Shown here: positions 1 to 64,000 of the stretch, piece after piece
Numbering within the stretch: the stretch's first letter is position 1
Layout of the letters: every line of letters starts with the position of its first letter
NCBI GenBank assembly: GCA_046290465.1
Contig: JBKAGP010000001.1
Span: forward strand, 3,744,001 to 3,808,000
DNA length: 64,000 nucleotides
Reading direction: 5' to 3'
Source of the DNA: Planctomycetota bacterium
Lineage (GTDB): Bacteria; Planctomycetota; UBA1135; UBA2386
Translations under genes and position numbers: made by a program
The notes under the pieces: model-generated
What the model saw: the letters and a program-made list of their open reading frames with translations, nothing else
Databases searched by the model: none
What the model was told of the DNA's origin: nothing

Positions 1-359
1 ACGATGCCCTGGACCAGCACCAGGCAGCCGCCGAAGAACGCGGTCACCACCGCCTTGCGATCGCCGCGCCCGCCGAGCAGCAGCCACAGCCACAGGCCGA
101 GCGCGATCAGGCCGGCACTCGACGCGATCAGCCGGTGGAAGTGCTCGAAGAAGCCGGGCAGTTCGGTGTAGCTGCTCTCCGGCATCAGCTGGCCGTCCGA
201 GAGCGGCCAGTCGGCATAGGCCATGCCCGAGCCGGTGCTGGTCGTGAGCGCGCCCCACAGGATCGTGAACGTGGTCACGATCAGCATCACGACCGCGAGC
301 CGAAAGGGCCCTCGGGTCGGGGATTCCGTCAACGCAGGCTGGGCTTCGATGGTCGTCAT
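1..359 (-). CDS. ctaA: Heme A synthase (COX15/CtaA family), N-terminal part; runs off window
   Basis: Manual translation MTTIEAQ...ILWGALTTSTGSGMAYADWPLSDGQLMP...FFEHFHRLIA...VLVQGIV: the GxxxxDWP and EHxHR motifs and TM helices of CtaA. Confidence 0.8.
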   Translation of the reverse strand, partial: MTTIEAQPALTESPTRGPFRLAVVMLIVTTFTILWGALTTSTGSGMAYADWPLSDGQLMPESSYTELPGFFEHFHRLIASSAGLIALGLWLWLLLGGRGDRKAVVTAFFGGCLVLVQGI

Positions 360-433
360 GGGCCGGGTAGCCCATGAGAATGCCCGCCCAAGGACGGATT
401 TTCAGCGCCGACCCGGTCGGTCGGCAGGTTGGA

Positions 434-1255
434 TCAGCGCGTCAGCACGCGGGTCCGGGCCGGGGCGCTGCTGTCGCCGTCGAAGGCCTCCCACATCGGG
501 CGCTCGCTGTCGCTCAGGCTGCTCGAGTCGACCGTGCGGTCGATCGCCTTCTCCGGGCTGGTCTGGGCCATCGCCAGCAGGTTCTCGACCTCGACGTCGT
601 CGCCCTTGGCCAGCTTCGAAGCCGACTGCAGGTAGCCGATCGCGGCCTGCGGCTCGCCCATGCGGAGCAGGCAGACGCCCAGGTTCTTGTGCGCGGCGCG
701 GGTCGCGGCCGGCGGCACGCCGTTGCCCGGGGCCAGCGACAGCTCGGCGATGGCGCGCTGCCACAGCCGCTGCTCCATCAGCTTCTCACCGCGGTGCAGG
801 TGCGTCAGCACGGCCGTGTCGAGCTTCGGGCCGAGCTTCTGGAACTCGAGCACCTCGATCCACGGGATGTCCTGGAAGGTGTTGCGGATCACGCCCGTGC
901 ACTGGATGCGCGTGTAGAGCGGCATCGAGTAGACCTGCTCGAGTTGCTTGTTCGACTTGCTCAGGAAGAGCATGCCGAAGACGTCGTTGTAGGACTTCTC
1001 CTGCCAGATCTGCTGGTCGTCGCCCCACGCGTAGAAGTTGGTGTAGTCCGTCGGCGTGAACTTCGTGAAGAACGGGTTCGAGATGCGGCCGAGCGACGCG
1101 AACTGCGCGACGAACCTGACCTTCACGTTGTGGAAGGCGTCCGGGTTGGCGCGCATCGCCTCGATGGTCGTGCGGACAGGGGTGCCGAACTCGTTGTCCT
1201 GCGCAGGAAGCGCGGAGACGCCGATCAGGCACGAAAGAAGCAGTGCGGTTCTCAT
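434..1255 (-). CDS. Secreted hypothetical protein with C-terminal TPR
   Basis: Signal peptide MRTALLLSCLIGVSALPAQ; TPR-like AHKNLGVCLLRMGEPQAAIGYLQSA. Confidence 0.7.
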   Translation of the reverse strand: MRTALLLSCLIGVSALPAQDNEFGTPVRTTIEAMRANPDAFHNVKVRFVAQFASLGRISNPFFTKFTPTDYTNFYAWGDDQQIWQEKSYNDVFGMLFLSKSNKQLEQVYSMPLYTRIQCTGVIRNTFQDIPWIEVLEFQKLGPKLDTAVLTHLHRGEKLMEQRLWQRAIAELSLAPGNGVPPAATRAAHKNLGVCLLRMGEPQAAIGYLQSASKLAKGDDVEVENLLAMAQTSPEKAIDRTVDSSSLSDSERPMWEAFDGDSSAPARTRVLTR

Positions 1256-1299
1256 GGCGATTTCGTTTTCTCTCTCGGGTCGATTCGGGGGGGCCGCGA

Positions 1300-1473
1300 T
1301 CACTCGGTGATCCGTTCCATCAGCTTGCGCAGAGCCTCGTCCATCAACTCGTCCGGGACGTCGTCCCCCGACTTCGCCAGTTCGCGTAGGCAAGCGATGC
1401 GCTGCGCCTTGGTGAGATCTCGATGCATCAGCTCATCGACGATGCGATCGACGTCGGAGTGCGACTTGGTCAA
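1300..1473 (-). CDS. Small helical protein, weakly FlgM-like; start uncertain
   Basis: Coding-like tail LTKSHSDVDRIVDELMHRDLTKAQRIACLRELAKSGDDVPDELMDEALRKLMERITE in an otherwise spurious long ORF. Confidence 0.45.
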   Translation of the reverse strand: MTKSHSDVDRIVDELMHRDLTKAQRIACLRELAKSGDDVPDELMDEALRKLMERITE

Positions 1474-1719
1474 GTTGTGAAACCCGGGTGCGTGTAGGTG
1501 CACGGCGAGCCGTGCAGCTTGGCTATCGACCCGCGCGCCCCCTCGGCTTGACGCCCTGTTGCAGGCAATCCCAATAGGACGCACCCGGAGCTCGCGCCGC
1601 GCCGCGTCGACTCCCACCGCGCGCAACCGCCGCCCGCATGGGCCCGCCGCGCGAGTGCTTGAGAAGTCGACAGCCGGCCGACGAAGTGACGGCAACTTCG
1701 ACACACCCTGCCGAACCTG

Positions 1720-2811
1720 ATGACGATCGCCACAAACCGCCGCATCGCCGCGCTGCTGCTCGCCGGATCCACCTTCCTCGCGCCCGCGCTGGCACAGGAC
1801 GTCTACCTCAGCGAGGTGCGCGCCGACGCGACCGAGCAGTGGATCGAGATCCACAACCGCGGCACCGCGTCGCAGGACCTGTCGGACTGGACGCTGCACG
1901 CGGCGACCACGACCGCGTGGATGCCCAACAACTACTGGTGGCCGTTCCCGGCCGGCACCGTGCTCGCCCCGGGCGCCTACCTGCGCGTGCACTGGTTCGC
2001 CGACTCGCCGGCGGCGCCGGCCCCGGGCGACCTCTACACCGGCACGTCGCCGTACGGCTTCCTGTTCGGCCTCGGCGGTGAGCCGCTGTCGGGCGACGAA
2101 GGCGCCGCGGCGCTGTTCCGTTCGCAGTCCAACGGCCAGATGAACTCGTCGACGATGGTCGCCGACTGGGTCAGCTGGGGCAGCAGCGGCTTCCAGCGCG
2201 AGGTGCTCGCGGTCTCGGCCGGCCTGTGGACCACCAACCGCGCCGCCCCGGCGATCCCGACCGACCACAGCCTGGCCCGCGATCCGGACGCGATCGGTGT
2301 GACGACGTTCGCCGACGAGAGCTGGTTCCTGGACGCGACCCCGACACCGCTGATGCCGAACATCACCGGCGCGGTCATCCAGAGCTACGGTCAGGCCTGC
2401 ACGCTGCCGGGCAACCACCTGCTCGGCCTGCCCGAACTGCGCGCCACGTCGCTGCCGCTCTACGGCGCGGCCGGCTTCGGCTTCGCGCTCGACCACACGA
2501 CCGGCATCTTCGGCGAATACGTGCTGGTCGGCTTCAGCTCCGCCGCCGCCCCGCCCAACCAGCCGTCGATCCTGCCGAACTACTCGGGCGTCGGCTGCGT
2601 CGAGGCGATCAGCACGCCGGGCCTGGTGATGACGTGGCTGGTGCCCGCGACGATCCTGTCGACCGAGATCCCGATGTCGCTGGCCGGCTACCCGCCGCAA
2701 CTGATCGGCCTCGAGATGCACGTGCAGGCGCTGGTGCTCGAACTGCTGCCGGGGGTCAACCCGCCCTACCAGGGCATCAGCAACGCGCTGCGGGTGGTCG
2801 TCGGACAGTAG
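1720..2811 (+). CDS. Secreted lamin-tail-domain (LTD) protein
   Basis: Signal peptide; VYLSEV...EQWIEIHNRG...DLSDWTL...FPAGTVLAPGAYL LTD signature. Confidence 0.8.
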   Translation: MTIATNRRIAALLLAGSTFLAPALAQDVYLSEVRADATEQWIEIHNRGTASQDLSDWTLHAATTTAWMPNNYWWPFPAGTVLAPGAYLRVHWFADSPAAPAPGDLYTGTSPYGFLFGLGGEPLSGDEGAAALFRSQSNGQMNSSTMVADWVSWGSSGFQREVLAVSAGLWTTNRAAPAIPTDHSLARDPDAIGVTTFADESWFLDATPTPLMPNITGAVIQSYGQACTLPGNHLLGLPELRATSLPLYGAAGFGFALDHTTGIFGEYVLVGFSSAAAPPNQPSILPNYSGVGCVEAISTPGLVMTWLVPATILSTEIPMSLAGYPPQLIGLEMHVQALVLELLPGVNPPYQGISNALRVVVGQ

Positions 2812-2826
2812 GCCGAGGCGCCAACC

Positions 2827-3510
2827 CTACACCTCGCCGCTCTTCGCCCGTTCCTTCGCCTTGCGCTTGTGCACCGCCTCGGGCGCCTGGCCCTCGCGCC
2901 AGAGCATCGCGATGACGCTGGTGCCCCACTCGCGCAGGTCGACGTCGAGGTCGCCGTCGAAGTCGTCTTCGTCGAGCACGCCGCTCTCGAAGTGGAACAG
3001 CACGCAGCCGCCGTCCGCGGTGCGGTCGAGCAGGCGTCGCGCCCGGGCCATCGACTTGACCGGATCCTCGGCGACCATCGGATAGGGAGGGTCGAGGAAG
3101 ATCACGTCGGGCGCGACCTCGATGTCGGTCGGCGCGTCGGCGTCCTCGTCCTCACGGGCCGCCCCGAACAGCGGTCGGTGCATCAGCGGCGGGTCCCAGG
3201 CATCGGCCCGGATCACCACGGCGCGGTCCTCGGCGTCGTCGCCGAGCGAACGCAAGTTGTTCCGTAGGATATCGATGGCCTTGCCGTTCTTCTCGACGAA
3301 CAGCACCCGATCGGCCCCCCTGGACAGGGATTCCATCCCGGATGCGCCAGTTCCTGCAAAAAGGTCCCAGACGAACGCGCCCTCGATGCGGTCTCCAAGG
3401 ATGTTGAACACCGCCTCGCGGACCTGGCCCAGCAGCGGACGGGTCCCGAGGCCCCGCACCGTCTTGAGGGTCCGCCCGCCGTACTCGCCACCAATGATTC
3501 GCAGGCTCAT
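2827..3510 (-). CDS. rsmD: 16S rRNA m2G966 methyltransferase
   Basis: MSLRIIGGEYGGR, REAVFNIL, DLFAGTG, ESLSRGA and IFLDPPY motifs. Confidence 0.9.
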   Translation of the reverse strand: MSLRIIGGEYGGRTLKTVRGLGTRPLLGQVREAVFNILGDRIEGAFVWDLFAGTGASGMESLSRGADRVLFVEKNGKAIDILRNNLRSLGDDAEDRAVVIRADAWDPPLMHRPLFGAAREDEDADAPTDIEVAPDVIFLDPPYPMVAEDPVKSMARARRLLDRTADGGCVLFHFESGVLDEDDFDGDLDVDLREWGTSVIAMLWREGQAPEAVHKRKAKERAKSGEV

Positions 3511-3588
3511 GAGCCCCCAGATGGTGGCAGGCAGAACCTCCTGACGCAACTCCGACACGAACGCCGAGAAGACGATAAAAGAGGCACT

Positions 3589-5466
3589 GTGGAACCAGGC
3601 ACCCCTCTGCTGGCTCTGCGATTCGGCGGCCAGAGCCACGCGCTCGAGCCGGGTCGGGACTATCTGCTCGGTAGCGCGGACGATTGCGATCTGCGCATCG
3701 CCGACGCGGAGCCCCACCACGCCTGCCTGTCGGTCGATGCCGACGGCGCCACCATCAGCGACCTCGAGAGCGAGTCCGGCCTGCTGCACAACGAGCAGCG
3801 CGTGCCGAGCGCGACGCTGCAGGCCGGCGACCGGGTCGCGATCGCCGGCGAGTTGCTGGTGCTTGCCGTCGACGACGGCAGCGCGGCGCTGGTGCCGATC
3901 CCGGCGCTGCGACAGGCGGCGGTGCAGCGCCGCATCGCCAAGGTGCGGGTCGCGGCCGCGGCGCTGCGCCACCAGCCGCGCACGTTCGCCGAACTGGTCG
4001 GCGAGGGCCTGCGCGACGCGCCGTGGCTGGCGCTGTCGATCGTGCTGCACGCGCTGATCTTCCTGCTGCTCGCGATCTACGTGCCGCAGCGCGAGATCGG
4101 CGGCGCCAGCGTCGCGACCATCAACATCGACGTCCGGGCCGGCGCGCCGCTCGGCGACGGGCCGCCGGCGCCGCCCGAGGTGGTCGTCGAGCAGGCCGAG
4201 GACGACGTCGTCGAGGACCCGGACCCGCTCGCAGCGGAGGTCCCGATCCCGATCACCGAGGGCCCGAAGCCGATGCAGACCCAGCCGATCGAGAACCCGA
4301 CGCTGCGCACGCGCAAGCGGCCGCGCAACAGCGGCGGCGGCGGCGGCGTGGTCGCCGACGAGGGCGGCATCGGCTCCGGCAGCTTCCAGAAGAAGGTGCG
4401 GGAGCTGCAGGAGAGCGGGCTCGAGATCGTGTTCGTGTTCGACAGCACCGGCTCGATGACGCGCACGATCCAGGACACCAAGTCGACGATCGTCGAGATG
4501 TGCGGCGTGCTGCGGTCGCTGGTCCCGGACGCGCGCATCGGCCTGGTCACGTATCGCGACCGCGGCCGCAACGAGGACTACCTGGTGCGCCAGGTGCCGC
4601 TGGCGCTGGACTACTGGCGCGCCAGCAACTTCGTGCAGTTCGTCACCGCCGAGGGCGGCGGCGACCGCCCCGAGGACGTGCGCGCCGGCCTGACCGCAGC
4701 GATGCGGCAGGAGTGGCGGCCCAACGCGCAGCGCGTGATCGTGCTGGCCGGCGACGCGCCGGCGCACGCGGGCGACCTCAAGGGCATGCTCAAGGACGTG
4801 CGTCGCTTCGCGAAGAACAAGCGCTCGTTCGTGCACACGTTGATCACCAGCCCGGAGCGCGCCGGCCCGACCACGCACGACCACTTCCGGCGCATCGCCG
4901 AGTCCGGGCGCGGCGTCTGCGAACCGATCGAGAACCGCGGCCGCATCCTGCAGCGCGTGCTGACGCTGGCGTTCGGCCAGCAGTTCGACGAGGACGTCGA
5001 CATCGTCGTGCGCACCGTCGCGCACCAGCGCGACCGGGTCGACACCGCGTCGCTGCACCTGGTGCGCAAGGGCGGCCCGCAGCTGGCCGCGGCGCTGCGG
5101 CAACAGCCGGTGCCAACGACGCTGTGGAACGCGCTGGTTCGCAAGCCGCGCGAGCCGGTCGCGATGGTGCTGATCGACCTGCTCGCCGACAAGCGAACGC
5201 CCGAGCACACCCGGCACGCGTCGGCCGCCGCGCTGCAGCGCATCCTGCGCCTCGAGGTGCCGCCGATCGACCCGCAGACCAGCGAGCCGGCGTCGCGGCG
5301 GATGATCTCGCGGCTGCGCATCCTGGCCAAGAAGCTGCCGAACTCGGCGGCGCGGGCGCGGCCGGGCGTTCACAAGCGCGGCGCGGCTGCTATCCTCGCC
5401 GGGCCGAGATGCCCGCACTGCCCGACCGCCTGGGCCGCCCGCTGCGCAACCTGCGCCTGTCGGTGA
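3589..5466 (+). CDS. FHA-domain, single-TM, vWA-domain protein
   Basis: N-terminal FHA-like region (LLGSADDCDLRI..HHACL..DLESESG), TM segment, MIDAS motif FVFDSTGSM, GLVTYRD, GGGDRPED. Confidence 0.8.
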   Translation: MEPGTPLLALRFGGQSHALEPGRDYLLGSADDCDLRIADAEPHHACLSVDADGATISDLESESGLLHNEQRVPSATLQAGDRVAIAGELLVLAVDDGSAALVPIPALRQAAVQRRIAKVRVAAAALRHQPRTFAELVGEGLRDAPWLALSIVLHALIFLLLAIYVPQREIGGASVATINIDVRAGAPLGDGPPAPPEVVVEQAEDDVVEDPDPLAAEVPIPITEGPKPMQTQPIENPTLRTRKRPRNSGGGGGVVADEGGIGSGSFQKKVRELQESGLEIVFVFDSTGSMTRTIQDTKSTIVEMCGVLRSLVPDARIGLVTYRDRGRNEDYLVRQVPLALDYWRASNFVQFVTAEGGGDRPEDVRAGLTAAMRQEWRPNAQRVIVLAGDAPAHAGDLKGMLKDVRRFAKNKRSFVHTLITSPERAGPTTHDHFRRIAESGRGVCEPIENRGRILQRVLTLAFGQQFDEDVDIVVRTVAHQRDRVDTASLHLVRKGGPQLAAALRQQPVPTTLWNALVRKPREPVAMVLIDLLADKRTPEHTRHASAAALQRILRLEVPPIDPQTSEPASRRMISRLRILAKKLPNSAARARPGVHKRGAAAILAGPRCPHCPTAWAARCATCACR

Positions 5467-6431
5467 CGGACCGCTGCAACCTCCGCTGCCAGTACTGCAT
5501 GCCGGAGGAGGACTACACGTGGCTGCCCAAGTCGGACGTGCTGTCGTTCGAGGAGACGATGCGCGTCGTCGACCGCTTCGTCGAGATCGGCGTCGACAAG
5601 GTCCGGCTGACCGGCGGCGAGCCGCTGCTGCGCAACGAACTGCCCAAGCTGGTCGAGATGCTCGCGCAGCGGCCGCTGCAGGACCTGGCGATGACGACCA
5701 ACGGCGTGCTGCTGCGCAAGCACGCGCGCGCGCTGAAGCAGGCCGGACTGCATCGCCTGACCGTCAGCCTCGACTCGCTCGACCCGAGGACGTTTGCGAT
5801 GATGACGCGCCGCGACGACCTCGGCCGCGTGCTCGACGGCATCGAAGCCGCGCGCGAGGCCGGCTTCGTCGGCACCAAGATCGACACCGTGGCGATCGCG
5901 GACGTCAACGAAGGCGAACTGGCGAGGCTGGTGGAGTTCGGCCGTTCGGTCGACGCCGAGGTGCGCTTCATCGAGTACATGGACGTCGGCGGCGCGACCC
6001 GCTGGCGCATGGACCGGGTGATCCCGCGGCGGCGCATCCTCGAACGGCTCGGCGAGCACTTCGGCGAGATCACCGAGGTGCCGCGCACCGACAGCGCACC
6101 GGCCGAACGGTTCACGCTGCCCGACGGCACCACCTTCGGCATCATCAGTTCGGTGACGCAGCCGTTCTGCGCCAGCTGCGACCGGGCGCGCGTGACCGCC
6201 GACGGCATGTGGTTCACCTGCCTCTACGCCGAGACCGGCACCGACCTGCGCGCGCTGCTGCGATCTGGCGCCAGCGACGCGGTGCTGCGGCAGAAGCTGC
6301 TCGACGTCTGGGCCGGCCGCCGCGACCGCGGCGCCGAGGTGCGCGCCGGCATGCCGGACCGCGGCGCGCTGGCGCAGGCCGACGCGATGCGCGACAACCC
6401 GCACCTCGAGATGCACACGCGCGGCGGGTAG
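5409..6431 (+). CDS. moaA: GTP 3',8-cyclase (molybdenum cofactor biosynthesis)
   Basis: LRLSVTDRCNLRCQYCM radical SAM motif, LTGGEPLLR, FCASCDR..C, C-terminal GG. Confidence 0.95.
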   Translation: MPALPDRLGRPLRNLRLSVTDRCNLRCQYCMPEEDYTWLPKSDVLSFEETMRVVDRFVEIGVDKVRLTGGEPLLRNELPKLVEMLAQRPLQDLAMTTNGVLLRKHARALKQAGLHRLTVSLDSLDPRTFAMMTRRDDLGRVLDGIEAAREAGFVGTKIDTVAIADVNEGELARLVEFGRSVDAEVRFIEYMDVGGATRWRMDRVIPRRRILERLGEHFGEITEVPRTDSAPAERFTLPDGTTFGIISSVTQPFCASCDRARVTADGMWFTCLYAETGTDLRALLRSGASDAVLRQKLLDVWAGRRDRGAEVRAGMPDRGALAQADAMRDNPHLEMHTRGG

Positions 6432-6465
6432 CGCAGCGGTCCGGCCGCATTGCGTTCGCGAAGGC

Positions 6466-7155
6466 CTACGCCGCTGCTTCGACCGCCAGTTCGGGGAGCA
6501 GGCGCCAGAGCAGCTGCTGCGCCGCGTTGCGGATCGCGCCGTAGTATTCGAGGGCCGTGCCCCACCAGGCGGTCTTGGTGCCGTAGCCGTGCAGGGACAG
6601 CGTGCGGGTGGCCGAGCCGGAGACCAGCTCGACGTCGACGACGAGGTGCGACTTGGTCGTCATGTAGAGGTCGACATCGACGTGGCGCACGACCGCGCGA
6701 ACGGTGACGTCGGCCGCCTCGCGGGTCGCGACGACCTCACCGCCCTGGCCGACGATCTCGAGGCGCAGCATCTCGGCGAACCACGCGGCAGGATCGTCGC
6801 GCGTCACCACGTCCGCGGTCGTCATGCCGAAGCCGTTGCGCACGTAGCCGATCACCAGCGGTTCGCCGGCCGCGTCCTGTTGCGCCTTCAGGTGCTCGGC
6901 CCACTGTCGCTCCGCGGCATCGCTGAAGCCGCGATACTCGTAGCCGTCGGGCGTCGCATCGGGCTCGCCGCCACTCCAGCCGCGCTGTTCGCCCGGGGCA
7001 TACTCGACCGACTCGATGCAGACCTTGCGGCCGGCGAGCCCTGGCGCGTGCCGTTCGGGCAGCGACGCCTCGTATTCGGCCAGCGCCAGCGGCTGGTCGG
7101 AGAACGCACACGACGTACACAGAGACAACGCGAGGATCCCGAGCAGGCGCTTCAT
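6466..7155 (-). CDS. Putative lipoprotein (YajG-like)
   Basis: Lipobox-like LSLCTSC; IGYVRNGFGMTTADV. Confidence 0.55.
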   Translation of the reverse strand: MKRLLGILALSLCTSCAFSDQPLALAEYEASLPERHAPGLAGRKVCIESVEYAPGEQRGWSGGEPDATPDGYEYRGFSDAAERQWAEHLKAQQDAAGEPLVIGYVRNGFGMTTADVVTRDDPAAWFAEMLRLEIVGQGGEVVATREAADVTVRAVVRHVDVDLYMTTKSHLVVDVELVSGSATRTLSLHGYGTKTAWWGTALEYYGAIRNAAQQLLWRLLPELAVEAAA

Positions 7156-7232
7156 GGCTGCGGAAATAGACGTGACCGCGTTCGTTGCCAAGCCCCTTCG
7201 CGCCGGCCGGGCGCACCTTCATCATGCGCACG

Positions 7233-8063
7233 ATGGCCAGACGCCTGCTTCCGCTCGCGCCGCTGCTGCTCGCCGCGTGTGCAACCCCCGACGTCGAACA
7301 CACCTATCCGGTGCTGATCTTCCCGCGAACGGTCGGCTTCGACGGCAAGCTGGTCACGCCCGTGGGTCGCGTGACCAAGGGCTGGATCGACCACGCGAAG
7401 TCGCCGGAGACCGACCTGGTGCAGTTCTGGCTGCGCGAGTCGTTCTACGTCGGCGACTGGGCGTGGCACCCGTTCTTCCTCGCGTACGACCACCAGCAGA
7501 ACCGCTGGGAACAGTGGGAGGTATGGGCCGGTGACCAGTTCGGCTACTACTCCGAGGAGCGCCAGCAGACGCTGCGCAGCACCGGCAGCGAAGACGTCGA
7601 GGTGCCGTTCGCGCACAACCAGACCGGCGCGGTGCGCAACTGGGCGCCGATGACCTACATCGACGAACGTCCGAGCGAGGCGCTCGCCGCCGAGTTCACC
7701 GGCGCCGACGCGCGACGCCTGATCGAGGTGCTGCGGCGCCCGAAGGACTACCCGCACCACGACGGCTACCTGATCTGGCCCGGCCCCAACAGCAACGGCT
7801 ACGCGCGCTGGGTGCTCGCCGAGGCCGGGGTGTCGGTCGACCTCGACCCGAAGATGATCGGCAAGGACTGGCTCGGGCCGCTGGGCATCTCGGCCGGCCT
7901 GACGCCGACGCGCACCGGCCTGCACGTCGACGCCCTGTCGCTCGGCGTCGCGATCGGGCTGCTCGACGGCATCGAACTGCACCTGCTCGGCGCGACCTTC
8001 GGCGTCGACCTGTGGCCGCCGGCGCTGAAGACGCCGTTCGGCCGGCTCGGCTTCGCCGAGTGA
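7233..8063 (+). CDS. DUF3750-like lipoprotein
   Basis: Lipobox LLAAC; YLIWPGPNSNGY and IGKDW motifs. Confidence 0.7.
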   Translation: MARRLLPLAPLLLAACATPDVEHTYPVLIFPRTVGFDGKLVTPVGRVTKGWIDHAKSPETDLVQFWLRESFYVGDWAWHPFFLAYDHQQNRWEQWEVWAGDQFGYYSEERQQTLRSTGSEDVEVPFAHNQTGAVRNWAPMTYIDERPSEALAAEFTGADARRLIEVLRRPKDYPHHDGYLIWPGPNSNGYARWVLAEAGVSVDLDPKMIGKDWLGPLGISAGLTPTRTGLHVDALSLGVAIGLLDGIELHLLGATFGVDLWPPALKTPFGRLGFAE

Positions 8064-8066
8064 GCG

Positions 8067-9050
8067 CTACGCGAGCTGCTGCTGGCCGGTGCGCAGACGG
8101 TCGGCCAGCAGGTGGCAGGTCACGACCACGCTGACGATCGCCAGCGCCGGAAACAGCCACAGGTGCCAGGCGCCCTCGGCGGCGTGCTCGCTGCCCTGGC
8201 GCAGCATCGTGCCCCACGAGCTGACCGCGTTGGGGCCGATGCCGAGGAACGACAGCGTCGACTCGGCGACGATCGCCGCGGCCAGACAGAACGCCGCGGT
8301 CACCCCGACCTGGCTCAGCAGCTGCGGCAGCAGGTGGCGCACGATCAGCTTCCAGGTCGGCACGCCGAGGCCGCGCGCGACCATCACGAAGTCCCGTTCG
8401 CGCAGCGACAGCAGTTCGCCGCGCACGATCCGCGCGAAGCTCATCCAGAACAACAGCGCCATCGCGAGGCTCAGCCCGACCGCCGACGAGCCGAAGAACG
8501 CGGCCGAGAACAGCAGGAACAGCATGCTCGGAAAGCACACGAACAGCTCGATCAGGCGCTGCACCAGCACGTCGACCACGCCGCGCGCGTAGCCGGCCCA
8601 GATCCCGAGCAGGGTGCCGACGAACATCGCGAGCAACACCGCGGGCAGGCCGATGCCGACTGCCGTGCCGGCACCGTGCACGATCCGCGCCAGCACGTCG
8701 CGACCGGTGTCGTCGCTGCCCAACGGGTGCGCTCCGGTCGGGCCTTCCTGGAAGCGCGACGCGTCGGTCTCGAGCGGCCCGTAGGGCCACGGCGGCATCC
8801 AGGCCCAGTCGTCGCCGTCGCCGTCCAGCCGCGACCACCACTGCTTCCAGCTCAGGTCGTCCGGACCGGGCGGCGGGTCTCCGACCAGGTCGGCGAACGC
8901 CGGCCAGCTCAGTTCGCCGTCGACCTCGGCGACCAGCGGCACGTCGTTGGCGACGATCGGCGCCAGCATGCCGACGAGCAGCACCACCGCGACGAACGTC
9001 CACGGCAGCCAGCGGCGCACGCGGCCGCGTCTGTCGTTGGCGCCGCTCAA
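8067..9050 (-). CDS. Peptide ABC transporter permease (OppC/DppC)
   Basis: HPLGSDDTGRDVLARI, EAA-like loop, ESTLSFLGIG; TTG start overlaps the upstream stop (TTGA). Confidence 0.9.
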   Translation of the reverse strand: MSGANDRRGRVRRWLPWTFVAVVLLVGMLAPIVANDVPLVAEVDGELSWPAFADLVGDPPPGPDDLSWKQWWSRLDGDGDDWAWMPPWPYGPLETDASRFQEGPTGAHPLGSDDTGRDVLARIVHGAGTAVGIGLPAVLLAMFVGTLLGIWAGYARGVVDVLVQRLIELFVCFPSMLFLLFSAAFFGSSAVGLSLAMALLFWMSFARIVRGELLSLRERDFVMVARGLGVPTWKLIVRHLLPQLLSQVGVTAAFCLAAAIVAESTLSFLGIGPNAVSSWGTMLRQGSEHAAEGAWHLWLFPALAIVSVVVTCHLLADRLRTGQQQLA

Positions 9051-10066
9051 TCCGTCAGCCTCACGCGCGCGTCGACCAGCCGGTGCAGCACGTCGGACAA
9101 CAGCAGCGCCAGCAGCGTGACCACCGACGTCAGCAGCACCAGCGCCATCACCATCGCCTGGTCGAGCCCGACGACGGCGGCGAACGCCAGGTGGCCGAGG
9201 CCGTCCAGCGCGAACAGGTTCTCGACCACGATCGAGCCGCCGACGAGCATCGGCAGCAGCCCGCCGGCGAGGGTCGCGACCGGCGTCGCGCCGTGGCGCA
9301 GCAGGCGGCGGCCGACGACGCGCCGGTCGACGCCGAGCGCGCGCAGGCTGGTCATGAACGGCGCCACCGACGCGCGCGCCACCGCGTCGCGCACGAAGCG
9401 CGTCACCATCACCAGCGGCCCGATCGTCATCACCAGCACCGGCAGCGTCAGGTGGTGCACGAAGTCCAGCAGCTGCCAGAAGAACGTCCACTGCTCGGCG
9501 CCGTTGGAGCGCAGCCCGCTGATCGGAAACCACTGCACCCACAGTACGCTGAACGCGAGCAGCAGCAGCGTCGCCATCAGGAACTCCGGCACGCCGGCGA
9601 GCATCAGCATCGCGACCGACCAGAACCGTTCGCGGCGGCGACCGGCGCGACGTCCGAGCCAGACCCCGAGCGGCAGCCCGACGCCGACCGCCAGCAGCAT
9701 GCTGAGCCCGCCGAGCAGCATCGTCACCGGCACCGCCTCGCCGAGCCGCCGCCACAGCGCGCGGTTGTCCTCACCGGGGCCGGCCAGTTGCAGGGTCGCG
9801 GCGTTGCCCAGCCACGCGGCGTAGCGCCGCCACAGCGGGTACGGTTCGAGCGTCTCCGCGTCGATCAGGCCGTAGCGGATGCGCAGCCGCTGCACCGCTT
9901 CGTCGCGTCGCTTCGCGTCCGCGTACGAACCCGACTCCGACGCCACGGTCGCCTCGATCTCGGCGCGGTCGATCGGCGACCGGTCGAGCACGAAGAACGT
10001 GACGAAGGTGACGCCGAGCAGCGTCAGCATCAGCCACAGCAGGCGGATCAGGAACCAGCGCCCCAT
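9047..10066 (-). CDS. Peptide ABC transporter permease (OppB/DppB)
   Basis: IRLLWLMLTLLGVTFVTF, HLTLPV, GGSIVVENLF. Confidence 0.9.
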   Translation of the reverse strand: MGRWFLIRLLWLMLTLLGVTFVTFFVLDRSPIDRAEIEATVASESGSYADAKRRDEAVQRLRIRYGLIDAETLEPYPLWRRYAAWLGNAATLQLAGPGEDNRALWRRLGEAVPVTMLLGGLSMLLAVGVGLPLGVWLGRRAGRRRERFWSVAMLMLAGVPEFLMATLLLLAFSVLWVQWFPISGLRSNGAEQWTFFWQLLDFVHHLTLPVLVMTIGPLVMVTRFVRDAVARASVAPFMTSLRALGVDRRVVGRRLLRHGATPVATLAGGLLPMLVGGSIVVENLFALDGLGHLAFAAVVGLDQAMVMALVLLTSVVTLLALLLSDVLHRLVDARVRLTD

Positions 10067-10072
10067 CGCTTC

Positions 10073-10858
10073 TCAGGCCGACACGATCACCGACAGGATC
10101 GCCTTGCGCGTGTCGAGCCAGCACTGCCACGGGTCCGAGCCGCGCTCGTGCTCGAGCGTCAGGATCGGGATCTGCAGCGTGCGGCCGATCCACGAACCGA
10201 GCGAGCCCGGCGTCGGCGCGATCTTGTCCGACGGCTTGACCCGGTAGCCGGAGTGCTGCGAGAACAGTTCGGCGTGCTGGACCGCCGGCCCGTCGTAGTT
10301 GATGAAGTGGTCGTTGCGCCAGCTGTGCGCGACAATCACCAGGTGCGGACGTTCGGCGCGCACCAGGTCGTGCAGCGCGCGGGCCTCCGGCTGGTCGAGC
10401 GGCCGCTGGCCGTAGGCGCGACCGGGCAGGAAGTTGCTCGCCGGGTAGTTGCGGTTGAGGTCGATGCCCTGCGCGTTGCCGCGCGTGCCGTGCGCGGTGC
10501 CGTCCGGGTTGACGTCCTCGAGGATCGTCAGCGTCACTTGCTCGAGCGCGCCCGGGAACGCCGCGAACGCGCTCGGCAGCTCCGCGGTCGAGACCGAGCC
10601 TTCGCGTTCGTTGCCGTGGATGCCGCCGACCCAGATCACGCGGCGTGGGCCGTTGCCGATCCGACGGATGCGCAGCGGCCGGCCCTCGCGGCTCTGGCCG
10701 ATCGTCTGCCACGGCGACGGCTGCGCGATCGCGCGCGGCACCGAAGCGTCGGCGACATCGCGCGATGCCGACGAGTCCTGTGCCTTCCAGTCCGCGTTGC
10801 GCGGGTGGAACCCGACACAACCGGTCAACAACGCCGCCACGACGATCACCCACCGCAT
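10073..10858 (-). CDS. M14 zinc peptidase lipoprotein, MpaA (murein tripeptide amidase)-like
   Basis: GGIHGNE, VNPDG, DLNRNY, QPE, AHS, TPGSLGSW and TLE motifs; lipobox LTGC. Confidence 0.8.
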   Translation of the reverse strand: MRWVIVVAALLTGCVGFHPRNADWKAQDSSASRDVADASVPRAIAQPSPWQTIGQSREGRPLRIRRIGNGPRRVIWVGGIHGNEREGSVSTAELPSAFAAFPGALEQVTLTILEDVNPDGTAHGTRGNAQGIDLNRNYPASNFLPGRAYGQRPLDQPEARALHDLVRAERPHLVIVAHSWRNDHFINYDGPAVQHAELFSQHSGYRVKPSDKIAPTPGSLGSWIGRTLQIPILTLEHERGSDPWQCWLDTRKAILSVIVSA

Positions 10859-10927
10859 GGCTGCGAACGATAGCCGACTTCACTCGCGGAGCCATCCTGA
10901 CGATGAGGCAAGCAGCCAGGAACCTGC

Positions 10928-11311
10928 ATGCCCGACCAAGCGACCATCCAGCGCATCGACGCCGCGATCTCGTTCGCCGGCCTGCTGATCCGCGTCGGCG
11001 CCTACGCCGTGGTCGGCGGCTTCGCCAGCCACTACGCGTGCGGCCAGGCGATCCTCACCGGCCTGTTCCTCGGCGACCTCGCCGCCAGCGTGCTCCGGGT
11101 GTTCGTGCAGCCGCGCGAGCACCTGGCGCAGTTCTTCGCCGAACTGCTGGTGCTGGCCGTGGTCTTCCTGTGGGCGCGCGGCGACCTGGTCTGGCCGGCC
11201 GACACGCCGACCCGGGCGATCATCGGGCTGGCCGCGTTCGGGGTTTTTGCCGGGCGCGCGGGAGGAACGACCCTGACCCGGTTCGGGCCGAGCGAAGACG
11301 GCTTCGCGTAG
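10928..11311 (+). CDS. Small membrane protein
   Basis: 127 aa with about 4 hydrophobic segments and coding-like codon usage. Confidence 0.6.
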   Translation: MPDQATIQRIDAAISFAGLLIRVGAYAVVGGFASHYACGQAILTGLFLGDLAASVLRVFVQPREHLAQFFAELLVLAVVFLWARGDLVWPADTPTRAIIGLAAFGVFAGRAGGTTLTRFGPSEDGFA

Positions 11312-11422
11312 CGGGCGACCGCCGGTCGCGTGATCCCTGGGCCGCGGGGTTTTCGTTGGCCGTTCGGCGCCAGACGACGCCGGGTGCAGACCGGGCCCGA
11401 TCCGAGGGCCCGCATTCGCACC

Positions 11423-12177
11423 ATGACCCAATCGCAGACCCCGCTTCCCCTCCTGCGCGACGCGAGCGGCGGCGCCCTGCCGACCACCAACGACGCGGTG
11501 ATGGTCGTCGGCACGCCGGGCAACTGGAGCTTCCCGGTCCGCGAGGGCGAGCCGATCGCGATCCCGCCGTCGGCCAACGGCACCTGGGTCGCCGGCAACG
11601 TCACCGGCACGACCAACGTCAACGCGAACGGCCAACTGCTGTTCAACCAGAGCGCCGACGACGGCACCGGCAGCACCAGCACCGGCGGCGCCTTCAGCGG
11701 CTCGGCCGGCAGCCCGATCTGGTTCGACCACGCGGGCGACTTCGTGTTCCGCCAGTCGATCGACAACAACGTCGAGGCCGCGATCGTCAAGGTGCAAGCG
11801 GCGTGCTGGCGGCGACGCCGAGCACCATCTCCGAGGCGAACGGAGGCACCCAGACGTTTGCGATCGACGCGGGCGCGGCGCACGCCGGAGACCTCTACGC
11901 CGTCATCGGCACGGCCAGCGGCACCACGCCCGGCACCGTCGTGCCGCTCGGCCCGCTGACGATCCCGCTCAACTTCGACGCCTACACCGACCTCACGGTC
12001 GCGCTGTTCAACACGTCGGTGTTCAGCAACACGCTGTCGGTGCTCGACGCCAACGGCCGCGCCACCGCGGCGCTCAACCTGCCGGCCGGCACGCTGCTCC
12101 ACCACGCGGTCGTCGGCCTCGACTTCACGCTGAGCGAGACGTTCGTCAGCGAACCGGCGACGGTCAATATCTTCTAG
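11423..12177 (+). pseudogene. Truncated, frameshifted remnant of a secreted beta-rich protein
   Basis: Coding-like sequence switches frame near 11797 (...AIVKVQ / GVLAATPSTISEANGG...); no signal peptide. Confidence 0.6.
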
Positions 12178-12207
12178 ACCGGCGCCCCCCGGGTGGGATC
12201 GGGTCGG

Positions 12208-12245
12208 CTCGATCTGGCCGACTCGATCTGGCCGACTCGATCTGG
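12208..12245. repeat. Tandem 14-bp repeat CTCGATCTGGCCGA, 2.7 copies
   Basis: Read directly; followed by the hairpin GGGCGGGCG-ATC-CGCCCGCCC. Confidence 0.85.
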
Positions 12246-12316
12246 GCGGGCGATCCGCCCGCCCCACCGCGCGGATACACCCTGGAAACAGCGTGCGCGC
12301 TAGCGTGCAGCGCACG

Positions 12317-13651
12317 ATGCTGATCCAACGACCTCTCGTCGCGCTCGCATGTGGCGCGACCACGCTCTCTCTCGCGACCGCCCAGGGCGCGAACTTCGCC
12401 GCGCCGGTGATGATCCAGGCCGGCGACAAGGTCTGCGGCAAGGGCCGCATGTACCCGTCGCCAGCCGCCTACGACATCGACCGCGACGGCAAGCTCGACC
12501 TCGTCGTCGGCGACCTGCGCGGCCACCTGACCTACGCCCGCCAGACCGGCCCCGGCGCGTTCGCCGCCGAGCAGAAGCTCCAGGACGCCGCCGGCAAGGT
12601 GCTCGACTTCGGCAACTGGTGATGCATCGGCATGAGTCCACAGTTCGTGGACTTCAACGCCGACGGCCACGACGACATCGTCTGCGGCATCTTCGACGGT
12701 TCGCCACACGTCAGCTACTGGGACGCCGAAGCCGGCGGCTTCCTGCAACCGGTCGGCATCCTCGACAAGCAGGGCCAGCGCATCGTGCTGAACGCGTGGT
12801 GGAACTTCGACGCCAAGCAGTGGCAAGACACCGACCGCTGTGACCCGGAGGGCGGCGCGCCGGCCGAGGGCCACCTGACCTCGGCGATCGCGTTCGACTA
12901 CGACCGCGACGGCGACTGGGACCTGGTGCTCGGCGACCACAAGGGCGGCTACGTCTACTTGCGCCGCAACGAGGGCAGCAACGCGGCGCCGAAGTTCGCG
13001 ACCCGCAACGAGCTGGTGATGGCCGCCGGCAAGCCGATGCACGACCCCGGCACCGTCGCGACGATCCGCGCGGTCGACTGGAACGGCGACGGCAAGCTCG
13101 ACCTGATGGTGTCCGGCATGGGCGACCCCTACGGCGAAGGCACCGGCGGCGGCGTCGCGGTCTACCTCGACGAGAGCACCTCGGGCGACAAGAGCTTCGG
13201 CGCCGCGGTGACGCTGATCGAGCCGAGCCCGAAGGGCAGCGTCGGTGAGCCACGCCGGCCGGACGCCGGCCTGCACCCGGAGCCGGTCGACCTCGACGGC
13301 GACGGCGACCTCGACCTGATCGTCGGCGGCTACTCGATGTGGAAGCCGAACGCCCGCGAGCTGAGCGACGCCGAGAAGGCGCGCGCCGAGGAGCTGCAGC
13401 AGAAGCTGAGCGAACTGCGCGCCGAGAGCAGCAAGCTCTACGAGCAGGCGAGCAAGGCCAGGGAAGGCCTGACCGGCGAGGCGGCGCAGCAGGCGTTCGC
13501 GAAGGCCTACGAGCAGATCCGTCCGCAGATGGCCAAGGTGACCAGCCAACTGCAGCCGCTGCAGAAGGAGCTCGACAAGCTGCAGCCGCGGCCGCAGCGG
13601 GTGTCGTTCACGTGGTTCTACGAGAACCTGGCCAAGACCGGGACGCGGTAG
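12317..13651 (+). CDS. Secreted FG-GAP/VCBS repeat protein with in-frame TGA at 12620-12622; candidate selenoprotein of 444 aa with Sec102
   Basis: ORFs 12293-12622 and 12632-13651 are in the same frame, joined by TGA-TGC-ATC-GGC; FG-GAP repeats (DxDxDGxxDLxxG) continue in register across the TGA; only the first part has a signal peptide. Confidence 0.75.
12627..12663 (+). promoter_or_regulatory. Putative bacterial SECIS element
   Basis: TCGGC-A-TGAGTCCAC-AGTTC-GTGGACT(T)CA-AC-GCCGA: stem with bulged U, GU in the apical loop, loop starts 19 nt after the UGA. Confidence 0.7.
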
Positions 13652-13714
13652 TCGGCGGCCAGGTAGTCGGCGGCCCGGTAGTCGACCAGGTAGTCGACGA
13701 CCGGTAGCCGGACC
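13647..13714. repeat. Five degenerate tandem GGTAG(T/C)CG units of 12-15 bp between convergent genes
   Basis: GGTAGTCGGCGGCCA / GGTAGTCGGCGGCCC / GGTAGTCGACCA / GGTAGTCGACGACC / GGTAGCCGGACC. Confidence 0.8.
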
Positions 13715-13715
13715 G

Positions 13716-14720
13716 TCAGATCCCGTAGCGGCACGGGTCCTCGGGATCGATCACGAACGTCGCCATGCTCGTGATCCACGCCGAGCCGGTGATCTCCGGA
13801 ACGACCGCGTCGTGCTCGCCGACCCTGGTGGTCTCGAGCACGCGCGCCCGGAACCGGGTGCCGAGCACGCTGTCGCTGTCGAACCACTCGCCGACGCCGA
13901 GCTCGCCCTTGGCGTGCAGGACCGCGAGCTTGGCCGACGTGCCGGTGCCGCACGGCGAACGGTCGTAGGCGGTGCCCGGGCACAACGTCAGCGAGCGCGC
14001 GCCGGGACGTTCGCCGTCGAGCGGCACGAACAGCTTGATGTGGTCGACGATCTCCTCCTCGCCGACGTCCGGGTGCACGCCGCGGATGCCCTCGCGCACC
14101 ATCGATTCGCGGATCGCGGTCGCCGCCTGCATCAGCACCGGCAGGTGCGCCTTCTCGACCATCAGCCCGAGCTGGTCCGCCTCGACGAACGCAAACCAGT
14201 TGCCGCCGTAGGCGATGTCCGCCGCGATCTTACCGAAGCCGTGCACCGGCACGACGACGCGCTGGCGGTAGAGGAACGACGGCACGTTGGTGATCGTGAC
14301 GCTCCTGGGCCGGCCCGCCTCGACCTCGACCTTGCACTCGACCACGCCGACGGTCGTGTCGAGCCGGATCGTCGTGGTGGGCTCCACCGCCGGCACCATG
14401 CCCATCGCGACCGCCGTGGTCGCCAGGCCGATCGCGCCGTGGCCGCACATGCCGAGGTAGCCGGCATCGTTGACGAACACGACCCCGAGGTCGGCGTTGT
14501 CGCGCGTCGGCGGCAGCAGGTAGGCGACGATGATCGCGTCGTGGCCGCGCGGCTCGAGCACCAGCGCACGGCGCAGATGGTCGTGATCGCGCCGCAGCAC
14601 GTCGCGCTTCTCGGCCATCGTCCTGCCCGGGATCTGCGGCAGGCCGCCGGTTACGACGCGCGTCGGTTCGCCCGCAGTGTGCGAGTCGACCGCCTGGATC
14701 ATCTGCTCGAAGGACAGCAT
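13716..14720 (-). CDS. Proline racemase / 4-hydroxyproline epimerase family
   Basis: DSHTAGEPTR, EPRGH, MCGHG and DRSPCGTG (both catalytic Cys present). Confidence 0.9.
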   Translation of the reverse strand: MLSFEQMIQAVDSHTAGEPTRVVTGGLPQIPGRTMAEKRDVLRRDHDHLRRALVLEPRGHDAIIVAYLLPPTRDNADLGVVFVNDAGYLGMCGHGAIGLATTAVAMGMVPAVEPTTTIRLDTTVGVVECKVEVEAGRPRSVTITNVPSFLYRQRVVVPVHGFGKIAADIAYGGNWFAFVEADQLGLMVEKAHLPVLMQAATAIRESMVREGIRGVHPDVGEEEIVDHIKLFVPLDGERPGARSLTLCPGTAYDRSPCGTGTSAKLAVLHAKGELGVGEWFDSDSVLGTRFRARVLETTRVGEHDAVVPEITGSAWITSMATFVIDPEDPCRYGI

Positions 14721-14743
14721 GCCAGGACGTTAGCATGGCCGAC

Positions 14744-15367
14744 ATGAAGAGAGCCCTGCTGTCCCTCTCCCCTCTGGTCGCCGGCGTCGCGATCGCCGCG
14801 TGGCCGGCGAGCGAATACGACTTCTGCCAGCTGCAGATCACCTACTGGGACCAGAAGCAGGGCATCGTGCGCGACCGCGGCTACCTCGCGGTCGACGAGG
14901 ACACCGGCCGCACCTACAAGACCGGCCCGTGGCTGTCGTGGTTCCAGAACGGCAAGAAGCTCAGCAGCGGCGACTACCGGAACAACCTGCGGCACGGCAC
15001 CTGGACGTTCTGGTTCCAGAGCGGCCAGAAGCGCTCGGAGATGGTGTTCGCCGACGGCCGGCCGACCGGCAAGAGCACCAGCTGGCACCCGAGCGGCCAG
15101 AAGTCCGAAGAGCGCATCTACGGCGAGACCGAGCTGCGCACCGTGCAGTGGCACGAGAACGGCCAGAAGTCGAACGAGGGCGTCATGAAGGGCCAGTTCG
15201 GCTCGGCCAGGATGCACGGCGTCTGGACCCGCTGGTACCCCAACGGCCAGAAGCGCAGCGAGGCGACCTACGACGACGGCAAGCTCGACGGCGTGCAGAC
15301 GTTCTGGGACGAGCAGGGCAACGTCACCAGCAAGACCACCTGGAAGAACGGCGAGCAGATCCAGTAG
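14744..15367 (+). CDS. MORN-variant repeat (YwqK-like) exported protein
   Basis: Repeated WxxNGQKxSE units; signal-like N-terminus. Confidence 0.8.
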   Translation: MKRALLSLSPLVAGVAIAAWPASEYDFCQLQITYWDQKQGIVRDRGYLAVDEDTGRTYKTGPWLSWFQNGKKLSSGDYRNNLRHGTWTFWFQSGQKRSEMVFADGRPTGKSTSWHPSGQKSEERIYGETELRTVQWHENGQKSNEGVMKGQFGSARMHGVWTRWYPNGQKRSEATYDDGKLDGVQTFWDEQGNVTSKTTWKNGEQIQ

Positions 15368-15391
15368 CGGTCCGCCCGCAGCGAGCGCCGG

Positions 15392-16441
15392 CTACTTCTT
15401 CTTCTGGTAGCTCGCCTTGAAGCTCAGGAACGGATCCATGTCGCCGAACGTGCTGTGCCCCTTGCAGCTCTTGGCGTGGCCGTTCTCGTCGACGTAGATC
15501 ACGTAGCGCTGCGTCGTCGGCATGCCCATCTGCACCCCGTCCATCGTGCTGATCAGCTTGCCGTCGTGCCACCGGCACTGCATCTCGCCGATCTGGCCCA
15601 TGTTGTCGACGAACACCGCGTGCATGCACTGGTCGTGCTCGTCCCAGCCCCACAGGGCATGCGACTCGTAGGCGTCCGACGAGCCGTCGGCGTGGCCGTC
15701 GGTGCGGCCGTGCATCGCCGTCCCGCCGAACACCATCTGCCACGAGTCGGTGCCGTGGATGCCGGTCGACGGCATGCCCGGCGCCATCATCATCTCGCCC
15801 TCGGTCGCGTAGGTGCCGGCCATGCGCGCGAGGCCCTTCATGCCGGCGCCCGGCTTGGCGCCCATCCACGGCGCCGTGCTCCAGTCGCCGTCGAAGCCGC
15901 CGCCGCCGCGCGCCATCGTGCAGTCGATGATCTTCATCGAGTCGCCCTCGGCCATCAGCAGGTCGATGCGCATTGTCATCTTGTCGCCGTCGATCTTGAC
16001 CCGCGCGCGCTCGTTGTAGGGCACGCCGCCCTGGTGGTGCGTCTGTACGGTCAGCATCGTGCCGTCCGGCAGGAACTGCGTCTCGTTGAGGCGCGCGACG
16101 CCCTCGTTGCTGACCATCGCCGCGAGGTAGCGACCGTGCTCGCGATCCCAGCCGATGTAGGTGCGGAACACCATCGGCACCGGCAGCCCTTCCATCTCGA
16201 TGACGAAGTCCTCCTGCACGAAGTGGCCGTTGAGCGTCCAGCGGTAGGTGCCTTTCGCGGTCCACGGCGTCTCCTGGCCGCCCGGCTCGTACATCTTGCC
16301 AGAACCCTGCCAGTTGCCGATCAGCGGCTTCAGCCGGGCGAGCTCCTTGGCGGGGCTCATGTCGTACTCCTCCTGCGCCGGCGCGACGGCGACGGCACAC
16401 AGGGCGGCAAGAACGAACGGAACGGTCTGGCGAGCGGTCAT
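15392..16441 (-). CDS. Secreted protein with two DUF1579-like domains
   Basis: Signal peptide; duplicated LxxLxGxW...GWD...DNMG-type domains. Confidence 0.7.
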   Translation of the reverse strand: MTARQTVPFVLAALCAVAVAPAQEEYDMSPAKELARLKPLIGNWQGSGKMYEPGGQETPWTAKGTYRWTLNGHFVQEDFVIEMEGLPVPMVFRTYIGWDREHGRYLAAMVSNEGVARLNETQFLPDGTMLTVQTHHQGGVPYNERARVKIDGDKMTMRIDLLMAEGDSMKIIDCTMARGGGGFDGDWSTAPWMGAKPGAGMKGLARMAGTYATEGEMMMAPGMPSTGIHGTDSWQMVFGGTAMHGRTDGHADGSSDAYESHALWGWDEHDQCMHAVFVDNMGQIGEMQCRWHDGKLISTMDGVQMGMPTTQRYVIYVDENGHAKSCKGHSTFGDMDPFLSFKASYQKKK

Positions 16442-16587
16442 GGTTGTGCTTGTGGGAACGGGGTCGCGGGAAGCACCCATTCGACGACCGCCCGGCCGCA
16501 GAATCGACACGACGCGCGGAAAAGGCCGGTCCGGCGGCGCCGTCGTTGAGCCAACCCGCCGCGATGGCCATACTTCGCGCCCCCGAA

Positions 16588-17202
16588 ATGCCGACCGCAC
16601 CCGACGTCTGGACCTGGATCACGATCCCCGCCATCGGCGGACTGATCGGGCTGAGCACCAACTGGCTCGCCGTGAAGATGATCTTCCGGCCGATCAAGCC
16701 GCGGCGGATCCTGTTCTTCAAGATGCAGGGGCTGATCGGCCGCCGCCAACAGGACCTAGCCAAGGCGATCGGCCGCGTCGTCGGCAACCACCTCGTCGAG
16801 CACAAGGACGTCGTCAAGAGCCTCAACAAGCTCGACTTCAGCGGCATCCTCGGCAAGGTGCTCGACAAGGGCCTCGGCCCCAAGATCCAGGAGCTGCGCA
16901 GCCTGCCGCTGATCGGCGGCTTCCTGACCGAGGAGCGCATCGCCGACATCAAGCAGTCGATCACCGACAGCATCATGAAGCACCGCGAGGCCGTGCTCGA
17001 CGAGGTCGAGAAGGGCCTGAGCAAGGGCCTCGACGTGCCGAAGCTGGTCGAGGCGAAGGTCGCGAAGTTCGAGATCCTCAAGCTCGAGAAGCTGATCCTC
17101 GAGGTCGCCAACCGCGAATTGCGGTCGATCGTCGTGCTCGGGGGAGTTCTCGGCGTGCTGATCGGTCTGGCCCAGGTCGGCTTCCTGTGGCTGCGCGGCT
17201 GA
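16588..17202 (+). CDS. DUF445 family membrane protein
   Basis: IGGLIGLSTNWLAVKMIFRP...ELRSIVVLGGVLGVLIGLAQ. Confidence 0.85.
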   Translation: MPTAPDVWTWITIPAIGGLIGLSTNWLAVKMIFRPIKPRRILFFKMQGLIGRRQQDLAKAIGRVVGNHLVEHKDVVKSLNKLDFSGILGKVLDKGLGPKIQELRSLPLIGGFLTEERIADIKQSITDSIMKHREAVLDEVEKGLSKGLDVPKLVEAKVAKFEILKLEKLILEVANRELRSIVVLGGVLGVLIGLAQVGFLWLRG

Positions 17203-17282
17203 CCGCCGCCGCCATGGCGCGCCCTGCAGGCCGCCGCCGTTACGTTCTGCCATCTCCCCGACTAGATAGTCGACGTCCCCCC

Positions 17283-18554
17283 ATGACTGTCGCCATCCAG
17301 ACGTTGTTCTCCGCCGCCGCCATGGCGTGCATCCTCCAGGCCGCCGCCGCGCAGGCACCGATCCACTGCGGCTACCCGGAGCGCGACATCCTGTCGCCGT
17401 TCCGCAACCCGACCGACATCACCGCGCCGCCCGACGAGCTGTTCCGCAACCTGCGGATCATGAAGAACGTCGCCGCCAAGATGCCGGACAAGGCCAGCTA
17501 CGACGCCAGGGGCCGCCAGGTCGTCGACGACCCGACGTGGCGCACGGCCTACGACCGCGTGCAGCAGCTCGGCATCGACGCCGGCAGCATGGCGCAGATG
17601 ATGCGCCTGCACCGCAACGCCGAGCAGCGCGACGTCGCGTTCTTCGCCGGGTTCTACTGCGACAACATCGGCTACGTGATGGAGCTGATCTCGCACATCC
17701 CGGGCGAGCCGGTGCGCGCGACGCGCGAACGGGCGTTCCCCAGGGCGGTCGAGTTCCTGCGCGCCAACCTCGGCCGCAAGTTTGGCGACCTGTCGGACGA
17801 GGAGCGCGAGATCGTGCTCGCCAACATGCCGAAGGTCGGCTCGCCGGTCGCGAAGGCCCGCGGCATCACCCGCGCACCGCAGGACGGCGACCACCTGCAC
17901 TCGCTGCGGATGGCGCCGTTCTTCCAGCTGCTGGACGTCGAAGAGTCGATCGACCACGCGCAGGCGCTGTGGTTCCTCAAGGAGATCTTCAAGGTCCGCC
18001 TCGACATGGCGAGAGCCTGGCTCGAGCCCGCGCTGCCGCGCGTCAAGCAGCTGCTGATCACTGGCGACGCGCAGGTCCGCAAGGAGGCGATCGAGCTGCT
18101 GCAGCTGATCGGCCCGAAGAAGCTGCCGGCGCCGCCGGAGGACGACGAGGCGCTGCGCGAATGGGCCGACGTGGCCTGCAAGCACATGTTCCCGCCGATC
18201 CGCAACCTCAACGACGCGATCGTGCAGCTGTTCCCCAGCGAGGAGCGTGAGGCGATCGCGGCGGCCGCGATCCAGGCGCTCGAGAACTCGAGCATCGGCG
18301 ATCCGTTCCGCGGTCAGGACGATGACGGCAAGTGGTACGCGGGCTTCCGCGTGGCGCGCGTGCCGGACGAGCTGAAGCCGCTGGCGATCCCGGCGGAAGC
18401 GGTGATCACGAGCGTGAACGGCGTGGCGATCGACAGCGCGAAGTCGCTGCTGCAGGTGGTGACGAAGTTCGTGAAGCGGCGGAAGCCGGCGCGGGTGTTT
18501 GTGGAGTACGTGAAGGGTGGGAAGGGGTTTGCGGTGGAGTACCGGGTGATGTGA
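17283..18554 (+). CDS. Secreted hypothetical protein with C-terminal PDZ-like domain
   Basis: Signal peptide; C-terminal AVITSVNGVAI. Confidence 0.65.
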   Translation: MTVAIQTLFSAAAMACILQAAAAQAPIHCGYPERDILSPFRNPTDITAPPDELFRNLRIMKNVAAKMPDKASYDARGRQVVDDPTWRTAYDRVQQLGIDAGSMAQMMRLHRNAEQRDVAFFAGFYCDNIGYVMELISHIPGEPVRATRERAFPRAVEFLRANLGRKFGDLSDEEREIVLANMPKVGSPVAKARGITRAPQDGDHLHSLRMAPFFQLLDVEESIDHAQALWFLKEIFKVRLDMARAWLEPALPRVKQLLITGDAQVRKEAIELLQLIGPKKLPAPPEDDEALREWADVACKHMFPPIRNLNDAIVQLFPSEEREAIAAAAIQALENSSIGDPFRGQDDDGKWYAGFRVARVPDELKPLAIPAEAVITSVNGVAIDSAKSLLQVVTKFVKRRKPARVFVEYVKGGKGFAVEYRVM

Positions 18555-18600
18555 CTCGGGTGCGCTGCTTGTGGCGCGGAGGTTGGAGGGGCGGACTCCC

Positions 18601-18674
18601 GCGGCTTCGCCGCTCGTGGCCGCACGCGGTGCAAGCACCGCTTCCGCGGCTGCGCGCTGCTTCGCAGCGCGCTA
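18601..18674. repeat. Cluster of three short GC hairpins (REP-like) between convergent genes
   Basis: GCGGC-TTC-GCCGC, GCGGTGC-AA-GCACCGC, GCGCGCTGC-TTC-GCAGCGCGC. Confidence 0.7.
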
Positions 18675-19787
18675 CTTAAAGTGCTTCGCGCACCACTTCC
18701 GCCATTCCTCGTCGAACGCCGCCGGCTCCAACTCGTACACCTCCCCCAGCGCCGCCACCTGCCGCGACCGTGTCGGCTTGCCGAGCACCATCCCGAGGAA
18801 CTCGGCGAACCTCGCGCGGTCCTGCAGCATCCACTCGACCCGGGCCCACGACTGCACGTGGCCGTAGTAGCCGAGGTCCGTGGTGCGCGTCAGCTTCTCG
18901 AACGGGATCACCAGCCCTTCGAACTTCACGCGCTTGCGGATCTTCTGGTCCCACTCGTACTGCGTCGCGGGATCTACGCTCTCGTCCGCGCGCACGCCGC
19001 AGTTGATCATGTTGCACGGCACCATGCGCTCGTACACGTGGCCGAGCCCGTACTGCAGCCACAGCGGCCCACCGCCCGCGGCATCCATGAACATCTGCAT
19101 GATGAAGTAGCGGAACTGCGCGTGCGTCGTCTCCGACTCGCGCGGGCCGTCGTCGCCCTCCGCCGTCATCACCAGCGACAGGTGGCCGGTGCCGAAGTGC
19201 GTGTGCCGCTGCGACTGCTGGCTCTCACGCCCGCAGAACGACTTGAAGTAGCGCACCAGGTCCGACTTCTTCTCGAACAGCACCAGCAGGAACTTCTGCT
19301 TCTCGCCGAGACGCTTGCCCTCCTTGGGCCGGCCGGCGAGGTCGGCGAACTCGTCGTACAATTCCTCTGCCCGCTGCGCATACAGGTGCATGCGCAGCCA
19401 CGGATCGAGCTTGCTGGTGCTCGACGGGATCTTCTTGCACTTCTTGTTGAGGCGCTTCAGCTCGCCCTTCAGCAGCCGCCGCGCCTTCGAGTCCTTCGGC
19501 GCACCCGAGAACCCGAGGTTGCTGCCGATCTTGAAGTGCTCGGTCTCCATCCACAGCACGCGCCCCTCGCCCAGCACCTTCTCGATGTCGGTGGTCCGCT
19601 TGTTGTCCGCCCAGACCAGCGGGCCGTACTCGACCACGCCGAGCCTGGCCATCGCCTTCGGGTCCTTGTCGGTGAACTTGTCCTCGAGGCCGACCTTGGC
19701 GAGAGCGCTGCTGCCCTTCTTCTTCTGGGCAGGAGCAGCTACGGCGACGGCGAGCGCGAGCGCCGACAGCAGTGCGACACGGATCAT
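18672..19787 (-). CDS. Secreted hypothetical protein
   Basis: Signal peptide MIRVALLSALALAVAVAAPAQ; strong codon bias. Confidence 0.75.
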   Translation of the reverse strand: MIRVALLSALALAVAVAAPAQKKKGSSALAKVGLEDKFTDKDPKAMARLGVVEYGPLVWADNKRTTDIEKVLGEGRVLWMETEHFKIGSNLGFSGAPKDSKARRLLKGELKRLNKKCKKIPSSTSKLDPWLRMHLYAQRAEELYDEFADLAGRPKEGKRLGEKQKFLLVLFEKKSDLVRYFKSFCGRESQQSQRHTHFGTGHLSLVMTAEGDDGPRESETTHAQFRYFIMQMFMDAAGGGPLWLQYGLGHVYERMVPCNMINCGVRADESVDPATQYEWDQKIRKRVKFEGLVIPFEKLTRTTDLGYYGHVQSWARVEWMLQDRARFAEFLGMVLGKPTRSRQVAALGEVYELEPAAFDEEWRKWCAKHFK

Positions 19788-20020
19788 GGGCGAAACGGGG
19801 AGGGCAGAGGGGTGGCGCCGACTCTAGTGAACGGTCGCGCCCGTGTAACGTCCCGAGCCCCAGATCGCCGGCTGCAGGAGCGTTGGCGCCAGGATGCGGG
19901 CGCGGCCGCAAGTCGGGCCGCGCCCGTATCGTCATCGCTCGAACGCAGATACTGCCCGAGGCCCTCTCGGTAGTTCGCCGGAGCGTCGCCGCGCGGCACG
20001 GCATTTGGTTGCGCCGCGGC

Positions 20021-21622
20021 ATGCTCATCGATCCCCGCGTCGATCGGCGCGACCGTCGCGACGATCCCGAGGCCTGGACCGCGCGTTCGACGCGTGGCGT
20101 CGTCGCGTGCGCGCACTACCACGCCGCCGAGATCGGCGCGTCGCTGCTGGCCGCCGGCGGCAGCGCGGCGGACGCCGCGGTCGGTGCCGCGCTGGCGCTC
20201 AACGTCTGCGAACCGGCCGCTTCGGGGATCGGCGGCATGGCGATGATCGTCGGCGCCGGCTTCGGCGGCGGCGAGCCGTTCTTCCTCGACGGAGCGTGCA
20301 CGGCCCCGGAGGCCGCGACCGCAGAACTGGTGCGCCAGTCGCACCGCTACCGCGGCCACCGTGCCGTCGCCGTGCCCGGTGCGCCCGCCGCGCTGGCCGC
20401 GCTGCACCAGCGGTTCGGTCGCCTCGACCTGCGCGAGGTCGCGGCCCCGGCGGTCGCGCTCGCTCGCCAGGGCCACCGCCTGACGGCGATGCAGCAGCAG
20501 CTCGGCGTCACCTACCGCAGCGCCGTGCGGCGCGGCAACGCCACCCACCTGATCGAGGGCCCGGACGCGTCGCCGTGGGAGATCGGCGACCTGATCCGCC
20601 AGCCGGCCCTCGCCGACACGATCGAACGGCTGGGCCGAGACGGCCTGATGAGCTTCTACCGCGGCGAGATGGCGGCCGCGATCGACGCCGACATGCGCGC
20701 CCACGATGGCTTCCTGTCGGCCGCCGACCTCGATCGGGTGCAACCACCGGAGCCCCAGGCTCCGATCGAGGTCGCGTTCGGAAGCCGGCGCCTGTTCACG
20801 TCGGGACCGCCGGCCGGCGGCATCAACCTGGCGCGACTCGCCCAGATGACGACCGCGCTCGGCTGGCTGCCCGACCCGCGCCGCGCCCGCCACCTGGGCC
20901 TGATCGGCGCGATGATCCAGCGCACCCGGCAGGACCGTCGCCGCCACCGGCTGACGATCGGCGCCCGTGACGTGCACCTCGCCGGCGAACTGCTCGAACT
21001 GCGGTCGGCCGAGCTGGCCGTCGCCGACCTGCTGCGCACCCACGGCCCCGAGACCGGCGAGACCAGCCACCTGTGCGCGATGGACGCCGACGGCGGCGTC
21101 GTCTCGATGACCGTGTCGATCGAGCGCAGCTTCGGCTCGGCGCGCATGCACCCGGAGCTCGGCTTCCTCTACAACGGCTACCTGCGCGGCTTCAAGGTCG
21201 AGAACCAGCGGCACCCCCACTACCTGCGGCCCGGCGTCCCAGCCCGCTCCAACGCGGCGCCGACGATCCTGCTGGATCCGTCCGGGGATGCGATCGCGAT
21301 CGGTTCGACCGGCTCCGAGCGGATGACGTCGGGAATCTTCACGACGCTGCTGCGGCTCGAGCGCGAGACGCCGTTCGAGGCGGTCGCGGCACCCCGCATC
21401 CACTGCACGCCCGAAGGACGCATGCTCGCCGAGATCGACCGCCTGCCGGAGACCAGCCGACGCCACCTGCGCAACCTGTTCCGGGTCACGCCGGCAGATC
21501 CGTGGGCGTTCTCGTTCGGTGGCCTGCAGCTCGCGGTCCGCCGCGGCGGCGAGTTCCTCGGCGTCGGCGAACCGCGCCGCGATGGCGGCGCCGCCGGCCC
21601 GGAAGGAGCCGGTCCGTCATGA
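20021..21622 (+). CDS. ggt: Gamma-glutamyltransferase family protein
   Basis: GGSAADAAV, EPAASGIGG, AVPG, QPALADT, FYRG and the autocatalytic ETSH. Confidence 0.85.
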   Translation: MLIDPRVDRRDRRDDPEAWTARSTRGVVACAHYHAAEIGASLLAAGGSAADAAVGAALALNVCEPAASGIGGMAMIVGAGFGGGEPFFLDGACTAPEAATAELVRQSHRYRGHRAVAVPGAPAALAALHQRFGRLDLREVAAPAVALARQGHRLTAMQQQLGVTYRSAVRRGNATHLIEGPDASPWEIGDLIRQPALADTIERLGRDGLMSFYRGEMAAAIDADMRAHDGFLSAADLDRVQPPEPQAPIEVAFGSRRLFTSGPPAGGINLARLAQMTTALGWLPDPRRARHLGLIGAMIQRTRQDRRRHRLTIGARDVHLAGELLELRSAELAVADLLRTHGPETGETSHLCAMDADGGVVSMTVSIERSFGSARMHPELGFLYNGYLRGFKVENQRHPHYLRPGVPARSNAAPTILLDPSGDAIAIGSTGSERMTSGIFTTLLRLERETPFEAVAAPRIHCTPEGRMLAEIDRLPETSRRHLRNLFRVTPADPWAFSFGGLQLAVRRGGEFLGVGEPRRDGGAAGPEGAGPS

Positions 21623-22404
21623 CCGAGCAACCCGCCCCGAGCTCGCGCCTGGAGACGTTCGTGCCGGTCGCGCTGGTCGCGCTCGGCTGCGGCGTGATGA
21701 TCGCGCGCAGCTGGCCCGGGCCGCTGTCCGACTGGCTCGAGGACCAGATCTCGTTCCACAAGCTCAAGGAACACTCCCAGCAGCACGTCGACGACCTGCT
21801 GCTGGTGCCGCTCGCCGCGGTGCTGGTGGTGCTCTGCCGCGTCGGCCTCGGCCTGCGCATGCTGGGGCCGTTCCGGCCGGTCCTGATCGGGCTGGCCTTC
21901 TACCAGACCGGCGTGCTCGCCGGCACCGCGTTCCTGGTGTCGGTGATGCTGCTGGTCGTGGTGCTGCGGCCGCGGCTCGGGCGCGGAATGCTGCCGTACT
22001 TCGGCCGCCTGTCGCTGCTGCTGTGCGCCGTCGTGGTGCTCGAACTGGTCGCGCTGATGCTCGGCGCCGCGCTGCGCCTCGAGACCCTGCTCGACGCCGC
22101 GGTGTTCCCGATCGTCGTGCTATGCCTGTCGGCGGACGGGTTTGCGCGGGTCGTCACCGAGGAGGGGCCGGCAGCCGCGGCGATGCGCGGCGTCGTCACG
22201 GTCTGCCTGGCAGCGGTGATCTCGGCCCTCGGCTACATCGAGCCGCTGGCGCAGTTCCTGTTCGACTACCCGGAGTTCGTGCTGGTCGAGATCGCGCTGG
22301 TGATCTGGATCTCGGCGAAGTGCCGCTGGGGTCTGCTCGAACGGTGGAACTTCCGGTCGCGCCCGCCCGACCCGGGTACGCCAGTTGCTCCGCCGGAGGC
22401 GTGA
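21619..22404 (+). CDS. 7TM domain protein (7TM_transglut-like)
   Basis: LLLVPLAAVLVVLCRVGLGLRMLGPFRPVLIGLAF and FPIVVL...EEG...YPE; ATGA overlap with ggt. Confidence 0.7.
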   Translation: MTEQPAPSSRLETFVPVALVALGCGVMIARSWPGPLSDWLEDQISFHKLKEHSQQHVDDLLLVPLAAVLVVLCRVGLGLRMLGPFRPVLIGLAFYQTGVLAGTAFLVSVMLLVVVLRPRLGRGMLPYFGRLSLLLCAVVVLELVALMLGAALRLETLLDAAVFPIVVLCLSADGFARVVTEEGPAAAAMRGVVTVCLAAVISALGYIEPLAQFLFDYPEFVLVEIALVIWISAKCRWGLLERWNFRSRPPDPGTPVAPPEA

Positions 22405-23531
22405 ACCACCAATCGGTGCCTGGGCGTCTGATCGCCCCGATCCTCGCCGCCCTGCTGACGGCCGGCCTGGCCCTGAGCCAGCAGGCCGCGTGGCAGCGAC
22501 CGTTTGCCGAGGGCAGCGACACGATCCAGAAGCTGCTGCTCCAGTTCGACCCGGAGGCCGCCGAGGACTGGCTGCCGGCCTGCCGCGACCTGCTGGTCGC
22601 GCTGCCGGCCGACGTCCAGGTCGAGATCGCCGTGGCCGACCTCGAGGACGCGGTCGAGCTGCGGCGGCTGCTGAATGGCGCGACCGGGATCCGGCCGACG
22701 ATCCACATCGTCGACACCACGCCCACGTGCTGGACGCGGGACCGGCTGCTGGTCATCGGCGGCGACCGCGAACCGACCTTCTGGCTGCCGCGCGCGGACA
22801 CCATGGAGGAGCCGTACGTGTTCGACGTGGTGGCGGCGACCGCGATCGCCGAGCTCAGCAACACCCCGCGCCGCAGCAGCGGGCTGGTGCTCGAGGGCGG
22901 CGACCTGCTGTGCTCGGCCGGCGCGACCTTCGTCAGCGTCGAGACCGTGCGCCGCAACGCGCACCAGTTTCGCGAGGAGCAGTTCTGCGAGATCCTGCGC
23001 TCGGTCGTCGGCGGTCGGGTCGTCGTGCTCGGCGGCGACGAAGTGCCGCACGAACACCTCGACATGTACGTGACCCTGCTCGGCCCGAAGCTGGCCCTGG
23101 TCGGCGATCCGCAGTGCGGCCACGAACTGCTGCAGCACGACCGCGCCGCCGCCGGCACGGTGATCCCCGACTTCGACGTGTGGACCGCCGATGCCGCCGA
23201 CCGCGCCGCGGAGCACTACGAGACCGTCGCCCGCCAGCTGCAGGCCCACGGCATCGGCGTGCGTCGCCTGCCGATCGTGCACGGCGCCGACGGCCGGCTG
23301 CTGACCTGGAACAACGCGCTGGTCGAGCGGCGCGGGTTCCGTCGCCGCGTCTACCTGCCGAGCTACGGCCTCGAGCACCTGCAGCTCGCCGCGACCCGTG
23401 TCTACACGCAGCTCGGCTGCGACGTGCTGCCGATCCGCGCGGCCGGGCTGGCGGAGAACGGCGGCACCGTTCGCTGCATCACCAACGTCGTGCGCTGGCA
23501 CCGACCGACGCTGGCGGCGCCAACCCGATGA
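22401..23531 (+). CDS. Exported amidinotransferase / agmatine or peptidylarginine deiminase family protein
   Basis: WTRD, LEGGD, EHLDMY and GGTVRCIT (catalytic Cys); GTGA overlap with the upstream gene. Confidence 0.75.
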   Translation: MNHQSVPGRLIAPILAALLTAGLALSQQAAWQRPFAEGSDTIQKLLLQFDPEAAEDWLPACRDLLVALPADVQVEIAVADLEDAVELRRLLNGATGIRPTIHIVDTTPTCWTRDRLLVIGGDREPTFWLPRADTMEEPYVFDVVAATAIAELSNTPRRSSGLVLEGGDLLCSAGATFVSVETVRRNAHQFREEQFCEILRSVVGGRVVVLGGDEVPHEHLDMYVTLLGPKLALVGDPQCGHELLQHDRAAAGTVIPDFDVWTADAADRAAEHYETVARQLQAHGIGVRRLPIVHGADGRLLTWNNALVERRGFRRRVYLPSYGLEHLQLAATRVYTQLGCDVLPIRAAGLAENGGTVRCITNVVRWHRPTLAAPTR

Positions 23532-23564
23532 GAGCCGGCCCGCCGCTGGCCAAGGGCGCCGCGG

Positions 23565-25442
23565 CTAGAGGCCCTGGCCGATCGCGGTGCGCGCCGCGTC
23601 GCTGCTGACGATGCCGAGGTTGTTGGCCGGCAGGTCGACCGCGAAGAACTGCGTCGTCAGCTCGTAGCCGATCGCAGCCGGCACGCCCGGCAGCGTCAGC
23701 GCGACGGACGCGAAGCCCTCGGTGTCGGTCAGCACCGGGTAGGTGATCGCCAGGTCGGCGTAGGCGAAGCAGCCCGGAGCCCCGAGCGCGGCCAGCGAAA
23801 ACGGCGTCGAGAACCCGGTGAAGCCGAGCCCCATCATGCCGAGCGCGGTCGCCGGGCCGTAGGTCTCGTAGTGCACGGTGCCGCCGATGCGCGCGTCGCC
23901 GTAGGCGAACTGCTGCATGCCGCCACAGCCGGTGCCGAAGGTCTCGACGCTGCCCTGCAGGAAGCAGACCGGTTGCGCCCACGGCTCCCCCTGCGTCGTG
24001 ACCGTGCTGCCGAGCTGGTTGCCGGCCGCGTCGAACGTGCGCACGTCGTCGTCGTCGATGACCAGGATGCGGTCCGAGCTGGCCTGCACGTGCTGCACGC
24101 CGTAGCCGACCTGGATCGGCTGGCCGAGCTGGTTGGCGTCGCGGTCGTAGATCGTGACGGTCGAGAAGTCGTCGACGATGGTGAAGAACTGCGCGAACAG
24201 CAGCACGTCGTACTCCTCGACGTAGGTGACCGGGATCGCGTTGCCGACCTGGTTGCCGTTCAGGTCGAAGCAGCGCACCTGGTCGGTGTCGGTGATCAGG
24301 ATCCGATCGCCCGCGATGCGCACCTTCTGCGTGTCCCAGCCACTCTTGACGACGTCGCCACCCTGCTGGGCGCCGGTCTTGTCGAAGATCCGCGTGCGGT
24401 CCTGGTCGACGACCACGATCGCGTCGTCGGACACCGTCACGATCTGCGCATCGCTACCGGTCTTGGCGATCGGCGCGCCCTGCACGAGCATGTCCTTGTC
24501 GAAGATCTCGGTGCGGTTGTCGTCGGTGATGACGATCCGGTCCTTGCTGGTCGCGACGCGCTGGCGGTTGCTGCCAGTGTTGGTGACCGGCGCGCCGACC
24601 GCGCCGCCGTCCCGATCGAACACGCGCACCCGGTCGTCGTCGATGACGATCACGCGGTCCCCGCACACCATGACCTGCTGCCGGTTGCTGCCGGTCTTGG
24701 TGATCGGCGCGCCCTTGGCGGCACCGTCCTTGTCGAAGATGCGCACGCGGTCGTCGTCGACGACGATCACGCGGTCGCCGTCGACCTTGACCTGCTGGCG
24801 GTTCTGGCCGGTGCGGGTGATGGTCGCCCCCTTCTGCAGACCGTCCTTGTCGAAGATCTTCACCGAGTCGTCGTCGAGCACGACGATGCGATCGTCGCTG
24901 GTGAACACGACCTGACGGTAGGTGCCGCTCTTCGGGATCGACGCGCCGATCTGCACGCCGTCCTTGTCGAAGATGCGCACCTCTCCGTCGTCGATGACCA
25001 CCACGCGGGTCGCGCCGACCACGACGCTCTGCGTCTGGCTGCCGGTCTTCAGGATCGCGGCGCCCTGCTGGTTGCCGTCGAGGTCGAAGATGCGCACCTG
25101 GTTGTAGTCGATGGCCACGACCCGGTCCTCGCCGAACGCGACCGACTGGTAGGCGCCGATCGTGGCGATCAGGCTGCCGTACTGGGTGCCGTCGCGGCCG
25201 AGGATGCGCGTGCCCGCCTGGTCGGTGACGATCAGGCGCGGCCCGACCGGCTGCACGGTGGCGTTGGGGAACTGCCCGGTCGCCAGGTAGAACGTCTGCG
25301 CGCCCTGCGCGTCGACCATGCGCACGCCGCTGTCGTCGGTGATCACGTAGCCGCCGCAGGTGGTCGGCATCTGGGCGTGCAGCGAAGCGGCGGCGACGGC
25401 GGTCGCGGCGAACAGGCGGAAGGAGGTCGTGATGGCGTTCAT
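23565..25442 (-). CDS. Secreted protein with about 12 tandem ~38-aa beta repeats
   Basis: Signal peptide; QxVxVxxDRIVVxDDDxVRIFDKDGxxxGAxIxKxG repeats. Confidence 0.8.
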   Translation of the reverse strand: MNAITTSFRLFAATAVAAASLHAQMPTTCGGYVITDDSGVRMVDAQGAQTFYLATGQFPNATVQPVGPRLIVTDQAGTRILGRDGTQYGSLIATIGAYQSVAFGEDRVVAIDYNQVRIFDLDGNQQGAAILKTGSQTQSVVVGATRVVVIDDGEVRIFDKDGVQIGASIPKSGTYRQVVFTSDDRIVVLDDDSVKIFDKDGLQKGATITRTGQNRQQVKVDGDRVIVVDDDRVRIFDKDGAAKGAPITKTGSNRQQVMVCGDRVIVIDDDRVRVFDRDGGAVGAPVTNTGSNRQRVATSKDRIVITDDNRTEIFDKDMLVQGAPIAKTGSDAQIVTVSDDAIVVVDQDRTRIFDKTGAQQGGDVVKSGWDTQKVRIAGDRILITDTDQVRCFDLNGNQVGNAIPVTYVEEYDVLLFAQFFTIVDDFSTVTIYDRDANQLGQPIQVGYGVQHVQASSDRILVIDDDDVRTFDAAGNQLGSTVTTQGEPWAQPVCFLQGSVETFGTGCGGMQQFAYGDARIGGTVHYETYGPATALGMMGLGFTGFSTPFSLAALGAPGCFAYADLAITYPVLTDTEGFASVALTLPGVPAAIGYELTTQFFAVDLPANNLGIVSSDAARTAIGQGL

Positions 25443-25631
25443 GGCTGGTCTCTCGTCTCGTGGTCTCGTCGCCCCACCCTCGGGGCTTGCCTGCATGGCG
25501 CGACCGAGGCCCCGCGACCGCCGCCTTTCGCGCCAAAAACCGCGCGCGAATCAGACTTCGCGGTTTTCCCGGATCGGCTGCAACGCACCGGGCCCGCCGA
25601 TCGTCGTTGCGGGTTCTGCTACAACCGTCGC

Positions 25632-26063
25632 ATGGTCTTCGCAGAAGCCCGCGCGCTCGGACGCCGCCGCGCCCTGATCCCGGAATGGTCGGTCCCGATC
25701 GATCCCGGCCCGTCCGACGACGGGGACGGCGGCATGACGCTGCGCGAACTGATCGAGCGGATCGTGCGCGCCGAGGTCGGCGCCTTCGAGCGCCGGCAGC
25801 AGGCGCGCAAGTTCGTGCGCACGTTGTCCGAGCAGGAGATCGAGGCGGGCAGGGAGAAGGGCCGCATCGACCCCGGTGGCCGCGACCTCGAACAGACCGT
25901 CGACGTCGAGCAGGCGATCGGGACCGCCCTGCAGGCGTTCGAGGACGGCCTCTACATGGTCGTGCTCGACGGCGTCGAGCAGCGCACGCTCGACCGACAG
26001 GTGTTCGTCACCGACGAGAGCCGCGTCGTGTTCCTGCGGTTGACCTTCCTTGCAGGCGGCTGA
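25632..26063 (+). CDS. Small protein ending in LAGG (ubiquitin/MoaD-like C-terminus)
   Basis: YMVVLDGVEQRTLDRQVFVTDESRVVFLRLTFLAGG*; lies 24 bp upstream of the DUF4132 gene. Confidence 0.7.
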   Translation: MVFAEARALGRRRALIPEWSVPIDPGPSDDGDGGMTLRELIERIVRAEVGAFERRQQARKFVRTLSEQEIEAGREKGRIDPGGRDLEQTVDVEQAIGTALQAFEDGLYMVVLDGVEQRTLDRQVFVTDESRVVFLRLTFLAGG

Positions 26064-26087
26064 GCGCGACGGGTAGAACTGTTCGCC

Positions 26088-29000
26088 ATGGATGCGAAGA
26101 AGGTCGAACAGGAGCTGGAGGACGCTCGGCGCCGCCCGCTGGGCAAGCGGCTGAAGCCGGTGTTGACGCTGCCGGGCGAGCTGCGCAAGGTCGTCGACAA
26201 CGCGAGCAAGAAGCGCTGGGCCTACCACGCGCGTCGCGCCATCGAGGTGCAGGCCAAGATCGTTCGCAAGCACTTCGCCGGCATCACCGACGCCAGACGC
26301 AGCAAGCTGATCCGCAGCCTGCTGCCCAACTTCGCCGACGCGGCCGAACAGGCATGGTCGACCCTGGCCCGCCGGCCCTACCAGGACGAAGGCACCCGCA
26401 AGCCGTTCCGCGCGCCCGCTGGTTCAGAAGAGCTCGACGTGCGCCGCGGCTCGTGGCTGCTCGAGCAGTCCGCCAAGTTCGGCGACCTGGATCGCGACAT
26501 CATCTGGCTCGCCAAGTGGGCCGCGCACATCTCGTCCTACGGCGAGGCCACCGAGATCGGTTGGCTGCTGGCCGGCGCGCTCGACCGCGGCGACGCGGCC
26601 TCCGACGAGGTCTTCGAGATCCTGAAGGACTCGGCGAGCGGCGAACACGAGATCGGTGCGATGGGACGCCACGTCACCCAGGCGATGATGTCGTGCGGCC
26701 GCGAGGACGCCTGGGAGTTCAACGAGAAGCTGCTGCTGGCCGCGCAGCGGCAGGAAGGCCTGCGCCAGACGATCCTGGAGTCGATCGACGAGAGCCACCC
26801 CGAGGCGTTCCGCCGCATGCTGCGGCTGATCCTCGAGCACGACCTGGCGCGGTTCTCGTCGGTCGTGCGCGCGTTCGACACGTGGTTCGGATTCATGTGG
26901 GACGGCTCCAGCGGCATCAAGGTCAACGAGGTGCTCGAGAAGGTGCTGCGCTGCTTCGACGACGACGCGCAGCGCGACCGGGCGCTCGCCGGCGACGACC
27001 CCGAAACCGCCTACCTCGCGCTGTGGACACTCGCGTTCGAAGACGTCGAGTCGGCGGTCGCGCCCGCCGCGCGGCTGCTCGAGCACGAGTCGGCCGAGAT
27101 GCGCTTCGTCGCGATGCACCTGCTGGCGCAGACCCAGTGGACGACCGCGGTCGCGCACGCACCGCGCATGCTCGCCGACGACGACCTGCGGGTCGCGGCC
27201 CGCGCATTCCTGTGCGTCGCCGAGACCGAGCCCAGCCACGAGACGTTCGCCGCGCTCGAGCCGCTGCTGGGTCGCTTCCGGCGCAAGAGCGTCAAGCTGC
27301 CGAGCATCGTGTGGCCGTGGTGGGAGATGAAGATCGAGCGCACGGAGATCGCCGACCAGCTGATCCGCCACGGCAAGGGCATGCCGCAGAGCCGGTTGAT
27401 GCCGTACGTCAACGACCTCGATTCGTGGGATCGCGCGGGGTTCGTGCGTGAGGCAGCCGGCCTCGACCGCTGGGCCCAAGGCGACGCCATGCGCAAGCCG
27501 AAGGTCCTGACCGGCGGCACCTACGAGCTCGCCGTCGCGCTGATCGGGGACGCGTCGCCCGACGCGCGCAAGGCGGCCTTCGCGTCCCTGGCGAGCACCG
27601 AGGTGCAGGCCGCGGAGCGGGACCACCTGGTCGAGTTGCTCCGGCGCAAGGCCAGCGACCTGCGCAGCGGCGTGCTCGCGCGCCTTACCAGGCTCGACGA
27701 CGACGAACTGCTCGCGACGGCGGCGACGCTGATGCGCAACAAGGACGCGATGCGTCGGCTCGCCGGCCTCGAGCTGGTCCGGGACGCGGTCGAGAAGGAC
27801 CGCTGCACCGAGCAGGCGCGCGCGCTGGCGCGCGACGTGTTCGCGCAGCGCGAACCGACCGACGGCGAACGCGCCCACCTCGACACGATCCTCGGCGATC
27901 GCACGGAGGTCGCCTCGCGCGACGACTGCCTGGGCCTGATCGACGGCGGTGCGCGGATGCAGTGGCAGCGACCCTCCGCGAAGGCGCCGACCGATCGGAC
28001 CAAGGCCGCCCGCGCCGCGCTCGAATCGCTGGCGCAGCTCGTGCTGGACCATGGCGACACCGAGATCGTCGACCTGTTCGGCGATCGCACGACGCTGCTC
28101 GACGCCGGCCGCCGCATCGGCGACCCGGGCAACCGCGAGCTCGCCGAACAGCGCGAGGGCAAGCTGCCGCTCGTCGACGTCTGGCAGCAATGGCAGCGTG
28201 GTCGCGGCACCGAGCTGCGCGACCAGGACGGTCTCGAGCTCGTCCGGGCCTGGGTCGCGGACGACGCGAGCAAGATCTGGGGTGGGCCGACCGCGCGCAA
28301 GCTGGCCGGGTCCGAGGCCTGGAGCAGCGGCCGACAGCTGCTCTCGTGCCTGCTCGAGTGGGCCATCTTCTGGCAGCGCCCCGAGGGCGCCTTCGCCCAC
28401 TTCGTCGACGGCATCGCGCACGAACTCGGCAGGCTGACCAGGGGGCAGCTTCGCACGCTCGCCGACCAGGGCCATCACTGCGTCTGGAACAGCGAGAAAC
28501 CACACGACCGGATCGTCGACCGTGCATCGCACCTCCAGCAGCGCTACCGCAGGCTGCAAGACCTGCTCCCCAGCCAGGTGGACGAGGCCACGGCGCGTCG
28601 CGCCTATGCGACCCTGCGCTGGTTCCAGCTCGAGACCGGATCCCGCAGCCGGCTCGGGCCGAACCTCCGTGAGTTCCGCGCCGCCGCCGACGCCGGCCTG
28701 TTCGACGATCCCACGGCCGAACTGACCCAGCTGCTGATCGGTCCGGCGGCCGACCGCGACCTGCTCAGTCAGTGCACCGGCCACAAGCCGTGCAAGGAGT
28801 TCGCCGACCATGCCACGTTCGCGACGACGATCCAGCGCATCCGCGAGCGCCTGGTCGAGGTCGAGACCCGGCGCGGCGACCGCACGACCGCCGCATCCGC
28901 CCTGACCATCGGCCTGCGCCACACCGGCGGCCTCGACACGCTCGGCGCGGCCATGAAGGCGCTCGGCAGCACGAAGTTCGCGCGCAGCTACAGCTGGTGG

Positions 29001-30971
29001 GGCGACGAACCGTCGCGCAAGGACACGCTGAGCCACCTGGTGATCAACTCGATCCCGCGGCCCGAGGACACCCACGACGCGTTCGTGGAGTGGGCCGACG
29101 CCAGCGGCATCAAGCAGGCCCGCCTCGTCGAGTTGGCGACCTACGCGCCGCAGTGGGCCCCGCACGTCAACGCCGTGCTCGGCTGGGACGGCCTCGAGAA
29201 CGGCGTCTGGTGGATCCACGCCCACACCAAGGACGACAGCTGGAACGGCAAGGAGCTGAAGGAGCAGTGGACGGCGCAGGTCAGCGAACGCACGCCGCTG
29301 TCCGCATCGGACCTGACCGAAGGAGCCGTCGACGTCGCGTGGTTCCACGACGCATACGGCCGTCTCGGCGCCGAGCGCTGGCAGGCGCTCGACAAGGCGG
29401 CGAAGTACGCGTCGAGCAGCGGTGGCCACAAGCGCGCGCAGCTGTTCGCCGACGCGATGCGCGGCACGACGACGCACGACGAGTTGCTGGCACGGATCGA
29501 CGAGAAGCGCCATCAGGACTCGGTGCGCGCGCTCGGGTTGCTGCCGCTGGCCACGGGCAAGGGTCGCGACGCCGACCTGCTGGCGCGCTACCAGGCGCTA
29601 CAGGAGTTCCGCCGCCAAAGCCGCAAGTTCGGCTCCCAGCGCCAGCAGAGCGAAGGGCGCGCGACCGCCATCGGCCTCGAGAACCTCGCCCGCACCGCCG
29701 GCTTCACGGATCCGCTGCGGCTGCAGTGGGCGATGGAGATGGACGCGATCGCCGATCTGCGCGACGGCCCGGTGGTCGTCACCAAGGGCGACACGGTGCT
29801 GACGCTCAGCATCGACGAACAGGGCAAGCCCGACCTCGCCGTGCACAAGGGCGAACGCAAGCTCAAGTCGGTTCCCGCGCGGCTCAACAAGGACGCGGAC
29901 ATCGTCGAGCTCAAGGCGCGCCTCAAGGAGCTGCGCCGGCAGGCCTCGCGCGTGCAGGGCGCGCTCGAGGAGTCGATGTGCCGCGGCGACGCCTTCGAGG
30001 CGGACGAACTGCGCCAACTGCTGCAGCACCCGATCCTGGCTCCGAGCCTGCGCCGCCTGGTGTTCCTCGGCGAGGACATCGCCGGCTACCTCGAGAAGGA
30101 CGGCAGGGTGCTGGTCGACCACGCCGGCACGATCGAGCCGATCCGCAAGACCGAGACCCTGCGGCTGGCGCATCCACACGACCTGCTCGATCGCGGCGAC
30201 TGGGCCTCGTGGCAGCGCGACTGCTACCGGCGCGAGCGCATCCAGCCGTTCAAGCAGGTGTTCCGCGAGACCTACCCGCTGACCGCAGCCGAACGCGACG
30301 AGGGCAAGCGATCCAAGCGCTACGCCGGGCACCAGGTCGGCCCACGCCGGGCGCTGGCGCTGCTCGGCAAGCGCGGCTGGGTCGCCCAGCCCGAAGAAGG
30401 CGTCAGCCGCACGTTCCACGCCGAGGGCGTCACCGCACGGCTGACGTTCCAGGAGGCGTTCTACTCGCCGGCGGACATCGAGGGACTGACGCTGGAGGAC
30501 GTCGTGTTCACCAGGAAGGGCGAGCACGACCCCTTGCAGCTCGTCGACGTGCCGCCGCGTGTGTTCAGCGAGGCCATGCGGGACATGGACCTGGTCGTCA
30601 GCGTCGCCCACGAGGGCGGAGTCGATCCGGAGGCCAGCGCGTCGACCGTCGAGATGCGCGCCAACCTGATGCGCGAGACCTGCAGGCTGCTCGACATCGA
30701 CAACGTCGAGGTGCTCGACCACCACGCGCTGATCAAGGGCTCGCTCGCCGACTACTCGCTGCACCTCGGCAGCGCCGTCGCCAGCGTGCGCGGCGGCCTG
30801 TCGCTGGCGATCGTCGCGGTGCACTCGCAGCACCGGGGCCGGCTGTTCCTGCCGTTCGCCGACGACGACCCGCGGACCGCCGAGGTGCTGTCCAAGATGC
30901 TGCTGCTGGCGCGCGACCGCGAACTGAAGGACCCGGGCATCCTCGAGCAGATCCGACGCGCGAACGGCTAG
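26088..30971 (+). CDS. Large DUF4132 / DUF5724-type helical protein (1627 aa)
   Basis: LLLAAQRQEGLRQTILE, RFSSVVRA, LEESM, LxHP, QPFKQVFRETY, FSEAMRDMDLVVSVAH. Confidence 0.8.
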   Translation: MDAKKVEQELEDARRRPLGKRLKPVLTLPGELRKVVDNASKKRWAYHARRAIEVQAKIVRKHFAGITDARRSKLIRSLLPNFADAAEQAWSTLARRPYQDEGTRKPFRAPAGSEELDVRRGSWLLEQSAKFGDLDRDIIWLAKWAAHISSYGEATEIGWLLAGALDRGDAASDEVFEILKDSASGEHEIGAMGRHVTQAMMSCGREDAWEFNEKLLLAAQRQEGLRQTILESIDESHPEAFRRMLRLILEHDLARFSSVVRAFDTWFGFMWDGSSGIKVNEVLEKVLRCFDDDAQRDRALAGDDPETAYLALWTLAFEDVESAVAPAARLLEHESAEMRFVAMHLLAQTQWTTAVAHAPRMLADDDLRVAARAFLCVAETEPSHETFAALEPLLGRFRRKSVKLPSIVWPWWEMKIERTEIADQLIRHGKGMPQSRLMPYVNDLDSWDRAGFVREAAGLDRWAQGDAMRKPKVLTGGTYELAVALIGDASPDARKAAFASLASTEVQAAERDHLVELLRRKASDLRSGVLARLTRLDDDELLATAATLMRNKDAMRRLAGLELVRDAVEKDRCTEQARALARDVFAQREPTDGERAHLDTILGDRTEVASRDDCLGLIDGGARMQWQRPSAKAPTDRTKAARAALESLAQLVLDHGDTEIVDLFGDRTTLLDAGRRIGDPGNRELAEQREGKLPLVDVWQQWQRGRGTELRDQDGLELVRAWVADDASKIWGGPTARKLAGSEAWSSGRQLLSCLLEWAIFWQRPEGAFAHFVDGIAHELGRLTRGQLRTLADQGHHCVWNSEKPHDRIVDRASHLQQRYRRLQDLLPSQVDEATARRAYATLRWFQLETGSRSRLGPNLREFRAAADAGLFDDPTAELTQLLIGPAADRDLLSQCTGHKPCKEFADHATFATTIQRIRERLVEVETRRGDRTTAASALTIGLRHTGGLDTLGAAMKALGSTKFARSYSWWGDEPSRKDTLSHLVINSIPRPEDTHDAFVEWADASGIKQARLVELATYAPQWAPHVNAVLGWDGLENGVWWIHAHTKDDSWNGKELKEQWTAQVSERTPLSASDLTEGAVDVAWFHDAYGRLGAERWQALDKAAKYASSSGGHKRAQLFADAMRGTTTHDELLARIDEKRHQDSVRALGLLPLATGKGRDADLLARYQALQEFRRQSRKFGSQRQQSEGRATAIGLENLARTAGFTDPLRLQWAMEMDAIADLRDGPVVVTKGDTVLTLSIDEQGKPDLAVHKGERKLKSVPARLNKDADIVELKARLKELRRQASRVQGALEESMCRGDAFEADELRQLLQHPILAPSLRRLVFLGEDIAGYLEKDGRVLVDHAGTIEPIRKTETLRLAHPHDLLDRGDWASWQRDCYRRERIQPFKQVFRETYPLTAAERDEGKRSKRYAGHQVGPRRALALLGKRGWVAQPEEGVSRTFHAEGVTARLTFQEAFYSPADIEGLTLEDVVFTRKGEHDPLQLVDVPPRVFSEAMRDMDLVVSVAHEGGVDPEASASTVEMRANLMRETCRLLDIDNVEVLDHHALIKGSLADYSLHLGSAVASVRGGLSLAIVAVHSQHRGRLFLPFADDDPRTAEVLSKMLLLARDRELKDPGILEQIRRANG

Positions 30972-31020
30972 GAGCGCGTTCATGGAGTCCACGCGCTGCC
31001 AACCGTGATCGCGGAAGCGG
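30968..31020 (+). repeat. 53-bp dispersed palindromic element, copy 1
   Basis: 48/53 identical to 49414-49466; begins at the TAG stop of the upstream gene. Confidence 0.85.
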
Positions 31021-32765
31021 ACGCTTCGAGGCCGAACGGCAGGCGCTGGCGCGCATGACCCATCCGGGCATCGCGACCGTGCACGACGCCGGCTGCGACG
31101 CGCACGGACAGCCGTTCCTGGTCATGGAATACGTCGACGGCCTGCCGATCGTCGAGCACTGCGAGGCCACCGACTGCGACCTCGAGTCGCGGCTCCACCT
31201 GTTCGCGCGCGTCTGCGACGCGGTCGAGCACGCCCACCGACGTGGCGTGCTGCACCGCGACATCAAGCCGAGCAACATCCTGGTCTCCACCCACGGCGAC
31301 GACGCCCAGCCGAAGGTGATCGACTTCGGCATCGCCAAGGCGCTGGAGGAGCCGTTCGGCGAGAGCGGCGACATGACGATGCAGGGCACGCTGCTGGGCA
31401 CGCTGCTGGGCACGCTCGACTACATGAGCCCCGAGCAGCTGGGCGGGCGACGGGCGCAAGGTCGACACCCGCAGCGACGTCTATGCCCTCGGGATGATCC
31501 TCTACGAGATGCTGGTCGGCGTGCGGCCGCTCGAGTCCGGCGCCGCCGACGGCCTGACCGACTGGCTGCGCATCGTGCGCGAGCACGAGCCGATGCGGCC
31601 CAGCCGGCGCATCCTCGCCCGCCGCGCCACCGGCATCGTCACCACGACCAGCCTGCGTCGCATGCGGCGGGAGCTCGGCACGTTCTCGGGCAGCGCCGTC
31701 GCGACGACCGGCTTCGCGCCGGAGTTCGCGCCGGCGTTCACGACCGCGCTCGACACGCAGAACGGCACCGGCTTCGTCGAGGTCCCGCACAGCGACGCGC
31801 TGGTCCCCACAGCCGGCCTGACGATCGAGGCGGTGATCGAACTCGACTCGAACTTCGGCCGCGAGACGATCGTGCGCAAGGACCTGGCGCCGTTCGCCGA
31901 GAGCTACAACTTCCGCGTCGAGTTCGGCGCGCTGCAGCTGATCATCAACACCACGACCGGGTTCCAGACGCTGTGGGCGCTCGGCACGCCGCTGCCGCTC
32001 GGCGAGCCGCTGCACGTCGCCGCGACCTACGACGGTGCGACGATGACGCTCTACCTCGACGGCCAGGTCATCGACACGGTCGCGGCGTCCGGCGCATTCA
32101 CGCCGTCGACCGGCACGCTGCGCATCGGCAAGGGCGACGACCTCGGCAACGAGGAGTTCCACGGCCGGATCGACTCGGTGCGCCTGTGGCAGGTCGCGCT
32201 CCAGCAGCAAGAACTGGTCGCGTTGCTCGACCGCGACGTCGACACGATGCCGGGCATCGTCGGCTCGTGGCAGTTCGACGGCGACCTGACCGACTCGGCC
32301 AACGGCAACGACGGCGTCGCCGTCGGCAGCATCGCCTTCGCGGAGCAGTACGGCGGCCAGATCGGCGTGCCGGACACCGGCCTCGAGATCTTCGGCGCCG
32401 GCACCAGCAACTGCAGCACGGCCCCGTCGGTGATCGCGCCGCGCCTGCCGGTGCTCGGCACGACCTTCCCGTACGGGTCGGACGGCGGCCCGTCGCCGGG
32501 CCTCTGGGCGCACTCGCTGACGCTGGCCCGCCTCCCCGTCGGGGTCGCCGCCCTCGGCGTCGACATCTGGATCGATCCGACCGGCGCCCTGCTGCCGACC
32601 TTCGGGCTCGGCACCGTGCTCGGCGACAGCCGCTCAGAGCTGGCGCTGCCGACCGACCCGGCGGCGATCGGCCTGCAGGTGTTCTTCCAGGCGTTCTGGT
32701 TCGACTCCTGCGGCCCGGCCGGGCTGACGGCGTCGCCGGGCCTGCAGATCACGCTGCTGCCGTAG
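31021..32765 (+). pseudogene. Chimeric remnant: 5'-truncated Ser/Thr kinase fused to a LamG-domain protein
   Basis: Kinase motifs HRDIKPSN, DFG, YMSPEQ present but no Gly-loop or VAIK; 12-bp duplication (GTLL x2); frameshift near 31445; then LamG (HVAATYDG, LYLDG, FHGRIDSVRLW). Confidence 0.75.
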
Positions 32766-32771
32766 CGGCGG

Positions 32772-32793
32772 GCGCGCGGCTTCGGCCGCGCGC
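32772..32793. terminator. Hairpin between convergent genes
   Basis: GCGCGCGGC-TTCG-GCCGCGCGC perfect stem with a cUUCGg loop; no U-tract. Confidence 0.5.
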
Positions 32794-32802
32794 AGGGCAC
32801 CG

Positions 32803-33894
32803 CTACTGGTGCTCGAAGAACGCCACCGGGCAGTAGGACAGGCTCTTCGAACCCGTCGTCAGGTTGGCGGGCGCGCCCGACGCCGAGACGATCGACGTGC
32901 GCGGGCGCGCGCCGGTCAGCACCTCGCCACCGTTCGAGATCGTGACCTGGCCCGGCGTGAAGAAGTCGAGCATCAGCACCTGCGAGCTGATCGGCATGTC
33001 GGCGAACGCGTTGTCGTTGGGGATCTGGAACGACCAGGTCTTGCTGCCGGAGCCGCTGGTGGTGCCGCCGAGCAGGCTGATCGGGCCGAGCGACAGCTGG
33101 CCCTGGCACGCCGGCGCGATGCCCGGGAACACCGCCGAGATCGGGTACGGGGCGACCAGCGAGTTGCCGACCGACAGCGCGACGAACGCCGGCGCATTGG
33201 CCGGGCCCTGCGCGACCGAACCGATCCACGACAGACCGGGGCGCGTCGGCTGCAGCGTGTGGTTGGGCACGCCGCCGCCCGAGTGCTGGCAGCCGGCCGC
33301 GCCGTAGGTGATCGGCGAGTAGAAGTCGGCGCGGTCGATCCGGTAGGTGAACTGCGCGCCGCCGTTGGCCGTGCCGTAGACGCGGTACTCGACGACCAGG
33401 TTGCGGCCGTTGGGCTGGAACGCGAACGGCGTGGTCAGGTCGATGAAGAACTCGCCGTTCGGCAGCGGGTTGGCCGGGTCGCGCAGCGTCGGCGGCGTGT
33501 AGAGCGCCGGGCCGAATACGGTGACCGGCGTGCCGTCGTAGTTGTTGTCGTAGTTGGTGCCCATCGAGGCGTGCGTCTCGGTCGACCAGCCCATGCGGAT
33601 CTCGAGCTGCATCGCGACCCCGACGTCCATCGTCGTGGTCTGCGAGTCCTCGCGGAAGCCGAGCTTGGTGATCTGCTGGCCGACCGGGATGTCGAGGTCG
33701 ACCAGTTCGTAGAGGCACTGCACCCGCGAGGTGCCGCGCGCCAGCGGCAGGTTGGGCGACGACAGCGGGCCCTCCGGGACGGCCGCGTATTCGTCTGGGA
33801 AGACCGCGACTCCCTGGGCGCTGGCGACGTCGGTCGCGGCGGCGAAGGTGGCGGCGGAGAACAGGAAGGAAAGCACGTATGGGTTCGTCTTCAT
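32803..33894 (-). CDS. Secreted hypothetical protein
   Basis: Start MKTNPYVLSF preceded by a GGAGGGG SD; signal peptide. Confidence 0.75.
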   Translation of the reverse strand: MKTNPYVLSFLFSAATFAAATDVASAQGVAVFPDEYAAVPEGPLSSPNLPLARGTSRVQCLYELVDLDIPVGQQITKLGFREDSQTTTMDVGVAMQLEIRMGWSTETHASMGTNYDNNYDGTPVTVFGPALYTPPTLRDPANPLPNGEFFIDLTTPFAFQPNGRNLVVEYRVYGTANGGAQFTYRIDRADFYSPITYGAAGCQHSGGGVPNHTLQPTRPGLSWIGSVAQGPANAPAFVALSVGNSLVAPYPISAVFPGIAPACQGQLSLGPISLLGGTTSGSGSKTWSFQIPNDNAFADMPISSQVLMLDFFTPGQVTISNGGEVLTGARPRTSIVSASGAPANLTTGSKSLSYCPVAFFEHQ

Positions 33895-33995
33895 GGCATC
33901 CCCCTCCAGCGAAGGCGGGCGCCGGATCCCAAGGTCGCTTCCTTCGGTTTTCTCGCGGGGGCCGGTCGCGCTGGGCGACCGCGCTGGCTGGCCGC

Positions 33996-34628
33996 TCAGC
34001 CGAGCGTGCGGCCGAAGCCGCGCACGCGCAGCTTGACCAGCAACCGCGCCTGTGCGTCCTGGAACGCCTGGCGGGCGGTCTCGTCGCTCGAGTAGCCGAG
34101 GGCGTCGCGGATCTGCGGGAACGTCGCGTCCTCCAGCAGCCGCAGCTCGAGCAGGCGTCGGTGCCGCTCGGGCAGTTCTTGCAGCGCGTCGCGCACCAGC
34201 GCCGCGCGTTCGCCGAGCGACGCGGCCATCGTCGGGGTCGCCTCGCGCGCGTCGGCGGCCATCGCCGCCATGCCCGCCGTCGGCTCGGCGACCTTCTTGC
34301 GGTCGTCGCGGCGCGCCGCCTCGTGGAAGCGCACCGCGTCCAGCAGCCGGTGCCGCACCAGCGTGCCGAGGTAGGAGTAGAACTTCTCGGGGCCTTCGAA
34401 CGACGTGTCCGACAGGTCCCGCACCACCGCCGCCAGCACCTCGTGCACGACGTCGTGCGTGCTGAACAGCGGCAGGATCCAGCGGTGCCGCTTGCGGAAG
34501 TCCCGCTCGAGGTCGCGGTGCACGAACTGCTTCACCGGCGCGTAGCACGCCGCGACGACCCGTTCCTGGGCGTGCTCGTCCCCGCCCGCGGCGGCGACGA
34601 TCTCCGGGCACAACGTCTGCCAGTCCAT
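33996..34628 (-). CDS. ECF sigma-70 factor
   Basis: Region 2 (STHDVVHEV...FYSYLGTLVRHRLLD) and region 4 (ALQELPERHRRLLELR...IRDALG). Confidence 0.85.
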   Translation of the reverse strand: MDWQTLCPEIVAAAGGDEHAQERVVAACYAPVKQFVHRDLERDFRKRHRWILPLFSTHDVVHEVLAAVVRDLSDTSFEGPEKFYSYLGTLVRHRLLDAVRFHEAARRDDRKKVAEPTAGMAAMAADAREATPTMAASLGERAALVRDALQELPERHRRLLELRLLEDATFPQIRDALGYSSDETARQAFQDAQARLLVKLRVRGFGRTLG

Positions 34629-34656
34629 CTTGCTGCCTCCCGAGTTCGCCGCGGAC

Positions 34657-36123
34657 CTACAGGTAGACCTGGACCGGCCACGCCTCGCTCAGCGCAGCCG
34701 AGTTCCAGTCCAGGTGGAACCAGCGGATCGTGAACCGGCTGCCCGACAACGACAGCGACGGCGGCACCGTGAACGCGGTCGCCTGCGGGTTGCCGGGGAT
34801 CGGGTCCAGCGGGTCGCGCAGCAGCAGGCCGTTGATCAGCACGGGATCGAGGTTGTCCTCGCTGGTCAGGAACGCGAACGCCAGGCTCGGCGCCGGCCCG
34901 GTCGCCGGCGGCCAGCCGACCATCCACGACTCGAACCGCGTCGCCGACGACTCGTAGCGGCGGAACGCCGAGCCGCTGAGTTCGGGCACACCGAGCAGGC
35001 CGTTGCGCGGCGCGCCGCAGCTGTTGCCGAAGTCGTCGCCGCCGGGCGGCGGCAGGTTGACGCCTTCGAGATCGGGGTCGAGCGTGCAGACCGCGTCGAC
35101 GTCGTCGTTCTGCGCCTTGCCGATCTCGTCGCTGACGCGCGTGCCGCTCGGTGTGGTCACCGGCACCGGGTTGCTGGCGCCGTCGGTCGAGAAGTCGAGG
35201 AACAGGAACTGGTCGCGCAGGTTGCCGGTGACCGAGAACAGCACGCGTTCGTTGGCCGCGTCGACGGCCAGCGCGTCGATGTCCTCGTCCTGGCCGAGGC
35301 CCAGCTCGGTGTAGCTCAAGAACACCTGAGGTGCTCCCCAGCCGCCGCCGAACGGCGACGGCTTGACGCACAGGATCGTCGCGCCGCTGCGCGACGTGCT
35401 GCCCCACCAGGCGCCCGGCACGAAGTCGCGGGTCGCGTGCGAGACCGTGAAGTAGATCGCGGGCGAACCGACCAGCGGCCCGAAGCCCGGTTCGACCGCG
35501 GGCATGCCGCTGAGGAGCGCCAGGCCCTGGTCGACGCCGAGCACCAGCGGCAGGTCGAGGCCGTCGACCTCGACGACGCCGCCCGCGCCGAGGCCCAGGT
35601 CGCCGCGCGAGTGCGAACGCTGGGTGCGGCCGACCAGCTGCGGCGGCAGGCCGCTGCCGGGCAGGATGTACGAGAACACGGTCGCGCCGAGGTCGCCTTC
35701 GGCCGCCTGCTGCGCGATCAACGAGCCGGGAGCACCGACCGCGCCCTCGCGCAGCGAGAACGACCAGACGCTCCACAGCTCGGGGTCGATGTCGAGCACG
35801 CCGTTGCCGTCGATCAGCAGCTCATCGCGCCCGGTGCTGAAGTCGTCGAGGTCGACGGTCGACGGCGCGCCGAAGGCCGTCAGGATCGCACGCAGGTCCG
35901 GCGTCATGCTGCCCGGCGCGAACGTGCCGGGCGCCGCCTGCGAGAAGCCGTTGGGGTGCACCAGCGTGGTGCCGTCGGCGTTGCCGGCCGGGTCCGGACC
36001 ATCGACGAACAGGGCCGTCGGCGAGCCGGCGAGCACGCCGCGGGACTCGACCTGGGCGCGCGCGGCACCGGTGAGGCCGGCGGCGACGCCGGCGAGGAGC
36101 AGAGCGGGGACGGTGGATCGCAT
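34657..36123 (-). CDS. Secreted hypothetical protein
   Basis: Signal peptide MRSTVPALLLAGVAAGLTGAARAQ; repeated DxDAL / FS motifs. Confidence 0.75.
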   Translation of the reverse strand: MRSTVPALLLAGVAAGLTGAARAQVESRGVLAGSPTALFVDGPDPAGNADGTTLVHPNGFSQAAPGTFAPGSMTPDLRAILTAFGAPSTVDLDDFSTGRDELLIDGNGVLDIDPELWSVWSFSLREGAVGAPGSLIAQQAAEGDLGATVFSYILPGSGLPPQLVGRTQRSHSRGDLGLGAGGVVEVDGLDLPLVLGVDQGLALLSGMPAVEPGFGPLVGSPAIYFTVSHATRDFVPGAWWGSTSRSGATILCVKPSPFGGGWGAPQVFLSYTELGLGQDEDIDALAVDAANERVLFSVTGNLRDQFLFLDFSTDGASNPVPVTTPSGTRVSDEIGKAQNDDVDAVCTLDPDLEGVNLPPPGGDDFGNSCGAPRNGLLGVPELSGSAFRRYESSATRFESWMVGWPPATGPAPSLAFAFLTSEDNLDPVLINGLLLRDPLDPIPGNPQATAFTVPPSLSLSGSRFTIRWFHLDWNSAALSEAWPVQVYL

Positions 36124-36164
36124 GGAATCGGTAGCGTAGCCGCGACCGCAAACCCCAGGTGGAA

Positions 36165-38714
36165 TCAGCGGAAAGTCTCGAGGCCCACTTCGATCTCGGC
36201 GAGCAGCCGTTCGCGCAGCGCCGCGTTGTCGCCGGCCTCCTGCAGCGCGAGCCGCCGCAGGATGATCGCGAGCCAGGCGGTCTGGTCGACGCCGAGCCCC
36301 GACTGCGGCATCAGGAAGGCGAGGTTGGCCAGGTCGTAGGCAGCGCCCGGCGACTCGTTGACCGCGCGCGCGTAGCTGAGGAACGCCTCGTCGCGATTCT
36401 CCGACGCCAGCGCCTCGGCGATCGCCAGCTGCCGCCGACCGCGCGTGGTCGCGCGCATCGCCAGCGCCGCGCGGTAGCTCGCCGCCGCCTGCTCGGCGAC
36501 GCCGCGCCGTTCTTCCCAGGAGCTGCACAGCGCCGCCCGTTCGAGGTGGATGCTGCCGATCAGGTCGAGGCGCAGACGACCGCGCGTGCCCTCGGTCGGC
36601 AGTTCGTCGCACAGCGCCATCGCCTCGTCGAGCTGGCCGCGGTCGCGCAACACCTGCGCCAGCGTGAAGCGCGTGTTCCACGCGAACGAGCGCAACCGCT
36701 GCGCTTCGCGCAGGTGGCGCTCGGCCGACGCGAGGTCGCCGTGACGTCGATACGCGATGCCGAGGTTCTGGTGCGGGCCGTGGCGCTCGGGCCGCAGCTC
36801 GAGCGAACGCTGCAATGGACCGATCGCCTCGCCGTAGCGGCGCATCATCACCAGCGCGACACCGCGCATCGCCTGCGTGCGCGCGGTCTCGCCGCCGTAG
36901 ATCGCCTCGAGCGCCACCGACTCGTCGTACAGGCGGTTGAGCACCTCACGCTGTTCGTCGCCGGCAGTCCGCTCCGACCGCCCCGCCAGCGACAGCATGC
37001 GCAGGTCGCGCGCCGGCAGGTAGCGGTCCGACGCGCGCGCGAGCAGCGCGTCGGCGCGCGCCGCGTAGCCCTTGACGTGGCGGTTGCGCAGCTCGTGGAA
37101 GCCCTGCACGTAGAGCTCCTGCGGCGTGACCGGCTCGGGCAGCCCCTCGATGCCGACCGCGAACGCGCCGACCTGCTCCGGGTCGCTGTCGAGGTAGCGC
37201 TGCACCAAGGCGCGGAAGTAGTCGCTGTCGCGCTGCGCCGCGATCCACTCGAGGTCGCGCAGCGCCGCGTCACGTTCGCCGAGGTCGAAGCGCAGGCACG
37301 CGCGCCACAGCCGCACCGGCAGGTCGGCGGGATCGAGCGCGAGGATCGCGTCGAGCTGGGCGATCGCCGCCTCGTGTTCGCCGCGCAGCTGGTTGAGCAC
37401 GCGCTCGTCCGGCCAGCCCTCGATCGCGAGCACGCTCGGCAGCGTGCGGTAGAGCGCCAGCTTCTGCTCAGCGCGCTCGAGCTCGCGCTGCCGTTCGAGG
37501 ATCGGCCACGCAATCGCCGCGACCAGCAGGGCCAGCGTCACCGCCGCGATCGCGACCGGTCGCGCCGGCGCGCGCTGCCAGCGACGCAACCGCCGACCGA
37601 ACGACGACAGCGGCCGCGCGGCCACCGGCTGGTGCTGCAAGAACGCTTCGAGGTCGCGGCCGAGCGCCGCGGCGTCCGGATAGCGGCGCGCCGGGTCGCG
37701 CTCGATGCATCGCTCGACGATCGCGACCAGGTCCCGCGGCAGGCCGGGCCTGGCGACCAGCAGCGGCGTCGGGTCGTCGCGCAGCAACGACGCCAGAACC
37801 GTCGCGGCGTCGCCCTCGTACGGCGGGCGACCGGCGAGCAGGTGGTAGAGCGTCGCGCCGAGGCCGTAGACGTCCATGGTCGGATGCGCGGTCTGCATGC
37901 CGCCGCTGGCGACCTGTTCGGGCGGCATGTACCACGGCGTGCCGAGCGTCGTCTGCGTCGCGGTCAGGCGTTCGTCCGAGCCGCGCGAGGCGATGCCGAA
38001 GTCGAGCAGCACCGCGCGGCCGTCGCGGGTCAAGAACGCGTTCGACGGCTTGACGTCGCGGTGCACCAGGCGCTGCTCGTGCGCCGCCGCGAGCCCGCGC
38101 GCGAGCTCGCTGCCCCACAGCGCGACCTGCCGCGGCCAGTGCGGTTCGACCGGCGACTCGATGCACGCTGCGACCGCATCGGCGGCCGGCCGACCGGTCG
38201 CGATCTCGCCGAGCAGTTCGGCCAGCGTCGCACCGCGCAGCCGTTCCATCACCAGGTAGTGGATGCCCTCGGGAGTGCGGCCGCGGTCGTGCACGCCGAC
38301 GATGTTGCGGTGCTGCAGCGCGGCCAGCGACTCGGCCTCGCGCTGGAACCGCTGCTCGGCCGCGTCGTCGCGGAACAGCCGCGCGTCGAGGATCTTGATC
38401 GCGACCTCGCGCTGCAGCTCGCGGTCGTCGGCGAGGTAGACGACCCCCATCGCGCCGCGGCCGAGGCTCTCGGTCAGCTGGTAGCGATCGGCGAGCAGCA
38501 GGCCGGCGAGCGGATCCTCGCGCAACGCCTCCTGCTGCAGTCCGACCAGCGCATCGGTCAGCCCGAGCACCTCGGCGAGCGGACCACGAAGGTGCGGATC
38601 GTCCTGGCAGAGTTCGTCGAGGTCGACGGCTTCTCCTTCGTCGATGCGCGCCAACGCCCGGCGCACGCAGGCGATCAGCCGCTCCTGATCCTCGGGGCTG
38701 CGAGAGAGGGTCAT
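36165..38714 (-). CDS. Ser/Thr protein kinase with TM segment and TPRs
   Basis: GRGAMGVV, VAIK, HRDVKPSN, DFG, GTPWYMPPEQ. Confidence 0.95.
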   Translation of the reverse strand: MTLSRSPEDQERLIACVRRALARIDEGEAVDLDELCQDDPHLRGPLAEVLGLTDALVGLQQEALREDPLAGLLLADRYQLTESLGRGAMGVVYLADDRELQREVAIKILDARLFRDDAAEQRFQREAESLAALQHRNIVGVHDRGRTPEGIHYLVMERLRGATLAELLGEIATGRPAADAVAACIESPVEPHWPRQVALWGSELARGLAAAHEQRLVHRDVKPSNAFLTRDGRAVLLDFGIASRGSDERLTATQTTLGTPWYMPPEQVASGGMQTAHPTMDVYGLGATLYHLLAGRPPYEGDAATVLASLLRDDPTPLLVARPGLPRDLVAIVERCIERDPARRYPDAAALGRDLEAFLQHQPVAARPLSSFGRRLRRWQRAPARPVAIAAVTLALLVAAIAWPILERQRELERAEQKLALYRTLPSVLAIEGWPDERVLNQLRGEHEAAIAQLDAILALDPADLPVRLWRACLRFDLGERDAALRDLEWIAAQRDSDYFRALVQRYLDSDPEQVGAFAVGIEGLPEPVTPQELYVQGFHELRNRHVKGYAARADALLARASDRYLPARDLRMLSLAGRSERTAGDEQREVLNRLYDESVALEAIYGGETARTQAMRGVALVMMRRYGEAIGPLQRSLELRPERHGPHQNLGIAYRRHGDLASAERHLREAQRLRSFAWNTRFTLAQVLRDRGQLDEAMALCDELPTEGTRGRLRLDLIGSIHLERAALCSSWEERRGVAEQAAASYRAALAMRATTRGRRQLAIAEALASENRDEAFLSYARAVNESPGAAYDLANLAFLMPQSGLGVDQTAWLAIILRRLALQEAGDNAALRERLLAEIEVGLETFR

Positions 38715-38747
38715 GGGGCGACGCAGTCTATCCGCAAGCGCCGCGAC

Positions 38748-40298
38748 TCAGCGGCCGCTGGTCCGCTTCACGAACGCGACCAGCGTCTGCCGCCACTGCG
38801 GCAGCAGGCTCTGCTCGACGTACATCATGTGCCCGGCGGCGAAGTCGGCCCGCTGCACGTTGTCGCGCAGGTCCTTGGGCAGGTTGAGGTTGTCGAACGT
38901 CCAGACCGCCGCGAAGTAGGGCGTGGCGAGGTCGTAGATGCCGTTGACCAGCAAGACCTCGAGCTTGGGGTTCTGCCGGATCGCGCGCGCCAGGTCGGGC
39001 GCGACGTTGAGCGCGCCGCCGCCGAAGCCGCCCGCGCCGCGATCCCAGTTCCACGGCCGCGCCCGGCCGCTCGGAACGTACTCCCTGTCCCCGTCGTAGC
39101 CGAGGTCGTCGCGCAGGTAGGCGTTGAAGGCCGACGTGTAGGCGCTCTTGATCGCGGTCGACTGCGGATCGTGCGACGGACGGTCGGCCAGCAGGTCGCC
39201 CGAGGGACCGGTGAAGCGCGCATCGAGTCGCCCGACCACCAGGCCGCGGCTGCGCAGCACTTCTTGTTCGTACTGCGACGCGGTCACCCGCAGGTCGGTG
39301 CGATCCAGGTACTGCTTCGAGATGCCGGTGTAGCGGTGCATCTGCTCGAGCACGCGCTGGCGCTGCGCCGGGTCGACCGCGCTGCCGGCGAGGATCGCGG
39401 TCGCGTAGTCGGTGGTCGCCCACGCCTCGACCTCCTTCATGAACGCGCCGAGGTCCTGCGGCCTGCCGCCGGGCAACGCATCGTGGTAGGCCGACGTGAT
39501 CGCGTACGACGGCACGTTGACCACGAACGGCACGATCGTGCCCTCGCCGAACCGGATCGTCTGGAAGTCGAGCACCGACGACACCAGCACGATGCCGTTG
39601 AGGTCGACGTTGTCACGCTGCAGCCGGCCGGCCAGCACCGCCGAACGGGTCGTGCCGTAGCTTTCGCCGAGCAGATAGCGCGGCGCGTTCCACCGCTGGT
39701 AGCGGCTCAGAAAGCGCCGCACGAACTGCGCCAGCGACGCGGCGTCCTCGTCGACGCCCCAGAAGTCCGAGCCCTTGGCGCCACCGACCGGACGACTGAA
39801 CCCGGTGCCGACCGGATCGACCATCACGATGTCGGCGACGTCGAGCAGGCACGCGGCGTTGTCCTCGATCGGATACGGCGCCGCACCCTGCGGGCCGACC
39901 TCGGACGTGACCACGCGACGCGGCCCCATCACCCCCATGTGCAGCCAGAAGCTGGCCGACCCGGGACCGCCGTTGTAGGCGAAGATCAGCGGCCGCTGCC
40001 GGTCGCGCGTGCCGTCGACGGCGTCGCGGAAGTACGCGGTGTACCACAGCTCGGCGGTCGGTTCGTCGGCGTCGTTGCGCAGCGGGATGTGGTCGACGAC
40101 CGACTGGTAGGTGACCTGCTGTCCCTGCAGTTCGATCGTGTGCCGCCTGGTCCAGCCGCCATCGGGAGGTGAGGTCGGAGGCGAGGCGGGCGACGAGGCG
40201 GCCGGCGCGGCCTCGTCCTGCGCATGCAGGACACCGACCAGCAGCAGGGTGACGAGCGTGTGGACGACGACAGGCGTTCGCAGGCGATTCTCGACCAT
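38748..40298 (-). CDS. S10 serine carboxypeptidase
   Basis: NGGPGS, DPVGTGFS, GESYG, AGHMMY. Confidence 0.9.
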   Translation of the reverse strand: MVENRLRTPVVVHTLVTLLLVGVLHAQDEAAPAASSPASPPTSPPDGGWTRRHTIELQGQQVTYQSVVDHIPLRNDADEPTAELWYTAYFRDAVDGTRDRQRPLIFAYNGGPGSASFWLHMGVMGPRRVVTSEVGPQGAAPYPIEDNAACLLDVADIVMVDPVGTGFSRPVGGAKGSDFWGVDEDAASLAQFVRRFLSRYQRWNAPRYLLGESYGTTRSAVLAGRLQRDNVDLNGIVLVSSVLDFQTIRFGEGTIVPFVVNVPSYAITSAYHDALPGGRPQDLGAFMKEVEAWATTDYATAILAGSAVDPAQRQRVLEQMHRYTGISKQYLDRTDLRVTASQYEQEVLRSRGLVVGRLDARFTGPSGDLLADRPSHDPQSTAIKSAYTSAFNAYLRDDLGYDGDREYVPSGRARPWNWDRGAGGFGGGALNVAPDLARAIRQNPKLEVLLVNGIYDLATPYFAAVWTFDNLNLPKDLRDNVQRADFAAGHMMYVEQSLLPQWRQTLVAFVKRTSGR

Positions 40299-40376
40299 GC
40301 CACCATGCTCGGCAGGGATGCGTCGCGACGCCACCGTGACGATGCAACGTGCTTGCAGCAGCGCGTTCGCCGCGGC

Positions 40377-40868
40377 TCAGCTGGTGACCAGCAGGACCGG
40401 CGTCGTGAACGTGAACTGCTGCGACTGCGGCGATACCGCCAGCCCCTGGAACACGAATTGGCTGCCCGGCGGCAGCGAAGCCGGCACCGCGATGCCGAAG
40501 ATCGCCGCGCTGCTGACCGCGCCACCGCAAAGGAAGCCGCCGGCGGGCAGCACGCCACCGAGCAGCACCGGCGCGCCGCCGAGGCCGAGTTGGTTGCCGA
40601 ACCCGGGCAGCGTCTGGCACTGCAGCGTGCCCGACAGACCGAGCAGGTAGGGCGTCTGCGGCACGCCGAACACGTGCGCGCTGACCACGCTGCCGGCGGC
40701 CACCGTCAGGGTCTCCTGCGGCCCCGGCGCGCAGTTGACGGGCACGCACACCGAGCCCGCGGTCGCTGCGAACGGGCCGGTCGAGCTGCGCAGTTCGAGG
40801 CCGACCTCCTGGCACGGCAGGCAGGAAGCGGCGGTCAGGGAAGAGAGCAGGAGCAGCGTTCGGTTCAT
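40377..40868 (-). CDS. Small secreted protein
   Basis: Signal peptide plus a single beta domain. Confidence 0.7.
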   Translation of the reverse strand: MNRTLLLLSSLTAASCLPCQEVGLELRSSTGPFAATAGSVCVPVNCAPGPQETLTVAAGSVVSAHVFGVPQTPYLLGLSGTLQCQTLPGFGNQLGLGGAPVLLGGVLPAGGFLCGGAVSSAAIFGIAVPASLPPGSQFVFQGLAVSPQSQQFTFTTPVLLVTS

Positions 40869-41066
40869 GGATCGCGATCGAAGGGGAGCGGCGGACGCGA
40901 GAGGCGGCGGACGTAGTCCCGGACCATGGCGTGCGTCACGCGACGCAGCGCAATTCCCGTCGCGACATGCGCCCTACGCCGCCGGGCCTCGCCGTGCCCC
41001 CGACCTGCGCCGATCGGCCCCGTTCCAACGGCCGCCGCGTCGTCCTAGCATCCGGCCCCCCCCGGT

Positions 41067-44000
41067 TTGCTCCGTCTCCGTTCGATCCTCGTTGCGACCG
41101 TCGCATGCACTGTCGCGTCTGCGCAGCAGTACCGCGTCCAGTCGTACGTCGACCGCGACGAGGTGCCGTGCACGCAGGCCTACGACGCCGTGCAGGGCCC
41201 GGACGGGCGCATGTGGTTCGCGACGCGGCTCGGCGTGACCGACTACGACGGCGCCCACTGGGGCGTCTCCGAGGGCATCGGACAACCGCAGCGCTACCTC
41301 GGCCTCGACGACGACGGCGGCATCTGGGCGGTCACCAGCTACGCGCCGCTGCACGTCGCGCGCTTCGACGGAACGAGCTGGATCGACCACGGCACCGATA
41401 CGTTCGCGACCGACCCGTTTCCGACCGACCTCGTCGGCGTGAACGCGACCCGCGCCTACATCGGCACGTTCCGGCACGGCGTGGTGATGTTCGACGCCGG
41501 CACCTGGACCACGCTGCCCGACGCCGACGACGGGCCGGTCCACGCCAACGCGCTGGCGCGCGTCGACGGCCAGCTGTTGGTCGGCACGCCCGACGGCCTG
41601 ATCGCCTACGACGAGGGCGACCTGTCGAAGGCGCCGCGGACGATCGCCGGGGCGCGCACCGGCGTGCTCGGGATGGCGCGCGATCGGGGCGCCGTCTGGG
41701 TCGTCGGCAGCGACTGGATCGGCAGGTACGAGAACGGCGAACTGCGACCGATCACGCTCGACCGCGCGGTCGACTTCAACACGACGCGCAACCTCTGCCC
41801 GGTCGTCCCGGACGGCGGCGGCGGCGCGCTGGTGGCCGACGGCCCGACCATCCATCACGTGCGCCACGACGGCCGGCTGACGGCCCTCGACGTCGCGACG
41901 CCCCTGCCGTTCTACGGCTCCAACGGCATGGCGCTGGATCGCGAGCACAACATCTGGCTCACCAGCGACCGCGGCATCTGCAGGCTGACCCGCAGCGAGG
42001 TCCGTTCGTACTCGGCCATCAGCGGCCTGCTCGAGAGCGAGGTCTCGGCGATCTGCCGACGCGGCGACGGCACCATGGTGCTCGGCCACAACGGCGGGAT
42101 CTCGCTGTTCGCGGACCATCGCAGCCGGCCGATCCCGTTCGACGCCCCGCCGGTCCGCGGCCGCGTGCTCGACCTCGAGCCGGGCGACGGCAATGAGGTC
42201 TGGATCGCCGCGTCGTGGCTCGGCCTCGGCCGCCTCGACGAGGACGACCGCTGCACGTTCTGGAAGCCGGACGCGACCGGGCAGGTGCATGCGATCGCGC
42301 GACGCGACGGCGAACTCTGGGTTGCCGGCGACTTCGGCCTGATGCGGTTCGACGGCGAGACGTTCTCGCGGGCGGACGGCGACCCGCCGCTGCTGCACAA
42401 GCGGGCCCGGCGTCTGTCCGGCGACGACGAAGGCAACCTGTGGATGTCGACGTCGCTGCACGGCGTGATCCGCTACGGCCGCGACGGCAAGATCCGCCAG
42501 TGGTCGTCCGACAACGGCATCGAACGCTCGACCTACGGCGTCGCCCACCTGCCGGACGGCCGCACGCTGGTCGCGTCGAGCGGCGGCCTGTTGCAGCTGG
42601 GCGAGCACGGCCTGGAGCCGGCGCCCGAGGCGACCCGCGATCGGCCGGTCTACTTCGTCCTGCCAGGGCAACTGCCGGGCGAGCTGTGGCTCGGCAGCAA
42701 CGCCGGCATCGTGTTCCGCGACGCGAACGGACAGCGGCGGATCTCGCGCAGTGACGGCCTGCTCGGCGACGAGGCCAACCGCGACGGCGCGCTCGACAAC
42801 GGCGACGGACGGCTGTGGGTCGGCACCGACGGCGGACTCAACCTGGTGCCCGGCCCGTTCCTGTCGATCCGCCCCGCTCGCCCGACCGTCGAGATGCTAC
42901 GCGTCGAACACGACGGCAAGCCGGTGCCGCTGGAGGACGGCATCTGGCAGGTGCCGGCGGACCCGGGCGAGACCCGGTGGTACTTCCGCGCGATCTCGTT
43001 CTTCGACGAGGACCGCATCCGCTGCTACTACCAACTCGAGGGCCTGCACGACGACTGGGTCGGCCCCACCAGCCTGCCGACGCGCGAGATCTACTTCGCC
43101 TCGCTGGCGCCGGGCACCTACCGGCTGCGGCTGTTCGTCGAAGGCGCCGACAACCAGCGCAGCGACGAGTTCGTGTCGCGGCCGATGTTCGTGGCCACGC
43201 CGCTGACGCAACGCTGGTGGTTCCTGGCGTTGGCAGGCACCGCGATCCTCGGTCTCGGCGCGCTCGGCTTCCGCGAATACAGCCAGCGCCGCTATGCGCG
43301 GCGGCTCAGCGACGAGGTCGAGCGGCGGACCGAGCAGCTGGCTGCCACGCAGCGACAGCTGGCGCAGGACCGCGAACAGCTCGAACGCACCCTCGACAGC
43401 ATCGGCGACGCGGTGATCGCCACCGACCCGATGTGCGAGGTGTTCTTGTGGAACGACGCCGCGTGCGCGTTGACCGGGATCGACGAACGCGCAGCGCTCG
43501 GCCGCAACCTGCGCGACCTGCTGCCCGAACTCGGCGAGCTGCCCGACGAGGGGCCGTTCGTCTGGGACGACCTCAAGGTGGCTGGGCGCGTGCGCACGTT
43601 CGAAGGGACCGTGGCGCCGCTCGGCACGCTCGGTGCCGGCGCCGTGATCGCGTTCCGCGACGTGACCGATCGGCACCTGCTCGAACGCGAGGTCGCGCAC
43701 CGCCAGCGCCTCGAGTCGCTCGGGCAGCTCGCCGGCGGCATCGCGCACGACTTCAACAACTACCTGACCGTGCTCAACGGCACGCTCGACATGCTCGTCG
43801 ACGAGGCCTCGCTGACGCCGGAGCAACGTTCGCAGGCGAGCGTCGCGCGCTCGACGCTGCGACGCGCGGTCTCGCTGACGCAGCAGCTGCTGACGTTCTC
43901 GCGCGGCGGCACGCCGGTCCGTCGTGCGGTCGACCTCGAGGCGCTGATCCACGACGCGGTCGCGTTCGCGCTGAGCGGCTCGCCGATCGAGGCGAAGGTC

Positions 44001-44804
44001 GCGGTCGCACGAGGTCTGCCGCACGCCGACGTCGACGAGGGGCAGATCGCGCAGGCGCTGCACAACCTGCTGCTCAACGCCCGCCAGATCCTGACCCGCG
44101 GCGGCACCGTGCGCATCGAAGCGCGCGTGCCGGAGCCGCCGCCGACGGACCTCGACGGCGACGACTGGATCGAGCTGCAGGTGTCGGACGACGGCCCCGG
44201 CATGCCGGCCGACGTGCGCGCCAAGGTGTTCGATCCGTTCTTCAGTGCGCGCGAGGGCGGCACCGGGCTCGGGCTGAGCGTGGTGCACTCGATCGTCAAC
44301 CGGCACGGCGGCCGCGCCAGCGTCACGTCCGAGCCCGGCGCCGGCACGACCTTCCGCTTGCTGCTGCCGGCCGCGAGGCAGGCTGCCGCCAGCGAACGCG
44401 CTCCTGCCCCGGTCGCGCCCGAGCGCGCCCGCGTGCTGGTCATGGACGACGACGACAACGTGCGGCGCCTGCTGGTGCGCATGCTCGAGCACATCGGCCA
44501 CGAGTGTGTCGCGACCCGACGCGGCGAGGACGCGGTCGACGAGTACGCCAAGGCGGTCGAGCGTGGTCCGGCGTTCGACGCGGTGCTGCTCGACCTGACG
44601 GTCGTCGGCGGGCTCGGCGGTCGCGCGACGGCCGACCGGTTGCTGCAGCTGGACGGCGACGCGCGCCTGGTCGCGATCAGCGGCTACTCCGACGAAGGCA
44701 CGATGGGCGACTTCGCCAAGGCGGGCTTCTGCGCGGCGCTGGCCAAGCCGTTCGACCGCGAGGGCCTGCGCAGCGTGATCGAGCGCGCCACCAGCGGCGG
44801 TTGA
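41067..44804 (+). CDS. Hybrid sensor histidine kinase (beta-propeller, Y_Y_Y, TM, PAS, HisKA, HATPase, REC)
   Basis: GGIAHDFNN, NLLLNA, DDGPG, GTGLGL, VLVMDDD, LAKPF. Confidence 0.92.
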   Translation: MLRLRSILVATVACTVASAQQYRVQSYVDRDEVPCTQAYDAVQGPDGRMWFATRLGVTDYDGAHWGVSEGIGQPQRYLGLDDDGGIWAVTSYAPLHVARFDGTSWIDHGTDTFATDPFPTDLVGVNATRAYIGTFRHGVVMFDAGTWTTLPDADDGPVHANALARVDGQLLVGTPDGLIAYDEGDLSKAPRTIAGARTGVLGMARDRGAVWVVGSDWIGRYENGELRPITLDRAVDFNTTRNLCPVVPDGGGGALVADGPTIHHVRHDGRLTALDVATPLPFYGSNGMALDREHNIWLTSDRGICRLTRSEVRSYSAISGLLESEVSAICRRGDGTMVLGHNGGISLFADHRSRPIPFDAPPVRGRVLDLEPGDGNEVWIAASWLGLGRLDEDDRCTFWKPDATGQVHAIARRDGELWVAGDFGLMRFDGETFSRADGDPPLLHKRARRLSGDDEGNLWMSTSLHGVIRYGRDGKIRQWSSDNGIERSTYGVAHLPDGRTLVASSGGLLQLGEHGLEPAPEATRDRPVYFVLPGQLPGELWLGSNAGIVFRDANGQRRISRSDGLLGDEANRDGALDNGDGRLWVGTDGGLNLVPGPFLSIRPARPTVEMLRVEHDGKPVPLEDGIWQVPADPGETRWYFRAISFFDEDRIRCYYQLEGLHDDWVGPTSLPTREIYFASLAPGTYRLRLFVEGADNQRSDEFVSRPMFVATPLTQRWWFLALAGTAILGLGALGFREYSQRRYARRLSDEVERRTEQLAATQRQLAQDREQLERTLDSIGDAVIATDPMCEVFLWNDAACALTGIDERAALGRNLRDLLPELGELPDEGPFVWDDLKVAGRVRTFEGTVAPLGTLGAGAVIAFRDVTDRHLLEREVAHRQRLESLGQLAGGIAHDFNNYLTVLNGTLDMLVDEASLTPEQRSQASVARSTLRRAVSLTQQLLTFSRGGTPVRRAVDLEALIHDAVAFALSGSPIEAKVAVARGLPHADVDEGQIAQALHNLLLNARQILTRGGTVRIEARVPEPPPTDLDGDDWIELQVSDDGPGMPADVRAKVFDPFFSAREGGTGLGLSVVHSIVNRHGGRASVTSEPGAGTTFRLLLPAARQAAASERAPAPVAPERARVLVMDDDDNVRRLLVRMLEHIGHECVATRRGEDAVDEYAKAVERGPAFDAVLLDLTVVGGLGGRATADRLLQLDGDARLVAISGYSDEGTMGDFAKAGFCAALAKPFDREGLRSVIERATSGG

Positions 44805-44843
44805 GACGCCACGGCCCCATCGGGCGGGACTTCGATCGCGCGT

Positions 44844-44862
44844 TCGCTATCCTGTTCGCCCC
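44844..44862 (+). promoter_or_regulatory. Putative -10 region TCGCTATCCTGTTCGCCCC
   Basis: TATCCT just upstream of the ABC-F ATG; identical 19-mer at 61813-61831. Confidence 0.55.
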
Positions 44863-44863
44863 G

Positions 44864-46756
44864 ATGACGCTGGTAACGCTCGAGAAGATCACCCGCCGCT
44901 TCGGCGACTTCCCCGTGCTCGACGGGCTGTCGCTGCGCGTCGACGAGGGCGACCGCATCGGCGTGGTCGGCGACAACGGTGCCGGCAAGACCACGATGAT
45001 CCGGATCCTCGCGGGCGTCGACGACTCCGACTCCGGCAGCCGCAACTGCCGCCGCCACCTGCGCATCGCCTACGGCGCACAGATGCCCAAGATGCCCGAG
45101 GGCACGACGATCGAACAGCTGGTGCAGCACGGCACCGGCGAGCACGCGGCGCTCGAGACGCGCATGCGCGAGCTCGAGGCAAGGATGGCCGAAGGCAGCG
45201 ACTCGGCGCTGGCCGCCTATGGCGAGCTGCAGGCGTCGTTCGAGGCCGGCGGCGGCTACGACCGCAAGCACCAGGTCGAGAAGGTGCTGAGCGGCATCGG
45301 CTTCCCCGATGGCGACCTGCACAAGGACGTGTCGGTGCTGAGCGGTGGCGAGAAGTCGCGCGTGCAGCTGGCGATCCTGATGACCACGCCGGCCGACCTG
45401 CTGATCCTCGACGAGCCGACCAACCACCTCGACCTGCAGGGCATCGAGTTCGTCGAGGACTTCGTCAAGCGCTACCCCGGCGCGGTCGTCGTCGTCAGCC
45501 ACGACCGCCGCTTCCTCGACGGCGTCGCCGACGCGATCGTCGAAGTCGCCGACGGCGTCGCGACCCGCTACAAGGGCAACTTCTCCGCCTATCGCAAGCA
45601 GCGCGACCAGGCGCTGCTGGCGCTGCAGCGGCAGTTCAAGAACCAGGCCGAGTTCGTCGCCAAGGAGATGGACTTCATCCGGCGCAACATCGCCGGCCAG
45701 AAGACCGCGCAGGCCAAGGGACGCCTGAAGCGCCTGCAGAGGCTGCAGCTGATCGGCAAGCCCAAGGGCAAGCGCGCCCAGATGCGGCTGACGTTCGGGC
45801 AGACGACGCGCGGCCAGGAGGGCCAGGTCGCGATCGAGGGCGAACACCTGGTGGTGCGCGCCGGCGACAAGCAGCTGATCGACGACGGCGCCCTGCGGAT
45901 CTGGTTCGGCGAGGTCACCGCACTGCTCGGCCGCAACGGCGCCGGCAAGACCACCCTGCTGCGGCTGCTCGCGCGCGACGGCGCGCCGGCCGGCGGCACG
46001 CTCAAGCACGCGCACAACCTGCGCATCGGCTACTTCAGCCAGGAGAAGAACGACCTGCCGCAGTCCGGCACCGTGCTCGACGCGTTGCGCGAGCTCGACC
46101 GCACCATCGACGACGGCACCCTGCGCGACCACCTGGCGATGTTCCTGTTCGTCGGTCACGAGGTCGAGAAGCCGGTGGCGGACCTGTCCGGCGGCGAGAA
46201 GCAGCGGCTGGCGCTGGCGCGCATGACGCGCGCGCAGTTCGACCTGCTGTGCCTGGACGAGCCGACCAACCACCTCGACGTCGCCGGCACCGAAGGTCTC
46301 GAGCAGGCGTTGAAGGAGTTTCCCGGCACCGTCGTGCTGATCACGCACGATCGCCAGCTGGTCGAAGAGGTCGCCGATCGCGTGCTGTGGGTCGAGGCCG
46401 GCGCGGTGCGCAGCTTCGAGCAGGGCCTGGAGCAGTGCCAGCGCGTGCTCGCCGAGGAGCGCTCGGCACTGCGAGCGGCCGAGTCGGCCGCCAAGGAACG
46501 CGCCGCCAGCAAGGCCGCCGAGGCGAACCAGCCGAAGCCGGCGCGCGAGACCGGCAAGATCCGCAACCCGCTGCTGTTCGAACGCCTCGAGAACCGGATC
46601 ATCGAACTCGAGGGCGAGATCGAAGCCGTGCAGGCGGCGATGCTCGAACCGGAGAACTACGGCAGCGCGCAGAAGATGAAGGACCTGCAGGCCGACGAGG
46701 CGAAGCGCAAGCAGGAGCTCGCCGAGGCCTACGAGCAGTGGGAGAACTGGCAGTAG
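44864..46756 (+). CDS. ABC-F family ATPase (Uup/YheS-like)
   Basis: Two ABC domains (GDNGAGKT, GRNGAGKT, LSGGE x2, DEPTNHLD x2), no TM, C-terminal coiled coil. Confidence 0.92.
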   Translation: MTLVTLEKITRRFGDFPVLDGLSLRVDEGDRIGVVGDNGAGKTTMIRILAGVDDSDSGSRNCRRHLRIAYGAQMPKMPEGTTIEQLVQHGTGEHAALETRMRELEARMAEGSDSALAAYGELQASFEAGGGYDRKHQVEKVLSGIGFPDGDLHKDVSVLSGGEKSRVQLAILMTTPADLLILDEPTNHLDLQGIEFVEDFVKRYPGAVVVVSHDRRFLDGVADAIVEVADGVATRYKGNFSAYRKQRDQALLALQRQFKNQAEFVAKEMDFIRRNIAGQKTAQAKGRLKRLQRLQLIGKPKGKRAQMRLTFGQTTRGQEGQVAIEGEHLVVRAGDKQLIDDGALRIWFGEVTALLGRNGAGKTTLLRLLARDGAPAGGTLKHAHNLRIGYFSQEKNDLPQSGTVLDALRELDRTIDDGTLRDHLAMFLFVGHEVEKPVADLSGGEKQRLALARMTRAQFDLLCLDEPTNHLDVAGTEGLEQALKEFPGTVVLITHDRQLVEEVADRVLWVEAGAVRSFEQGLEQCQRVLAEERSALRAAESAAKERAASKAAEANQPKPARETGKIRNPLLFERLENRIIELEGEIEAVQAAMLEPENYGSAQKMKDLQADEAKRKQELAEAYEQWENWQ

Positions 46757-46868
46757 ACGCGGCTCCCGGTCGCCCCCGCGCCCTGGTGCAAGTCCAAGCC
46801 ACGTCCTAGCATCGGATCACTGGCACGCTCGGGTAGGCCAGGACCCGAGGGCGCGTGAGGATGCAAGT

Positions 46869-48866
46869 ATGTGGGAATGGCTGAGCGATCTGTTTGCGAC
46901 CGACGGTTTTCCGGCCCGATGGAACTGCGGTTCCTGGCCGGCCTGGCTGGGCTGGCTGCACATCGTCTCGGACCTGGTGACGTTCGCCGCCTACGTCGCG
47001 ATCCCGATCGTGCTGGGCCTGTTCCTGTGGCGCCGCCAAGACCTGCCGGTGCCGCGCGTCGCATGGCTGTTCGTCGCGTTCGTGTTCACCTGCGGCACCG
47101 TGCACCTGTTCGAGGCGGTGATCTTCTGGTGGCCGGTCTACCCGTGGTCTGGCGTGCTCAAGGCGCTGACGGCGATCATCTCGATCCTGACGGTGCTCGC
47201 ACTGGTGCCGACGATGCGCGCGGCGCTGCGCATACCGGCGTTCTCGGAGGCCACCGCGCGCCTCGCCGCGATCATCTCCGCGTCGTCGGACGCGATCGTC
47301 TCCAAGGACCTCGACGGCCACATCACCAGCTGGAACGACGGCGCCACCAGGCTCTACGGGTTGACCGCCGACGAGATGGTGGGCAAGCACGTGACCGCGC
47401 TGGTGCCCGACGACCTGCACCAGCAGGCGATCGACTACACCCGACGCGTGCGCAACGGCGAACGCATCGCGCCGTTCACGACCGAGCGCCTGCACAAGCA
47501 CGGCTACCGGATCCCGGTGTCGGTGTCGCTGTCCCCGGTGTTCGGGCGCAACGGCACCGTCGTCGGCATCTCCGGCATCACCCGTGACATCCGCGACCAG
47601 CTCGCCCACGAACAGGAGCTCGAGCGCGCCGCCCTGCGGCTCAAGCGCGCCAACCGGCGCCTGCGCGAACTGGCCGACCGCGACCCCCTCACCGGCCTGC
47701 TCAACCGACGCGGCTTCGAGGACGCGCTGGCCGTCGAGGTCGAACGCATCCGCCGCTACGGCACCAGCGCTGCGGTCATCCTGATCGACGTCGACGACTT
47801 CAAGGACATCAACGAGCGACACGGCCACGACACCGGCGACGCGGCGCTGCGCGAGATCGGCGACCGACTCGACGATGCCGCCCGCGAGACCGACCTGGTC
47901 GGGCGGATCGGCGGCGACGAGTTCATGGTGCTCGCTCCGGAGACCCGCATCGGCGGCGCGATGCGGCTGGCCCAACGCCTGCGGGAGGCGATCGCCGCGT
48001 CGACGATGGACGTCGCCTCACCGCCGCTGCAGGTGTCCGTCAGCTGTGGCGTCGAGACGGTCACGCCCGAACGTTCGCAGCTCAAGGACCTGCTCGGCGA
48101 CGCCAGCAACGCGCTGTCGGTCGCCAAGAGCATGGGCAAGAACACGGTCTGCTCGTCGCGCACGCAGCAGGAGCCGGACGAACCCGACGCGCTCGAACTG
48201 CGGGCCCTGACCCAGCCGATCGTCGAACTGGCAACCGGCCGCGAGGTCGCGTGCGAACTACTGATCCGCGGCCCGCGCGGCCCGCTGGAGTCGCCCGACC
48301 GCCTGTTCGCGCTGCACCGCGAGCGCAAGACGCTGACGGCGATGGACTTGGCCTGCCTCGACCGCTGCATCGACACGATCCGGGCCCGCGGCGACAACGC
48401 GCCAACGCACGTCAACGTCTTTCCGTCGACGCTGCTTGAGGCCGACATCGACGAGATCGCCCAGCGCCTGTCGCGCGGCGGCACCGGCTGCCAGGTGTGC
48501 ATCGAGCTCAACGAGTCGATGCTGGTCGGCGACCCGAAGCAGCTGATCGAACGCGTCAAGGTGCTGCGCGATCGGGTCGGCTGCCAGGTCGCACTCGACG
48601 ACGTCGGCTACGGCCGCAGTTCGATCGAAGCGCTGATCGTGCTCGAGCCCGACACGATCAAGATCGACCGTCGCTACGTGCACGGCGTCGCCGACGACCC
48701 GGCGATGCGCCGCCACCTCGAACGGTTGATCCTGGCCGCGCGCGCGCTCGACGCGCGGATCATCGCCGAGGGCCTCGAACGCGGCGAGGACCGCGACGTG
48801 CTGCAGGAACTCGGGGTCGAGTTCGCGCAGGGCTACCTGTTCGGGCGGCCGGCCGCGCGCAACTGA
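46869..48866 (+). CDS. Membrane sensor, PAS, GGDEF, EAL protein with an ethylene-receptor-like N-terminal domain
   Basis: SDLVTFAAYVAIP...FTCGTVH; PAS; RIGGDEF; ELLIR, DDVGYG, KID, EGLE, QGY. Confidence 0.88.
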   Translation: MWEWLSDLFATDGFPARWNCGSWPAWLGWLHIVSDLVTFAAYVAIPIVLGLFLWRRQDLPVPRVAWLFVAFVFTCGTVHLFEAVIFWWPVYPWSGVLKALTAIISILTVLALVPTMRAALRIPAFSEATARLAAIISASSDAIVSKDLDGHITSWNDGATRLYGLTADEMVGKHVTALVPDDLHQQAIDYTRRVRNGERIAPFTTERLHKHGYRIPVSVSLSPVFGRNGTVVGISGITRDIRDQLAHEQELERAALRLKRANRRLRELADRDPLTGLLNRRGFEDALAVEVERIRRYGTSAAVILIDVDDFKDINERHGHDTGDAALREIGDRLDDAARETDLVGRIGGDEFMVLAPETRIGGAMRLAQRLREAIAASTMDVASPPLQVSVSCGVETVTPERSQLKDLLGDASNALSVAKSMGKNTVCSSRTQQEPDEPDALELRALTQPIVELATGREVACELLIRGPRGPLESPDRLFALHRERKTLTAMDLACLDRCIDTIRARGDNAPTHVNVFPSTLLEADIDEIAQRLSRGGTGCQVCIELNESMLVGDPKQLIERVKVLRDRVGCQVALDDVGYGRSSIEALIVLEPDTIKIDRRYVHGVADDPAMRRHLERLILAARALDARIIAEGLERGEDRDVLQELGVEFAQGYLFGRPAARN

Positions 48867-48926
48867 CCCCGGCACACCACGGCGGCACCCAGAACGGGTA
48901 GCCTCGCGCGCCGGAGGAACTGCCCG

Positions 48927-49417
48927 ATGCCCGCCGTCGTACCCCTGGCCCTGATCGTGCTCTGCTGCCCGCAACAGCCGACCGTGCGCACCTACGCGCT
49001 GACCGGTGAGGTCGTCGACATACTCGGCGAGCCGATCGTCGGTGCGACCGCCTCCGCGTCGTCGTGCGCAGCCAGCACGGTTCGCTGAACCACCGGTCGG
49101 ACGACCTGAAGCTGGCCGAGAGCGGCACCCGCGTGCAGCTCGGCACGCTGAAGCTGACGCCACCCGCGATCGTCACCGGCATCGTCGCGACCGACGACGG
49201 CGCGCCGATCGCCGGCGTGTTCGTGTCGCTGCACGGCAAGGACGACGGCGGCGACTACCAGGAGAATGCGGTCACCGACGCCGCGGGCCGGTTCCGGTTC
49301 GTCGGCGTGCCGCCGGGCCGGGGCGAGGTCTACGTCGGCATCGACGGTGGCCGACGATCGGCCTACCAGGTGCAGGCGGGGCAGCGCTTCGAGTGGCGGC
49401 GGGACCACGGGCGCTAG
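48927..49417 (+). pseudogene. Internally deleted, frameshifted carboxypeptidase-regulatory-like domain gene
   Basis: MPAVVPLALIVL...TGEVVDILGEPIVGA stops near 49088; another frame continues with VTGIVATDDGAPIAGV...TDAAGRFRF. Confidence 0.6.
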
Positions 49418-49466
49418 GAGCGCGTCCATGTAGTGGACGCGCTGCCGACCGTGATCGCGGAAGCGG
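49414..49466 (+). repeat. 53-bp dispersed palindromic element, copy 2
   Basis: CTAGG-AGCGCGTCCA-TGTAG-TGGACGCGCT-GCCGACCGTGATCGCGGAAGCGG; perfect 10-bp stem. Confidence 0.85.
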
Positions 49467-49613
49467 CGTGTACGCGTGCGGACGGGGCTTTGCCCACTAG
49501 TCGCCCGCGTCGCGGCGCCCCGACGCGGCGGGCGCCATCCGCGCCGGCACGGCCAGCCCCACGACGGCCGACCGCGCGCGAATCGGCTACGCTCTGCCGG
49601 CCCTCCCGCCGCC

Positions 49614-52600
49614 ATGACGCTCCGAACCAACGCGCCCCTGCTCGGGGCCCTGCTCCTCCTCGCGGCCCCGGTCGCCGCGCAATCGTCCCTGCCGATCCAG
49701 GCCGACGCGAAGGTCGTGACCGACGCGCTCGCGACGACCGGCCGCGCGACGCTGCAGCTGCGGTTCACGACCGAGACCCGGCTGAACACGCCGTATGCGG
49801 TGCGCGTCGAACTGCACTCCGGTGGCCGCCTGCTGCAGCGTCGCGACCACGCGCCGCCGACGCCGACGACCGACTGGCAGGCGGACGCCGAAGTCGCGTA
49901 CGACCTGCCGCTCTACTTCCCGCTGACGCCGAAGACGCGCGGCGCGGTGCGCGTGCTGATCGGGTTCCTCGATCCCGACGAGAAGCAGCCGCTGCCGCCG
50001 CTGACCCGCCGGCGCGCCAGCGGCGGCCTGGTCGAGGTCGCGACGTTCCGCTTCCCCGAGATCGAGGCCGAGGTCACCGCCGAGTCGGTCGCTGCAACCG
50101 TCAAGGCCGCGCTCGAGCTCGCCAGGTCGGATGCGCGCGCGGCCTGGGACCAGCTGGAGTTCTCGTTCCGCCGCACGGACAGCTACCCGCTGAAGCGCGA
50201 ACTGCAGAAGGCGCTGCTGCAGGTCGGCAGGATGCCGCCGGCCGAACTGTCGTTCGAGGAGGTCGGCGTCGTGCAGCGCCGCATCGACGGCGAACGGGCC
50301 CGCTACCTGCGCCAGGTCGCCGGCCGGCTCTACGACCGCGGTCGCCTGTTCGCGGCGCTGGTGCTGCTCGACGAGGTCGGCGGCGCGCTGCAGGAGGACG
50401 CCGACCGCGCCGTGCTCGGCGCGCTCGACCAGGCCCGCCGCGTGACCAAGGACCGCGACGGCATCGCCGAGAAGGTGTTTGCGATCACGGCCGAGCAGAA
50501 GGCGGAGGTCGACGCGCTGGTCGCGCAGCACAAGGACGAGGCGGAGCGGCTGGCGTTCGGCGTCGAGCTGGCCAAGGACCGCAAGCGGCGGCCGATCGCG
50601 CGCGAGCTGGTGCGCACGATCGAGTTCACGCCCGAACTGCGCGAAGAGGCGGCCGACGCGCGGCGGCAGATCGAGCGGGCCTGGCTGAAGGACGTTCCTG
50701 CCGACCAGCGCAAGGAGGCCGACGAGGCGCTCCAACATCCGTGCTGGGCGCGCACGACCCAGCGCGTCAGCCACCGCTTCGTGCTGATCGGCCCGCAGAA
50801 GCTGCTGAAGGGCATCCCGGCCGACAGCCTGCTGCTGTTCGACCTCGCCTACCTCTACCAGACCGACCTGTTCGGTCGGGTGCCCAACCCGCAGGGCGAC
50901 CGCGTCACCGTCTACTTCAAGGAGCTGTGGGAGTTCGGCGGCGGCGTCGGCGGCGGCAAGATCATCGACATCGGCCGCGCCGATCCCGACGAGAAGAAGC
51001 GTCGCGTCGACGGCGGGCTCTTCTACCACGAGCTGGCGCACTGCGTCGACGACACCAACCCGATCTATCCGGGCTTCCGCGAGGGGCTGGCCGACTTCGC
51101 CGCCGCGTTCACCTACCACGAGCTCGGCCAGGTCGCGCAGGCCCGGGCTGCGATCGGCGCCGCTCGGCGCGCGTTCCTCGGCGACTACCTGGAGCGCGAC
51201 CTCGAATACTGGCGCATCCCCAACTACGGGCCGAGCGCCGGCTTTTTGCTGCACTTCATCAACGAGTACGGCAAGCAGCAGGGCGGCGGGTTCGAGTGGC
51301 AACGCTACCGCCGGTTCTTCCGCGACTATCGCACCCGCGCCGTCGACGACGGCCGCACGCCGACGTTGGCGCGCGCGTTTGCGTTCCACCTGGTGGAGGC
51401 GTTCGGCGAGGCGGCGTTCGACGACCTGGTCCGATTCCGATGGCCGCTGCTGCCGCAGGACCTGGAGGCGATCCGGGCCGAGCAGAAGGCCGCGCGACGG
51501 CCGCGCTCGCTCAGCGGGCTCGACACCGAGCCGGGTTCGCCGGTGCCACGCGACGTCGCGGCGCGCCGCCTGCGCGGCGACAAGGCCGGCGTCGACGACC
51601 ACGAGGCGGAGCTGGGTGTCGTGCAGGACTGGTGGGTGATCGGGCCGTTCAAGAAGCGCGGCATCGACCCGGACGCGTTCCGGTTCGCGCCGGAGCTCGA
51701 GGTCGACCTGAAGAAGCGCTACGAGAGCATCAACAACAACCCGACGTGGCGGCGGCCCGGCCGCAAGCCGGTCACGGTCGACCCGTCGGGCTGGCTGCAG
51801 TTTCACTTCTCCTACATGGACGACAGCGCGATCTACGCGCTGACGCACGTGACGGTCGAGAAGCAGACCGAGACCTTCTTGCACGTTCGCGGCGACGACG
51901 ACGTGACGGTGTTCGTCGACGACCAGCTGGTCGGCAAGTACACGAACATCGGACGCGGCCTCGGTCCGTGGCGGCCCAACTGGACCGTCAACCTGCCGGA
52001 TGCGGCGCGGTTCCGCGTCGACCTGCAGCCGGGCCGGCACAAGGTGCTGCTCAAGGTGCGCAACCGGACCGGCGGCTCGGGCTGCACGCTCGCGATCGCG
52101 CAGCGCAACGGCACGCCGCTGCCGGGCTGGAGCACCGACGTGCTGCCGGCCAAGCAGGTCGAGAACCGCATCGAGTTCCCGGACGGCAAGCGTTGGAAGT
52201 CGCTGCTCAAGCTCAAGGGCTCGAGCCGCAGTTCGTCGCGCAAGCTGGACGCGACCGTCGGCAAGTGGCGCGTGCGCAACAAGGCGATCGAAGCCACCTC
52301 GACGAACCGCGGCGTCGAGTGGCGCAAGTACACGGTTCGCCCCGGCTTTCCCAAGGACTCGCCGTCGAACCTGGCCTGGCTGCCGGAGAAGGCGACCAGG
52401 GAGCTCGGCGCGTTCTTGCTGCGCATCGACCTCGAGGAGAAGTCGCGCGCGCCGAAGATGTGCGTGACGTTCCAGGGGGACGGCATGCGCGACGGCCTGG
52501 CCGGCTGGACGCTGATCCTCAGCCCGCGCGGGCGGGACAAGGTCCAGGCGCGCATCGAGCGCTACGACCGGCTGGTCTACCAGAGCGACGTGGTCGCCTA

Positions 52601-52808
52601 CGAGTCGGACCCGAAGAAGCCGACGACGCTCGAACTGCACCACTGGGCGGACCGGCTGACGGTCCGCCTGGGCTCGCAGACGCTGTTCGACCAGGCGCCG
52701 ATCCGCCGCATCGACGGCCGGCACCGGGTCGGCATCGCGACGTGGGGTCCGCAGCTGCGCATCACCGAGATCGAGCTGCGGGCGCCGTCGCGCACGCGCA
52801 CGCGCTGA
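49614..52808 (+). CDS. Large secreted protein with gluzincin-type motif and beta-sandwich domains
   Basis: Signal peptide; FYHELAH...EGLADF; WWVIGPF / GDDDVTVFVD / GRHKVLLKV PA14-like region. Confidence 0.7.
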   Translation: MTLRTNAPLLGALLLLAAPVAAQSSLPIQADAKVVTDALATTGRATLQLRFTTETRLNTPYAVRVELHSGGRLLQRRDHAPPTPTTDWQADAEVAYDLPLYFPLTPKTRGAVRVLIGFLDPDEKQPLPPLTRRRASGGLVEVATFRFPEIEAEVTAESVAATVKAALELARSDARAAWDQLEFSFRRTDSYPLKRELQKALLQVGRMPPAELSFEEVGVVQRRIDGERARYLRQVAGRLYDRGRLFAALVLLDEVGGALQEDADRAVLGALDQARRVTKDRDGIAEKVFAITAEQKAEVDALVAQHKDEAERLAFGVELAKDRKRRPIARELVRTIEFTPELREEAADARRQIERAWLKDVPADQRKEADEALQHPCWARTTQRVSHRFVLIGPQKLLKGIPADSLLLFDLAYLYQTDLFGRVPNPQGDRVTVYFKELWEFGGGVGGGKIIDIGRADPDEKKRRVDGGLFYHELAHCVDDTNPIYPGFREGLADFAAAFTYHELGQVAQARAAIGAARRAFLGDYLERDLEYWRIPNYGPSAGFLLHFINEYGKQQGGGFEWQRYRRFFRDYRTRAVDDGRTPTLARAFAFHLVEAFGEAAFDDLVRFRWPLLPQDLEAIRAEQKAARRPRSLSGLDTEPGSPVPRDVAARRLRGDKAGVDDHEAELGVVQDWWVIGPFKKRGIDPDAFRFAPELEVDLKKRYESINNNPTWRRPGRKPVTVDPSGWLQFHFSYMDDSAIYALTHVTVEKQTETFLHVRGDDDVTVFVDDQLVGKYTNIGRGLGPWRPNWTVNLPDAARFRVDLQPGRHKVLLKVRNRTGGSGCTLAIAQRNGTPLPGWSTDVLPAKQVENRIEFPDGKRWKSLLKLKGSSRSSSRKLDATVGKWRVRNKAIEATSTNRGVEWRKYTVRPGFPKDSPSNLAWLPEKATRELGAFLLRIDLEEKSRAPKMCVTFQGDGMRDGLAGWTLILSPRGRDKVQARIERYDRLVYQSDVVAYESDPKKPTTLELHHWADRLTVRLGSQTLFDQAPIRRIDGRHRVGIATWGPQLRITEIELRAPSRTRTR

Positions 52809-53987
52809 TCACTCGGCCTCGACGCCGACCGTGACCGGCACGCGGATGCGCTTGCCGGCGCGGATGATGTCGAGCTGGATCGTGCCCTGGTAGCCGACGC
52901 GCTGCTTGGCCTTGGTGAACGCGCTGTCGGTCGCGGCCTTGCCGTCGACGCCGGTGATGATGTCGTAGCGCTGCAGGCCGGCCTTCGAGGCGCCGCTGTC
53001 ATCGGTCACGCTGGTGATGATCAGCGTCTTGTGGCGGTCGAGGTCGAACTGCGAAGCGAGCGCGGCGCTCGGCGCCTCGAAGCGCACGCCGACCACGAGG
53101 CGGCCCTTCGGTGCCGGCGGCGCCGGCGGGATCAGCACCTGGTCGATGACGTGCACGACGCCGTTGCTGGCGTTGACGTCGGTGCGGGTCACGGTGGCGC
53201 CGCGCACCCGCAGCTGGCCGCCGGCGATCTCGAAGCCGACCGGCTGGCCGTTGAGCGTCTCGGCGCTGCCCGCCGCGATCGCCTGCGCCGCCGACACGCG
53301 GCCCGGGATCACGTGGTACTTCAGGATCGCCTGCAGCTGGCCGCGGTTCTCGGGCTTCAGCAGGTTCTCGACCGTGCCCTTCGGCAGCTTCGCGAACGCC
53401 TGGTCGGTCGGCGCCAACACCGTGAACGGGCCCTTGCCGCTGAGCGGCTCGAGCAGGCCGGCGGCCTTGACGGCGGCCAGCAGGGTGCCGAAGTAGCGCT
53501 GGTTGGCGACCTGCGGCAGCGTGCGCGCCTCGGGCATCAGCACCGTGTCGACGACGTGGATCACGCCGTTGCTGCACGCGATGTCGGTCAGCACCAGCTT
53601 GCTGCGGTCGACGCGAACGGTCTTGCCGTGCACGTTGACGGCCAGGCGCTGGCCGTTGGCCATGTCGAGCCCGCTGCGACGGACGACGTCGTCGGCCAGG
53701 TAGCGACCCGCGGCGACGTGATAGGTCAGCAGGTTGTCGAGCGTCGCCTGGTTGCGCTTCTTCAGCAGGTCGCCCAGCGCGTGCTGGTCGAGCTTGGCGA
53801 ACGCGTCGTCGGTCGGCGCGAACACCGTGAACGGCCCGTCCCCCTTCAGGGTCTCGATCGCGGTCGACTTGCCGAGCGCGGTGACAAGCGTCTTGAAGCG
53901 ACCGTCCTTCTGGGCGGTCTCGAGGATGGATGCTTGCGCGGACAGCGCCCCGGACAGGAGCGCGACGAGGATGGCGGTCTTGGTCAT
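52809..53987 (-). CDS. Secreted protein with two fasciclin (FAS1) domains and a PDZ domain
   Basis: TVFAPTDDAF and TVLAPTDQAF, NGVIHVVD and NGVVHVID; ASKAGLQRYDIITGVDG. Confidence 0.92.
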   Translation of the reverse strand: MTKTAILVALLSGALSAQASILETAQKDGRFKTLVTALGKSTAIETLKGDGPFTVFAPTDDAFAKLDQHALGDLLKKRNQATLDNLLTYHVAAGRYLADDVVRRSGLDMANGQRLAVNVHGKTVRVDRSKLVLTDIACSNGVIHVVDTVLMPEARTLPQVANQRYFGTLLAAVKAAGLLEPLSGKGPFTVLAPTDQAFAKLPKGTVENLLKPENRGQLQAILKYHVIPGRVSAAQAIAAGSAETLNGQPVGFEIAGGQLRVRGATVTRTDVNASNGVVHVIDQVLIPPAPPAPKGRLVVGVRFEAPSAALASQFDLDRHKTLIITSVTDDSGASKAGLQRYDIITGVDGKAATDSAFTKAKQRVGYQGTIQLDIIRAGKRIRVPVTVGVEAE

Positions 53988-54157
53988 TGGTCTCTCTCTC
54001 GAATGGTCTCTCTCGGACGGAAGCGCGGTTCGCCGCCCCGGCGCATGCCGGATGCAGAAGGGGCAGATGTCCGGGGCATTCGGCGAAATTCGGCCGACCT
54101 CGGAGTTCGCCGCTCCCGGCGGTCGTCCTGCCGCGCCGCCCCTGCGACGATGTGCCG

Positions 54158-55117
54158 ATGGCGATCGTCGAGCACCTGGCGCTGCAGTTCGCAGCGGTTC
54201 GCGAGGATCCGTGCATCGAGGAGCGCGTGCTGCGCGAGGGCGCGCACCGCCGCGTGCTGCTGGTCGGCTCGGCCGGCTGCACCGCGCTCTACCTGCACGC
54301 GGTGATGCCGGAGCTGGAGATCGAGCTGGTCGACCCCAACCCGGCGCAGCTCGCGCACGTCGCGCTGAAGCAGCGTGCGCTCGGCAGCTTCGCGCCGGCC
54401 CGCTTCAACGTCGGCACCGCCGATCCGCAGGGCCTGCACGAGTGCGGCAACTTCGAACGGCTGTTCCGCCTGTTCCGCGACGCGCTCGACCGGTTCGTGA
54501 TCTCGGCCGACGAACGGCGTCGTCGCTTCGAGGACGAGGGCAGCGACTGGCAGGACGTGGTCGAACATCGCTACTGGCCGGCTGCGTTCGCGACCGTGTT
54601 CTCCGACGAACTGCTGGTCGCGATGTTCGGCCCCGACGCCGTGCAGCACGCGCGCCCGCACAGCTATCCGTCGTACTTCCGGCAGCGCATCGAACTCGGC
54701 CTGCGCGACCCCGAACGCAACCGGAACCCGTGGCTGCACCACGTGCTGCTCGGTCACTACCGTGAGGCCGACGGCGCCTGGCCTCCCTACCTGCAGAAGC
54801 GCGTCGCCATCCTGCAGCCGTTCGTGACCCACGGCTGCGCGCTGCTCGAGGTCGACAGCTTCGCGCCGTACGACTTCGTGCAGCTGTCCAACGTGATGGA
54901 CTGGATGGCGCCGGACGACTGCGCGGCGCTGGCCACGCGGCTCTCCGCCGAACTCGCACCCGGCGCCAGGATTCTCTGGCGCCAGCTCAACAACAACCGG
55001 GACCTGACCGGCCACTTCGCCCCCGCATTCGCGTTCGACACCGAACGGGACGCGTCGCTGACCGCCGACGAGCGCAGCCTGTTCTACAATCGCGTGCACT
55101 GCGGAGTCCGCGCATGA
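54158..55117 (+). CDS. DUF3419 / BtaA-like SAM-dependent transferase
   Basis: VREDP, LVGSAGCTAL, VDPNPAQL, LSNVMDW, PGARILWR. Confidence 0.7.
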   Translation: MAIVEHLALQFAAVREDPCIEERVLREGAHRRVLLVGSAGCTALYLHAVMPELEIELVDPNPAQLAHVALKQRALGSFAPARFNVGTADPQGLHECGNFERLFRLFRDALDRFVISADERRRRFEDEGSDWQDVVEHRYWPAAFATVFSDELLVAMFGPDAVQHARPHSYPSYFRQRIELGLRDPERNRNPWLHHVLLGHYREADGAWPPYLQKRVAILQPFVTHGCALLEVDSFAPYDFVQLSNVMDWMAPDDCAALATRLSAELAPGARILWRQLNNNRDLTGHFAPAFAFDTERDASLTADERSLFYNRVHCGVRA

Positions 55118-55839
55118 GCCTGCAAGACCGAATCCAGTCGGTGCTCGACGAGCACCCCGTCGCCGCCAACCCTTACCTGTCGTCGCTGCGCGACGGCGCC
55201 CTGACCCGCGAGGACTTCCTCGAGACGCAGATCCAGTTCTACTACGCGGTGGTGTTCTTCAGCCGGCCGATGGCCGTGCTCGCGGCCAAGATCCCGTCGG
55301 CCGCCACCCGCACCGAGATCCTGCGCAACGTGTGGGAGGAGCACGGGGAGGGCGACGCCGAGTCCCGGCACGGCGCGACCTTCCTGGAGCTGCTGCACCG
55401 GCTGGGCGGCCTCGGCAAGGACGACGTCGAGGCGCGCGCGCTGTGGCCGGAGCTGCGCGCCTTCAACACGACGCTGATCGGCTGCTGCGCGCTCGACGAC
55501 TGGGAGATCGGCGCCGGCTGCCTCGGCATCATCGAGCGCATGTTCGTCGACATCTCCGCGTGGATCGGCCAGAGCATCGCCGACCGCGGCTGGCTGCCGA
55601 AGGACCGCATCGTGCACTACTCGGTGCACGAGGTGCTCGACATCAAACACAGCGAGGACTTCTTCGCGACGCTCGCGCCGACGTGGGAACGCAGCGAGGA
55701 GAAGCGCTACCTGATCACGCAGGGGCTCCAGCTCGGCGCCTACACGTTCGACCGGCTCTATCGCGACCTGTTCGCCGCGCGTCTGCGCCGCGTGATGTCG
55801 CCGGTCGTGCGGCCGCAGCGACACGTCTACGACGAATGA
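55114..55839 (+). CDS. Heme-oxygenase-like diiron enzyme (CADD/PqqC/TenA fold)
   Basis: NVWEEHG...H, IIE and HEVLDIKH ligand pattern; ATGA overlap. Confidence 0.75.
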   Translation: MSLQDRIQSVLDEHPVAANPYLSSLRDGALTREDFLETQIQFYYAVVFFSRPMAVLAAKIPSAATRTEILRNVWEEHGEGDAESRHGATFLELLHRLGGLGKDDVEARALWPELRAFNTTLIGCCALDDWEIGAGCLGIIERMFVDISAWIGQSIADRGWLPKDRIVHYSVHEVLDIKHSEDFFATLAPTWERSEEKRYLITQGLQLGAYTFDRLYRDLFAARLRRVMSPVVRPQRHVYDE

Positions 55840-56621
55840 GCGACCTGCGGGTCCTGCAGGTCCGTCCCGACCGCTTCGCGAACTGGCAGGACGACCTGCG
55901 CACGTTCGAAGAACGGTTCGAGTATCCGCTCGGCGACGACCACTTCCACATCGACCACGGCGAGGACTACCTGGCGTTCTTCCGCCGACTCGGTGAGCCG
56001 GCGCCGTTCCTGGCGACCGTCGCGCGCCGCGTCGTCGGTGTGCTGGTCGCGGTGCGACGGCGCGTCGGCCGTCGCGAGGGCTGGTATCTGTGCGACCTCA
56101 AGGTCGACCCGGTCTACGCGCGCTACCGCGCCGCGACGCGCCTGTTGACGTCGTGGGCGCGCGCGCACCTGCAGGATGGCGAGCCGGTGTTCGGCGTGTC
56201 GATGAACCCCGCGCGCGGCGACAACCGGCTGGTGCGCGCGATGCGCCGCTGGCGCGCCGACGAACTGTCGCACGCGCCGATCGTGCTCTACTCGCTGAGC
56301 CACGAGCAGTGGCTCGATCGGGCCGACGAGATCACGGCGGCGCTCGGACCGATCGGCTGGTTTGACCCGCACGGCGTCAAGGACATCGTGCTGCGCAGCA
56401 GCGGCGCCCCGATGCCGCTGCTGCACGCCCAGCACGGCCCGTTCGCGCGGGCCAACGCCGAGGCCCGAGCAGGCGCCGTGCACATGTTCTGCCTGCCTGC
56501 CGACGACGTGCTGGTGGAACGGATGCGGCAGCGCGGCCTGCGGCCGGACGCGACCGCGACGATCGTGCATCGCGACGCCGACGGCGCCAACTGGCGTCAC
56601 CTGCTGAGCAGCGACATCTGA
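55836..56621 (+). CDS. GNAT-fold acyltransferase
   Basis: YPLG..F.IDHG..Y..FF; WYLCDLKVDPVY..R motif A; ATGA overlap. Confidence 0.65.
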   Translation: MSDLRVLQVRPDRFANWQDDLRTFEERFEYPLGDDHFHIDHGEDYLAFFRRLGEPAPFLATVARRVVGVLVAVRRRVGRREGWYLCDLKVDPVYARYRAATRLLTSWARAHLQDGEPVFGVSMNPARGDNRLVRAMRRWRADELSHAPIVLYSLSHEQWLDRADEITAALGPIGWFDPHGVKDIVLRSSGAPMPLLHAQHGPFARANAEARAGAVHMFCLPADDVLVERMRQRGLRPDATATIVHRDADGANWRHLLSSDI

Positions 56622-56671
56622 GACCACGGGGGCGAGCCTGCGACACCGGACTCGTCGCCGGCCGCCATGAC

Positions 56672-58498
56672 TCAGCGCAGCTGCTTCAGCAGGTCCTGCA
56701 CCACCTGCAGGTCCGGCCGCAGCTTCGCCGCGCGTTCGAGTTCGCGCCGGGCGTCCGCCTTGCGCCCCCTCGCCATCAGCACGCGGCCGAGGTTGAAGCG
56801 CGCGTTGAAGTAGTCCGGGTCGATGCCGAGCGCGAGCCGGTAGTGGCGCTCGGCGACCTCCAGCCGTTCGGCCGCGAAGTTGGCCGTCGCAAAGTTCTGG
56901 TGCGCGGCCGCGGCGTTCGGCAGCGCCCGGACCGCAGCCCCGAAGTGCCGCAGCGCTCCCTGGTTGTCGCCGCGCCGCCCGCAGATGGTGCCGAGCTGCA
57001 TGTGCGTCATCGCGTGGCCGGGATCGACCTGCAGCGCACGCCGGTAGTGGCGCTCGGCCTCCTGCGGCTGCTTGCGGAACTCGGCCAGCAAGCCGCGTTC
57101 GTACCAGACGTCCGGGGCCCCCGGGGAGATCTCGCAGGCCTTCTCGATCGCATCCTGCGCGACCGCGAAGTTGCCGCGACCGCGTTCGAGCTGGGCCTTG
57201 CGCATCAGCAGGTTCCAGGCCCTGGGCAGCTTCTCGAGATCCCGGTCGACGCTGGCGAGCTGCAGCAGGTCGCGTTCTTGCGGGCTGCGCACCGTCAGCG
57301 ACAGCGTCAGCGTGCCCATCTCGTCCGCCGACTGCTGGCCGAAGCGCACCCGCTGCAGCGGGCGCACCGGGTTGTTGTCGTTGGCCTCGCTGTTGTCGTA
57401 GACGTACTCGATCGCGAGGCGCGTGCCCGCGGGCAGCACGATCGGCTCTCGGTAGCGGTAGTCGTCCTGCCAGTCGAAGTCCCAGTCGTCGATCGCGAAC
57501 AGCGTGCGCACCGAACCGTCGGGCAGCGTCGCCGTCGCGCGCATGCGCCGACACACGTAGTGCGCGTGCGGGTAGATCGCGTGCAGCTGCACCGGCACCG
57601 GCAGCACGATGTGGTCGCGCAGCACGAAGTTGTCGTCACCGGGCGCGATGTCGATCTCCTCGGAGAACAGCATCAGCAGCTCGTACGGCTGCCGCATCGG
57701 CCGGTCGGTGAACCAGATGCCGATGCGCGGCTGCACCTTCTCGGCCTTGCCGACCGGCACCGCGTGCAGCTGCAGCACCAGGTCGTCGCCGGGGAACAGC
57801 CGCCACGACATGCCGTCGGCGCTGCGGCGCACGGTCTTGCCCGGTGTCCAGCCGAGGAAGTGGCCGTCGGGCGAACCGGCGGCGCCGAGCGTCATGCCCG
57901 GAAAGCCCGGCTCGGCGTCGCGCGCGTCGGCCTGCCGCGACAGCCGCGTGCGGTCGACGCCGAGCACCGCGTGGTGCACGGCGGCGTTGCCCGGCAGGAT
58001 CTCGACCGCGGCCACGAATCGCATGCGCTCGACGTCGATCGGCACGACAAAGTTGCGCACGATGTCCGGGCCCGCCGCCGGCACTTCGAGCACGTCCGGC
58101 ATCTCGACGACCAGGTCCGGCTCACCGAGCTGCCACCCGGACGGATAGGTCGGCGGCGCCGGCTCCTGCTCGCGGTCGCCGCGCGGCGCGCCGGCGTCGA
58201 CCCAGGCCTCGAGCGTCGCGATGTCCGCCGCAGCCATGCGACGATCGCCGACGAACTCGCCGTGGCTCGGCTGCCACGGCGGCATGTAGCCGTCCTTGAC
58301 CACCTCGAGCACGAACGCGCGCTTCTTGAACACGTCCTCGTAGCTGCGCAGCGAGAACGGCGCCGGCTGGCCCGGCCGATGGCACGGCGTGCACGACCGG
58401 TGCACGATCGCGGCGACGTCGGCCGCCCACGTCGGCGCCTGCGCGGGCAGCGCGGCGAGGCCGACCAGGCTTTTGAGCACGAGGCGGATGGCGGACAT
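56672..58498 (-). CDS. Secreted c-type heme, copper type II monooxygenase-like and TPR protein
   Basis: CTPCH, MPPW, HH, LQLH, PHAH, WDFDWQ, DEM; C-terminal TPRs. Confidence 0.8.
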   Translation of the reverse strand: MSAIRLVLKSLVGLAALPAQAPTWAADVAAIVHRSCTPCHRPGQPAPFSLRSYEDVFKKRAFVLEVVKDGYMPPWQPSHGEFVGDRRMAAADIATLEAWVDAGAPRGDREQEPAPPTYPSGWQLGEPDLVVEMPDVLEVPAAGPDIVRNFVVPIDVERMRFVAAVEILPGNAAVHHAVLGVDRTRLSRQADARDAEPGFPGMTLGAAGSPDGHFLGWTPGKTVRRSADGMSWRLFPGDDLVLQLHAVPVGKAEKVQPRIGIWFTDRPMRQPYELLMLFSEEIDIAPGDDNFVLRDHIVLPVPVQLHAIYPHAHYVCRRMRATATLPDGSVRTLFAIDDWDFDWQDDYRYREPIVLPAGTRLAIEYVYDNSEANDNNPVRPLQRVRFGQQSADEMGTLTLSLTVRSPQERDLLQLASVDRDLEKLPRAWNLLMRKAQLERGRGNFAVAQDAIEKACEISPGAPDVWYERGLLAEFRKQPQEAERHYRRALQVDPGHAMTHMQLGTICGRRGDNQGALRHFGAAVRALPNAAAAHQNFATANFAAERLEVAERHYRLALGIDPDYFNARFNLGRVLMARGRKADARRELERAAKLRPDLQVVQDLLKQLR

Positions 58499-58544
58499 GC
58501 GGCAACGATCATCATCGCTGCCGGCGGGATGTCCAGCGGGGTCG

Positions 58545-60041
58545 CTACTCGAGCACGACGACGCGCGTCACCTGCTGGTTGACGCCGAGCCCGCCGATGG
58601 CGAACGCGACGATCGCGCGGCCGGCGTCGTCGAGGCCGCCGTGGAACTCGCCGATCGTCTGCATCGGCTCCGGGATCCGGTAGAGCAACCGGTCCAGCTC
58701 GCTCTGGGCGCGCGGCCGGCTGCGCTGAAACGCGAGTTCCCTGCCGTCGGCGCTGCGCAGCAGCCCCCAGGTCTCGGCCCGCACCGGCGACTGCAGCAGC
58801 TTGCGTTCGAACGTCGTCGCCGAGAACGCGTTGGGGATGCTGACCCAGCCGTCGCGTTCGAGCCGCACGAACTGCCGGTAGGCGTTGCCGATGCCGCTGA
58901 CGTTGAGTTCGACGACCGTCGAGCCGGCGACGCCGGTCCGCACCGCCTCGATGCCGAGGAACGTGAAGCCGGGCCCCGGCTCCCAGACCACCAGGTCGAC
59001 GGCGTCGCCGAGCCCGGTCTCCGGCTCGAACCGCCGGCCGCGCAGGATCCACCGCGGGTCGTCGCGCACGGTCCACAGCAGCCAGCCGCTGCCGTCCGCG
59101 GCCACGTCCCAGCGCGGCTGCGGCGTCAGGCCGGCTTCCTCGAACTCCAACGGCACCTGGCTGCCCGCCGCGAAGCGAACGAAGCGCAGCTTGCCCGGCT
59201 CGCCCCACGCGCCCGACACCGCCCCGTCGTCGGCGATGCGCGGCGTCGGCCCGTAGATCGTCACGTACGGGATGCGGTCGAAGGCCAGCCCGTCCGCGCC
59301 GAGCACCCAGAAGCCACCCTGGCCGGGGAGCACGGTGTTCTCGCGCGTGAACGTCACCACGTCGCCGCGCGTGTTGAGGTCGATCGGCCCGCTGGTCGCC
59401 GGCATCAGCACGCGGTCGCGTTCGCCGTCGAGACCGGTGCGCACCAGCCACTGCTCGGTGGCCACCGGGTCGTACTCGACCTGCACCGCGCGGCCGTCGC
59501 CGAACGGCAGCGCGTCAGGTCGCAGGTTGGTGGACCGTTCGACGGTGCCGGTGGCGGTGACCTCGAACCACCGCTGGTCCGCGCAGACGGCGCTGCGACC
59601 GTTGGGCCAGACCATCACCCGCTCGACGGTGACGCCCGCGAGGTCGTAGCTGCGCAACGTCGCCGCTTCGCGCACGGCGAAGCGAGCCACGGGTCCCTGC
59701 GTCCGCGACGCGATCTCGACCGTGCTGCCGCGCGGCAGCTGGTTCTGCGGAACCCAGCGCCAGGTGCCGCCGCCGACCAGCACGAACGTGCCGGGCAGCT
59801 GGTTGACGCCATCGCCGACGGTGACGTCGCCGTTGGGCGAGCCGCCGATCGGCAGCGCGACCTCGATGCGCACCTCGGCCGTCGGTTCGACGTCGGCGGC
59901 GCCGTCGGCCGGCTCGGTGCGCAGGATCGTCGGAGTGGTCGCGAACGGCGCGTTGGCGCCGCCGCCGTTGCTGCAGGCCGCGAACGTCGCCGCGGCCAAC
60001 AGCACGCAGACGGACGGACGCAGGGGTTTCGAGGGGGTCAT
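58545..60041 (-). CDS. Ig-like (Big_5) domain lipoprotein, paralog 2
   Basis: Lipobox FAAC; TEPADGAADVEPT; WVPQNQLPRG. Confidence 0.75.
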   Translation of the reverse strand: MTPSKPLRPSVCVLLAAATFAACSNGGGANAPFATTPTILRTEPADGAADVEPTAEVRIEVALPIGGSPNGDVTVGDGVNQLPGTFVLVGGGTWRWVPQNQLPRGSTVEIASRTQGPVARFAVREAATLRSYDLAGVTVERVMVWPNGRSAVCADQRWFEVTATGTVERSTNLRPDALPFGDGRAVQVEYDPVATEQWLVRTGLDGERDRVLMPATSGPIDLNTRGDVVTFTRENTVLPGQGGFWVLGADGLAFDRIPYVTIYGPTPRIADDGAVSGAWGEPGKLRFVRFAAGSQVPLEFEEAGLTPQPRWDVAADGSGWLLWTVRDDPRWILRGRRFEPETGLGDAVDLVVWEPGPGFTFLGIEAVRTGVAGSTVVELNVSGIGNAYRQFVRLERDGWVSIPNAFSATTFERKLLQSPVRAETWGLLRSADGRELAFQRSRPRAQSELDRLLYRIPEPMQTIGEFHGGLDDAGRAIVAFAIGGLGVNQQVTRVVVLE

Positions 60042-60100
60042 GTTCTCTCCAGTCGACTCACGGGTCCGGCGACCGCCGCAGAGCTTACCCGATCCCGCAC

Positions 60101-61666
60101 CTACTCGAGCACCACGACGTGCGCGGCGGTCGCGGCGTTGCCCGGCTGCACGGTCTGGTAGACCGAGAACATCCGGCCGCTCTCGTCGGCGAGCGGGCCC
60201 TCGGTGAGCTCCCACAGCGGATCGATCGGCGCCAACGGGATGCCGGGATCGGCGATCTGCTCGCTCTCGGTGCCGGGTCGGCTGCGCCAACCGATCGCGA
60301 CCGTCGCGTACGGCGCGAGCAGCAGGTACGGCCGCACCCAGAACTCGGCGCGGCCCGGCGCCAGGATGATCTCGTTGGTGCCGCTGCCGGTCGCGTAGGC
60401 CCACGGCTCGCTGGTCCAGCCGTCGGGCTCGACGCGCAGCGCCTCCTGACGGGTCGAGTAGACGCCGACGCCCTGGGTCTGCAGCCGCAGCAGCACCGAG
60501 CCACCGCGGCCGGCGAGCGCCGCGAAGCGATCGGGTTCGAACGACAGCAGCGGCAGCGCCAGGCGGTCCGCCCACCGGTGCAGTTCGACGGCCGCCCCGA
60601 GCCCGACTCCGGGTTGGTAGCGGGCGCCGTAGAGCGTGCCCGAACCGCCGAGGAGCGGGCCCGGCGACTCGACCTCGAACCAGAACGCCCAGCCGGCGCC
60701 GTGCTTGTCCTGCGCCACGTAGGTGTACAGGAAGCCCTCGGGCAGCGCCGTGATCTCGGCGTCCAGGCTGCCGCGCGCGAAGCGGCGCAGCTCGGGCTGC
60801 GGCAGGTCCGCCACGATCGACACGGCGCCGTCGTCGGCGATGTGCGGCAGGCGGAACACCGCCAGCTGCGGCTCGACGTCGGTCGGACCCGCCAGCTCCC
60901 AGGCCACCGCGTCGTGGTCGAGCCGCCACAGGCCGCGCTCGGACGGCTCCGGGTGCGAACCCGACACGAACATCACGAAGTCGCCGCGGCCGTTGACCGC
61001 CACCGGCCCGGTCACCGAAGGCGGCAGCGTGCGGTCACGTTCGCCGTCGAGCCCGCCGCGCACGCTCCACCACTGCTGGCTGCTCGGGTCCTGTTCGTAC
61101 CACAGCGCCTCGCCGTCGCCGTAGGCGAAGATCGTGTCCGGCATCTGCACGAAGCGCTCGACCAGGCCGCCATCGGTGACCTCGAACCAGCGTCCGTCGG
61201 CACGCAGCGCCGCACGCCCGTTGGGCCAGACCCGCAGCGCGCTCGCCGTCATGCCCGGCAGTTCGTAGCTGCGCTGCGCATCGGCCTCGCGCACCGAGAA
61301 CGACGCGACGGCACCCTGCGATCGCGAACGGATCTCGATGCGGTTGCCGCGCGGCAGTTGGCCGAGCGGCTGCCATCGCCAGCGGATCCCACCGAGCGCC
61401 ACCAGTTCGCCGTCGAGCTCGTTGCCGCCATCGTAGACGGTGATGTCGCCGACCGGCGTGCCGCCCTCGGGCAGCGCGATGTCGAGCAGCACCGGTGCGG
61501 TCGGTTCCACATCCACCGCGCCGTCGGGCGGCGAGGTGGTCAGGATCGTCGGCGTCGACACGGTCGGGATCGACGGACCGCCGCCGCCGCCACTGCAGGC
61601 TGCCGCGACTCCCAGGACGACCACGAGCGTGCCGAACGTCCGCATCGAGGGCAGCGGGGTCGGCAT
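60101..61666 (-). CDS. Ig-like (Big_5) domain lipoprotein, paralog 1
   Basis: Lipobox AAAC; TSPPDGAVDVEPT; WQPLGQLPRG. Confidence 0.75.
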   Translation of the reverse strand: MPTPLPSMRTFGTLVVVLGVAAACSGGGGGPSIPTVSTPTILTTSPPDGAVDVEPTAPVLLDIALPEGGTPVGDITVYDGGNELDGELVALGGIRWRWQPLGQLPRGNRIEIRSRSQGAVASFSVREADAQRSYELPGMTASALRVWPNGRAALRADGRWFEVTDGGLVERFVQMPDTIFAYGDGEALWYEQDPSSQQWWSVRGGLDGERDRTLPPSVTGPVAVNGRGDFVMFVSGSHPEPSERGLWRLDHDAVAWELAGPTDVEPQLAVFRLPHIADDGAVSIVADLPQPELRRFARGSLDAEITALPEGFLYTYVAQDKHGAGWAFWFEVESPGPLLGGSGTLYGARYQPGVGLGAAVELHRWADRLALPLLSFEPDRFAALAGRGGSVLLRLQTQGVGVYSTRQEALRVEPDGWTSEPWAYATGSGTNEIILAPGRAEFWVRPYLLLAPYATVAIGWRSRPGTESEQIADPGIPLAPIDPLWELTEGPLADESGRMFSVYQTVQPGNAATAAHVVVLE

Positions 61667-61849
61667 CGCCGACGAGTATCGCACGACCGGACGCAGGTAA
61701 CAGGTCCCCTGGACGCGCCTCGCTGCTGCGCAACGAGCGCGCCGGTGCGCGCACGCCCCACGGCCGCCGTGGCAGGGAACTCCCACGAAGCGTGCCCGCC
61801 GCGGGCGAACGGTCGCTATCCTGTTCGCCCCCGAACCGGGACCAACGCC

Positions 61850-63580
61850 GTGACCGACCTGCACCAACATCTCCGCGAGCGCGTGCTCGCCGCCGTCGCC
61901 GAACTCGGCCTCGACCGCTCGCAGGTCGAAGGCCTCGTGCGCCTCGATCCGCCGAAGAACCGCGACCACGGTGACGTGGCGCTCGGCTCGTTCCAGCTGG
62001 CCAAGCTCGCCAAGCAGCCGCCGCCGGCGTTCGCCGCCGCGCTGGTCGAGAAGATCACCCCCGACGACGTCATCGAGTCGGCGCAGGCGGCCGGTCCGTT
62101 CGTCAACTTCAGGTTCCGGCGCGCGGCGATGGCCAGGCAGGTGCTGACCGCGATCTGCACGGATGCGGCGCCCTACGGCAAGGCCGCGAGCAACGAGCAG
62201 GTCGTGTGCATCGACTTCAGCTCGCCGAACATCGCCAAGCCGTTCCATATCGGCCACATGCGCAGCACGGTGCTCGGCAACGCGCTGTGTCGCATCCACC
62301 GCCACCTCGGCGCCGAGGTGCACGGCATCAACCACCTAAGGGACTGGGGGATGCCGTTCGCGAAGATGATGACGGCGTACATGCACTTCGGTGACGAGGC
62401 CGAACTGCACAAGTCCCCGATGCGCTACATGTTCGAGCTCTACAAGCGGTACGGCAAGGAGGCCGAGGCCAACCCGGAGCTCGACGTCGAGGCCGCCCGG
62501 CACTTCAAGGCGCTCGAGTCCGGCGAGGACAACGAAGAACGCCGCATGTGGCAGCTGCTGCGCGACGAATCCCTGGAGGCGTTCCAGGGTCCGTACTCGC
62601 GTCTCGGCGTGACCTTCGACCACATCACCGGCGAGTCGTTCTTCGAGGACAAGATGGAAGCCGCGATGCAGCGCGTCGAGGCCGCTGGCGTACTCGAACA
62701 GAGCGAGGGAGCCGAAGTCGTCACGCTCAAGGAGCAGGGCATCAAGGTCCCGTGCCTGCTGCGCAAGTCGGACGGCACGACGCTCTACCACACTCGCGAC
62801 CTGGCGGCGGCCTTCTACCGCGAAGAGCAGTACCACCCGACGCGCATCCTCTACATCGTCGGGGCCGAACAGAAGCTGCACTTCGCGCAGCTGAAGGGTG
62901 TGCTCACCAAGATGAAGGAGCCGGTCGCCGACGCGGTCGAGCACGTGCCGTTCGGCCTGGTGCTGTCGAAGGGCCCGGAGGGCAAGTGGGAGAAGTTCGC
63001 GTCGCGCAGCGGCAACGCGGTCTTCCTCGACGAGATCCTCGACGAATCCGTCAACAAGGTGCAGAAGGTCATCGCCGAGAAGAACCCCGATCTCGACGAC
63101 AAGGACGCCGTTGCCGAGCAGGTTGGCGTGTCGGCGATCGTCTTCAACGACCTGAAGAACGGCCGCATCAAGGACGTCAAGTTCGACTGGGACACGATGC
63201 TCAACTTCGAGGGTGAGACCGGGCCGTACGTGCAGTATGCCTGCGCCCGCCTGAGCTCGATCCTGCGCAAGGCCGGCGGCGACGTCCCGGACGTCACCAG
63301 CATCGACTTCGCCCATCTCGCCGACGCCGAGAACGTGCTGCTGACGATGATGGCGTTCGGCAGTGCGGTGCAGCGCGCCGCCGACCAGTCGGAGCCGAGC
63401 GTCGTGACCAACTACACGATCGCGCTCGCCGGCGAGATCCACAGCTACCTGGTCGACCACCACGTGCTCGGCGCCGAGCCGGCCGTTCGCGACGCGCGCC
63501 TGGTGCTCGTCGACGCCGCCCGCAAGCTGCTGACGACCGGCCTGGACCTGATCGGGATCGCGGCGCCCGAGCGCATGTAG
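61850..63580 (+). CDS. argS: Arginine--tRNA ligase
   Basis: DFSSPNIAKPFHIGH, KSDGTTLYHTRDLAA, FEGETGPYVQYA, C-terminal PERM. Confidence 0.97.
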   Translation: MTDLHQHLRERVLAAVAELGLDRSQVEGLVRLDPPKNRDHGDVALGSFQLAKLAKQPPPAFAAALVEKITPDDVIESAQAAGPFVNFRFRRAAMARQVLTAICTDAAPYGKAASNEQVVCIDFSSPNIAKPFHIGHMRSTVLGNALCRIHRHLGAEVHGINHLRDWGMPFAKMMTAYMHFGDEAELHKSPMRYMFELYKRYGKEAEANPELDVEAARHFKALESGEDNEERRMWQLLRDESLEAFQGPYSRLGVTFDHITGESFFEDKMEAAMQRVEAAGVLEQSEGAEVVTLKEQGIKVPCLLRKSDGTTLYHTRDLAAAFYREEQYHPTRILYIVGAEQKLHFAQLKGVLTKMKEPVADAVEHVPFGLVLSKGPEGKWEKFASRSGNAVFLDEILDESVNKVQKVIAEKNPDLDDKDAVAEQVGVSAIVFNDLKNGRIKDVKFDWDTMLNFEGETGPYVQYACARLSSILRKAGGDVPDVTSIDFAHLADAENVLLTMMAFGSAVQRAADQSEPSVVTNYTIALAGEIHSYLVDHHVLGAEPAVRDARLVLVDAARKLLTTGLDLIGIAAPERM

Positions 63581-63709
63581 GCGACGGCGCCGCCCGGTGC
63601 ATCAGCGGGCCTTAGCCTGCAGCACGGTCTCGAGCTGCTGCATTGGCGAGACGTCTCCCGACCACATGGTCCACCAGCTCTGCGCCGCCGACAAGGCCGT
63701 CGGGCCGCC

Positions 63710-64000
63710 TCAGCTCGCGGCGAGTTCCACCAGCCGCGAAGCCGCCGTCGGACCGCGGCCGAGGACCGTGCGGTGCACGGCGAACACCGGCGTCGGCGCG
63801 ATCGACACGGCTTCGACGCGGCGCAGGTCGCCACCGTGCTGCGCCGCGAGCACGTCGGGCAGCACCGCCAGCATGCCCTGGGTCAGGCACAGCTCGAGGC
63901 CGACGCGCAGCTGGTCGGCCGTGACCGCGATGCGTCGCTGCAGCTCGGGTGGCCAGCCGTCGGGGGTCGTGCCGTCCCGCAGCTGCGGCGGCGCGACGAA
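63710..64000 (-). CDS. LysR-type regulator, C-terminal part; starts outside window
   Basis: Manual translation FVAPP...DGWPPELQRRIAV...LAVLPDVLA...VFAVHR...LVELAAS*. Confidence 0.5.
   Translation of the reverse strand, partial: FVAPPQLRDGTTPDGWPPELQRRIAVTADQLRVGLELCLTQGMLAVLPDVLAAQHGGDLRRVEAVSIAPTPVFAVHRTVLGRGPTAASRLVELAAS

Follow-up and report, generated by a model that had tools for sequence, protein, structure and literature searches.

In the window, i.e., the whole stretch of 64,000 nucleotides analysed here, two ORFs (12317..12622 and 12632..13651) share one frame of the forward strand, and the TGA at 12620-12622 is all that separates them. Reading through this codon gives DFGNW-U-CIGMSPQFVDFNADG and a product of 444 amino acids, which ends at the TAG at 13649-13651. 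The features of the locus are listed below.

12317..13651, + strand: whole probable selenoprotein gene, 444 codons including Sec102, stop TAG at 13649-13651
12317..12382, + strand: predicted signal peptide, residues 1-22, with cleavage likely after ATA, judged by eye
12473..12499, + strand: calcium-type loop 1, D53-D61, DIDRDGKLD; D53 and D57 invariant in 50 sequences; FG-GAP Pfam match
12620..12622, + strand: UGA, probable selenocysteine U102; conserved column, Cys in the Cys forms, same in four runs
12623..12625, + strand: Cys103, vicinal partner of the Sec; Cys in 49/50 aligned relatives
12627..12663, + strand: possible lower stem (12627-12631 with 12659-12663), tentative; its pairs form in the present gene
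12633..12656, + strand: SECIS hairpin, with 5' arm 12633-12641, apical loop AGUUC 12642-12646 and 3' arm 12647-12656
12635-12641 with 12647-12653, + strand: SECIS core helix of 7 bp, from compensatory changes and RNAalifold
12650..12676, + strand: calcium-type loop 2, D112-D120, DFNADGHDD, directly after the Sec-Cys loop; D112, D116, G117 and D120 invariant
12896..12922, + strand: calcium-type loop 3, D194-D202; D194, D198 and D202 invariant
13076..13102, + strand: calcium-type loop 4, D254-D262; D254, D258 and D262 invariant
13289..13315, + strand: calcium-type loop 5, D325-D333; D325 and D329 invariant
13367..13582, + strand: long antiparallel helical hairpin, residues 351-422 (H351-382 and H387-422, pLDDT of 96-98)
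13595..13621, + strand: final beta-strand, residues 427-435, RVSFTWFYE, returning into the propeller (E427-435 in the model)

The sequence-only reading had claimed that the two ORFs form a single gene cut by the TGA, and this is confirmed by the shared frame together with conservation on both sides of the codon. The FG-GAP repeat register, which had been described as continuous, does run across the TGA: the Pfam FG-GAP_3 match (E value of 5.8e-23) includes a stretch at residues 53-122 that crosses it. At Pfam gathering scores, the product reaches 81.7 bits for FG-GAP_3 (PF13517, cut-off 26.9) and 49.6 bits for FG-GAP (PF01839, cut-off 22.1). The N-terminus of the first part, to which a signal peptide had been assigned, is hydrophobic and signal-peptide-like (MLIQRPLVALACGATTLSLATA followed by QG) in 30/30 orthologues, as judged by eye; the region is poorly conserved, with an identity of 0.23, and residues 1-20 present low pLDDT. 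The expectation that standard annotation splits the gene also holds, since every public protein set examined contains solely ORFs of about 335 aa that cover the 3' part and are labelled 'VCBS/FG-GAP repeat protein'. Promoter and terminator scans found nothing, and no RNA is among the 24 public runs listed as holders of the sequence. The DNA runs among these holders stem from marine, algal and coral samples.

In the 50 relatives read in detail, the TGA falls in the same alignment column in every case (30/30 orthologues and 20/20 distant paralogues, the latter at 27-50% identity), far more often than chance would give. All 52 best six-frame matches from 61 related genomes have an in-frame TGA, and the relatives' full-length six-frame matches contain one TGA each. 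A phylum sample of 401 genomes yielded 145 module matches, 120 of them with the TGA (counted by hand from the table). Among species representatives, 44 of 80 loci carry the TGA and four are Cys-Cys forms, i.e., 44/48 family members carry the TGA. Mean pairwise identity is 0.58 on either side of the TGA, upstream as well as downstream, and both flanks show the codon-position pattern of coding sequence. The check proposed on homologues thus returned TGA, or more rarely Cys, at the Sec column, with equal conservation on either side. The relatives' identities of 27-75% exclude that they are copies of one sequence.

Cys homologues read WCCIG in place of the WUCIG of Sec forms. These Cys-Cys forms (L071, L072; L114, L133, L135, L137; P0153, P0193, P0202, P0222, P0225, P0248) are single ORFs of 410-608 aa. 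The residue next to the Sec is Cys throughout most of the alignment, with U-E (L053) and U-D (L124) as the exceptions, and two full-length relatives have variant dyads, one Trp-Ser and one His-Cys. No conserved His or additional Cys was found across the 50 aligned members. A search with the N-terminal region returned covering matches (P0122-P0127) whose resemblance is limited to the repeats; they are generic FG-GAP proteins with multiple repeats, and P0123 is Cys-Cys at the aligned place.

That the TGA arose by nonsense mutation or misassembly and marks a fresh pseudogene, as a table 11 reading that splits the frame in two ORFs like the public gene calls might imply, has next to no probability and is refuted by the same TGA in 50/50 relatives down to 27% identity, by the equal conservation of its two flanks, and by contigs of four other runs, which span the site with TGA and hairpin unchanged (no difference is listed from 12584 to 12825), so that the TGA is neither an assembly error nor, as had been feared, unique to this assembly.

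It is also highly improbable that the locus holds two genes, i.e., a secreted peptide of 101 aa ending at the UGA and a cytoplasmic FG-GAP protein of 339 aa starting at ATG 12632. This ATG exists and gene callers use it everywhere, and among the best 150 matches, 36 of the 44 single-stretch family matches start at profile positions 101-110. However, the ATG lies inside the FG-GAP repeat covered by the 53-122 Pfam stretch, and the 3' part alone would be left with neither blade 1 nor the signal peptide. Furthermore, the fold is confident only as a single chain, and the Cys forms join both parts in one ORF.

Downstream of the UGA, the hairpin has the core GUCCAC/GUGGAC and a loop which begins 19 nt after the UGA and reads AGUUN in the family. 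The 28-nt hairpin piece presents an MFE of -11.4 kcal/mol and a z-score of -3.55, with 0/200 shuffles folding as well. The wider 70-nt stretch around the UGA is unexceptional, with a z-score of -1.44 and 17/200 shuffles as good. Across 49 distinct sequences, 96.5% of the cells of the core are paired, and 3/7 core pairs show compensatory changes (AU39/GC9/GU1, CG46/UA3 and AU33/GC6/GU3). The covariation score is matched by 0/500 shuffles, and slid controls have at most 52.8% of cells paired, against 86.9%. RNAalifold recovers the same hairpin without predicting the lower stem, and the pairs of the latter (TCGGC/GCCGA) are formed in 72.7% of cells across the 49 sequences. Hence, regarding the stem-loop that had been described, the core hairpin and its 19-nt spacing are real, whereas the outer TCGGC/GCCGA helix pairs here and is poorly kept in relatives.

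Synonymous sites in the hairpin are frozen, with a normalised entropy of 0.335 against 0.606 (p = 0.005) and a third-position difference of 0.204 in the hairpin against 0.465-0.485. Despite the 70% G+C genome, AGT is used in 25/25 sequences and CCA in 24/25. The nucleotide conservation after the UGA partly reflects the invariant peptide CIGMSPQFVD, which nevertheless cannot explain the choice of AGT and CCA, nor the co-changes that pair a synonymous change in Pro with the replacement of Val by Ala. The hairpin is missing from two Cys forms; the fold and covariation check thus found it conserved, with compensatory changes, in TGA-bearing homologues and lost in Cys forms. The 3' arm overlaps the coding sequence of calcium-type loop 2. 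Rfam at gathering scores gave 0 matches over the whole window, and comparison with the hairpin after the selD UGA revealed no clear shared loop.

According to the bSECIS criteria as set out in the 2026 catalogue of prokaryotic selenoproteins, the apical loop has 3-9 nt, the upper stem 4-16 bp, a G stands within the first two loop positions, the distance from UGA to loop is 16-37 nt, and the MFE is at most -7.5 kcal/mol (PMC13188914). The present hairpin lies within all of these bounds (5-nt loop, G at position 2 and then U, stem of 7-9 bp, 19 nt, -11.4 kcal/mol), in agreement with the geometry that had been claimed for it. In comparison with the bacterial SelB/bSECIS genes, of which E. coli fdhF is the paradigm, the locus has the same in-frame UGA, a downstream hairpin inside the ORF, a loop with G then U, a spacing in the 16-37 nt range, and selA, selB, selD and tRNA-Sec. 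It differs in that the protein is neither a formate dehydrogenase (FDH) nor a thioredoxin-fold enzyme, and in that the AGUUN loop and the stem are family-specific and co-encoded with the invariant peptide PQ[FL][VA]D.

The genome was searched for the Sec machinery, whose lack would have spoken against Sec insertion, and contains selA (453 bits), selB (354 bits), selD and tRNA-Sec (72.8 bits), all above curated cut-offs. The selD gene is itself Sec-encoded, with the motif SSAG-U-AAK. Compared by hand, selA occurs in 89/93 phylum genomes with a match and in 290/401 overall. Among TGA-carrying genomes it is missing only from G122, which is in 410 contigs and 90% complete, and a Cys-form genome, G395 (one contig, 99% complete), is without selA. 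This distribution argues against the UGA being read as Trp, Cys or Gly through a reassigned code or near-cognate read-through, a very slim prospect to which the Trp-Ser and His-Cys dyads of the two variant relatives lend some colour. The TGA terminates 9 of 30 orthologous genes and is therefore not reassigned, and non-Sec read-through would have to coexist with a dedicated hairpin at canonical spacing and a full Sec machinery.

With a probability of roughly 0.93, the locus is one gene for an exported FG-GAP selenoprotein in which UGA is read as Sec, a reading built from computed results, namely conservation of the UGA, the SECIS, presence of the Sec machinery, homologues with Cys, and the predicted fold. 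With the ribosome on the UGA at 12620-12622, SelB carrying Sec-tRNA(Sec) would bind the hairpin (12633-12656) and insert selenocysteine. The 444-aa precursor would then be exported via the Sec translocon and lose its signal peptide, and the exported chain would fold to an FG-GAP propeller of five blades, which carries five Asp-rich loops of calcium type and is closed by the last strand as it returns after the long helical hairpin.

AlphaFold2 predicts one confident fold across the TGA (pLDDT of 92.0, pTM of 0.88), in which a helical hairpin accompanies a five-bladed propeller. In structural comparison, five-bladed propellers match best (Z of 18.2, rmsd of 3.8, 273 aligned residues), and the best whole-fold matches are the GH62, GH43 and GH32 propellers, all five-bladed, with Z of 18.2-13.4. 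Foldseek's best matches are CRTAC1 (9etn_A) and integrin alpha, with TM-scores of only about 0.30 for the latter. In common with FG-GAP/VCBS propellers such as the integrin alpha head and CRTAC1, the protein has FG-GAP matches and DxDxDG calcium-type loops. In contrast with them, it has five Asp-rich loops and five blades, with no sign of seven blades as in integrin alpha, and its closing strand is preceded by an inserted helical hairpin. The exported 444-aa calcium-blade propeller that had been proposed stands, with five blades in place of an integrin-like seven. The sequence of the helical hairpin is poorly conserved (identity of 0.29), and Pfam and NCBIfam give only sub-threshold coiled-coil-type matches for it. 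Structural alignments to five-bladed propellers extend to model residues 437-444, and the motif SF.W.YEN of the final strand is kept in relatives.

Sec102-Cys103 lies in the loop that leads into the inner strand of blade 2, where generic FG-GAP repeats have small residues, e.g., Ala-Ala. An integrin-type FG-GAP topology would presumably put this loop on the top face near the central axis. A thioredoxin fold with UxxC or CxxU was not found in the product; the motif is an adjacent U-C and the fold a propeller.

As to function, DsbD_N is fused, above the Pfam cut-off, in five family members whose mutual identity is only 28-30%; four fusions are C-terminal and one is N-terminal, and the Cys pair is intact in all. 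The present gene has no DsbD_N fusion, which is confined to relatives, and the genome encodes DsbD with DsbD_N and DsbD_TM in one frame. For the DsbD_N-fused homologues, a word search returned only the query's own cluster and a profile search the others. The known clients of the DsbD relay, DsbC, DsbG and CcmG, are thioredoxin-fold proteins (nDsbD is Pfam PF11412), and we know of no propeller or selenoprotein client. Since five distinct relatives are fused to DsbD_N, a Sec-Cys redox centre recycled by DsbD is suggested. There is about an even chance that the dyad cycles between selenol/thiol and an eight-membered selenylsulfide, acting on a substrate in the propeller cup and being re-reduced by a DsbD-type periplasmic relay. 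The alternative of 'redox or metal-binding' left by the sequence-only reading would thereby tilt to redox.

Mammalian thioredoxin reductase has a vicinal Cys-Sec redox centre, Gly-Cys-Sec-Gly, which likewise places Sec and Cys side by side, able to form an eight-membered selenylsulfide ring. Here Sec precedes Cys, the dyad sits in an internal propeller loop and not in a flexible C-terminal tail, and there is no flavoprotein domain. Several observations weigh against a redox relay: no conserved neighbour gene was found, the U-E and U-D variants keep Sec without an adjacent Cys, His-Cys and Trp-Ser variants exist, and the DsbD_N fusions are in relatives and absent from the present gene. In addition, adjacent Cys and Sec in the bacterial selenoproteins of the catalogue's Table 1 are often metal-handling (PMC13188914).

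The last of these points favours a second function for a real selenoprotein, which we consider unlikely while giving it far more weight than the alternatives to Sec insertion, namely that the dyad binds a soft metal or metalloid (Hg, Cu(I), Cd, As or Se) and the propeller is a periplasmic scavenger, chaperone or sensor. In the catalogue's Table 1, Sec is likewise beside Cys in the CU/UC proteins SaoL, HgcA, MbdU, KCU-star and CopZ-like, mainly metal-handling ones (MerB-like SaoL, HgcA, MbdU and the 2Fe-2S CopZ-like), although their folds and families are unrelated and none in that table is an FG-GAP propeller (PMC13188914). One of 17 inspected members (L086) adjoins a heavy-metal P-type ATPase that includes an HMA domain, and the U-E and U-D variants retain a second ligand-type residue beside Sec. 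However, the metal-pump neighbour is found in that single member, the aligned members share no conserved His or additional Cys, and the domain repeatedly fused to family members serves a thiol-disulfide relay rather than metal binding. Neighbour genes are shared only within the genus (9/30 loci), and a Pfam scan of 40 ORFs that flank 17 diverse members revealed no recurring theme, many of these ORFs being probably spurious at 70% G+C. Metal-binding and redox functions are compatible, since copper-resistance reductases too are served by relays of the DsbD type.

Returning to the redox function, we tentatively propose, at somewhat less than even odds, a new extracytoplasmic selenoenzyme class: a five-bladed calcium propeller with Sec-Cys at its mouth, fed by DsbD, in which Sec would be kept (about 10 Sec to 1 Cys) because a thiol is over-oxidised in an oxidising compartment. 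If true, the family would give the first selenoenzyme with a beta-propeller fold, and DsbD would gain its first selenoprotein client. The bacterial selenoproteins known so far are mostly thioredoxin-fold or molybdopterin enzymes of the cytoplasm, and the propeller fold usually serves binding, not catalysis; here, Sec would sit in an exported calcium-binding propeller. In most selenoprotein families Cys forms outnumber Sec forms, and the present family, overwhelmingly Sec, shows the reverse.

The view that this is not a classic selenoprotein family is upheld: Table 1 of the 2026 catalogue, which covers 119 prokaryotic selenoprotein families, has no PF13517 or PF01839 entry (PMC13188914), and in NCBIfam no selenoprotein model matches, only sub-threshold coiled-coil ones. 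A literature search for selenoproteins with FG-GAP, VCBS or beta-propeller domains, or of Planctomycetota, found nothing relevant. The closest precedent is in Table S9 of Kim et al. 2016, which lists selenoprotein candidates with FG-GAP and ASPIC/UnbV domains from the planctomycetes P1 and P2 (PMC4807772). As described there, these are also planctomycete FG-GAP proteins in two genes split at TGA, with a bSECISearch match in 3/4; compared by description only, they carry ASPIC/UnbV and their closest match has Gly at the site, whereas the present protein is without ASPIC/UnbV and its homologues have Cys (PMC4807772). A fifth candidate of that table, labelled 'hypothetical', has a Cys homologue in Rhodopirellula (PMC4807772) and might belong to the present family.

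The selenoprotein family to which the gene almost certainly belongs is large and little documented, is cut in two by gene finders, and is spread over Planctomycetota, Verrucomicrobiota and Lentisphaerota. Given that every public set examined contains the family in truncated form, the selenoproteomes of these phyla are larger than current figures suggest, and thousands of annotations would be corrected by a curated model. The recurrent DsbD_N fusion provides the first testable idea of the role of selenium in the family, and Cys-form relatives occur in cultured strains, e.g., Novipirellula rosea JCM 17759, which offers a starting point for bench work.

The gene at 12317..13651 (+ strand) is, with a probability of about 0.93, a genuine selenoprotein gene. 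As the sequence-only reading had proposed, two ORFs in one frame are parted only by a TGA at 12620-12622 (codon 102), and the read-through product has 444 residues with the junction DFGNW-U-CIGMSPQFVDFNADG. The features of the locus are listed below.

12317-12622, + strand: first ORF, closing with the TGA
12632-13651, + strand: second ORF, in the same frame
12635-12641 with 12647-12653, + strand: SECIS core helix (50-sequence alignment, 96.5% of cells paired)
10645-12177, + strand: long upstream ORF, no Pfam match
11032-12450, - strand: long upstream ORF, no Pfam match
13716-14720, - strand: proline racemase family gene (PF05544, E 2.1e-113), convergent downstream neighbour
14735-15367, + strand: MORN-repeat protein (PF07661), downstream neighbour

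The read-through protein matches the Pfam families FG-GAP_3 (E 5.8e-23) and FG-GAP (E 3.3e-13); a single matched stretch, residues 53-122, spans the TGA, which bears out the continuous repeat seen earlier. NCBIfam has no model for the 444-aa protein, an Rfam scan of the window gave 0 matches, and scans turned up neither a Shine-Dalgarno-like nor a sigma-70-like site near ATG 12317. Short tandem repeats lie on both sides of the gene: a 14-nt unit present 3.5 times upstream (12197-12245), and a 15-nt unit, GGTAGTCGGCGGCCA, present 2.5 to 4.6 times downstream (13647-13715), overlapping the stop codon. A 12-nt near-repeat or palindrome rich in GC, GCGTGCGCGCTAGCGTGCAGCGCACG, occupies 12290-12313 and ends three bases before the ATG.

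All 52 best six-frame matches in 61 related genomes carry an in-frame TGA. It occupies one alignment column in 30 of 30 orthologous loci with rebuilt read-through proteins, always in the invariant setting NW-U-CIGM[SG][PS]QFVD, and in 20 of 20 further paralogues of 27-50% identity, whose subfamily motifs include VYUCIASSPQ, AGUC[VI]GFGPQ, VWUCTSSTPQ and, once, U-E. Selenocysteine is kept in loci L053 and L124, with Glu (NWUEVGAS) and Asp (PGUDIGFC), respectively, replacing the adjacent Cys. Upstream and downstream of the TGA the protein is equally conserved (mean pairwise identity 0.58 in either part), and each part shows the codon-position pattern of coding sequence. These organisms use TGA as a normal stop codon, since 9 of the 30 orthologous genes terminate with it. 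When residues 28-135 were matched against an even sample of 401 genomes from the phylum, 93 genomes gave a match, and 120 of 145 matches (counted by hand) contain one TGA. The 25 TGA-less matches comprise 18 that fall on the following repeat within the same gene, two that proved on inspection to have the TGA, two true Cys-Cys forms, and three weak, uninspected matches.

Although the 30 orthologues share just 40-75% identity elsewhere, their DNA 3' of the TGA hardly varies. Ser107 is AGT in 25 of 25 sequences and Pro108 is CCA in 24 of 25, whereas conserved Ser and Pro columns elsewhere use TCG and CCG/CCC; normalised entropy over conserved degenerate codons is 0.335 in the hairpin region versus 0.606 elsewhere (8 versus 94 columns, p = 0.005). 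Covariation supports the proposed hairpin, with compensatory changes in three of seven core pairs (AU39/GC9/GU1, CG46/UA3, AU33/GC6/GU3), a score reached by 0 of 500 shuffles, and 86.9% pairing against at most 52.8% in slid controls. In several of these changes a synonymous substitution in the Pro codon goes together with a Val-to-Ala replacement, a coupling for which RNA pairing is the sole explanation. RNAalifold independently recovers the same hairpin. The apical loop is AGUUN, with AGUU kept in 50 of 50 aligned sequences; one further family member has the loop GGGUC on an intact stem. The consensus bSECIS model summarised in the May 2026 review (PMC13188914) has a loop of 3-9 nt, a stem of 4-16 bp, a G in the first two loop positions and a spacing of 16-37 nt, with an MFE limit of -7.5; the hairpin agrees with all four features, and its MFE of -11.4 is under the limit. 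The outer TCGGC/GCCGA stem of the sequence-only reading fared poorly, being weak across the alignment (72.7% paired).

The host genome (6.59 Mb, one contig, 70.2% G+C) encodes selA, selB, selD and tRNA-Sec, all above curated cut-offs, and its selD, with one in-frame TGA (SSAG-U-AAK), likewise encodes a selenoprotein. This selD lies directly beside selA (G000:C1:1309619-1311945, - strand), outside the window. By a hand comparison in which related genomes are not independent, selA is found in 89 of the 93 phylum genomes with a family match, versus 290 of 401 overall. Among bacterial phyla the latter share is very high, which suggests that the selenoproteomes here are large and under-annotated. 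Of the four matched genomes lacking selA, G122 has a TGA form (410 contigs, 90% complete) and G395 a Cys form (one contig, 99% complete); the matches of the other two are weak and have no TGA. Contigs of four other public runs cover the TGA site; each shows 0 to 10 differences, and those listed all fall outside 12584-12825. In all four runs, contig depth rises 20- to 40-fold at 13279-13327, where the fifth Asp-rich loop (GACCTCGACGGCGACGGCGACCTCGAC) is encoded, and loose ends and joints are numerous there; a great number of FG-GAP genes from other organisms in the metagenomes share the motif.

Some homologues have Cys at the Sec column: the dyad is Cys-Cys in L071 (TGT TGC) and L072 (TGC TGT), and the hairpin is gone in both. 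Among 80 species-representative loci there are 44 Sec forms, four Cys-Cys forms (labelled Rikenellaceae, Candidatus Foliamicus, Prevotella and Novipirellula rosea JCM 17759), and 32 weaker generic FG-GAP matches. A profile search covered 1.84 billion representatives; its best 150 matches comprise 36 single-stretch ORFs beginning exactly behind the TGA column, eight full-length ORFs (six Cys-Cys, one His-Cys, P0170, and one Trp-Ser, P0212), and 106 giant multi-repeat FG-GAP proteins, a class that also swells the search's total counts. By these counts the family is retained about ten to one as Sec over Cys.

The gene belongs to a large, uncatalogued family of predicted exported, five-bladed FG-GAP proteins. 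None of the 119 families in Table 1 of the May 2026 review (PMC13188914) has an FG-GAP/VCBS domain, and a full-text literature search found no paper on an FG-GAP selenoprotein of this kind; the one earlier trace in print is Table S9 of Kim et al. (PMC4807772), whose FG-GAP/ASPIC-UnbV selenoprotein candidates from planctomycetes may be related. Genomes hold one to a dozen paralogues. The second member in this genome (G000:C1:5535457-5536632, - strand, outside the window) has 392 aa, its own TGA (VWUCTSSTPQFVD) and a lipobox-like N-terminus (LAIASC).

An AlphaFold2 model, built from the 50-sequence alignment with Cys in place of Sec, has a pLDDT of 92.0 and a pTM of 0.88, and shows the following elements.

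Residues ~30-345: beta-propeller
Residues 351-382 and 387-422: two long antiparallel helices
Residues 427-435: last strand

The top Foldseek matches are CRTAC1 and integrin alpha propellers, with low TM-scores. In a Foldseek-independent structural search, five-bladed propellers rank first (GH62 4pvi_A, Z 18.2, rmsd 3.8 Å, 273 aligned), and because their alignments extend to model residues 437-444, the last strand closes the propeller. The alignment contains five Asp-rich loops, all invariant. Sec102-Cys103 stands seven residues upstream of blade 2's first strand; in integrin-type topology, the loop before a blade's first strand belongs to the top face, close to the axis, where the dyad would lie.

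The decoding mechanism is standard, and the function is an inference. No conserved neighbour gene was found beyond the genus, and domain fusion is the best clue. Scanning 12 of the 44 single-stretch family matches (the eight full-length and four of the longer ones) for DsbD_N, the periplasmic domain passing electrons from DsbD to clients, added the following to L082, a Sec-form relative of 575 aa with this domain at its C-terminus (46.8 bits, cut-off 25).

P0249: ORF cut at the TGA column, DsbD_N C-terminal, above cut-off
P0258: ORF cut at the TGA column, DsbD_N C-terminal, above cut-off
P0202: Cys-Cys form, DsbD_N C-terminal, above cut-off
P0193: Cys-Cys form, DsbD_N N-terminal, above cut-off

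The called ORF of L082 (P0129) shares only 28-30% identity with each of P0249 and P0258, and all five fused proteins retain the C-x4-C pair. The window's genome encodes a DsbD, in which DsbD_N and DsbD_TM share a frame, and has two further ORFs with DsbD_N. Together with the fusions, this points to the dyad as a redox centre that would be re-reduced via the DsbD relay, the leading reading, at roughly even odds. Its main rival, a soft-metal site, is rather unlikely and is compatible with redox activity. Another fusion architecture occurs in P0148 (719 aa), a member cut at the TGA column, which has an extra C-terminal squalene-hopene-cyclase-C-like match (31.3 bits).
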